A stretch of 29,990 bases of DNA from Elusimicrobiota bacterium (GTDB lineage Bacteria; Elusimicrobiota; Elusimicrobia; Elusimicrobiales; UBA9959), in contig JBAXKK010000024.1 in assembly GCA_037137395.1 (NCBI GenBank), forward strand, positions 1 to 29,990. The letters run 5' to 3'. A model generated the notes under the pieces. The model saw only the letters and a list, made by a program, of their open reading frames with translations, ran no database searches and had not been told where the DNA came from. A program made the position numbers and the translations under genes. Positions 1-29,990 of the stretch are shown piece after piece. Numbering within the stretch: position 1 is the first letter of the stretch; every line of letters starts with the position of its first letter.

Positions 1-436
1 TAAGCCAGCGCCCCGGCCTCGTCTTGCCGTATACTTTGCGCTTTAGCCGGGTTTTATACGGGCCGAGCCGCCTGTCCATGGTGGCAGCGCTCATGGCCAG
101 CAATAGGCGCTCCTCCATGGAACTTAATGGCCATTGCTGCTTTATATGCGGCAACCATAGAGGCAATAATGCTTTCAGCCTTACCGACCATGGCCGCTGT
201 GCGGCTATCCAGACTTCTTCCAGAATTCGTACAAGCCGGTTGGGATATACAGGGTCACGGAGCCGACTGATTATTTCCGGTGCAGGCTTTCGTATAAGCC
301 GGATGGCGTGTTTCCTGTGGCAGGCGAGCGTCTGGCTGACTTGCTCAATCAACCGACTCTTTTCTTTATTCCTGTTCGCATTTTTATAGATAGTTCGCAT
401 TTGTATCACGTATTCCCTCTTGGCGGAAAGGGTCAT
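1..436 (-). mobile_element. IS transposase, 5' part only (rve/DDE integrase-core, ISNCY-like); runs off the left edge
   Basis: Hand translation from ATG 436 (GGAGG SD upstream): MTLSAKREYVIQMRTIYKNANRNKEKSRLIEQVSQTLACHRKHAIRLIR...LLLAMSAATMDRRL...GKTRPGRWL. HRKHAIRL, MSAATxDRxL and TxPG are typical of this transposase group. Not in the supplied ORF track. Confidence 0.8.
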
Positions 437-478
437 CTGTATGCCTCCGGAGCGGTGGGTAACAGCCCAAAACCGTTC

Positions 479-535
479 GGTAACATTTTAGATGAGTTGA
501 TAACCCCATGTTGGGTAACATTTTACGTGAGTTGA
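479..535. repeat. 22-bp imperfect direct repeat at the probable IS end
   Basis: GGTAACATTTTAGATGAGTTGA (479-500) vs GGTAACATTTTACGTGAGTTGA (514-535), 20/22 identical; partial copy GGTAACA at 458-464. Confidence 0.75.
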
Positions 536-544
536 AGCGACGCA

Positions 545-574
545 TTGACTTTTTAAAAAAATATTTGCTAGGAT
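545..574 (+). promoter_or_regulatory. sigma70-type promoter, predicted TSS ~581
   Basis: TTGACT (545-550), 18-nt spacer, extended -10 TG-c-TAGGAT (566-574); the first aptamer starts right after the predicted TSS. Confidence 0.65.
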
Positions 575-581
575 TTAGTTA

Positions 582-648
582 CAGGCGAGACTTTACAGAC
601 TTAACTTGGCCCGGCCTGGGCGAAAGCCAAACTGCGACCTAAAGGAGT
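582..648 (+). promoter_or_regulatory. SAM-II/SAM-V-type riboswitch aptamer A
   Basis: P1 CAGGC(582-586)/GCCTG(614-618); UUU 592-594; UUGG(606-609) pairs CC-U-AA(638-642) with bulged U; ACUU(599-602)/GAGU(645-648); GGC-GAAA-GCC hairpin (619-628) in loop 3. Confidence 0.6.
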
Positions 649-700
649 TTTTTTATTGGTCTATAAAACATAATCTGAAGTTGCCACGCAGCAGGTGGCA

Positions 701-741
701 AGGTATTTAATATCCAACTTGTCACCTAAGACTAAAGCGGA
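701..741 (+). promoter_or_regulatory. SAM-II-type riboswitch aptamer B
   Basis: P1 AGGU(701-704, alternatively 693-696)/ACCU(724-727); UUU 706-708; UCC(713-715)-AAC-UUGUC(719-723) pairs GAC-U-AA(730-735)-AGC-GGA(739-741). Confidence 0.7.
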
Positions 742-763
742 ACAGCTGAAAATAATTGCTGAG

Positions 764-803
764 ACCCGCTTTCAACTACAAGTTGCCGGCGGGTTTTCCT
801 TTT
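764..803 (+). terminator. Intrinsic terminator (expression platform of aptamer B)
   Basis: ACCCGC(764-769)/GCGGGT(789-794) with inner CAAC/GTTG, then TTTTCCTTTT. Antiterminator helices CAACTTGT(715-722)/ACAAGTTG(778-785) and AAAGCGG(734-740)/CCGCTTT(766-772). Confidence 0.65.
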
Positions 804-837
804 CCGCCCCTATCACGGTAAATATAGAGGTATATAT

Positions 838-2169
838 ATGAAACGATCCAAAAGACGGTTTCGGCCATTCTGGCCGGTAAATGTTGAAGACGCGCCGGCA
901 TCTTCCGGCATAGAGCAGTTTGTTTCCTTAAGAGAGTTAAACCGATGGGCGTTTGACTTCCTTAAAACATATCTTTACGCGCTTCATTCCGGTACCCTGG
1001 CTAATATCGAGGTCAAAGTTAAATCCTTTCACGCCATGACGTCAATTAACCATCCCGTAATCTCAAAGCCGAGGATATCTTTTCAGGTTGAAAGCGGACT
1101 GGTCCAAATAGAGGATAGCTATGTTTACGCGCAGGTTAACTACGGCGGAGCCGATTATTCAGTTAATCTGTTAAGAATGAACCAGGATATGCAGGGTATT
1201 GTTTATGAGATTGTGGTTGCCGGGACCTCCGCCGAGGCTAAAAGGCCTGATACGCTCCGTGACCTTTTAATTAATACGGCAATAAGCAATTCCATGTACC
1301 GGGGTAAAATACTCCGCGTCCTGGAGGCTCCAGATGCGCATGATGACGAAGACCCCGGATGCCTGAATGTGGAAATCGTTAAAAATATTGAAGGCGCGAC
1401 TTTAAGCGATGTGTATTTGCCGGAGAACGTGTCTAAGGAACTGCGCAAGTTTATAGAGTGCGCCGGCAGATATGACGAATTAAAGCTCTCTCTCAGATAT
1501 TTGCTGTCAGGGCCTCCGGGCACGGGCAAAACCCAGATCGTCCGGGCCATAGCAAAAGCCTGCGAAGGGAAAGCTACAATCATTCTCGCCAGCGGAGGTG
1601 ACGCCCGGCTTAATATGCTCTTCTCCTTCGCTAATATTTTCAGCCCGGCCATACTCTGCATTGATGATATAGATCTGGTGGTAGGTGAAAGGGAGCGGAT
1701 GTATAATAAAAATGTCCTTGGAACCTTCCTGCAGAAGCTGGACGGCTTCGTTCAGAATAATGTGTTTGTGCTGGCCACCACTAATGACAAAGGTATGGTA
1801 GATATGGCCGCCAGCCGGCCCGGGCGGTTTGACCACATAATTGATGTCGGCGCCCTTGAGCCGCACAACTACCTTGACCTGGTGAAGCGGTGCACGAAGG
1901 ACCGGGAGATTGTGACTCTGTTTGAGGACGGAGATGTGCTGGCGCTTCTTAAGCATAAGGAGATAGTGGGCGCGTTTCTCGCTAATCTGGTTAAACAGAC
2001 GGTTATAAGTAAGATGACCAACGGCAAGGAAGGTATAGGTAAAACGGAGCTGCTGGCGATAATAAACCGCACCTACCGCGGCTTCTATCAAAATCCGTCA
2101 AAGGCGGGCGTCGGCTTCGCGCAAGCGCCGTTCGGCGGAGCGTCCATAATATCCTGCGAGAGCGAATAA
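838..2169 (+). CDS. AAA+ ATPase (single classic AAA domain, unrecognised N-terminal ~180 aa)
   Basis: Walker A GPPGTGKT, Walker B ILCIDDID, sensor-1 ATTN, SRH RPGRFD; SD GAGGT upstream. Confidence 0.85.
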   Translation: MKRSKRRFRPFWPVNVEDAPASSGIEQFVSLRELNRWAFDFLKTYLYALHSGTLANIEVKVKSFHAMTSINHPVISKPRISFQVESGLVQIEDSYVYAQVNYGGADYSVNLLRMNQDMQGIVYEIVVAGTSAEAKRPDTLRDLLINTAISNSMYRGKILRVLEAPDAHDDEDPGCLNVEIVKNIEGATLSDVYLPENVSKELRKFIECAGRYDELKLSLRYLLSGPPGTGKTQIVRAIAKACEGKATIILASGGDARLNMLFSFANIFSPAILCIDDIDLVVGERERMYNKNVLGTFLQKLDGFVQNNVFVLATTNDKGMVDMAASRPGRFDHIIDVGALEPHNYLDLVKRCTKDREIVTLFEDGDVLALLKHKEIVGAFLANLVKQTVISKMTNGKEGIGKTELLAIINRTYRGFYQNPSKAGVGFAQAPFGGASIISCESE

Positions 2170-2251
2170 TACGGATAAGCGCGCCAGAAGTAGCCGGGGT
2201 AAGGAAGGTTAAAAGGAATGTAAAGAAAAACAAACTAAACAAAAATTAAAA

Positions 2252-2304
2252 GGGCTATATTTATTCCAACTTGTTTGCCCGATCGGTCTGATAAACTAAA
2301 TAGG
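2252..2304 (+). promoter_or_regulatory. SAM-II-type riboswitch aptamer C (metK leader)
   Basis: P1 GGGC(2252-2255)/GCCC(2277-2280); UUU 2260-2262; CC(2266-2267)-AAC-UUGUUU(2271-2276) pairs AAAC-U-AA(2293-2299)-AUA-GG(2303-2304); directly upstream of SAM synthetase. Confidence 0.8.
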
Positions 2305-2330
2305 CGCGCCGGTTTTTTACGGCGCATCAG

Positions 2331-2368
2331 ACCGCTACCAAAATACAAGTTGGCAGCGGTTTATTTTT
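2331..2368 (+). terminator. Intrinsic terminator (expression platform of aptamer C)
   Basis: ACCGCTACCAA(2331-2341)/TTGGCAGCGGT(2350-2360), one mismatch, then TTATTTTT. Antiterminator CCAACTTGT(2266-2274)/ACAAGTTGG(2345-2353) and CGGTCTGAT(2284-2292)/ATCAGACCG(2326-2334). Confidence 0.75.
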
Positions 2369-2397
2369 AGCCGCCCAACATCGGAAAAGGAGCTGTT

Positions 2398-3558
2398 ATG
2401 CTGAAAGGAAATTACATGTTCACCTCGGAGTCGGTAACGGAAGGCCACCCGGATAAGGTCTGCGACCAGATCTCGGACGCGGTGTTGGATGAGATACTTA
2501 AAGAGGATCCGCTGGGCCGCGTGGCCTGCGAAACCATGGTTACAAACGGCCTGGTGGTAATAGGCGGCGAAATAACCACCAAAACCTATGTTGATGTCGA
2601 GAGCGTGGCCCGCAAGGTTATAAGCGATATAGGCTACAACTCGTCGGTCTATGGGTTTGACGCCAAGTCCTGCGCGGTAATAAGCGCCATACACAAGCAA
2701 TCGAAAAATATAGCGCGGGGCGTTAACACCGGCGGGGCGGGAGATCAGGGGATGATGTTCGGTTACGCCTGCGATGAAACGCCGGAGCTTATGCCGCTAC
2801 CCATATACCTGGCGCACAAACTGGCGCAGCGCCTTTCCGAAGTCCGCAAGACGGATGTGTTGGATTACCTTGGCCCGGACGGCAAATCACAGGTTTCGGT
2901 GGAATACAGGGACAGCCGCCCGGTAGGCGTTACGGACATCGTGCTTTCCACGCAGCACACTGAGAAAATACTGGATAAGACCGGTGAGAAGATAACACGG
3001 GAGTCCAAAGATGAACTGATCGAGACTGTTATAAAGCCGGTGCTGGGCGACTGGATAAAGGGCGGGGTGAAGTTCCACATAAACCCGACTGGAACGTTTC
3101 TCATAGGCGGGCCGCAGGCTGATACCGGGCTTACAGGCAGGAAGATAGTGGTGGACACCTATGGCGGCATGGCGCCGCACGGCGGCGGGGCTTTCTCAGG
3201 CAAGGACCCCACAAAGGTGGACCGTTCGGCGGCGTATATGGCCCGCTACATCGCAAAGAATATCGTGGCCGCTGGCTTGGCGCGCAACTGTCTGGTGCAG
3301 ATCGCTTATGCCATAGGTATCGCGGAGCCGGTGTCCTTCCTGGTGAATACTTACGGCACCGGCAGGGCGGCTGACGAGCGGCTTACTGAGATAGCCCGCG
3401 CGCTGTTCCCGCTTAAGCCCGTTGATATCATAAGCGCTCTGAACCTGCGCAAGCCGGTGTACCTGCGGACCGCCGCCTACGGACACTTCGGCCGCGACGG
3501 CTTCGCCTGGGAAAACACCGATAAGGCGGAAGCCCTGAAAAAGGAGGCGCTTAACTAG
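2398..3558 (+). CDS. metK: S-adenosylmethionine synthetase
   Basis: [36 protein letters not shown] signatures; SD AAGGAG. Confidence 0.98.
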
Positions 3559-3863
3559 CCGTCGTTTGAAATACAAATAACGATCATAGAGAGTAGGGTT
3601 AGCTTGAAAGTTGCAACTGCAACTTTCCGTCCGCATAGCGGGCGCCCATTCGGGAGGCATACACCTCTTTGGGCCGGGCGCGCATAGCGCTGGGCCCTCA
3701 GCCCGCTATGCGGGGAATCCTGCAGAATAACTCTGTTCCCTGATTTCCTAAGTGAAATCTATCGTGAACTGCAGGATTCAGGTTGGGGAACGGCCCGTCT
3801 GAAACCCTTGCCAACCTGCCGCCGCACGGCGGTAAGGTGGAACAGCCGACCTTAGGAGGAACT

Positions 3864-5375
3864 ATGAAAAAAATATTATCTTCACAGAATACCGCGGAAC
3901 TGACTGCAAATAAAAAAACAATTATTGGTGAGCCGACAGCTCCGCCAAAGCTCTCCCGGCTGGCCGGGCTCGGTGTTTACGGCTTTGACCGCTCCGAGCC
4001 GGTGATATTGGCGGCGCTGATCACTGAAGATCCGCTGCTGTTGATAGGCCCGTCGGGAACAGGCAAGACCTATCTGCTGAACACGCTATCGGAGGCGCTG
4101 GGCCTTAATCACCGCCATTACAACGCGAGCCTCATTTCTTTTGACGACCTTGTCGGATTTCCGTACCCGGATAAAGACAATGCCGGCGTCAAATTCCTGG
4201 AAACGCCGGCCACCGTGTGGGGCGCCCAGTCCGTACTGATCGACGAGATCAGCCGCTGCAAGCCCGAGCATCAGAATCGGCTCTTCTCGCTGATCCATGA
4301 GCGGCGGATTCAGGGAATCCCTTTGACAAAACTGCGCTTCCGCTGGGCGGCCATGAACCCCTGCTCGTCAGATCAGGGAAGCATTGAGGATTATGCAGGT
4401 TCTGAGGCGCTGGACCCGGCACTCGCCGACCGGTTTTCTCTTTTTGTGCAGGCGGCGGATTGGAATGAGCTTACTAAGGAAGAGCGCCTGCTCATCGCGG
4501 CGCCTGCCGGTGAGGGCCGGGTGGCCAATGATGGCGGCCGCCTCCGCGATGAGGTGGCGCTCTGGCGCAAAGAGTTTTTGTCGCGGTTGGAAAGTTGCCC
4601 GCCGATAATTTCAACCTATGTCGAAGCCGCCATCACGGCGCTAAGCGCTGGTGGCGCGCGGCTTTCCCCGCGCCGCTCAACCCTGATGACAAGAAGTTTA
4701 TTCGCTGCGACCATCGCGGTGTGCAATCAATCAGAGTCCATCTTCCGCAGTATCCTGCAAGCCAGCTTACCGCACCAGTGCTGGGGCGTTGCGATAAAGC
4801 GCGAAACAGTGGCGGCGGCGCACAGGGTAGCCTGGGCCAGCGCCCAGCCGGACTCTCCCGGTATCTGGCTGCATTCTTTTATGGCCGAGAAAAATCTGGC
4901 GCGCAAGCTGGCTATACTTGTGGAAAAGTGCGATTCCCCGGATAGCGGCACCCAGGCTGTGGCCGAGCTGCTGGCCTCGGAGGCGCCGGAACGCGCAGCC
5001 GCCTTTGCTTTTGTCACCTATCCCGCCGCTGTCGCGGGAAAGCTGCCTATCGGCGCCGAGGGGGTAAACGACCTCGGCAAGGCGGCTGCGCCATTTCTTA
5101 CCGCTAAAGGAGATATTGTCTGGCAGGAGCGAAAATCAACTATGACTCTGAAACAGGCGTTTGTGGCGGCGGCGACGCAGGGAAAACAAACGAAGCACCC
5201 TGACTTCGTCCGCTACGCGGCAGTCCTAAATAATTTGGAGGGCGGGCGCGCGGAACGCGCCAAGCAGTTTTTTAACGGCTGCCTGGCGCAAAAATACACG
5301 GTGGCCGATCCGGAAGGATTGGAAATTGAGATAAACCAATGTGTGGAAATCCTGACGCAGCGAGGTCTGATATGA
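3864..5375 (+). CDS. MoxR-like AAA+ ATPase with C-terminal extension
   Basis: GPSGTGKT, LIDEISR, WAAMNP, LDPALADRF; start moved to ATG 3864 because of AGGAGG at 3854-3859. Confidence 0.85.
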   Translation: MKKILSSQNTAELTANKKTIIGEPTAPPKLSRLAGLGVYGFDRSEPVILAALITEDPLLLIGPSGTGKTYLLNTLSEALGLNHRHYNASLISFDDLVGFPYPDKDNAGVKFLETPATVWGAQSVLIDEISRCKPEHQNRLFSLIHERRIQGIPLTKLRFRWAAMNPCSSDQGSIEDYAGSEALDPALADRFSLFVQAADWNELTKEERLLIAAPAGEGRVANDGGRLRDEVALWRKEFLSRLESCPPIISTYVEAAITALSAGGARLSPRRSTLMTRSLFAATIAVCNQSESIFRSILQASLPHQCWGVAIKRETVAAAHRVAWASAQPDSPGIWLHSFMAEKNLARKLAILVEKCDSPDSGTQAVAELLASEAPERAAAFAFVTYPAAVAGKLPIGAEGVNDLGKAAAPFLTAKGDIVWQERKSTMTLKQAFVAAATQGKQTKHPDFVRYAAVLNNLEGGRAERAKQFFNGCLAQKYTVADPEGLEIEINQCVEILTQRGLI

Positions 5376-5821
5376 GCGCGTATTGGGATGTCCTTCAGAA
5401 TGTGGGCGGTCAGGGGCGTAAGTGGCGTAAGCAAAAGATTCACTCGTCCATTCTGGGTAAAAGCGACGGTGTCCCGCGCTGTCGGCTTGTTACCCGCCTG
5501 TGTCTTGGTTTTGCCGCCGGTGAAGATCCGGTCACCGTTATTAACGGGATTCTGGCGGGAAAGGGATACAGCAGCCCGGAACAACTGCGCGGCGCGTTCA
5601 GCCTGCCGGCAGGGCGGCTTATATGCAGACCGGCTGGAAAAATCATACGCGGCGTCTACCTCAGGGTAAAGACCGCCGATCGGGATAAAGTTCTTGAGCA
5701 GGCCCTGCTGCTGGGGCTTTGCACAAGCCAGATCTTTGACCCCGCGCGCCCAGTGCTCTGGACAACCGTCAGCCTTACGCGCGCCCTTGAACTTTTTGAC
5801 CCGGCGGGGTTCTACTTATGA
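5372..5821 (+). CDS. Hypothetical protein (149 aa)
   Basis: ATGA overlaps with both neighbours (5372-5375 and 5818-5821), exactly filling the gap; no recognised motif. Confidence 0.7.
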   Translation: MSAYWDVLQNVGGQGRKWRKQKIHSSILGKSDGVPRCRLVTRLCLGFAAGEDPVTVINGILAGKGYSSPEQLRGAFSLPAGRLICRPAGKIIRGVYLRVKTADRDKVLEQALLLGLCTSQIFDPARPVLWTTVSLTRALELFDPAGFYL

Positions 5822-7212
5822 ACGATATAAATGAAAAACGCTTCCGTGAGATCGTCATAGAGCTGATTGACGAGAATCCCTTCGCTATAAGGGCGGTACT
5901 AAAGATCCTGGATATCGTCGTCACTGCCGGCATTCCTACGCTTGCCGTTACTTGTGAGAGCCATCCGCGGCTTTTAGTCAGCCTGGAATTCCTGAAAAAG
6001 TATTGTCGGGACGACCAGCAGGTTAAGGCCGTCATCTGCCATGAATTCCTGCATGTGCTTCTTCGCCACACGGAAACCAGGGGCGCCTTTAGCGCGGCGA
6101 AGCATATGGCGTTTGACGCCGTAATCAACGCTATTATTCACCGCCAGTACGGCGCCGCTTATTCTTCTATGATGTCGAACTATTACGCGGAAGCGCAGGA
6201 TCTTACAAAGCTGCTGCGCCCAATGAACGCGCAAGAGCGCGCCTCGTACGCGAGACAGCAATCTGACCAGCGTTTTGGTCTGCCGCAATGGGTGCATACG
6301 TGGGACGCGCTCTATAAGGGCCGCCTTGTCGTCGATGATATTGAGGCGCTTATTGTGGATATGAAAAATATCGGCGGTGCCGATGGGCTAGAGGACGACG
6401 CCGGGTCCGGCTTATTCAAACTTAAGACCGGGCTGCCAGAGGGGCTTGATAATCTGCTCGGCGATCATGAAAATATTGGGAAACCGCTGCCGGAGGGATT
6501 GCGCGACGCGCTTGAAGAGGCGCTCAGGCAAATGGATGGTTCGGGAATCTGGCATAGCCCCAAAAGCCGCGGTGTCGGGGCTAACCCCTATGAGACGCTG
6601 CTCACCGCGCACAACGACCCAATGCGCAACTGGGAGAGGAAGACGCTTGAGATCCTTAAGCGGCACCTATCGCCGGATAGGCATTCGCGCGCCAGGCGCC
6701 TTGAGGAAGCGGCGGCCCATATCCCCGTGCTTTCGCCCAAAGACCGCAGGGCATTTATGCGCGCTCTGTGGGCGCCGTTTCTGCCTGATGCCGAATGGAA
6801 CACGCAGCAGCCAAAGCGTGAAGGCACGGCTCAGGTGTATCTGGATGTTTCAGGTTCTATGTGCGCTGAAATGCCGACATTGATCGCGCTTCTTGGCAGG
6901 CTGTTATGCTACATTCGCCGCCCGTTCTGGGCCTTCAGTGACGGGGTCGCCCCGGCTGTGATAGAGCAGGGGCAGCTTAAAGCGCGAAGCACGGGCGGAA
7001 CGAACATGACTTGCGTTCTGGAACACATCGCGAAGACCAGACCCGCGGCCGCCGTGATAGTGAGCGATGGTCATATTGAAACCCTTGACCCCCGGCTGGT
7101 CGCCAGGATCGCAGGCACGCGGCTGCATGTCCTGGTCACTCGCGGCGGCAGTACAGAAGAGTTGCGGCGCGCCGGGCTGTCTTATACCCGGTTGAGGAGG
7201 ATATCTGCATGA
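5818..7212 (+). CDS. Putative metallopeptidase-vWA protein (DUF2201-like)
   Basis: N-terminal HEXXH (CHEFLHVLLRH); C-terminal MIDAS DVSGS, STGGT, IVSDG. Confidence 0.8.
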   Translation: MNDINEKRFREIVIELIDENPFAIRAVLKILDIVVTAGIPTLAVTCESHPRLLVSLEFLKKYCRDDQQVKAVICHEFLHVLLRHTETRGAFSAAKHMAFDAVINAIIHRQYGAAYSSMMSNYYAEAQDLTKLLRPMNAQERASYARQQSDQRFGLPQWVHTWDALYKGRLVVDDIEALIVDMKNIGGADGLEDDAGSGLFKLKTGLPEGLDNLLGDHENIGKPLPEGLRDALEEALRQMDGSGIWHSPKSRGVGANPYETLLTAHNDPMRNWERKTLEILKRHLSPDRHSRARRLEEAAAHIPVLSPKDRRAFMRALWAPFLPDAEWNTQQPKREGTAQVYLDVSGSMCAEMPTLIALLGRLLCYIRRPFWAFSDGVAPAVIEQGQLKARSTGGTNMTCVLEHIAKTRPAAAVIVSDGHIETLDPRLVARIAGTRLHVLVTRGGSTEELRRAGLSYTRLRRISA

Positions 7213-7295
7213 TTCTGATTTAGAAATGGTTGTGTTACCAGGTAGCGAATACGGTTGTTTGCAGGTGGTGAAAGCGGAAGGAGGCAGTAAAAATA

Positions 7296-8402
7296 ATGGG
7301 AGGCTATATGAAAAACAAATACGGAATAAGCAGTGAGAATTACATGCTGATTGAAAAACTTATCAGTTTGATCTATCCGGAGAATGAAAAACCGGCGCGT
7401 AATATCTTCAACCGCCGGACACTGAAAAAGCAGCTTATCGGTTGTGATTTCCCCGCGGAAGTATGGCAGGAGGCGATAAGTATGGTTGGGGGCGCGATTC
7501 AGGTCGGTCTTGAACTGAGGTCCTTCCAGGGATGTTTTGAAGGTTTTTTTGTGGTGCCGCGTATTAACCGGCCCGAAAGCGCCGGGGCTATCAGGCGGAA
7601 CTTCAGAAAGAAGTTGCTCGCGTTTATCAAGTCGGAGAAAGCGGAGCAGAAAATCAGCAGAAAATTGGAAAGAGCTGAAGCTGAAAGCGCGGGCGCGCGG
7701 CCGGAGGCGGCTGTTGAAATAACAGGGAAGCTTATAAGGGACAACCCGGCCTACGACTTCCTGAAGGCGCATGGTCGTTCGCTGGCGGCCGCCCGGCCGG
7801 AAAACTTTGAGGATGCCGACAACTTCTTTATCGGCTGTCTGGCCGCGTTCGCTAAAACCAGAACTCATTCCAGCGGACGCTCTACCCCTTACTTCGCGGC
7901 TGGCGTTATGTTTGAGAATCTGTGCGATGAGTTTGTCAAAATAGCCGACGGATTCCTGAGGCGGAACCGGAAGGATTATTTCGCCGCCTTCGCGCGCGAT
8001 ACTTTTAAGGATCAGAATGCGTTAGGAGGAGGGGTTGAAGCGGGATATAGCTCCGGAGTGGCGGACGCCCTAAGGGAAAGCGCCGTACTGCGGCTTAAAA
8101 AACTCCCTAAACAACTTCATCGGATAACGCACCGCCTTTTATATTGTAAAGCCGGAGAAATCGGAACCCGTCCCATGCCGGAATGTGTTGCGCGCCTGAC
8201 GCCTGCCGGACTTATTTTTAAGACGGGACTGGACGCTGATTTCGAAAGCGTTTTTAACGCGATAGAGAAACTGGAGGGGGAGGATAAGCGGAAGGCTTTT
8301 GCGGCGTTGAGGCGTTTCCAAAATCTCATTAAATGGAAGTGCTATATGAATTGGTGGGTTAGCGTGAATTGGCCCGGCAGCGTTGCTGATGAACGCAGAT
8401 AA
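7296..8402 (+). CDS. Hypothetical protein (start 7296 or 7308)
   Basis: 368-codon ORF, GGAGG before both candidate starts; no recognised motif. Confidence 0.7.
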   Translation: MGGYMKNKYGISSENYMLIEKLISLIYPENEKPARNIFNRRTLKKQLIGCDFPAEVWQEAISMVGGAIQVGLELRSFQGCFEGFFVVPRINRPESAGAIRRNFRKKLLAFIKSEKAEQKISRKLERAEAESAGARPEAAVEITGKLIRDNPAYDFLKAHGRSLAAARPENFEDADNFFIGCLAAFAKTRTHSSGRSTPYFAAGVMFENLCDEFVKIADGFLRRNRKDYFAAFARDTFKDQNALGGGVEAGYSSGVADALRESAVLRLKKLPKQLHRITHRLLYCKAGEIGTRPMPECVARLTPAGLIFKTGLDADFESVFNAIEKLEGEDKRKAFAALRRFQNLIKWKCYMNWWVSVNWPGSVADERR

Positions 8403-8440
8403 AATATTAACCCCAACTTATTGGATTACCAGGAGGATAT

Positions 8441-9346
8441 ATGAAAAACACACACGAAGTAAACAGTAAAGATGTTAAATCGGTTGAACCCCTGACTGTC
8501 GCCGGGCGGCTTAAAGCCGGCGGGAAGGTCTTTTCGGTTGAGTTTTATCACCCGGATATACGGGAACGGAGGGAAGCGCTTTTTTGCAACGCTAAAAAAT
8601 TGAAAGCTTTCTCCCCGGATTTTGTTTTTACAACCGATATTGCAGGCGCGGAGTTCGGGAAAGCGGTTTCTATTATTAAAAGACTTAAAGTTGCCGCGGG
8701 CGGGGAGTTAGTGGCGTGCTTAACCTGCGCAAAACATAGCCGCGGTGAAATAGCCGGGATCTGCGTCCGGTTGAAGAGTATCGGCGTCAAAAATATCTTA
8801 GCGCTTAGGGGGGATATGAGTAAACTGAAAAGTCCAGTCCCCGGGCGCGACTGGCAGCACGCCTCCCGGCTTATTGAGGAAGTTAAAAAAACAGGCGGGT
8901 TCTGCCTGGGGGGAGCCTGTTATCCTGAAAAGCATCCCGAGGCGCCGACGCTGGAAAGTGATATTGACCATCTTAAGGAAAAAGTGGACGCCGGAGCCGA
9001 ATACCTGGTCACACAGTATTTTTTTGATAACTCCAGCTACTTCAGATTCCTTGAAAAGACAGCCGCCGCGGGCATAAATGTGCCCATACTGCCTGGTTTG
9101 TTGCCCATACATGTATATCTGGATGGGGCGGGGCGGAATATGGAAGTTGCTATACCGAAACCGCTACAGCGTGGTATTGAGCGTTGGAGCGGAAACAGGA
9201 ACGGGTTGTTAAATTTCAGCGCGAATTATGTCTTAACGCAGGCCGCCGATCTTTTGCGGGGCGGTGCCCCGGGGCTGCACATCTACACGCTTACTCACAG
9301 TTTCGCGGCGGAAGTTGTTTTGAAGAGCCTGAGGCGCGCGCAATAG
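8441..9346 (+). CDS. metF: Methylenetetrahydrofolate reductase (divergent)
   Basis: FSVEF, LTC, LALRGD, YPEKHPEA, KVDAGA, TQYFFD, GLHIYTL; SD AGGAGG. Confidence 0.88.
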   Translation: MKNTHEVNSKDVKSVEPLTVAGRLKAGGKVFSVEFYHPDIRERREALFCNAKKLKAFSPDFVFTTDIAGAEFGKAVSIIKRLKVAAGGELVACLTCAKHSRGEIAGICVRLKSIGVKNILALRGDMSKLKSPVPGRDWQHASRLIEEVKKTGGFCLGGACYPEKHPEAPTLESDIDHLKEKVDAGAEYLVTQYFFDNSSYFRFLEKTAAAGINVPILPGLLPIHVYLDGAGRNMEVAIPKPLQRGIERWSGNRNGLLNFSANYVLTQAADLLRGGAPGLHIYTLTHSFAAEVVLKSLRRAQ

Positions 9347-9361
9347 CGCTGAAGAGCCGAT

Positions 9362-9419
9362 GAAATAAAGTGACACACAACTCAACAACTGCTAATTAAG
9401 TTGTGTGTCACTTTATTTC
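9362..9419. repeat. Perfect 21-bp inverted repeat, 16-nt loop (REP-like element or terminator)
   Basis: GAAATAAAGTGACACACAACT(9362-9382)/AGTTGTGTGTCACTTTATTTC(9399-9419). Confidence 0.85.
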
Positions 9420-9525
9420 GGGCTATTGTCCTGACCCGGTTACTACCCCCAAAAATCCTACTTTTGTGTCAGACTGGAGTCATACTGGTGTTTCAGCCTC
9501 ATGTCGCAGTTAGTCATTATCATTA

Positions 9526-9555
9526 TTGAGAATCCCGGAGAAAGTTTGATAAGAT
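9526..9555 (+). promoter_or_regulatory. Probable tRNA promoter
   Basis: TTGAGA(9526-9531), 18 nt, TG-a-TAAGAT(9547-9555), 9 nt before the tRNA. Confidence 0.5.
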
Positions 9556-9564
9556 GTATTTAAC

Positions 9565-9636
9565 GGCGCGGTGGCCAAGTGGTAAGGCGGAAGTCTGCAA
9601 AACTTCTATTCGTGGGTTCGATTCCCACCCGCGCCT
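9565..9636 (+). tRNA. tRNA-Cys(GCA), CCA not encoded
   Basis: Acceptor GGCGCGG/CCGCGCC plus U discriminator; anticodon arm GAAGT-CTGCAAA-ACTTC (GCA 9597-9599); T arm GTGGG-TTCGATT-CCCAC. Confidence 0.96.
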
Positions 9637-9740
9637 TTTAAAATTTGAGGGAATCGAAGCCGACCCGAAGCGCGTCCGGTGGACGATGAAGAGAGGGCGG
9701 CCGGCTTCGAGGGAGAGACCGGGAGGGAGCGGAAGAGAAG

Positions 9741-9758
9741 GATTCCCACCCGCGCCTT
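9741..9758 (+). repeat. 18-bp duplicate of the tRNA-Cys 3' end
   Basis: GATTCCCACCCGCGCCTT identical to 9620-9637. Confidence 0.9.
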
Positions 9759-9813
9759 AAATATTTTTAGCGCAGTGGTAAACGAGTGGCTGGCGGAAAT
9801 TTCCGTGGCTATT

Positions 9814-9841
9814 CACTAACCACTAATCACTAATCACTAAT
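9814..9841. repeat. Heptamer tandem repeat (CACTAAY)x4
   Basis: CACTAAC CACTAAT CACTAAT CACTAAT. Confidence 0.85.
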
Positions 9842-9850
9842 CATAAGCCT

Positions 9851-11014
9851 ATGCACCTTAGCCGTTTAGCGATGTCGGTGGGTCAGTCCGCAACGCTGAA
9901 ATTGAACGAACTCGCCGGCACCCTTAAGGCCGAGGGCAAACCCGTTGTGCATCTGGGCGGCGGGGAGCCCGAAGAAAAGATACCCCAGGGCGCCTACGAC
10001 GCTTCACTGAAAAAGTTGGACACCAGATACATCCGCTACACCGCCACCAGCGGCATCCCCGAGCTCAAATCAGAAATCTCCTCCTACACAGAAAAACATT
10101 ACGGCTTAAAGCCCTCCGCCAAAAACATTGTGGTCTCCGGCGGGGCTAAGCAGGCCATTTATAATTTCCTTATGGCCGTGGTTGATCCCGGCTCCGAGGT
10201 CGTTTTTCCCGCGCCTTACTGGGTCAGCTATCCGGAAATGGTGAAAATGGTTTACGGCACCCCTGTGGTCGTCCGCCCCAAACCCGGCCAACTCCTGCCG
10301 GATATACAGGAGATGGACCGCCATATCACCTCCAATACCCGCGCGGTGATGCTCAATAGCCCTAATAACCCTTCCGGCATGATCTACCCTGAAGAGCTCG
10401 TGCGGGAACTTGTGGAGATCTGCGAATATCGCGGCGTCTATCTTATGATGGATGATATCTATAACCGCCTGGTGTTCGGCGGCGCGTCCGCGCCCAACGC
10501 TTTCGCGCTGTCAAAGCGGCCACTCAACGAGTCTATTATCGTTTCCATCAACGGCGTTTCAAAAATGTATTCCATGACGGGATACCGCATCGGCTGGAGC
10601 GTGGCGAGCGAGGCTATAACCCAGGCTATGGTCAAGATACAGGCCCAGATCACCTCATGCCCCTCGGCTTTAAGCCAGGCGGCTGCCGCCGGCGCCATGG
10701 CCGAGCAGGGCTCTTTCGTGGAAGATCTCCGCGTTCAGCTGGAAAAAAAGCGGGATTTGCTGATATCGGAACTTAAAAAGTTCAAGAAAGTGAAGATCCA
10801 TATTCCACAGGGCACATTTTACAGCTTCCCCGATTTCAGCGCCTATGAACCGGATTCAGAAAAGCTTTCAAAACTCCTGCTGGATAAAGCTATGGTCGTT
10901 ACCGTGCCCGGAAAAGAATTCGGACTGGATGGCCACCTGCGCCTCAGCTACTGCGGCAGCGAGAAAGATATCGTGGAAGGCCTTTCCCGGATCAGAAAAA
11001 TATTAGACGCGTGA
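9851..11014 (+). CDS. PLP-dependent class I/II (aspartate-type) aminotransferase
   Basis: GEP, PYWVSY, NSPNNPSG, DDIY, SKMYSMTGYRIG (PLP lysine), LRLSY. Confidence 0.93.
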   Translation: MHLSRLAMSVGQSATLKLNELAGTLKAEGKPVVHLGGGEPEEKIPQGAYDASLKKLDTRYIRYTATSGIPELKSEISSYTEKHYGLKPSAKNIVVSGGAKQAIYNFLMAVVDPGSEVVFPAPYWVSYPEMVKMVYGTPVVVRPKPGQLLPDIQEMDRHITSNTRAVMLNSPNNPSGMIYPEELVRELVEICEYRGVYLMMDDIYNRLVFGGASAPNAFALSKRPLNESIIVSINGVSKMYSMTGYRIGWSVASEAITQAMVKIQAQITSCPSALSQAAAAGAMAEQGSFVEDLRVQLEKKRDLLISELKKFKKVKIHIPQGTFYSFPDFSAYEPDSEKLSKLLLDKAMVVTVPGKEFGLDGHLRLSYCGSEKDIVEGLSRIRKILDA

Positions 11015-11149
11015 CAGCAGGACAGCGCGGCAGCAAGACAGTGCGGCAGAGCGGCAGTAAAACCGCGGAGTAGTTTTAAAATACTTTTTAAAAACCGTCT
11101 TTTTCCTCTTTCTTTCTATCGTACTTTCTTGCTGTCGTACTGCCGCGCT
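11013..11149. repeat. Degenerate octamer repeats with a downstream complementary tract
   Basis: GACAGCAG GACAGCGC GGCAGCAA GACAGTGC GGCAGAGC GGCAGTAA (11013-11060); TTGCTGTC GTACTGCC GCGCT (11129-11149). Confidence 0.65.
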
Positions 11150-11167
11150 AATTTAAGGAGACTTTTT

Positions 11168-12778
11168 ATGTCTGACACAATATCAACTGACTTTGGGTAT
11201 ATCGGCCAAGCTCTTGAAAAGATAGGCATTAAAACCTCCGGCAAGATACACCGTAATCTGTCCGCGCCCGCCATTTACGAACACATAATCTCAAAAGGCG
11301 AAGGCGTGATAGCCTATAACGGCCCCGTAATCACGCGCACAGGCGTCCATACCGCCCGCGCCGCGCAGGATAAATTTATAGTGAAGCAGGAGCCCAGCGC
11401 CTCGCATATCTGGTGGGGCGACTACAATGTGCCTTTTGAAGCCGGGAAATTCGACAGACTGTATGAGAAAATAACCGGCCATTTCAAAGATCGCGACGTT
11501 TATGTGCGGGACTGCTACGCCGGCTCCGACCTCGCGTGCCGCCTGCCCGTGCGCGTCATCACCGAATACGCCTGGCACAACCTGTTTGCGAGTCATATGT
11601 TCCTGGGCCCGGACTGCGCCGCGGCCCTGCAGGCGCACGAGCCGCAATTTACAGTTATCTGCGCCCCCGGCTGCAAGGCTGACCCTGCCGCGGACGGAAC
11701 CAGAAGCGCCACCTTCATCCTGGTCAATTTTGAAAAAAAAGTCGTGATCATAGGCGGGACGGCCTATGCCGGCGAGATAAAGAAATCCGTTTTCACGGTG
11801 ATGAATTACCTGCTGCCGCTGAAAGGCGTCATGCCCATGCATTGCTCGGCCAATCTGGGGAAGAGCGGTGATACCGCCATTTTTTTCGGTCTGTCAGGCA
11901 CCGGTAAGACCACGCTCTCGTCCGACCCTGAACGCCGCCTTATCGGGGATGACGAGCACGGCTGGACCGAGGACGGCATTTTTAATTTCGAAGGCGGCTG
12001 TTACGCTAAGGTTATAAACCTGTCGCAGAAAGCCGAGCCGCAGATTTACGAGTGCACGCGGCGGTTCGGCACCGTGCTTGAAAATGTTGTTTATGACCCC
12101 TGCACGAGAGAATTAAATCTGGACGACGGCTCCCTCACCGAGAACACGCGCGCCGGGTACCCGCTTGACTACATAAATAACGCCGTGCGCGGAGAATTCT
12201 TTCCGCATCCGAAAAATATCGTTATGCTGACTTACGACGCCTTCGGCGTGCTGCCGCCCATATCAAAACTTTCCTATGAGCAGGCGATGTATCATTTTAT
12301 TTCCGGCTACACCGCCAAGGTGGCGAACACTGAGATGGGCGTAAAGGAGCCTAAGGCGACATTCAGCGCCTGCTTTGGCGCCCCGTTCATGAGCCATCAC
12401 CCCTCGGTGTACGCCGAGCTCCTGGAAAAAAAGATGCGCGGGCATAAGGTCAACTGCTGGCTTATAAACACGGGCCTGGCCGGCGGCCCTTACGGAGTGG
12501 GCCGGCGCATAAGCATACAGCATACCCGCGCACTGCTGAACGGCGCGCTTAGCGGCGCGCTGGCGTCCGTTAAATTTATAAAGGACCCTGTCTTCGGTTT
12601 TGACATCCCGGCGTCCTGCCCCGGAGTGCCCGCCGAGATAATGGCGCCGCGCTCGGCGTGGAAGAGCCCCGCCGACTATGACGCCAAATGCGCGGAGCTG
12701 GCCGGACTCTTCTCAAAAAACTTTAAAAAATTCGGCGTCTCCAATGAGAATATAGTGAAAGCCGGCCCCAAGGTCTGA
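11168..12778 (+). CDS. pckA: Phosphoenolpyruvate carboxykinase (ATP)
   Basis: YAGEIKK, MHCSAN, GLSGTGKTTLS, LIGDDEHGW, NFEGGCYAK; start ATG 11168 after AAGGAG. Confidence 0.96.
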   Translation: MSDTISTDFGYIGQALEKIGIKTSGKIHRNLSAPAIYEHIISKGEGVIAYNGPVITRTGVHTARAAQDKFIVKQEPSASHIWWGDYNVPFEAGKFDRLYEKITGHFKDRDVYVRDCYAGSDLACRLPVRVITEYAWHNLFASHMFLGPDCAAALQAHEPQFTVICAPGCKADPAADGTRSATFILVNFEKKVVIIGGTAYAGEIKKSVFTVMNYLLPLKGVMPMHCSANLGKSGDTAIFFGLSGTGKTTLSSDPERRLIGDDEHGWTEDGIFNFEGGCYAKVINLSQKAEPQIYECTRRFGTVLENVVYDPCTRELNLDDGSLTENTRAGYPLDYINNAVRGEFFPHPKNIVMLTYDAFGVLPPISKLSYEQAMYHFISGYTAKVANTEMGVKEPKATFSACFGAPFMSHHPSVYAELLEKKMRGHKVNCWLINTGLAGGPYGVGRRISIQHTRALLNGALSGALASVKFIKDPVFGFDIPASCPGVPAEIMAPRSAWKSPADYDAKCAELAGLFSKNFKKFGVSNENIVKAGPKV

Positions 12779-12876
12779 CGGCTTTCGTCGGAGAAAAAAG
12801 AATTTCATTGACAAACATAATGGAAAATAAGGTAATATCTCTTAAAGTAGTCAGAAACCCATAGGAGGAAGTACAC

Positions 12877-13137
12877 ATGCCCGCAGCTAAAACAAACTCG
12901 AAGTTCATGGCCCCCATCACCCCCGACGCGATTCTTGCCGAAGTTATTGGCGCGAAGCCGATTCCCCGGACCGAGATAGTGAAGAAAATCTGGGCCTATA
13001 TCAAGAAGAATAACCTTCAGGATAAGAAAAACAAAAGAATGATCAACGGCGACGTCAAACTCACCGCGGTCTTCGGTGGTAAGAAACAGGTCAGCATGTT
13101 CGAAATTGCCAAATTCATCGGCAAGCACGCGAAATAA
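12877..13137 (+). CDS. Stand-alone SWIB/MDM2-domain protein
   Basis: LAEVIG...PRTEIVKKIWAYIKKNNLQD..NKRMI..D..L..VFG...VSMFEI; SD AGGAGG. Confidence 0.9.
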   Translation: MPAAKTNSKFMAPITPDAILAEVIGAKPIPRTEIVKKIWAYIKKNNLQDKKNKRMINGDVKLTAVFGGKKQVSMFEIAKFIGKHAK

Positions 13138-13154
13138 GCAGTTTCAAATAATAT

Positions 13155-13186
13155 AAGCGCCGGCTTCGAAAGAGGTCGGCGTTTTT
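13155..13186 (+). terminator. Intrinsic terminator
   Basis: GCGCCGGCTTC-GAAA-GAGGTCGGCGT followed by a T run. Confidence 0.85.
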
Positions 13187-13273
13187 ATTATTTTAAAGGA
13201 TCGCGACGAACTGAAAGAGATGTTTTCGAAATAAAAAAACACTATAATTGGGAAAGAGGGCGCATGGCTCTGA

Positions 13274-14819
13274 ATGGGGAAACGCCTGCGGCGCGTCCTA
13301 AAGCAAAAATATCAACAGAACAGGCAAAAGTCTTTATCACAAAGAAAACCGACTAATACTATGAGTGAAATCTGCAAGAAAATAATAGTCTGGCTATACC
13401 GGGAAAGCCCAAGGATCAAGCTTGCGGCGTTTTATTTCCCAATTTTGCTGATCATGGGGTTTCTGCTGGTAAAAATCGAATGGAACGCTGTATATATGAG
13501 CATTATACAGGAGGATTCTTTCGTAGAAAATACGCAGTTTGCCGCATACTTCCTCGCGTCGCTGGTTGCCTTCTTTGCCGGAGCGGGTTGCCTTAAGCAG
13601 GGCCGCCTGCTGAATGGTTTCAGCCTGCTGGTATTCGCGGCTCTTTTGATGTTTATAGGTATGGAGGAAATATCCTGGGGGCAAAGGCTGTTTTCAGTAA
13701 ACACTCCCGAGTGGCTTCGGCAGCGTAATATACAGGAAGAAATTAACATTCACAATTTGCAATCGGTCCAAAGCGGGTTTCATTTGTGTTATATCTTAGC
13801 CGGGGCGCTGTTCTCTTTCGGGTGGATGCCGGTAAGGTGTATCGCGTCTGACGGAAGGTTGAGGCGTGACGTGAAAAACATGATGCTGTTATTCAGTCCC
13901 AGATGGTATTTGATGTTCTTTTTTCTGCCCGTGGCCATGATCTACGCTTATTTTCGTTTGCCCGCCGTTCAAATAAATTATTTTGTAATTTTAAACGATC
14001 AGGAGCCGGCGGAACTTTTGCTGGCGCTTGGCTTTCTGCTATATGCCATCGTTATCGCGATGAATTTGCAATATGGTTCCGAATCGCCTGCCGGGGAGGG
14101 GCGCAAAGAAAGAGGCCGCATCCGGAAGGAAGCGGTTCTCATCGGGGTGCTTCTACTGGCGGGGCTGGGGGGGGATTGCCTGGCGATATACGCAAGTCTG
14201 GCGTAATTCGGGAAGCCTGTGGAGGCACACGCTCGCCATCATTCCCTATGCAGCTATAGACCATAACAATTTTGCGAATATTCTGGTCGCGCAAGGAAAA
14301 AAAGAAGAGGCAATCAGGGAGTATAACCTTGCTCTCAAAATTAAGCCGGATTACGCCGACGCGCATTATAACCTGGCACAGGTCCTGAGCGGGCAGGGCC
14401 GGCTGGACTCGGCAGTCCTGCATTATGGATTGGCGCTTTCGGCGCAGCCGGAGTATTTTAAGGCGCGCAACAATCTTGCGGCAGTGCTGGGCGCGCAGGG
14501 CAGATACAGCGAGGCCGTAGAGCAGTATAAGTTGGCGCTCGAGACTCGGCCGGGTCTGGCTGAGGCTCATTACAATATGGCGAATATCCTGGCCGCGCAA
14601 GGCAAATTAGATGAGGCGATCCTGCATTATAAACAGGCGTTCCAGGCGCGGCCGGACTTGGTTGAGGCCTATAATAATCTTGCGAACATCCTGGTGCGAC
14701 AAGGCAGGTTGGGTGAAGCGGTCCCATATTACCGCAGTGCGCTTAAGGTTAACCCCGGTTATGAGCAGGCTAGCCGTAACCTTGGGATCATCCTCAGGCG
14801 GCTGGAATCAGCCAAGTAA
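13274..14819 (+). pseudogene. Multi-pass membrane protein fused to TPR repeats, split by a frameshift in a G8 tract (14167-14174)
   Basis: ORF 13274-14206 is hydrophobic (EEISWGQR...EEINIHN). ORF 14073-14819 reads QVWRNSGSLWRHTL then several AHYNLA/AYNNLA TPRs. Removing one G joins LLLAGLGG to IAWRYTQVW. Confidence 0.7.
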
Positions 14820-15000
14820 CCCCACGCCATTTTGATGTCCTTAGTTCCCAAAATTCCCTGAATTATAATTTACTTCCAACCACTTCTTACCTGATATAAC
14901 ACCTGCAAAATATTATTATATGTAGGGCAAGGGGTGGCGTGAGGGAGGCAGCTTTTAAATCTTTTGGAAGGATGAACGCGAGCGGATATAAATAAAATTT

Positions 15001-15102
15001 ATTGCGCTTGAGAAGAGGCACGGGGTGAAGCTCTCCCGGCGCTCCATCGCCCAGTACCGCAAAGAGCTGTCTTTGGGCGGGAAAGGGAATAGGGCGCTAT
15101 AG
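15001..15102 (+). pseudogene. Fragment resembling a sigma-54 C-terminal RpoN box
   Basis: IALEKRHGVKLSRRSIAQYRKELSLGGKGNRAL* resembles GIxxARRTVAKYRExL; in-frame TAA at 14989-14991 and no ATG before the motif. Confidence 0.5.
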
Positions 15103-15108
15103 CCGTCG

Positions 15109-15154
15109 AAAAGAAGAGCCGGCGGTCTCATCGACTGCCGGCTCTGTTCTTTTT
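15109..15154. terminator. Bidirectional intrinsic terminator
   Basis: AGAGCCGGCGGTC-TCATC-GACTGCCGGCTCT (15115-15145) with A-rich left and T-rich right flanks. Confidence 0.8.
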
Positions 15155-15195
15155 AAATTCCGCTAACGGCGTGTTACGCGGGTTGAATTAACGGC

Positions 15196-15726
15196 TTAAA
15201 TATCGTCCCAGGCAAATGTTCCGCCGTTATCGCGGAATCCGGCAGCGATATAGTTTCCGCGATTGTCGAATATCGCGACGAACATTCCTCTGTCGTTCTC
15301 GTTATGGATAATAAAAGCGATCATTCCCTGTAGTTTCATTTTATAAGGGATGGAGGGATACTCCGGTGCCCAATGCGCATTGTCCGCATTAAGTTGTTGC
15401 TTGGCATCGGCGGGAAGTTCCGATATTTTAGCCACGGGCAGGGTCCGGAGATTGCCTTCATTGAACAGCCTTAAATACTCTTTTTTAACGTCTTGTACCC
15501 AAATATAGGTGGGCGTACCCTTCACCGCTGCCGGGATATTGTTCTCCCGTACGGCGGAGGATGTCACTTTGACAGCCGCAGGCGCCGCGGGGACATCGAT
15601 AGTCCGCATGGCGGAAAGATTCACCCCGGTAAGGTCGGCGGCATTCAGAGCCGCTGTTTCAGTTTCTCCCGCGCAAGCCAGGCCGGCCGCCGTGACTATT
15701 ATAACCATACTTAATAGTTTTTTCAT
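15196..15726 (-). CDS. Secreted hypothetical protein
   Basis: Signal peptide MKKLLSMVIIVTAAGLACA, Ala/Pro-rich linker; SD AGGAG. Confidence 0.8.
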   Translation of the reverse strand: MKKLLSMVIIVTAAGLACAGETETAALNAADLTGVNLSAMRTIDVPAAPAAVKVTSSAVRENNIPAAVKGTPTYIWVQDVKKEYLRLFNEGNLRTLPVAKISELPADAKQQLNADNAHWAPEYPSIPYKMKLQGMIAFIIHNENDRGMFVAIFDNRGNYIAAGFRDNGGTFAWDDI

Positions 15727-16107
15727 TTATTCCATTCTCCTAATTTGTTTGTAAGTTGTATTTGCTCAAAATGCTGCTGTGCCCCTGACGCAGTATGACT
15801 AAATTATAGGAATAAGGCGGAAGTGGTAATAGAGGCGAAGGGCCCATCCGGGGCGCGCTATTTGGACTTAAAGATATAGGTCGGAAGGGCCACGGCTGTC
15901 TAATAATCTTCAGCTTATTGATGTTTCCCTTAAGGATCTTAAGTACGGCGCGGTAAAAGCGAAGGGGTGACAGCCATGGGTCGGATCGGGCAGAGAAGGA
16001 ACCGGCGCGAAGTCGCCGGGCCGGCGCAGGCCCGATGGGCCCCATGGCTGGCAGGACCCCGACCTGGCCAGGTGTGCGGAAGGGCCGCTTGTTGTGGGCT
16101 TTTGGGG

Positions 16108-17826
16108 TTAATCTTTACGTTTGTCCAGGATGTAGGCGCTTTTCTCTCTAGCTTTGGCGGCTTTTTTAAGCTCAGACCCGATATTGCTGACCTGCGCGAA
16201 GGAGATCAGCGGGCGCAGCTTGTTATGGACGATGCCGACGGCTATGGAAAGGAAAGGGAATTTTTTGATATTGCCCTGCCGGTCTGTTGAAATGATATGT
16301 CCACGCGCGCGGTCTTCCTTGCCGTAGAAAGAGGGGGATATCTCGTCAAAAGCCGCCACGACTCGGCCCGCCAGCTCCTCAGCCTTCTCGAAATCAGTGA
16401 CTATTATAAAGTCGTCGCCGCCGATGTGCCCGATAAAATCTTTTGAGGCCTCGTTATGGATCGTGAGCTTGACCAGCAGATTAGCCGTGGCTTTTATCAC
16501 GCGGTCCCCGGATTCAAAACCATAGATATCGTTGTAGGCCTTGAAATTATTAAGGTCAAGATAAAGTACTGCGAAGCTTCCGCCTTTCTGTAATTCGCGC
16601 TCAACCCTGGCCTGTATGGACGGGTTGCCGGGCAGCTTCGAGAGAGGATTTGTGTCCAGCACCAGCTTGTTGCGTTTGAGTATCATGCGGATGCGGGCGA
16701 TAAGTTCATCGGTGTCCACCGGTTTGATGAGGTAATCGTCGATACCCATGCTCAGCCCCTTCATCTTGGTGGCTTTCTCGCTGTAAGCGGTGCAGATTAT
16801 TATTGGTATGTGTGCGAAAAGCGGGCTGTCTTTCAGGTCCTGCGCCACGCTCAGGCCGTCCTTGATGGGCATGTTGTAGTCCAGCACCGCGATGTCGGGA
16901 TGAGTCTCGAAAATGACCTGCAGCGCCTCAGCCCCGTCGCTGGCGATGAAAACTTCGAACCCCGCCGCTTCAACGGTCTCTTTCATCAGCATAAGCAGTT
17001 CCGTCTGATCGTCCGCGATCAGGACCCTCGGTTTCTGCTCTTTTAACGCTTGCGCTATTTCGGGAGAATGGCCGCCGCCGATCTCCCTGTCTATTATGCT
17101 GAGCAGCAGGTCGCCGGGGAGTTCTTTTGCAATAATTTCCGGCAGGCCGGTGAGTATGCCGCGCTCCTGAAAATTATTGAAGCGAAGTGCACTGAGCACG
17201 AGGATAGGGATGTTGGCTGTTTCCGCCTCATCCTGCATTTCAGACATGATCTGGAAGCCGTCTTTTTTCGGCATCATTATGTCAAGCAGGAGCACATTGG
17301 GCTTCTCAGCTTTTAAGCGGGGCAGTACCTGCAGGGGGTCGGTCACCACAATAGGTTTGTAATTGTTGGACTCAAGGAACATTTTCAGCAGGTCGGAGAA
17401 GTCCTCGTCGTCGTCTGCGATAAGAACCGTCACCGGATGTTCTTTGTCCGGTTTGGGGGCTAAGCCCAGGAGCGCGGATTTTAAAACCTCAAAATCCAGG
17501 GGTTTGGTCAGGTAGCCTTTAACTCTTGGAGACGGGCCGGTGACGATGTCAACCTCCGGCGTTTTGGAGAAGACGATTATTTTCTGCTGCTCCGTAAAGG
17601 GGTTTTTCTTCACCTCGGTCAGGAAATCAAGGGGGTTGAAAGATTCGATGAGGATGTTAAGAATAACAAGGTGCGGCTTCCAGTTCTGGACGGCGTTCAG
17701 CGCGTCCTGGTAGGCGGCGGCGCTTTGCACTTCATAGCCCTTGCCTCGCAGGAAGACGATGAGTTCGTCGGCATGAGCGGCGTCAGTGTCAACGATAAGT
17801 ATTCTTTTCTCAAGGCTCGCTTCCAT
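16108..17826 (-). CDS. Response regulator with three receiver domains and a GGDEF domain (GGDDF)
   Basis: REC1 atypical (ILIVDTD...LVILNI), REC2 LIADDD...LLDIMMP, REC3 LIADDQ...VLDYNMP...KP; DLNNFKAYNDIYG; GHIGGDDF. Confidence 0.92.
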   Translation of the reverse strand: MEASLEKRILIVDTDAAHADELIVFLRGKGYEVQSAAAYQDALNAVQNWKPHLVILNILIESFNPLDFLTEVKKNPFTEQQKIIVFSKTPEVDIVTGPSPRVKGYLTKPLDFEVLKSALLGLAPKPDKEHPVTVLIADDDEDFSDLLKMFLESNNYKPIVVTDPLQVLPRLKAEKPNVLLLDIMMPKKDGFQIMSEMQDEAETANIPILVLSALRFNNFQERGILTGLPEIIAKELPGDLLLSIIDREIGGGHSPEIAQALKEQKPRVLIADDQTELLMLMKETVEAAGFEVFIASDGAEALQVIFETHPDIAVLDYNMPIKDGLSVAQDLKDSPLFAHIPIIICTAYSEKATKMKGLSMGIDDYLIKPVDTDELIARIRMILKRNKLVLDTNPLSKLPGNPSIQARVERELQKGGSFAVLYLDLNNFKAYNDIYGFESGDRVIKATANLLVKLTIHNEASKDFIGHIGGDDFIIVTDFEKAEELAGRVVAAFDEISPSFYGKEDRARGHIISTDRQGNIKKFPFLSIAVGIVHNKLRPLISFAQVSNIGSELKKAAKAREKSAYILDKRKD

Positions 17827-17945
17827 AAAACTGATTCTAACATTTTTGAACAGGAATAATACACGCGCGCGATCCCGCTCCCTATTTCACCCAATTGGTG
17901 AAAGCGACTTGTTCTTCAATTGCATTTTGCTTGACAGGGTTCGCT

Positions 17946-18103
17946 GAGCCTGTCGGGGGACTGGAACGCAAAACCAGTGTCGGCCACACCGTGACCGCAC
18001 TTCCCGTGCGAGCCCAGTGTCGCAGGGCTCCACCCCGCCTCGCCGCTATGCAAGTCTCGGCGTCCGGAGGGTTTTGCTAACCCAGCTCCCCCGCCAGCCG
18101 CTC
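17946..18103 (-). ncRNA. Candidate structured ncRNA (unassigned)
   Basis: Long interrupted closing stem enclosing four hairpins; minus-strand TTCAAA-18nt-TAAAAT promoter-like motif (18152-18123). Confidence 0.45.
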
Positions 18104-18199
18104 CAATATTACATCTGCCTTAATTTTACACTTACCTAACAGAGGATTTGAATCCCGCTCCCCCGGTTGGGCGCCTTTAAAATTAGTAGAATCTTCGTT

Positions 18200-18442
18200 G
18201 TGACAAACGGCGAAGACACAAGCTATTATAAATATGTCCAGATCGGGCTGGAGCTGGCTGCCGGCGTTGGCCTGGGTTTCTGGGCGGGCTACCGGCTTGA
18301 CCAGAAGTTCGGCTCGGCTCCCTGGCTTATGCTGGCGGGAGCGGCCGGGGGGCTTGCCGCCGGTTTTTACCTGGTCCTCCGCGAACTGCCGAAGGAAAAA
18401 GACTTTAGAAGTGGGAAGAAAGACGCGGGCGGGCAGCCATGA
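18200..18442 (+). CDS. AtpZ/AtpI-family protein
   Basis: IGLELAAGVGLGFWAGYRLDQKFGSAPWLML; first gene of the atp cluster; GTG start chosen, uncertain. Confidence 0.85.
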   Translation: MTNGEDTSYYKYVQIGLELAAGVGLGFWAGYRLDQKFGSAPWLMLAGAAGGLAAGFYLVLRELPKEKDFRSGKKDAGGQP

Positions 18443-18729
18443 TGGACTGCGCCTGGTCGGCAGCCGCCTGGGGCGCGGCCTTCGGGCTGTTGAACGGAGG
18501 GCTTTCCCGGGCAGCTCTTAAGAAAGCGGTGGATAAGGCGGATAAGGTCTTTTACGCGGCGTTCGTGGGCGGATTCTTGTGGCGGCTTTTTTTTCTCGTC
18601 GGTGCTGTGTGGCTTTTAAGGGATAAAAAGTATATAATTTTACTGACATTCTCCGGTGTTCTTATTTTAACGCAGTTCATTTTTGAAGCGGTCCCGTTGA
18701 AAAAAAATGGAACTAAAAGCGATACTTGA
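18439..18729 (+). CDS. ATP synthase protein I-like membrane protein
   Basis: Hydrophobic 96 aa overlapping both neighbours, just before atpB. Confidence 0.7.
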   Translation: MMDCAWSAAAWGAAFGLLNGGLSRAALKKAVDKADKVFYAAFVGGFLWRLFFLVGAVWLLRDKKYIILLTFSGVLILTQFIFEAVPLKKNGTKSDT

Positions 18730-19471
18730 ACATCATATCCTGGACCATATCTGGACCTTTTTCAGCCTGGGACCGCTGACGCTTCCTTTTTCTAAGCATG
18801 TGCTGATGATGTTTATTGTGGCCCTCGTTCTGCTGATCGGGCTGCCAGCCCTGATCTCAAGCAAAAGTCCGGCGCTCGCGCCCTTCAGAGCAATGATAGA
18901 GATAATAGTTCTTTTCCTGAGGGATGAGGTTGTCGGCCCTAATCTCGGGCATAAGACCGCCGCCTATCTGCCTTATTTTTCCACTCTGTTTTTTTTTATA
19001 CTCGCCATGAATCTTGCAGGGCTGGTGCCTTATGGGGCTACCGCTACGGGAAATCTGGCGGTTACGGGCGGCTTGGCGCTCACCACGTTTGTACTTCTTA
19101 ATCTGTCGGGCATGAGGGAGCAGGGCGTCGTGGGTTATTTCAGCCACCTTGTGCCTAAAGGCGTGCCGTTCTGGCTTTACCCCCTGCTTTTTCCGATGGA
19201 ACTTCTGGGGATGCTTACCAAGACTTTCGCGCTCTGCGTCAGGTTATTCGCCAATATGATAGGGGGCCATATAGTTGTTCTATCCCTCATAAGTCTCATC
19301 TTTATTTTCGGCGGGCTGAATACGGCGCTTGGTCTGGGAGTCACCGCGCCGATAGCGGTGCTTATGGTGCTGTTTGTCATGCTATTGGAACTGTTCGTCG
19401 CTTTTCTGCAGGCGTACATTTTCACTTTTTTGACGGCGATTTTCACCGGCGCCGCCATGCACCCGCATTAA
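18707..19471 (+). CDS. atpB: ATP synthase Fo subunit a
   Basis: ALCVRLFANMIGGH (essential Arg), LQAYIF. Confidence 0.96.
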   Translation: MELKAILEHHILDHIWTFFSLGPLTLPFSKHVLMMFIVALVLLIGLPALISSKSPALAPFRAMIEIIVLFLRDEVVGPNLGHKTAAYLPYFSTLFFFILAMNLAGLVPYGATATGNLAVTGGLALTTFVLLNLSGMREQGVVGYFSHLVPKGVPFWLYPLLFPMELLGMLTKTFALCVRLFANMIGGHIVVLSLISLIFIFGGLNTALGLGVTAPIAVLMVLFVMLLELFVAFLQAYIFTFLTAIFTGAAMHPH

Positions 19472-19580
19472 CAGCCGGCCTTTAAGAAGGCAGGCTGCGC
19501 CATACGCCCAGAGCTTATGGCATACGGCTTATGGCTTATGGCAGTAAAATCTAAGATGTTGATAATAACGGAGGAATAAT

Positions 19581-19889
19581 ATGAATGATATGATGTTTTT
19601 AGGACTCGGTTACATCGGCGCGGGCGTGGGCGCCGGCCTTACGCTTATAGGCGCCGGTCTCGGTATAGGTAAGATGGCCGCCAGCGCTGTTGAAGGCACG
19701 GCACGCCAGCCGGAAGCGGGCGGAGCAATAAGGACTACAATGATCATCGCGGCAGCGCTCATCGAAGGCCTCGCTTTCTTCGCACTGGTCATCTGTCTCC
19801 TGGCTTTAATGAACTTCGGCATGCCAAAACAAGAAGCGGCCGCCGGCGCGCCCGTAGTTGCGCCAGCCCAGATTCAAGCGCATAAATAA
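19581..19889 (+). CDS. atpE: ATP synthase Fo subunit c (likely H+-type)
   Basis: GAGLGIG, ARQPE, ALIEGLAFF; lacks the Q...E(S/T)xxY Na+ signature. Confidence 0.96.
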   Translation: MNDMMFLGLGYIGAGVGAGLTLIGAGLGIGKMAASAVEGTARQPEAGGAIRTTMIIAAALIEGLAFFALVICLLALMNFGMPKQEAAAGAPVVAPAQIQAHK

Positions 19890-19972
19890 TCAGCGGTTAG
19901 TGATCAGTAGCTAGTGGATTATTATTCACACGCTCACCGCTCACCACCATACACTACGCACCGGAGCTTACC

Positions 19973-20491
19973 ATGGAAGCATTGATAAGGCCTGAATTCG
20001 GCCTGATGTTCTGGACCATCTTCATCTTTATTCTATTGGTCCTTATCCTCTCAAAGACGGCCTGGAAGCCGCTTATGAAAGCCGTTGAAGAACGGGAACA
20101 CGGCATACGCCATGATCGGGAAGCCGCCGAGAAAGCCAGGCTTGAGGCCGAAAAAATAAAAGAAGGGCTGGAAGCCGGTATGGCTGCGCTTAAAATAGAG
20201 ATCGAGGCCCGACTGAACGAGGCCCGCGCGTCCGGCGTCCGGGAGCGGGACCTGATAATAGAGGACGCCCGGAAAAGCGCAGCCCTGCTTATTGAGACGG
20301 CCAAAACGGAGCTTGAATCCCAGAAAAACGCGATGGTGCGGGAGCTGAAAGACAAGGTTGCCGAGCTGGCGCTCCTCGCGGCGGAGAGGGTTCTTCAGAA
20401 AACCATAGATCAGAAGGCCGATAGAGAGCTGGTGAACCATTTTCTGAAGGAACTTGAAAGCGGTGATGCCAGGTATAAACTGGGGAAATAA
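19973..20491 (+). CDS. atpF: ATP synthase Fo subunit b
   Basis: N-terminal TM FWTIFIF..L..ILSKTAWKP, coiled coil, operon position. Confidence 0.93.
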   Translation: MEALIRPEFGLMFWTIFIFILLVLILSKTAWKPLMKAVEEREHGIRHDREAAEKARLEAEKIKEGLEAGMAALKIEIEARLNEARASGVRERDLIIEDARKSAALLIETAKTELESQKNAMVRELKDKVAELALLAAERVLQKTIDQKADRELVNHFLKELESGDARYKLGK

Positions 20492-20494
20492 AAA

Positions 20495-21052
20495 ATGAAA
20501 GCCGCGGATAAAACACTATCAAAGCGGTATGCCAGGGCCTATATGGGTTTGGACGGCGCCGCTTTTGACAAGCATGGGGAAGCCTCGGCCGCGCTCAGGA
20601 TAGCGGAGCTGGAAAAAGTTCGGAGCGCCGCCGGCCAATTCGTGCGCCTGTTCCTGCACCCCCTGGTAGGCTATGACGATAAAAATGAAATTCTGACCAG
20701 GCTGCTTTCCAAGGATGTGATAACCTCGCGGGCCGCGGCGCTGGTGGGTCTGCTGATCAGAGAGAACAGATTTTATCTGCTGGATGCTGTTCTGGAGGAC
20801 TGCGTTAAGTTTTATAACGATTATGCCGGCATCGCGCTGGCCGAAGTCGCCTCCCGTCATCCGCTGAGCGAAGAAGAGCTGCGTCATATCGCGAGGATAC
20901 TGTCCTCCGCTTCCGGCAAAAAAGCCCGGGTCACCCAGGTGGCTTCTGAGAGCGTTATAGGCGGGATGGAGATACGGATGGGGGACCTGCTGATAGACGC
21001 CACGGTGAAGGGAAGGCTTAAAAAACTGAAGAACAGCATTTTAAAATATTGA
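20495..21052 (+). CDS. atpH: ATP synthase F1 delta
   Basis: KRYARAY, VIGGMEIRMGDLLIDATVKGRL. Confidence 0.92.
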   Translation: MKAADKTLSKRYARAYMGLDGAAFDKHGEASAALRIAELEKVRSAAGQFVRLFLHPLVGYDDKNEILTRLLSKDVITSRAAALVGLLIRENRFYLLDAVLEDCVKFYNDYAGIALAEVASRHPLSEEELRHIARILSSASGKKARVTQVASESVIGGMEIRMGDLLIDATVKGRLKKLKNSILKY

Positions 21053-21167
21053 TGGCCAGCGGCACCAGAATTAAGACGTAAAAGGTGAAGAGTTAAAGAA
21101 TTAAAAAATCAGCGTTTAATGCTTGCCGCATAAAATTTAGCCGCATACGTTTTTTTGAGAGGAAACC

Positions 21168-22682
21168 ATGATAAGACCAGAAGAGATCACTCAGATAATT
21201 AAGAGCAGGATAGAAAAATTCGTGCCGGAAGCCGAGCTTTCCGAGACCGGTCAAGTGCTGCAGATCGGCGACGGGATCGCACGCGTTTATGGCCTGAATA
21301 ACGCCGTAATCGGAGAGCTGGTGGAATTTGAGGGTGGCGTTTCCGGCATGGTGCTCAATATCGAGCGCGAGAATGTCGGCGTGGTGATCATGGGCGGCGA
21401 TTCTCTGATACGGGAAGGCGACCGCGTTAAGCGGACCAACCGCGTGGTGGATATACCCGTGGGGCCGGAGCTCATAGGCAGAGTTGTGGATCCTCTCGGA
21501 AATCCTATAGACGGCAAAGGGCCGTTGAACGCAAAGAAGAGGCGCCCGGTGGAGGTAATCGCTCCCGGCGTGCTGGAGCGCGCTCCGGTCAGGGAAGCGC
21601 TGCAGACCGGCATAAAGGCCGTGGACGGCATGATCCCCATAGGCCGCGGTCAGCGCGAACTTATAATCGGCGACAGGCAGACCGGCAAGACGGCCATAGC
21701 TATAGACACCATAATAAACCAGAAAAAAGAGCCGGCTGACAGGCGCCCCATCTGCATTTATGTTGCTATCGGGCAGAAAGAATCCACGGTTGCCCGGGTG
21801 GCCAAAACTCTGGAAGAGCACGGCGCCATGGAGTATTCCATAATAGTTTCAGCCACCGCCTCCCAGCCGGCTTCGCTCCTTTATCTCGCGCCGTATTCAG
21901 GCTGCGCCATAGCCGAGGGCTTTCTCTGGGAAGGAAAGCACGCCCTTATAATCTACGACGACCTTTCAAAACACGCCCAGTCTTACCGCCAAATGTCGCT
22001 GCTGCTGCGCCGCCCGCCCGGCCGCGAGGCCTACCCCGGCGACGTGTTCTATCTGCATTCAAGACTGCTTGAACGCGCCTGCAAACTTTCCGATAAGAAC
22101 GGCGGCGGTTCCATAACCGCCCTGCCGATAATCGAAACGCAGGCCAATGATGTCACAGCTTACATCCCCACCAATGTTATTTCTATTACCGACGGGCAGA
22201 TCTACCTTGAGCCGTCTCTTTTCCATTCCGGCATCAGGCCGGCGGTGAATGTCGGCATCTCGGTATCGCGCGTGGGAAGTTCGGCTCAGATCAGGGCTAT
22301 GCGGCAGGTGGCCGGCAGGCTCCGGTCGGACCTGGCGCAGTACAACGAACTAGCTGCTTTCGCGCAGTTCGGTTCCGACCTGGACAAGTCCAGCATGGAC
22401 CAGCTCAAGCGCGGCGAACGACTGGTGGAGCTGCTGAAGCAGGAGCAGTTCAAGCCTATGCCAGTGGAAGAGCAGGTGCTTGCGTTCTTCGCCGGCACCC
22501 GCGGGCATCTTGATGATATTGAGCTGCCCAAGATTAAAAAATTCGAAGCCGACCTCTTAAGGTTTGTGAAAGATAGGTACGCGAACCTTCTGGCCGACAT
22601 CGCTGCTAAAAAACAGCTGGACGCCGAGCTTGAGTGCAGGATTGTGGACGCGATAGCTGAGTTTAAGAAGAGTTTTGTGTAA
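21168..22682 (+). CDS. atpA: ATP synthase F1 alpha
   Basis: [37 protein letters not shown]. Confidence 0.98.
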
Positions 22683-22793
22683 AAATATTTAGGGTTTAAA
22701 ATCATCGGAAGCAGGATTTAAGATTAAAATTCGCGGGTTAACGATTGCCGGCAGTTTCCAATCCTGATTTTAAACCCGGAATCTTGAATTAAA

Positions 22794-23726
22794 ATGGAGA
22801 ATAAAATGAGATATCTGGTCACAGGCGGCGCCGGATTTATAGGTTCCAACCTGGCTTTCACGCTCACCGGAGAGCGAAAAGCCGACGTGGTAATCCTTGA
22901 TAATTTCTCGTCTGGAAATTTTAAAAATCTTATCGGTTTCAAGGGCGACGTTATAGGCGATGACATCCTAAGCCGCGAATGGTGGGATAAGACGGGGAAA
23001 GTGGACGCCGTTTTTCACGAGGCCGCCATAACCGATACCACCGTGCACGACCAGAAGCGCATGATGGAGGTGAACGTTGAAGGATTCAGGAATATACTGC
23101 GCTTTGCCCTTGAAAAAGGCGTAAAAAGAGTCGTGTACGCCTCTTCCGCCGGCGTTTACGGAAACGGCGCGTGTCCCATGACGGAGGAGCAGCCGCTGAC
23201 GCCTGAGAACGTGTATGGGTTTTCAAAAGCAATGATGGACAACGTGGCGCGGGAATTCGCGGCCGCGCACGCGGATATTACGCTGGTCGGTCTGCGCTAT
23301 TTTAACGTGTACGGCCCCCGCGAATACTACAAAGGCCACGCCGCCAGCATGATGTATCAGCTTTACCTGCAGATGAAGGCCGGCCAGCGGCCTAGAATAT
23401 TCAAGTTCGGTGAGCAGATGCGTGATTTTGTATATGTAAAAGACATCATTCTGGCCAACCTTAAAGCTCTTGAGGTTAAAAAATCCGGCGTAGTGAACGC
23501 CGCCACCGGCGCGCCGGAGAATTTCAACAAGGTTATAGAGTGCCTTAATAAGGCCATGGGCTCTAGCATAGCCCCGGAATATTTTGACAACCCTTACGGG
23601 TTTTTTCAGGTTAAGACCCATGCTGACCTAGGGCGCGCGGGGGCTTACCTGAACTACCGGCCGGAATGGAGTCTTGAAGCCGGTATAGCCGATTACGTGC
23701 AGGAATTGAAGAAAGCTGGTATATAG
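22794..23726 (+). CDS. hldD: ADP-L-glycero-D-manno-heptose 6-epimerase (extended SDR)
   Basis: TGGAGFIGS, FHEAAITDTT, YASSAGVYG, YGFSK, GLRYFNVYGPREYYKG..ASM. Confidence 0.85.
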   Translation: MENKMRYLVTGGAGFIGSNLAFTLTGERKADVVILDNFSSGNFKNLIGFKGDVIGDDILSREWWDKTGKVDAVFHEAAITDTTVHDQKRMMEVNVEGFRNILRFALEKGVKRVVYASSAGVYGNGACPMTEEQPLTPENVYGFSKAMMDNVAREFAAAHADITLVGLRYFNVYGPREYYKGHAASMMYQLYLQMKAGQRPRIFKFGEQMRDFVYVKDIILANLKALEVKKSGVVNAATGAPENFNKVIECLNKAMGSSIAPEYFDNPYGFFQVKTHADLGRAGAYLNYRPEWSLEAGIADYVQELKKAGI

Positions 23727-23834
23727 AGTGTGAGTTTGAGAGTTCTTAAAATTGAAGAGTCGGGTAAAGTTGCGGGGCTTGAAACTCCGGAAGCCACATG
23801 ATTTTATAAACACGGTAACTCGCTGACTGAATTT

Positions 23835-24737
23835 ATGGCATCTTTAAGAGACATACGAAAACGCATCAAATCCGTTAAAAGCATAAAGCAGATAACTTAT
23901 GCCATGAAGATGGTTTCCGCGGCGCGCATCAAGCGCGCTCAGAGCGCTATTTTGTCTTCCCGTCCCTTCGCGCTGAAGATGGAGGGCCTGATAGCCGACC
24001 TCTATACCGAGATGGAGAGTTCGCAGTTCAGAGATTCCCCCGCGTACAATCTGTTCGCGGAAACCCCCGGAGCGGACGTCGTCGGGCTGGTGCTGATCGC
24101 CGGAGATAAAGGGCTGTGCGGCTCATTCAATTCCAATCTCCTTAAAGCCGCGACGGCCTGGCTGACAGAAAATCGCGACAAAAGAATGCGTGTCATCTGC
24201 GTGGGGCGCAAAAGCCGGGATTTTATAAAAAGACTTAAAGGTCTAAACCTTGAAATAAGCTATGAGATGGTGGGGCTGTTCCCCAAGGCGGGGTATGTCC
24301 ACGCCGATATACTGGCAATAAACGTTTTAAAAATGTTCTCCGGCGGAGATGTCCGGTCTATTACTCTCATATATAATGAGTTTAAATCCATGTTGACGCA
24401 ACGCGTGGTCCGCGAAGAGCTGCTGCCGCTTAAGAGCCACATACTTGAAACCCCGGATCCCGCAGGGAGGAAACTCCGGGATTTCAGCTTTGAGCCGAAA
24501 AAACACGTGCTGCTTGAGGCGCTGCTTCCCAGATATATCGGAGCCCAGCTCTACAGGGTGCTGCTTGAATCGCAGGCGGCTGAACTGGCGGCGAGAATGA
24601 ACGCCATGGAAGCGGCTTCAAAGAACGCTTCCGACCTGATAGATGGGCTCACGCTGAAGCTTAACAAGATGCGTCAGGCGATGATAACCACCGAGCTTAA
24701 CGAGATCGTGAGCGGCGCGGAAGCACTGGGCGGGTAA
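23835..24737 (+). CDS. atpG: ATP synthase F1 gamma
   Basis: IKSVKSIKQITYAMKMV, DKGLCG, RQAMITTELNEIVSGA. Confidence 0.97.
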   Translation: MASLRDIRKRIKSVKSIKQITYAMKMVSAARIKRAQSAILSSRPFALKMEGLIADLYTEMESSQFRDSPAYNLFAETPGADVVGLVLIAGDKGLCGSFNSNLLKAATAWLTENRDKRMRVICVGRKSRDFIKRLKGLNLEISYEMVGLFPKAGYVHADILAINVLKMFSGGDVRSITLIYNEFKSMLTQRVVREELLPLKSHILETPDPAGRKLRDFSFEPKKHVLLEALLPRYIGAQLYRVLLESQAAELAARMNAMEAASKNASDLIDGLTLKLNKMRQAMITTELNEIVSGAEALGG

Positions 24738-24853
24738 TTGACCAGAGGTAAGGATGCACAGCAAGTTGGCAATTTAGACGCAAAGCCATTCTGCAGTTCA
24801 GAGGCGCAGCGATTCAGCGATTTAGAGGCGCGTCCGAATTGCTTTACATCTAA

Positions 24854-26323
<1,470 letters not shown>

Positions 26324-26383
26324 AGTCCCGGCATTTACTAAATTGCTGTGCCTCTAGATTGCCATGCGGCTACAGGTATGTTT

Positions 26384-26803
26384 ATGAAAAATAAACTTTT
26401 GCTCACCATTTTGACTCCTGAAAAAGCGGTACTGACCGACAAGCCGGTGGATTTTGTGGCTATACCGGCTTTCGGCGGCGAGATGGGTGTACTGCCGGGG
26501 CACGCTTCTTTCGTGGTGCAGTTGAGGGAAGGCGTTCTGAAATATAAGGACGAGCATAAAAGAGAGATGTTCGCGGTACTGAATGGTTTTGCTGAAGTCC
26601 ATGCGGACAAGGTTTTGATCCTGGCCGAGGCCGCCGAGTTCGCCAGGGAAGTGGATGAGGAACGCGCCCGGCAGGCCTATCAGAAAGCGAAGGATAGTCT
26701 GGCTATGCGCGGAAAAGACTTGGATCTTGACGCCGCGCAAGCCGCTTTACGGCGCGCCATACTTCGTGTCAAGATAGCGGAGTTCAGGAAAAAATACAAA
26801 TAA
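26384..26803 (+). CDS. atpC: ATP synthase F1 epsilon (start 26378 or 26384)
   Basis: ILTPE, GEMGVLPGH, GFAEV, ILAEAAE. Confidence 0.93.
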   Translation: MKNKLLLTILTPEKAVLTDKPVDFVAIPAFGGEMGVLPGHASFVVQLREGVLKYKDEHKREMFAVLNGFAEVHADKVLILAEAAEFAREVDEERARQAYQKAKDSLAMRGKDLDLDAAQAALRRAILRVKIAEFRKKYK

Positions 26804-27924
26804 TGGAAATTATTCAGCCTCAGGTAAAATCGCGCCTGCTTTCAATCGATGTGTTCAGGGGGCTGACCATAGCCGGCATGATAATCGTTAACACGCCCGG
26901 CAACAACGAAGCCTACAGACAACTGGATCACGCCGAATGGAACGGGTGCACCATGACTGATCTGGTCTTCCCTTTTTTTCTTTTCATAGCCGGTGTTTCT
27001 CTTGTTTTTTCTCTTTCAAAGAGTTTAGAGAGCGGACGGACCGAGGGGCTGGCTGGTAAGATACTGCGCCGTACGGCTATAATCTTCGGCCTCGGGCTTT
27101 TCCTTAACGCTATCCCCAACTATCACCCGTCCACTATCCGGATACTCGGCGTATTGCAGCGCATCGCTATCTGCTACGGCGTGACTTCTCTGCTTTTTAT
27201 CAAAACGAACCTTAAGACTCAGATAGCGCTGGCGATCGCGGCGCTGGTCGGCTATTGGCTTATGATGACATATATTCCCGTGCCGGGCTTCGGCGCGGGC
27301 GTGTTGACTAAAGAGGGAAGCCTGGCTTCTTTTGTTGACAGAGTCGTGCTTGGGCCGCACACCTACCGGCAGGGGGTATATGATCCGGAAGGCGTGCTCA
27401 GCGCTATCCCCGCCCTGGCAACGGCTTTGCTGGGTGTTTTTACGGGGCTCTGGCTAAGAAGCCGGCGTGAAGATGTCGTAAAAATATACGGGATGGTGAT
27501 CGGCGGCGCAGCGCTCGCGGCGGCCGGTTGGCTTTGGGGACTATCGTTCCCGATAAATAAGGCGCTTTGGACCAGCTCATATGTCCTCTATACTGCGGGT
27601 CTGGCGTTGCTGGCGCTGGCGTTCTGTTATCGGCTTATCGAAGTTAAAGGAATAAAGCGCTGGGGCAGGCCTTTTGAGATCTATGGAGTGAATGCCATAG
27701 CCGCCTACATAACACCCATACTGCTTTTAAAATTTCTGGTCCTCTATAAGTTGCCCGTATCCGGAGCCGAACCCATTCAACTCCGGGTCTGGCTTTGCGA
27801 TCATATCTTCGGAACCTGGCTCTCCCCGCTGAACGCCTCAGCCGCCTTCGCGGTTTCCTACACGCTCCTGTGGCTTATCCCGTTCTGGGTTCTCTACAGG
27901 AAAAAAATATTCATAAAAATATAA
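26803..27924 (+). CDS. Heparan-alpha-glucosaminide N-acetyltransferase-like membrane protein (DUF5009)
   Basis: RLLSIDVFRG, HAEWNG..TDLVFPFFLF, GVLQRIA, DPEG, PINKALWTSS; TAATG overlap with atpC. Confidence 0.9.
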   Translation: MEIIQPQVKSRLLSIDVFRGLTIAGMIIVNTPGNNEAYRQLDHAEWNGCTMTDLVFPFFLFIAGVSLVFSLSKSLESGRTEGLAGKILRRTAIIFGLGLFLNAIPNYHPSTIRILGVLQRIAICYGVTSLLFIKTNLKTQIALAIAALVGYWLMMTYIPVPGFGAGVLTKEGSLASFVDRVVLGPHTYRQGVYDPEGVLSAIPALATALLGVFTGLWLRSRREDVVKIYGMVIGGAALAAAGWLWGLSFPINKALWTSSYVLYTAGLALLALAFCYRLIEVKGIKRWGRPFEIYGVNAIAAYITPILLLKFLVLYKLPVSGAEPIQLRVWLCDHIFGTWLSPLNASAAFAVSYTLLWLIPFWVLYRKKIFIKI

Positions 27925-27965
27925 ACATGCGCCACGGTGTGTTACGCGTGCGGATTTAAAAAACA

Positions 27966-28664
27966 TCATTTTATAGCTTTATGGATGGCGACGGCGCCGA
28001 AGGTTAGGGGGAAGGCTTCCACTTTTGAGAAGCCCGCCCGGGAAATTGCTTTTGAAAGTTCGTCGGGGGTGTGAAAAGCCGCTATGGTTTCCGACAGGAA
28101 ATTATATGCGGCTTTTGTTTTGGGAAAGAATGCGTTGACCAGACCGATCATAAGCTTTACATGCGCGTGAAACAACAGGCGTATAAAGCGGTTGCTGGGC
28201 TGGCTTGTTTCCAGGTGAACGAATACTCCTCCGGGCTTAAGGACGCGGCGGAATTCCCGGAAGTATTTTACAAGGTCGTTTCCGCCTTGGCAAAGGTTGC
28301 GGGTGGCGAAAGAAATTGTCAGCGCGTCAAAAGAATCGTCGGGAAAGGGGAGATGTGAGGCTTCGGTTTCCAGGAACTGCGATTCCGGGGCGAGGGTTCG
28401 GGCTTTCTCCAGCATGGAACGATTGAAATCGGCGCCGATAACGGAGATCCGTCCCCCGGAGAGGCGGAGGAGCTTAAGGGTCAGGGCGCCGGTGCCGCAG
28501 CAAACATCCAAAATAACCGCGGGTTTTGAAACCAGGGCTAATGCTGCCGCTTTGGTCCGCCAGTAAGCGGCAAGACCGAGGGTCATAAAGGAATTTACCG
28601 CTTCGTAATAATGAAAAATGCCGTCATAAAACCCTGAGACGGCGCTGGGGGTCTTATCCGGCAT
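27966..28664 (-). CDS. UbiE/MenG-family SAM-dependent methyltransferase
   Basis: ILDVCCGTG, LPFPDDSFD, SFATRN, RVLKPGG, AYNFLSETI. Confidence 0.88.
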   Translation of the reverse strand: MPDKTPSAVSGFYDGIFHYYEAVNSFMTLGLAAYWRTKAAALALVSKPAVILDVCCGTGALTLKLLRLSGGRISVIGADFNRSMLEKARTLAPESQFLETEASHLPFPDDSFDALTISFATRNLCQGGNDLVKYFREFRRVLKPGGVFVHLETSQPSNRFIRLLFHAHVKLMIGLVNAFFPKTKAAYNFLSETIAAFHTPDELSKAISRAGFSKVEAFPLTFGAVAIHKAIK

Positions 28665-28696
28665 TATCGGGGTCCGTGCGGTCCCAAGAAATAGAA

Positions 28697-28873
28697 CTAT
28701 TTCTTTTCTTCGGGCTTGTTGTCGGCTTCCGCGACGAATTTCTTTATCTCTTCAAAGTACTCTATTATAAGTCTGGCCTTTGAGAGCCCGAAGGAGAACG
28801 GATATTTATCGTTATCGTTCCGCTTAAGGATGATGACCGGCTGGCCTTTATATTCTGTTCTTTCCACTGCCAT
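28697..28873 (-). CDS. Small hypothetical protein (58 aa), below the ORF-track cutoff
   Basis: Hand translation MAVERTEYKGQPVIILKRNDNDKYPFSFGLSKARLIIEYFEEIKKFVAEADNKPEEKK*; SD GGGAGG. Confidence 0.8.
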   Translation of the reverse strand: MAVERTEYKGQPVIILKRNDNDKYPFSFGLSKARLIIEYFEEIKKFVAEADNKPEEKK

Positions 28874-29088
28874 AGTGCTTCCTCCCGGCGCCGCCCCCCC
28901 GGGGCAACGCGAATAGTAAAGTTATCATAACACAAAACCCCGGTTATTTCAACTATGTTTAACGGAGTCGCGTCCAGTGTGGGAAGTGTGTTCAAGGATA
29001 AAGCTATTAGGATGTATTGCCTTTGCCCCCAGCTTTTTCCTATAGTAGAGCATGTAGAGCATAAGGAATTTAATATAAATGGGGGCTT

Positions 29089-29595
29089 ATGGTAAAAAAG
29101 GATTTGGTGATTAATCTGTCCGTGGAAGCGCTTAAGACAGCGATAGTGCTCTTGACCCTGCTGTTCATAAGCAGATTTATAGAAAGCCTGCCTTTCTCCG
29201 GCCTTCCGGTTTTTAACAGTTTAATAACTGCCGCCGATGTGCTCGCTGCGTTTATTTCCGCGGCCGCGATAACGGTCTTTATTAAGGCCGGCCTGAACGC
29301 TAAAGTCGTGGTGGATGAACTATTGCACTGGCTGCCCGGGGCTGGCACCCTTCTGAATTATCTCACGGGTATCATCGCGCTGCTATTCGCGTATTCCGCG
29401 TTCCAAACGGTAGTGTTTCCCTTTATCAAAGAGTTGGAATGGGCGTATCAGGCGCTTTTTCTGGCCGGGACTCTTTTCCTGCTGGCTAAAGTGGGCATCC
29501 ATATTTACGGGGCCAGCGAAAGCGTCAGTCGATTTTTGATCTCCATTTTCCACCCGCATGAAGTCAAGGCCGGCCCCGGGATAGAAAACAAATAG
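29089..29595 (+). CDS. Hypothetical membrane protein (~4 TM)
   Basis: Hydrophobic 168-aa ORF, GGGGG SD-like motif. Confidence 0.75.
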   Translation: MVKKDLVINLSVEALKTAIVLLTLLFISRFIESLPFSGLPVFNSLITAADVLAAFISAAAITVFIKAGLNAKVVVDELLHWLPGAGTLLNYLTGIIALLFAYSAFQTVVFPFIKELEWAYQALFLAGTLFLLAKVGIHIYGASESVSRFLISIFHPHEVKAGPGIENK

Positions 29596-29650
29596 CTTGT
29601 TAAAAAGTTTCCGCCCGCGCGGACCACGTGGCGAAAAACATCGGAAAAGG

Positions 29651-29679
29651 TTGACAAGGGGTGTAATACCTGCAATAAT
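29651..29679 (+). promoter_or_regulatory. Possible sigma70 promoter for pilM
   Basis: TTGACA(29651-29656), 17 nt, AATAAT preceded by TGc. Confidence 0.45.
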
Positions 29680-29763
29680 ATGCATTAATGTAGTGAAGTT
29701 CTTGCCTTGGTCGGCGGTTCGGGGCGGGTGGAATATTTACGAACTTAGAGGTTTAACAATCTA

Positions 29764-29990
29764 ATGAATTTTAGCCTCACAAAATTAATGTTCCCTTCCA
29801 AAGAAATAATAGGCATAGATATTGGGAGCTATGCTATTAAAATCGTTTGTTTCGGAGAGGAAAAAAAGCAGATAAAGCTCAAGGATTGGGGCTATATTCC
29901 GCTAGCCATAAAACTGGATACGCCTGCCGAAGAAAAAAAAGCTATCATCGCCCAGGAAATCAAGGATTACCTTAAGAAAAAAGGTATACA
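29764..29990 (+). CDS. pilM: Type IV pilus assembly protein PilM, 5' part
   Basis: MNFSLTKLMFPSKEIIGIDIGSYAIKIV...: actin-like IGIDIGSxxIK N-terminus; truncated by the window edge. Confidence 0.75.
   Translation, partial: MNFSLTKLMFPSKEIIGIDIGSYAIKIVCFGEEKKQIKLKDWGYIPLAIKLDTPAEEKKAIIAQEIKDYLKKKGI

Follow-up and report, generated by a model that had tools for sequence, protein, structure and literature searches.

Predicted tandem SAM-II/SAM-V-type riboswitches at the head of an accessory metK-MoxR-vWA island in Elusimicrobiota

The closest described relatives of the RNA elements reported here are the riboswitches SAM-II (PDB 2QWY) and SAM-V (PDB 6FZ0; PMC6061858). In the published descriptions, the SAM-V binding site consists of third-strand U8-U10, U19-U20-G21, an unpaired U47, A48-A50 and A18 (PMC6061858). 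SAM-V acts on translation, and terminators are already known for SAM-II (PMC9373788). Tandem arrangements are reported as well, with 44 cases of tandem SAM-II and 149 of SAM-II/SAM-V (PMC9481103), and in the SAM-II/V tandem upstream of Pelagibacter bhmT a poly(U) run lies in the linker (PMC11508383).

The window analysed is a whole contig of 29,990 bases from a genome of 2.7 Mb, and those relatives of its proteins that carry names indicate Elusimicrobiota. Its forward strand carries three putative aptamers of this kind, two in tandem (A and B) upstream of a gene for an AAA+ ATPase and one (C) upstream of metK (Table 1). The promoter, aptamers and terminator that the original prediction had placed in front of the ATPase gene were all recovered at the positions given in the table; the third aptamer and its terminator (2252-2368) had gone unmentioned.

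Table 1. Features of the leader and of the genes that follow it (positions in the window)
Feature	Position	Strand	Details
Sigma-70-type promoter	545-574	+	-35 at 545, -10 at 569; likely start near 581
Aptamer A	582-643	+	SAM-II/V-type H-pseudoknot
Aptamer A, parts		+	P1 582-586/614-618; UUU 592-594; UUG 606-608; L3 hairpin 619-628; CUAAA 639-643
P2a-extension 3′ strand of A, then U7	644-654	+	U7 at 648-654; candidate pseudoknot-formed terminator
Linker hairpin	681-701	+	stem conserved, loop variable
Aptamer B	701-741	+	core 701-736, P2a to 741
Aptamer B, parts		+	P1 701-704/724-727; UUU 706-708; UUG 719-721; CUAAA 732-736; L3 of 2 nt
Antiterminator helix of B	734-740/766-772	+	predicted in folding snapshots
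Intrinsic terminator of switch B	764-803	+	stem 764-794; imperfect, interrupted U-run 795-803
AAA+ ATPase, classic clade, Bcs1/YjoB-like	838-2169	+	443 aa; PF00004 at residues 221-338
ATPase motifs (residues)		+	N-domain ~24-183; Walker A 225-232; Walker B hhhhDD (D276, D277); sensor-1 N316; SRH R327/R330
Aptamer C	2252-2300	+	third copy, 5′ of metK
Switch C	2284-2368	+	antiterminator 2284-2292/2326-2334; terminator 2331-2360 and U-run
Accessory metK	2398-3558	+	second copy in the genome
MoxR-type AAA ATPase	3783-5375	+	true start probably somewhat 3′ of 3783
Small conserved module ORF	5339-5821	+	no family match
Metallopeptidase-like/vWA-like protein	5818-7212	+	DUF2201_N and DUF2201, both below cut-off
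orf368	7296-8402	+	368 aa; no family match
metF (MTHFR), second copy	8441-9346	+	other copy on contig C1, 43% identical

The promoter-like site scores 9 of 12 and has an extended -10; taken alone, such a score is no better than expected by chance (2 found, 3.0 expected). Three related leaders, among them those of locus L067 and genome G339, nevertheless share the same -35 hexamer and keep a -10-like one, although their upstream flanks diverge. Aptamer A and the terminator differ very little among three leaders, and the B terminator stem is identical in L067 and G339. This terminator, which ends about 220 nt from the likely start, was missed by a simple terminator scan. No hairpin terminator was found 3′ of aptamer A. 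A U-run lies directly 3′ of it in the window, L067, G339 and G402, and likewise behind the first aptamer in G143 and G019. An alternative P1 for aptamer B (693-697/723-727) was dropped because the nearer register has a compensatory change in G339.

A descriptor of the SAM-II/V pseudoknot, based on consensus words, afterwards loosened and tuned on these sequences, matched A, the core of B, C and one site inside the ATPase gene; 23 matches were found genome-wide. Among 2000 base-shuffles of 545-840, none gave two matches and four gave one, a test that is lenient because the descriptor had been tuned on the leader sequences themselves.

Judged by its sequence, the element shares with SAM-II and SAM-V, as these are described, the H-type pseudoknot, the UUU third strand, the descending UUG and ascending C-U-AAA, a short P1, an optional L3 hairpin, the P2a extension and a gene context of methionine, SAM and sulphur metabolism. 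The pseudoknot with P1 and P2 was parsed in 37 copies. Except for A18, all of the SAM-V binding-site nucleotides are present in A, B and C, these words having also served as selection criteria for the parse, and every nucleotide that directly contacts SAM in SAM-V is kept. Unlike in SAM-V, the position of A18, which pairs with A50 there, is a C in 36 of the 37 copies, A, B and C included. The variant also differs from both classes in being unscored by the Rfam models: no SAM family was found in the window at the gathering score, in the region 400-2500 at E ≤ 10, or in 20 homologous loci at E ≤ 2. A, B and C are, on these features, a new SAM-II/V variant of Elusimicrobiota that presumably binds SAM. 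It mostly precedes terminators, as SAM-II does. Compared with the described tandems, which likewise place two SAM pseudoknots in one leader and from which a steeper dose response is expected (PMC9481103, PMC11508383), the arrangement differs in that both leader switches seem to be transcriptional, that no separate hairpin precedes the U-run of A, and that a third switch follows one gene further on. Among titles and abstracts, no published description of SAM riboswitches or of a SAM-II variant in Elusimicrobia or Elusimicrobiota was found, and the supplements of surveys could list copies; nor was a SAM riboswitch upstream of an AAA ATPase found in a literature in which subscription journals were thinly covered.

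A search with the single sequence of the locus found no relative, but an alignment-based search did. Three covariance models (R1, R2 and R3) were built and run over 80 genomes of the family (R1, R2), 151 of the phylum (R2, R3) and 151 of the class (R3). Weak matches without the core were dropped by eye (6 of 9 inspected, with 24 new matches listed, then 2 of 7 and 5 of 27), and one metH leader with a degenerate third strand was retained by eye. When tandems were merged, 27 leaders remained outside the metK island. Eleven of them precede genes for methionine, cysteine or sulphur metabolism (metH 2, metY 4, cysT 3, sbp 1, cysK 1), and the four island leaders are followed by metK. The other 16 precede genes without a clear tie to methionine or sulphur, namely porin O/P (4), a PRK08912 aminotransferase (3), a TPR protein (3) and unknown genes (4), or no gene that could be found (2). 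Two of the metY, one of the TPR and two of the aminotransferase labels were assigned by likeness to scanned copies.

Covariation was clearest among six B-type copies, in which four of eight P2 pairs change on both sides, all 48 cells pair, and none of 500 shuffles reached the score. Five A-type copies were too alike to test, and A-type covariation alone was not above shuffles. Of the 37 parsed aptamers, 36 have pairing bases at the first variable P2b pair (CG 21, GC 10, UA 4, GU 1) and all have them at a P2a pair (CG 31, UA 6), P1 varies in sequence, and the third-strand base tends to track the pair beneath it (G/C-G 15, A/G-C 10, A/C-G 6, U/U-A 3); these counts overstate the case, because the set was chosen for its core words and its members are related. 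The SAM-type assignment made in the original prediction is supported by the binding-site words other than A18, by the covariation and by the methionine and sulphur genes downstream. Viral contigs had at least 117 stretches with a loose form of the pattern; 80 were rescored with R3, and all fell short of E ≤ 0.05.

Several of the outlying leaders have features of their own. L206 (G143) and L208 (G019), from a distant family, carry tandem aptamers of which the first ends in a U-run and the second overlaps the ribosome-binding site, resembling a SAM-II/SAM-V two-level pair; the genes that follow are unrelated hypotheticals. In family f4 (L209, L228/L239 and L232), a second conserved, GC-rich and structured-looking element lies just 5′ of the aptamer, and it had no Rfam match in L209 or L228. 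Three genomes of one family (L233, L234 and L235) have an aptamer and a terminator-like hairpin upstream of a TPR protein gene. The porin O/P genes under the riboswitch (L224, L228, L232 and L241), some with tandem copies, are candidate sulphate uptake porins.

Predicted folding is most consistent with a transcriptional OFF switch. For B, the helix 734-740/766-772 has a pair probability of 0.90-0.95 in transcripts ending at 772-792, and from a transcript end of 794 the terminator takes over by a small margin; blocking the aptamer raises the terminator probability there (end ~794) from 0.83 to 0.97. At equilibrium the terminator reaches 0.83-0.99 at full length without ligand, the antiterminated state lying 1.6 kcal/mol higher. 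Since the terminator would win even without ligand, B could switch only kinetically. The behaviour of C is more clear-cut, with a predicted terminator probability of 0.36 when the aptamer is free and 0.99 when it is blocked. These calculations favour the OFF-at-high-SAM logic originally proposed. That proposal had placed two antiterminator 5′ strands inside aptamer B; both exist, and only 734-740 is populated in the folding snapshots, not 715-722. The second helix (715-722/778-785) is complementary but unpopulated, both helices together costing about 8 kcal/mol over the first alone. L068 has a different, 11-nt complement to the 3′ strand of its own aptamer, and over 32 aptamers the excess of antiterminator complements overlapping the aptamer is modest (mean 7.3 versus 6.0 nt).

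Transcription would start near 581. Once SAM had bound, aptamer A would probably use its pseudoknot as a terminator stem and halt RNA polymerase at U7, so that it may be a complete switch in itself; in the model of B, its pseudoknot would sequester 734-740 and the terminator would form. At low SAM the antiterminator would form during transcription and the ATPase gene would be read, with switch C as a third decision before metK. No promoter-like match was found between the ATPase gene and aptamer C, so transcripts that reach metK probably pass all three switches. The ATPase gene would accordingly lie within the controlled transcript, as had been proposed.

The island behind the leader is accessory. 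The other metK copy, on contig C1, is 66% identical to the island copy, and the printed region upstream of it has no match to the core. In G339 and G060 a divergent MetK-like gene occupies the position of orf368. Its product (about 360 aa, 31-33% identical to MetK) terminates the MoxR-vWA module in both genomes, and the gene was found in 2 of 401 phylum genomes (L173, 14956-16044; L174, 7008-8084). To the left of the promoter, the window begins with a divergent ORF cut by the contig end (1-436, reverse strand), which has no Pfam or NCBIfam match and which we take to resemble a transposase N-terminus. Two imperfect 22-nt direct repeats (~478-534) lie between this ORF and the promoter and are possibly an IS end. 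To the right, a tRNA with anticodon GCA (9565-9636) is the sole Rfam match in the window, and a 17-nt copy of its 3′ end about 105 bases on (~9740-9760) may be what is left of an attachment site at the island's right border. Further on (18707-26803) are what we take to be genes of an F-type ATP synthase, in which the alpha and gamma genes are separated by a presumed NAD-dependent epimerase-like ORF (22794-23726).

If the leader had been made for the ATPase, then it might be expected to accompany the gene in other genomes. Full-length homologue ORFs numbered 132, of which 118 had at least 300 bases of upstream sequence. The leader precedes two of these 118, L066 (100% identical to the window protein) and L067 (95%), and covariance models run over the homologue loci (R3, 141/141; R2, 77/141) found no further copy before an ATPase gene. 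Of 401 genomes of the phylum, 3 have the ATPase itself; five genomes of the same genus were searched and gave no match. One genome of that genus, G339, carries the promoter-A-B-terminator unit directly on metK (98% identical) without the ATPase gene, in an island with the order XRE-metK-MoxR-ORF-vWA-MetK-like-integrase. In G402, from another genus, the tandem leader lies on a gene for an unrelated 244-aa protein; this gene was considered as the small ORF of the module and found to be unrelated to it. The ATPase of L068 is 78% identical, and the order there is ATPase-aptamer-metK-MoxR-vWA, with no leader before the ATPase gene and one aptamer before metK. G060 has the order metK-ATPase-MoxR-ORF-vWA-MetK-like and no leader. 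The link between ATPase and leader therefore appears to be local, and the survey of homologues goes largely against the original idea that the leader exists for the ATPase.

The metK sequences bear on the history of the locus. Those of G339 and of L067, which has the ATPase, have 18 derived sites in common, whereas the other pairings have 4 and 1. Unless recombination has intervened, this is most simply explained by G339 having lost the ATPase gene and C; a MetK tree left the island sequences unresolved. Across the ATPase family, WYL regulators are the most frequent neighbours (63 of 141 loci, which are partly redundant), and PD-(D/E)XK proteins also occur. Adjoining metK genes, which the original prediction had suggested looking for, were found in seven of the 141 loci and were lacking in the other 134. 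The seven belong to three lineages (the window clade with L068, G060 and an Ignavibacteriales contig), and on a tree of 49 of the 116 distinct sequences the adjacency forces at least three label changes. So much adjacency is more than would be expected of a pure passenger. The sequences of three close homologues (L072, L073 and L075) end a few hundred bases past the gene, and metK may lie beyond.

The ATPase has the marks of the classic clade of AAA+ proteins, K231, N316, R327 and R330 being invariant in 95 of 95 sequences. Walker B ends in DD in the same 95 and has no glutamate, and pore loop 1 is missing, with a gap of eight residues relative to p97 and no conserved aromatic at 250-258. The protein thus lacks both the aromatic pore loop 1 and the Walker B glutamate of threading unfoldases of the p97/FtsH type, and the absence of the pore-loop-1 segment tells against the SAM-specific remodeller originally envisaged. 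The structure model (pLDDT 86.9) gave YjoB (Z 18.2, 347 aligned, rmsd 8.1) and Bcs1 as its best whole-length matches. With the N-domain alone, Foldseek listed Bcs1 chains first (E 3.5e-3), and a wide search placed Bcs1 at rank 5 (Z 6.9, rmsd 3.3, 96 aligned) among unrelated folds that scored alike; YjoB was not among the matches listed for this domain. The N-domain, at first unrecognised, may be Bcs1/YjoB-like, though the match of the domain alone to Bcs1 is weak. Bcs1 works without threading. Both Bacillus subtilis YjoB (PDB 7W42/7W46) and mitochondrial Bcs1 likewise have an alpha/beta N-domain followed by a single AAA domain of the classic clade; the window protein differs from them in sequence (~17% identity), in having no transmembrane helix in its model, and, compared with YjoB, in Walker B (DD instead of E280/D281). 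YjoB is described as a hexameric, client-selective chaperone with an N-domain like that of Bcs1 (PMC9565160). The ATPase is most likely a ring chaperone that would hold folded or stressed clients without threading them; its features suit a chaperone of the holding or concerted-ring kind better than a remodeller that threads. Viral relatives (n = 22) are distant (26-34% identity), and none covers the first 117 residues. In a protein atlas the nearest clusters are generic AAA proteins, many of them from phages, and matches to the N-domain were all under 0.9. A predicted complex of MetK and the ATPase scored 0.06 (mark 0.32) and was used neither for nor against an interaction.

Taken together, the best explanation, to which we give a probability of about 0.62, is that the tandem SAM-II/V leader belongs to an accessory, mobile metK-MoxR-vWA island that would be induced by SAM starvation, its constant part being metK, MoxR, the small ORF and the vWA/peptidase gene, with the ATPase as a dispensable, recently enclosed first gene. 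In this lineage the ATPase is probably SAM-repressed, because it lies inside the transcript of the metK island. It is unlikely, if still worth considering, that the ATPase is instead a true member of a SAM module, serving the island MetK, or the MetK-like protein, as a client-specific chaperone that is needed at low SAM. The client selectivity of YjoB (PMC9565160) and the adjoining metK in three lineages would fit such a role, as would the position of G060, which branches deepest in the 12-row clade to which the window protein belongs, but 8 of those 12 rows, like most loci of the family, have no adjoining metK, G339 keeps the island without the ATPase, and pore loop 1 is missing. Doubt of another kind concerns whether the leader still works as described. 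That it no longer switches here, being mostly off or leaky, or that the variant senses a relative of SAM such as SAH, strikes us as very improbable: the 2-nt L3 and interrupted U-run are weak points of B in the window, its terminator is favoured without ligand and the A18 position is almost always C, yet the SAM-contacting nucleotides are all kept, A and the terminator hardly change across three leaders, and the downstream genes with clear annotation serve methionine, cysteine and SAM supply.

A response to phages would explain the same island differently. T3 SAMase is reported to deplete SAM and to inactivate MetK (PMC8406200, bioRxiv 2023.02.27.530186). A phage SAM lyase would then open the switches, and a spare MetK with chaperones would restore SAM for restriction systems; in another form of the idea, the variable first gene would be a stress effector. 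Even with both forms counted, we regard this as improbable. It draws on those papers and on gene context: a DNA methylase and ResIII upstream in L067, Fic in L068, an integrase downstream in G339, WYL and PD-(D/E)XK neighbours across the ATPase family, and the tandem leader in front of unrelated unknown genes in G402, G143 and G019. However, PADLOC had no match for metK, the small ORF, the vWA gene, orf368 or metF and matched both ATPases only as generic AAA proteins, the NCBIfam model IteA, for the anti-phage ATPase of IetAS, scored 55 bits against a cut-off of 510, and ordinary starvation for methionine or sulphur accounts equally well for the switches. In the improbable event that this reading is right, the locus would be an RNA-triggered counter to phage SAM lyases, made of three serial riboswitches, a spare SAM synthetase, dedicated chaperones and a portable leader that senses SAM depletion. 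The ATPase and the MoxR-vWA proteins would maintain MetK activity or release MetK from an inhibitor made by the phage. The leader, for its part, would travel in front of varied cargo genes.

The reading we prefer is that of a SAM-starvation-induced accessory island. The claim first put forward, of a riboswitch made for an ATPase, turns out to be weaker than it seemed. What comes to light is an accessory metK-MoxR-vWA island with two or three predicted SAM switches, and a SAM-II/V variant that occurs in several families of a single phylum and to which current Rfam models give no score. Its 37 natural copies provide a consensus and a testable change, C for A, beside the amino-acid pocket. A TPR protein, a porin and several hypothetical proteins are genes that can now be tested for a link to SAM.

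What the first reader, a model, noticed from the sequence alone, without database searches (positions are those of the whole stretch)
582..2368. Three SAM-II-type pseudoknot aptamers in 1.8 kb that show compensatory pairing with each other
Seen: sites 582-648, 701-741 and 2252-2304 all read P1...UUUA...(P2a)-AAC-UUG..P1'...C-U-AAA..(P2a'). Helices differ in sequence but keep pairing: P1 CAGGC/GCCUG, AGGU/ACCU, GGGC/GCCC; P2b UUGG/CC.AA, UUGUC/GAC.AA, UUGUUU/AAAC.AA. Known: this register (UUU triples, bulged U, CC-N3-UUG / C-U-AA-N3-GG) is the SAM-II/SAM-V core. One copy precedes metK. Inference: a possibly lineage-specific SAM-II variant with an invariant AAC linker that standard models may miss.
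Basis: partly seen in the sequence, partly recalled or inferred. Interest (0 to 1): 0.8.

Follow-up and report, generated by a model that had tools for sequence, protein, structure and literature searches.

The report
SAM-II riboswitch variant, three copies
Three small RNA switches of a known type that senses the methyl donor SAM sit in front of a spare SAM-making gene; they belong to a widespread sub-family that the standard RNA library mostly misses, and they most likely stop transcription when SAM is plentiful.

Summary
All three pseudoknots are real. Rfam misses them, but covariance models built without this genome's close kin find them. They keep the SAM-contacting bases of SAM-II/SAM-V. 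They differ at one pocket-adjacent base (A18 to C, the C of 'AAC').

The AAC form is not lineage-specific. It occurs in marine alphaproteobacteria, Acinetobacter, phage contigs and other Elusimicrobia. In the last group 13 of 23 tested downstream genes were metY, metH or sulfate-transport genes. SAM is therefore the likely ligand, but binding is untested.

Sites 2 and 3 each have a terminator whose arms are complementary to the aptamer, giving an antiterminator (ON without SAM, OFF with SAM). Site 1 has no clear platform of its own and may share site 2's terminator. The sites lead an AAA ATPase gene and a second metK, followed by a SAM-I-like switch and a MoxR/vWA module. The scan has reported Rfam-missed SAM-II/V variants and this module before on other DNA. 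Verdict: new variant of a known kind.

The parts
545..574 (+). sigma-70-type promoter (-35 at 545-550, -10 at 569-574); transcript would start just before site 1
   Evidence: 9 of 12 matches; such hits are at chance level in that scan; both hexamers kept in the congener leader
582..648 (+). aptamer 1, SAM-II/V-type pseudoknot with GNRA hairpin 619-628
   Evidence: model R2 without close kin E 1.5e-6; not found by R1; kept in G001
648..701 (+). U7 run directly after aptamer 1, then a 7-bp hairpin 681-701 with a poor U tail; role unresolved
   Evidence: U run and a shorter hairpin also in G001
701..741 (+). aptamer 2
   Evidence: R1 E 4.5e-9, R2 E 5.6e-7; P1 changes on both sides in G001, AGGU/ACCU to CGGU/ACCG
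763..803 (+). intrinsic terminator of site 2; 766-772 pairs with aptamer 734-740 and 778-785 with aptamer 715-722 (antiterminator)
   Evidence: U tail is interrupted here (fails my strict rule) but passes in G001
838..2169 (+). AAA+ ATPase, 443 aa, function unknown
   Evidence: Pfam AAA; 44% identical homologue beside metK in G015; no orthologue-level match in 5 of 5 congeners searched
2252..2304 (+). aptamer 3
   Evidence: R1 E 4.7e-5; R2 only E 0.034
2329..2368 (+). intrinsic terminator of site 3; 2326-2334 pairs with 2284-2292 and 2345-2353 with 2266-2274 (antiterminator)
2398..3558 (+). metK, second copy (another at G000:C1, 66% identical)
3582..3869 (+). SAM-I-like aptamer interrupted by a 183-nt dispersed repeat (3603-3785); its P1 would cover the start codon at 3864
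   Evidence: uninterrupted copy in G001 scores 31.4 bits on RF00162, cut-off 44.4; insertion mapped
3864..7212 (+). MoxR-type ATPase, small ORF, vWA/peptidase-like ORF
   Evidence: weak Pfam hits; same three genes in G001, G015, G299; MoxR and vWA homologues in G352
8441..9346 (+). metF (methylenetetrahydrofolate reductase)

Best explanation
[quoted passage not shown] Sites 2 and 3 are transcriptional OFF switches. Without SAM, the aptamer strands pair with both arms of the downstream terminator and RNA polymerase reads on. With SAM, the pseudoknot triplex locks those strands, the terminator forms and transcription stops. One promoter at 545-574 probably drives site 1, site 2, the AAA gene, site 3 and metK, so the spare SAM synthetase is made only when SAM is low at two successive checkpoints. 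Shown: sequence, pairing, covariation, gene context, complementarity. Inferred: SAM binding, switching, and transcript continuity. The role of site 1 is open.
For: Pocket: 11 of the 13 bases listed as fully conserved in SAM-II (PMC3764141 section 14) are present in all three sites; the other two (C23-G42) are replaced by another Watson-Crick pair. The ligand-contacting U47, A50, U9 and U20 of SAM-V (PMC6061858) are all kept. A18 only donates its amino group to A50, which C could also do (inference). Covariation at positions the search pattern left free, in 119 distinct hits: next P2b pair 111 against 41 shuffled, P1 of 4 bp or more 89 against 13.5. On alignment A3, 22 cells change on both sides against 7.7 shuffled and at most 3 in slid controls (alignment fitted to the model). 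Context: R1 matched 36 of 150 genomes of the class. Of 23 downstream proteins tested, 6 were MetY, 1 MetH, 3 CysT, 1 CysA and 2 sulfate-binding proteins. A SAM-I/IV switch lay in 4 of 20 other loci. The MoxR orthologue (61% identical) is led by an AAC aptamer in G352 but by a SAM-I-like aptamer here and in G001, an exchange between unrelated folds. Platform: terminators follow 32 of 39 aptamers against 48 of 465 random positions. The site-2 transcript paused before the terminator's 3' arm folds into the two-helix antiterminator (-20.5 kcal/mol). For site 3 the two states are about equal (-37.4 and -37.0).
Against: No binding or expression data. No Rfam model scores these sites. Many AAC copies outside Elusimicrobia precede genes of no known family (33 of 40 tested had no Pfam hit), so context supports SAM only for part of the family. 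10 of the 23 Elusimicrobia genes were porin-like, TPR or unassigned, and 6 of 29 loci were dropped because my descriptor did not match them. The 3'-strand antiterminator was significant against shuffles in only 10 of 39 homologues. The U tail of terminator 2 is interrupted, and neither terminator was listed by the consensus scan. The full-length site-2 transcript prefers the terminator without ligand (-26.3 against -21.7), so switching there must be kinetic. Models R1 and R2 descend from a pattern taken from these sites, so their hits are partly circular.
Confidence: 0.85

Rival explanations
1. The fold is right but the A18C change retunes the pocket to a SAM relative (SAH, decarboxylated SAM or MTA).
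For: C18 sits beside A50, which binds the amino-acid end. The word CAACU occurs 0 times in the 2009 SAM-V alignment. Many AAC copies lead unknown genes. A SAM-I variant is known to have changed ligand (PMC10853860 passages).
Against: All bases that touch SAM are kept. The genes led include metK, metY, metH and cys genes behind terminators, which fits repression by SAM. The AAC form exchanges with SAM-I in front of one orthologue. One phage locus holds an AAC and an A18 copy.
Confidence: 0.07
2. Only sites 2 and 3 work; site 1 is a decaying relic of a riboswitch that lost its platform.
For: No good terminator follows site 1. Its P2a departs from CC/GG. R1 misses it. Only two independent versions were found.
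Against: Between G000 and G001 the core, P1 and GNRA hairpin are unchanged while loops vary, and P2a changes keep pairing. R2 scores it 29.4 bits. A two-aptamer leader also heads the related operon in G015.
Confidence: 0.25
3. The three look-alikes are chance or simple duplication without RNA function.
For: The motif is short and AU-rich; a loose version of the pattern matched at control level across 401 genomes. Sites 2 and 3 share terminator sequence and are paralogous.
Against: Shuffle control, covariation at free positions, position in leaders of sulfur genes and complementary terminators.
Confidence: 0.02

Closest known systems
SAM-II riboswitch (Rfam RF00521 SAM_alpha; metX structure 2QWY)
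   Same: H-type pseudoknot, UUU third strand, UUG/CUAA core, bulged U, 2-bp P2a; terminator control is known for SAM-II (PMC9481103 passages).
   Different: C in place of A before UUG; C23-G42 replaced by U-A or G-C; no model score; found in Elusimicrobia before metK and cys genes.
SAM-V riboswitch (Rfam RF01826; metY structure 6FZ0, PMC6061858)
   Same: Same pocket; U-A pair after UUG in sites 2 and 3; a P3-like hairpin in site 1. One AAC copy elsewhere passes the SAM_V cut-off.
   Different: SAM-V hides the ribosome-binding site, whereas these sit 90-250 nt upstream of the gene with terminators. The linker is mostly RUA in the 2009 alignment.
Tandem SAM-II riboswitches (44 examples; PMC9481103)
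   Same: Two SAM-II-type aptamers in one leader.
   Different: In the passages read, each aptamer has its own platform, and SAM-II is not listed among dual aptamers with one platform. Here sites 1 and 2 have one clear terminator.
metXZ element of betaproteobacteria (PMC4239095), later called canonical SAM-II (PMC5473149 passage)
   Same: A SAM-II missed by Rfam, with terminator and antiterminator.
   Different: Its alignment is a figure I could not read, so I cannot say whether it has the AAC linker.
SAM-II long loops (Rfam RF01726)
   Same: Same core in another phylum.
   Different: All rows of the one part read have A before UUG; no hit here.

Membership tests
General SAM-II class (SAM-II and SAM-V) | H-type pseudoknot with P1 and P2 | tested here: met
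   covariation in homologues
General SAM-II class (SAM-II and SAM-V) | UUU third strand, U-A pairs, G-C pair, bulged U and A47/A50 that contact SAM | tested here: met
   all present in the three sites
General SAM-II class (SAM-II and SAM-V) | Leader position upstream of SAM, methionine or sulfur genes | tested here: met
   metK here; 13 of 23 tested homologues in the class; weak outside it
General SAM-II class (SAM-II and SAM-V) | Expression platform exclusive with the aptamer | tested here: met
   sites 2 and 3 by folding; unresolved for site 1
General SAM-II class (SAM-II and SAM-V) | Selective binding of SAM over SAH | not testable with these tools
   needs probing or calorimetry
SAM-II, Rfam RF00521 | Score at or above 36 bits | tested here: not met
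   no hit at these sites
SAM-II, Rfam RF00521 | C23-G42 pair | tested here: not met
   G-C in site 1, U-A in sites 2 and 3
SAM-V, Rfam RF01826 | Score at or above 41 bits | tested here: not met
   0 of 5 genomes including this one
SAM-V, Rfam RF01826 | A18 pairing with A50 | tested here: not met
   C in all three sites; CAACU 0 times in the 2009 alignment
SAM-V, Rfam RF01826 | P2a covers the Shine-Dalgarno sequence | tested here: not met
   terminators instead; 94 of 119 AAC hits elsewhere do have this layout
SAM-II long loops, Rfam RF01726 | Model score | tested here: not met
   no hit at E up to 10
Breaker-lab expanded SAM-II alignment | Whether C18 representatives are already included | not tested
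   alignment not seen: I read only passages of PMC5473149 and PMC9481103 supplements were unavailable

The most novel reading that the evidence does not exclude
Sites 1 and 2 form a dual-aptamer SAM-II switch on one terminator. Either unbound aptamer can lend its AACUUG strand to the terminator's CAAGUUG (602-608 or 715-721 with 779-785), so both must bind SAM to stop transcription, giving a steeper response. The related operon in G015 has the same two-aptamer, one-terminator layout. This would be an architecture not listed for SAM-II in the passages read, within a C18 sub-class spread over several phyla that also marks unknown SAM-controlled genes, including one conserved across Acinetobacter.
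Probability: 0.3. Interest if true: 0.7.

Novelty: new variant of a known kind. Interest (0 to 1): 0.48.

Why it matters
It extends the SAM-II class well beyond what Rfam annotates. The C18 form appears to be the main sulfur and methionine switch of several Elusimicrobia families (13 of 15 and 9 of 12 genomes in two families), with none recognised by Rfam in 20 such loci. It also flags many unannotated genes as candidates for SAM control, among them a roughly 140-aa gene conserved in Acinetobacter. The substitution beside the amino-acid-binding base is a simple test of pocket tolerance. It is not a new ligand or fold on present evidence.

Tried and rejected
Rfam on the window at three scales gave only unrelated sub-threshold hits. 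The descriptor found the motif upstream of metK in only 2 of 30 loci, this one and G001, so it is not the leader of the housekeeping metK. A loose pattern over 401 genomes matched at control level and gave one useful lead (L102). In viral contigs only 5 or 6 of 65 pattern hits looked structured. Defence role of the AAA gene: PADLOC and NCBIfam hits to IetA/IteA are generic AAA matches far below cut-off; rejected as evidence. The Treponema AAA behind an AAC aptamer is not an orthologue. No viral relatives of the AAA or MoxR proteins and no plasmid relative of MoxR were found. The Atlas gave no hit at 0.9 or above for the Acinetobacter protein. No RNA holder was listed. One search opened the wrong supplement (rpsL). 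A spermidine-type reading of the SAM-I-like element was considered but not tested base by base. Seven paper searches listed no description of an AAC/C18 sub-type or of SAM-II in Elusimicrobia; the library lacks most subscription papers, and unseen supplements may hold such sequences.

Full report
Observation. The three sites are present as described. A pseudoknot descriptor finds them as the only AAC-linker matches in the 2.7-Mb genome. It finds 3 in 401-2500 against a mean of 0.084 in 1000 shuffles; the descriptor was written after seeing the sites. Rfam gives no SAM-II, SAM-V or long-loop hit on the window. RF00521 and RF01826 pass their cut-offs in 0 of 5 genomes tried, this one included.

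Setting. A sigma-70-like promoter at 545-574 precedes site 1, site 2, a terminator, an AAA ATPase gene, site 3, a terminator and metK. This metK is a second copy; the other is 66% identical. Downstream lie a SAM-I-like aptamer, a MoxR/small ORF/vWA module and metF. A record titled as an Elusimicrobia bacterium carries sites 1 and 2 before MetK (L144), which places the genome in that phylum by inference. Its leader reads the same as that of L002, so the two are not independent.

Congener. G001 has sites 1 and 2 and one terminator directly before the same metK (98% identical). Site 2 changes on both sides of a P1 pair and gains a P2b pair. The AAA gene and site 3 are absent, and the junction is a 36-nt imperfect repeat made of the two terminators' 3' halves. 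In G015, another genus, a 44% identical AAA gene lies next to metK and MoxR, so loss in G001 by recombination between terminators is the simpler reading; the direction is not proven.

The family. Among 119 distinct hits, positions not fixed by the pattern pair far above shuffles: next P2b pair 111 against 41, P1 of 4 bp or more 89 against 13.5; 94 end in a Shine-Dalgarno sequence like SAM-V. Rfam recognised a SAM-II/V hit in 7 of 20 such loci at E up to 3, 1 above cut-off, and a SAM-I/IV switch in 4 of the 20. Model R1 (36 sequences, no close kin) finds site 2 (E 4.5e-9) and site 3 (E 4.7e-5) but not site 1. R2 (43 sequences) finds site 1 (E 1.5e-6), site 2, and site 3 only weakly. Both descend from a pattern made from this window, so these scores show membership of one family, not function.

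Ligand. R1 matched 36 of 150 genomes of the class. Of the 29 other loci returned, 23 matched my descriptor and 6 were dropped. Their downstream proteins were 6 MetY, 1 MetH, 3 CysT, 1 CysA, 2 sulfate-binding, 3 porin-like, 3 TPR and 4 unassigned. Rfam found no SAM switch in 20 of these loci. In G352 an AAC aptamer leads the MoxR orthologue that a SAM-I-like aptamer leads here. Against this, 33 of 40 genes tested behind the wider set have no Pfam family.

Pocket. From PMC6061858 (parts 2 and 3 of 5 read), SAM is held by U47 and U8, by A50, and by the U20:A48.U9 triple; A18 donates its amino group to A50. All contacts are kept in the three sites and A18 is C, whose amino group could serve (inference). 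Of 13 bases listed as fully conserved in SAM-II (PMC3764141 section 14), 11 are kept and the C23-G42 pair is swapped. In the 2009 SAM-V alignment (PMC2704228 file S7; part 1 of 8 read, whole file searched) CAACU occurs 0 times against 71, 38 and 167 for three A18 words, although A at position 17 occurs. SAM-II and SAM-V count as one general class (PMC5473149 passage).

Mechanism. Terminators follow 32 of 39 aptamers against 48 of 465 random positions. Site 2 has two antiterminator helices, 715-722/778-785 and 734-740/766-772; together they are the lowest-energy fold of the transcript ending at 786 (-20.5 kcal/mol). The finished terminator wins later (-26.3 against -21.7), so control must be kinetic. 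Site 3 has 2266-2274/2345-2353 and 2284-2292/2326-2334, about equal in energy to the terminator (-37.0 against -37.4; lowest fold in a slightly longer window). Both use strands that the SAM-bound pseudoknot would lock, so SAM should switch the genes off. Weak points: terminator 2 has an interrupted U tail, and the 3'-strand antiterminator beats shuffles in only 10 of 39 homologues.

Site 1. It has no clear terminator. It could share terminator 2, since 602-608 is complementary to 779-785 (seen in the sequence; not the predicted fold, and about 170 nt away). It could end transcription at the U7 run that follows its last helix, or act through the hairpin at 681-701, or be idle. G015 has two tandem aptamers whose identical 3' strands match the 5' arm of a single terminator. 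Other tandems in the class mostly give each aptamer its own terminator, which is the layout described for 44 tandem SAM-II cases (PMC9481103 passages; supplements unavailable).

Prior knowledge. Terminator-type and Rfam-missed SAM-II elements are known (PMC4239095 passages and section 10; PMC5473149). Seven searches listed no paper on a C18 sub-type, but I did not see the Rfam seed or the Breaker-lab alignment. Other papers were seen as passages only (PMC2864571, also one supplement part; PMC10853860; PMC6429828; PMC11508383). Earlier notes of this scan report Rfam-missed SAM-II/V variants before metK and metH and the SAM-controlled MoxR/vWA/MetK module on other DNA. They are unchecked, and I cannot tell whether those variants are the AAC form.

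Verdict. Real; works like SAM-II, fails the Rfam family tests; a new variant of a known kind, widespread rather than lineage-specific. Confidence 0.85, interest 0.48.

Noticed in passing
window 3582-3869: SAM-I-like aptamer split by a 183-nt palindromic repeat (47 BLAST hits in this genome, 27 of 140 nt or more; about 30 in G001). G001 has the uninterrupted form. P1 would cover the MoxR start codon.
   Followed up: partly
window 3864-7212; L316, L318, L324, L325: MoxR/small ORF/vWA-peptidase module beside metK in 5 to 7 of 401 genomes of the phylum; G001 and G015 add a divergent MetK-like gene that this genome lacks. Already noted by the scan elsewhere.
   Followed up: partly
L316 133-300 (G015): Two tandem SAM-II-like aptamers with GAC and GUC linkers and G at the A50 position, then one terminator; missed by Rfam and by model R2. 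A change at a ligand-contacting base.
   Followed up: partly
L324 4350-4630 (G299): Leader of the related metK operon holds terminators and what look by eye like still more diverged pseudoknots; the descriptor did not match them.
   Followed up: no
L129, L131, L133 and other Acinetobacter loci: AAC aptamer covering the ribosome-binding site of a conserved 133-153 aa gene; the copies scanned had no Pfam or NCBIfam family.
   Followed up: partly
L127, L137, L175, L186, L192: SAR116 loci with arrays of aptamer-plus-short-ORF units, up to three in 3 kb, the genes tested mostly unassigned.
   Followed up: no
L053, L055, L073, L082: SAM-V-like AAC aptamers on viral contigs; L082 has one AAC and one A18 copy.
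   Followed up: partly
L299, L300, L302, L303: In the same family, model R2 hits lie before a 379-aa gene that looks like an aminotransferase by its sequence (not scanned).
   Followed up: no
window 2-436 (minus strand): Partial ORF at the contig end that reads like a transposase start (recalled resemblance; no Pfam hit).
   Followed up: no
window 18707-26803: ATP synthase operon with an NAD-dependent epimerase gene (22794-23726) between the alpha and gamma subunit genes.
   Followed up: no
window about 9362-9423: A second short dispersed palindromic repeat with about 20 matches in G001.
   Followed up: no
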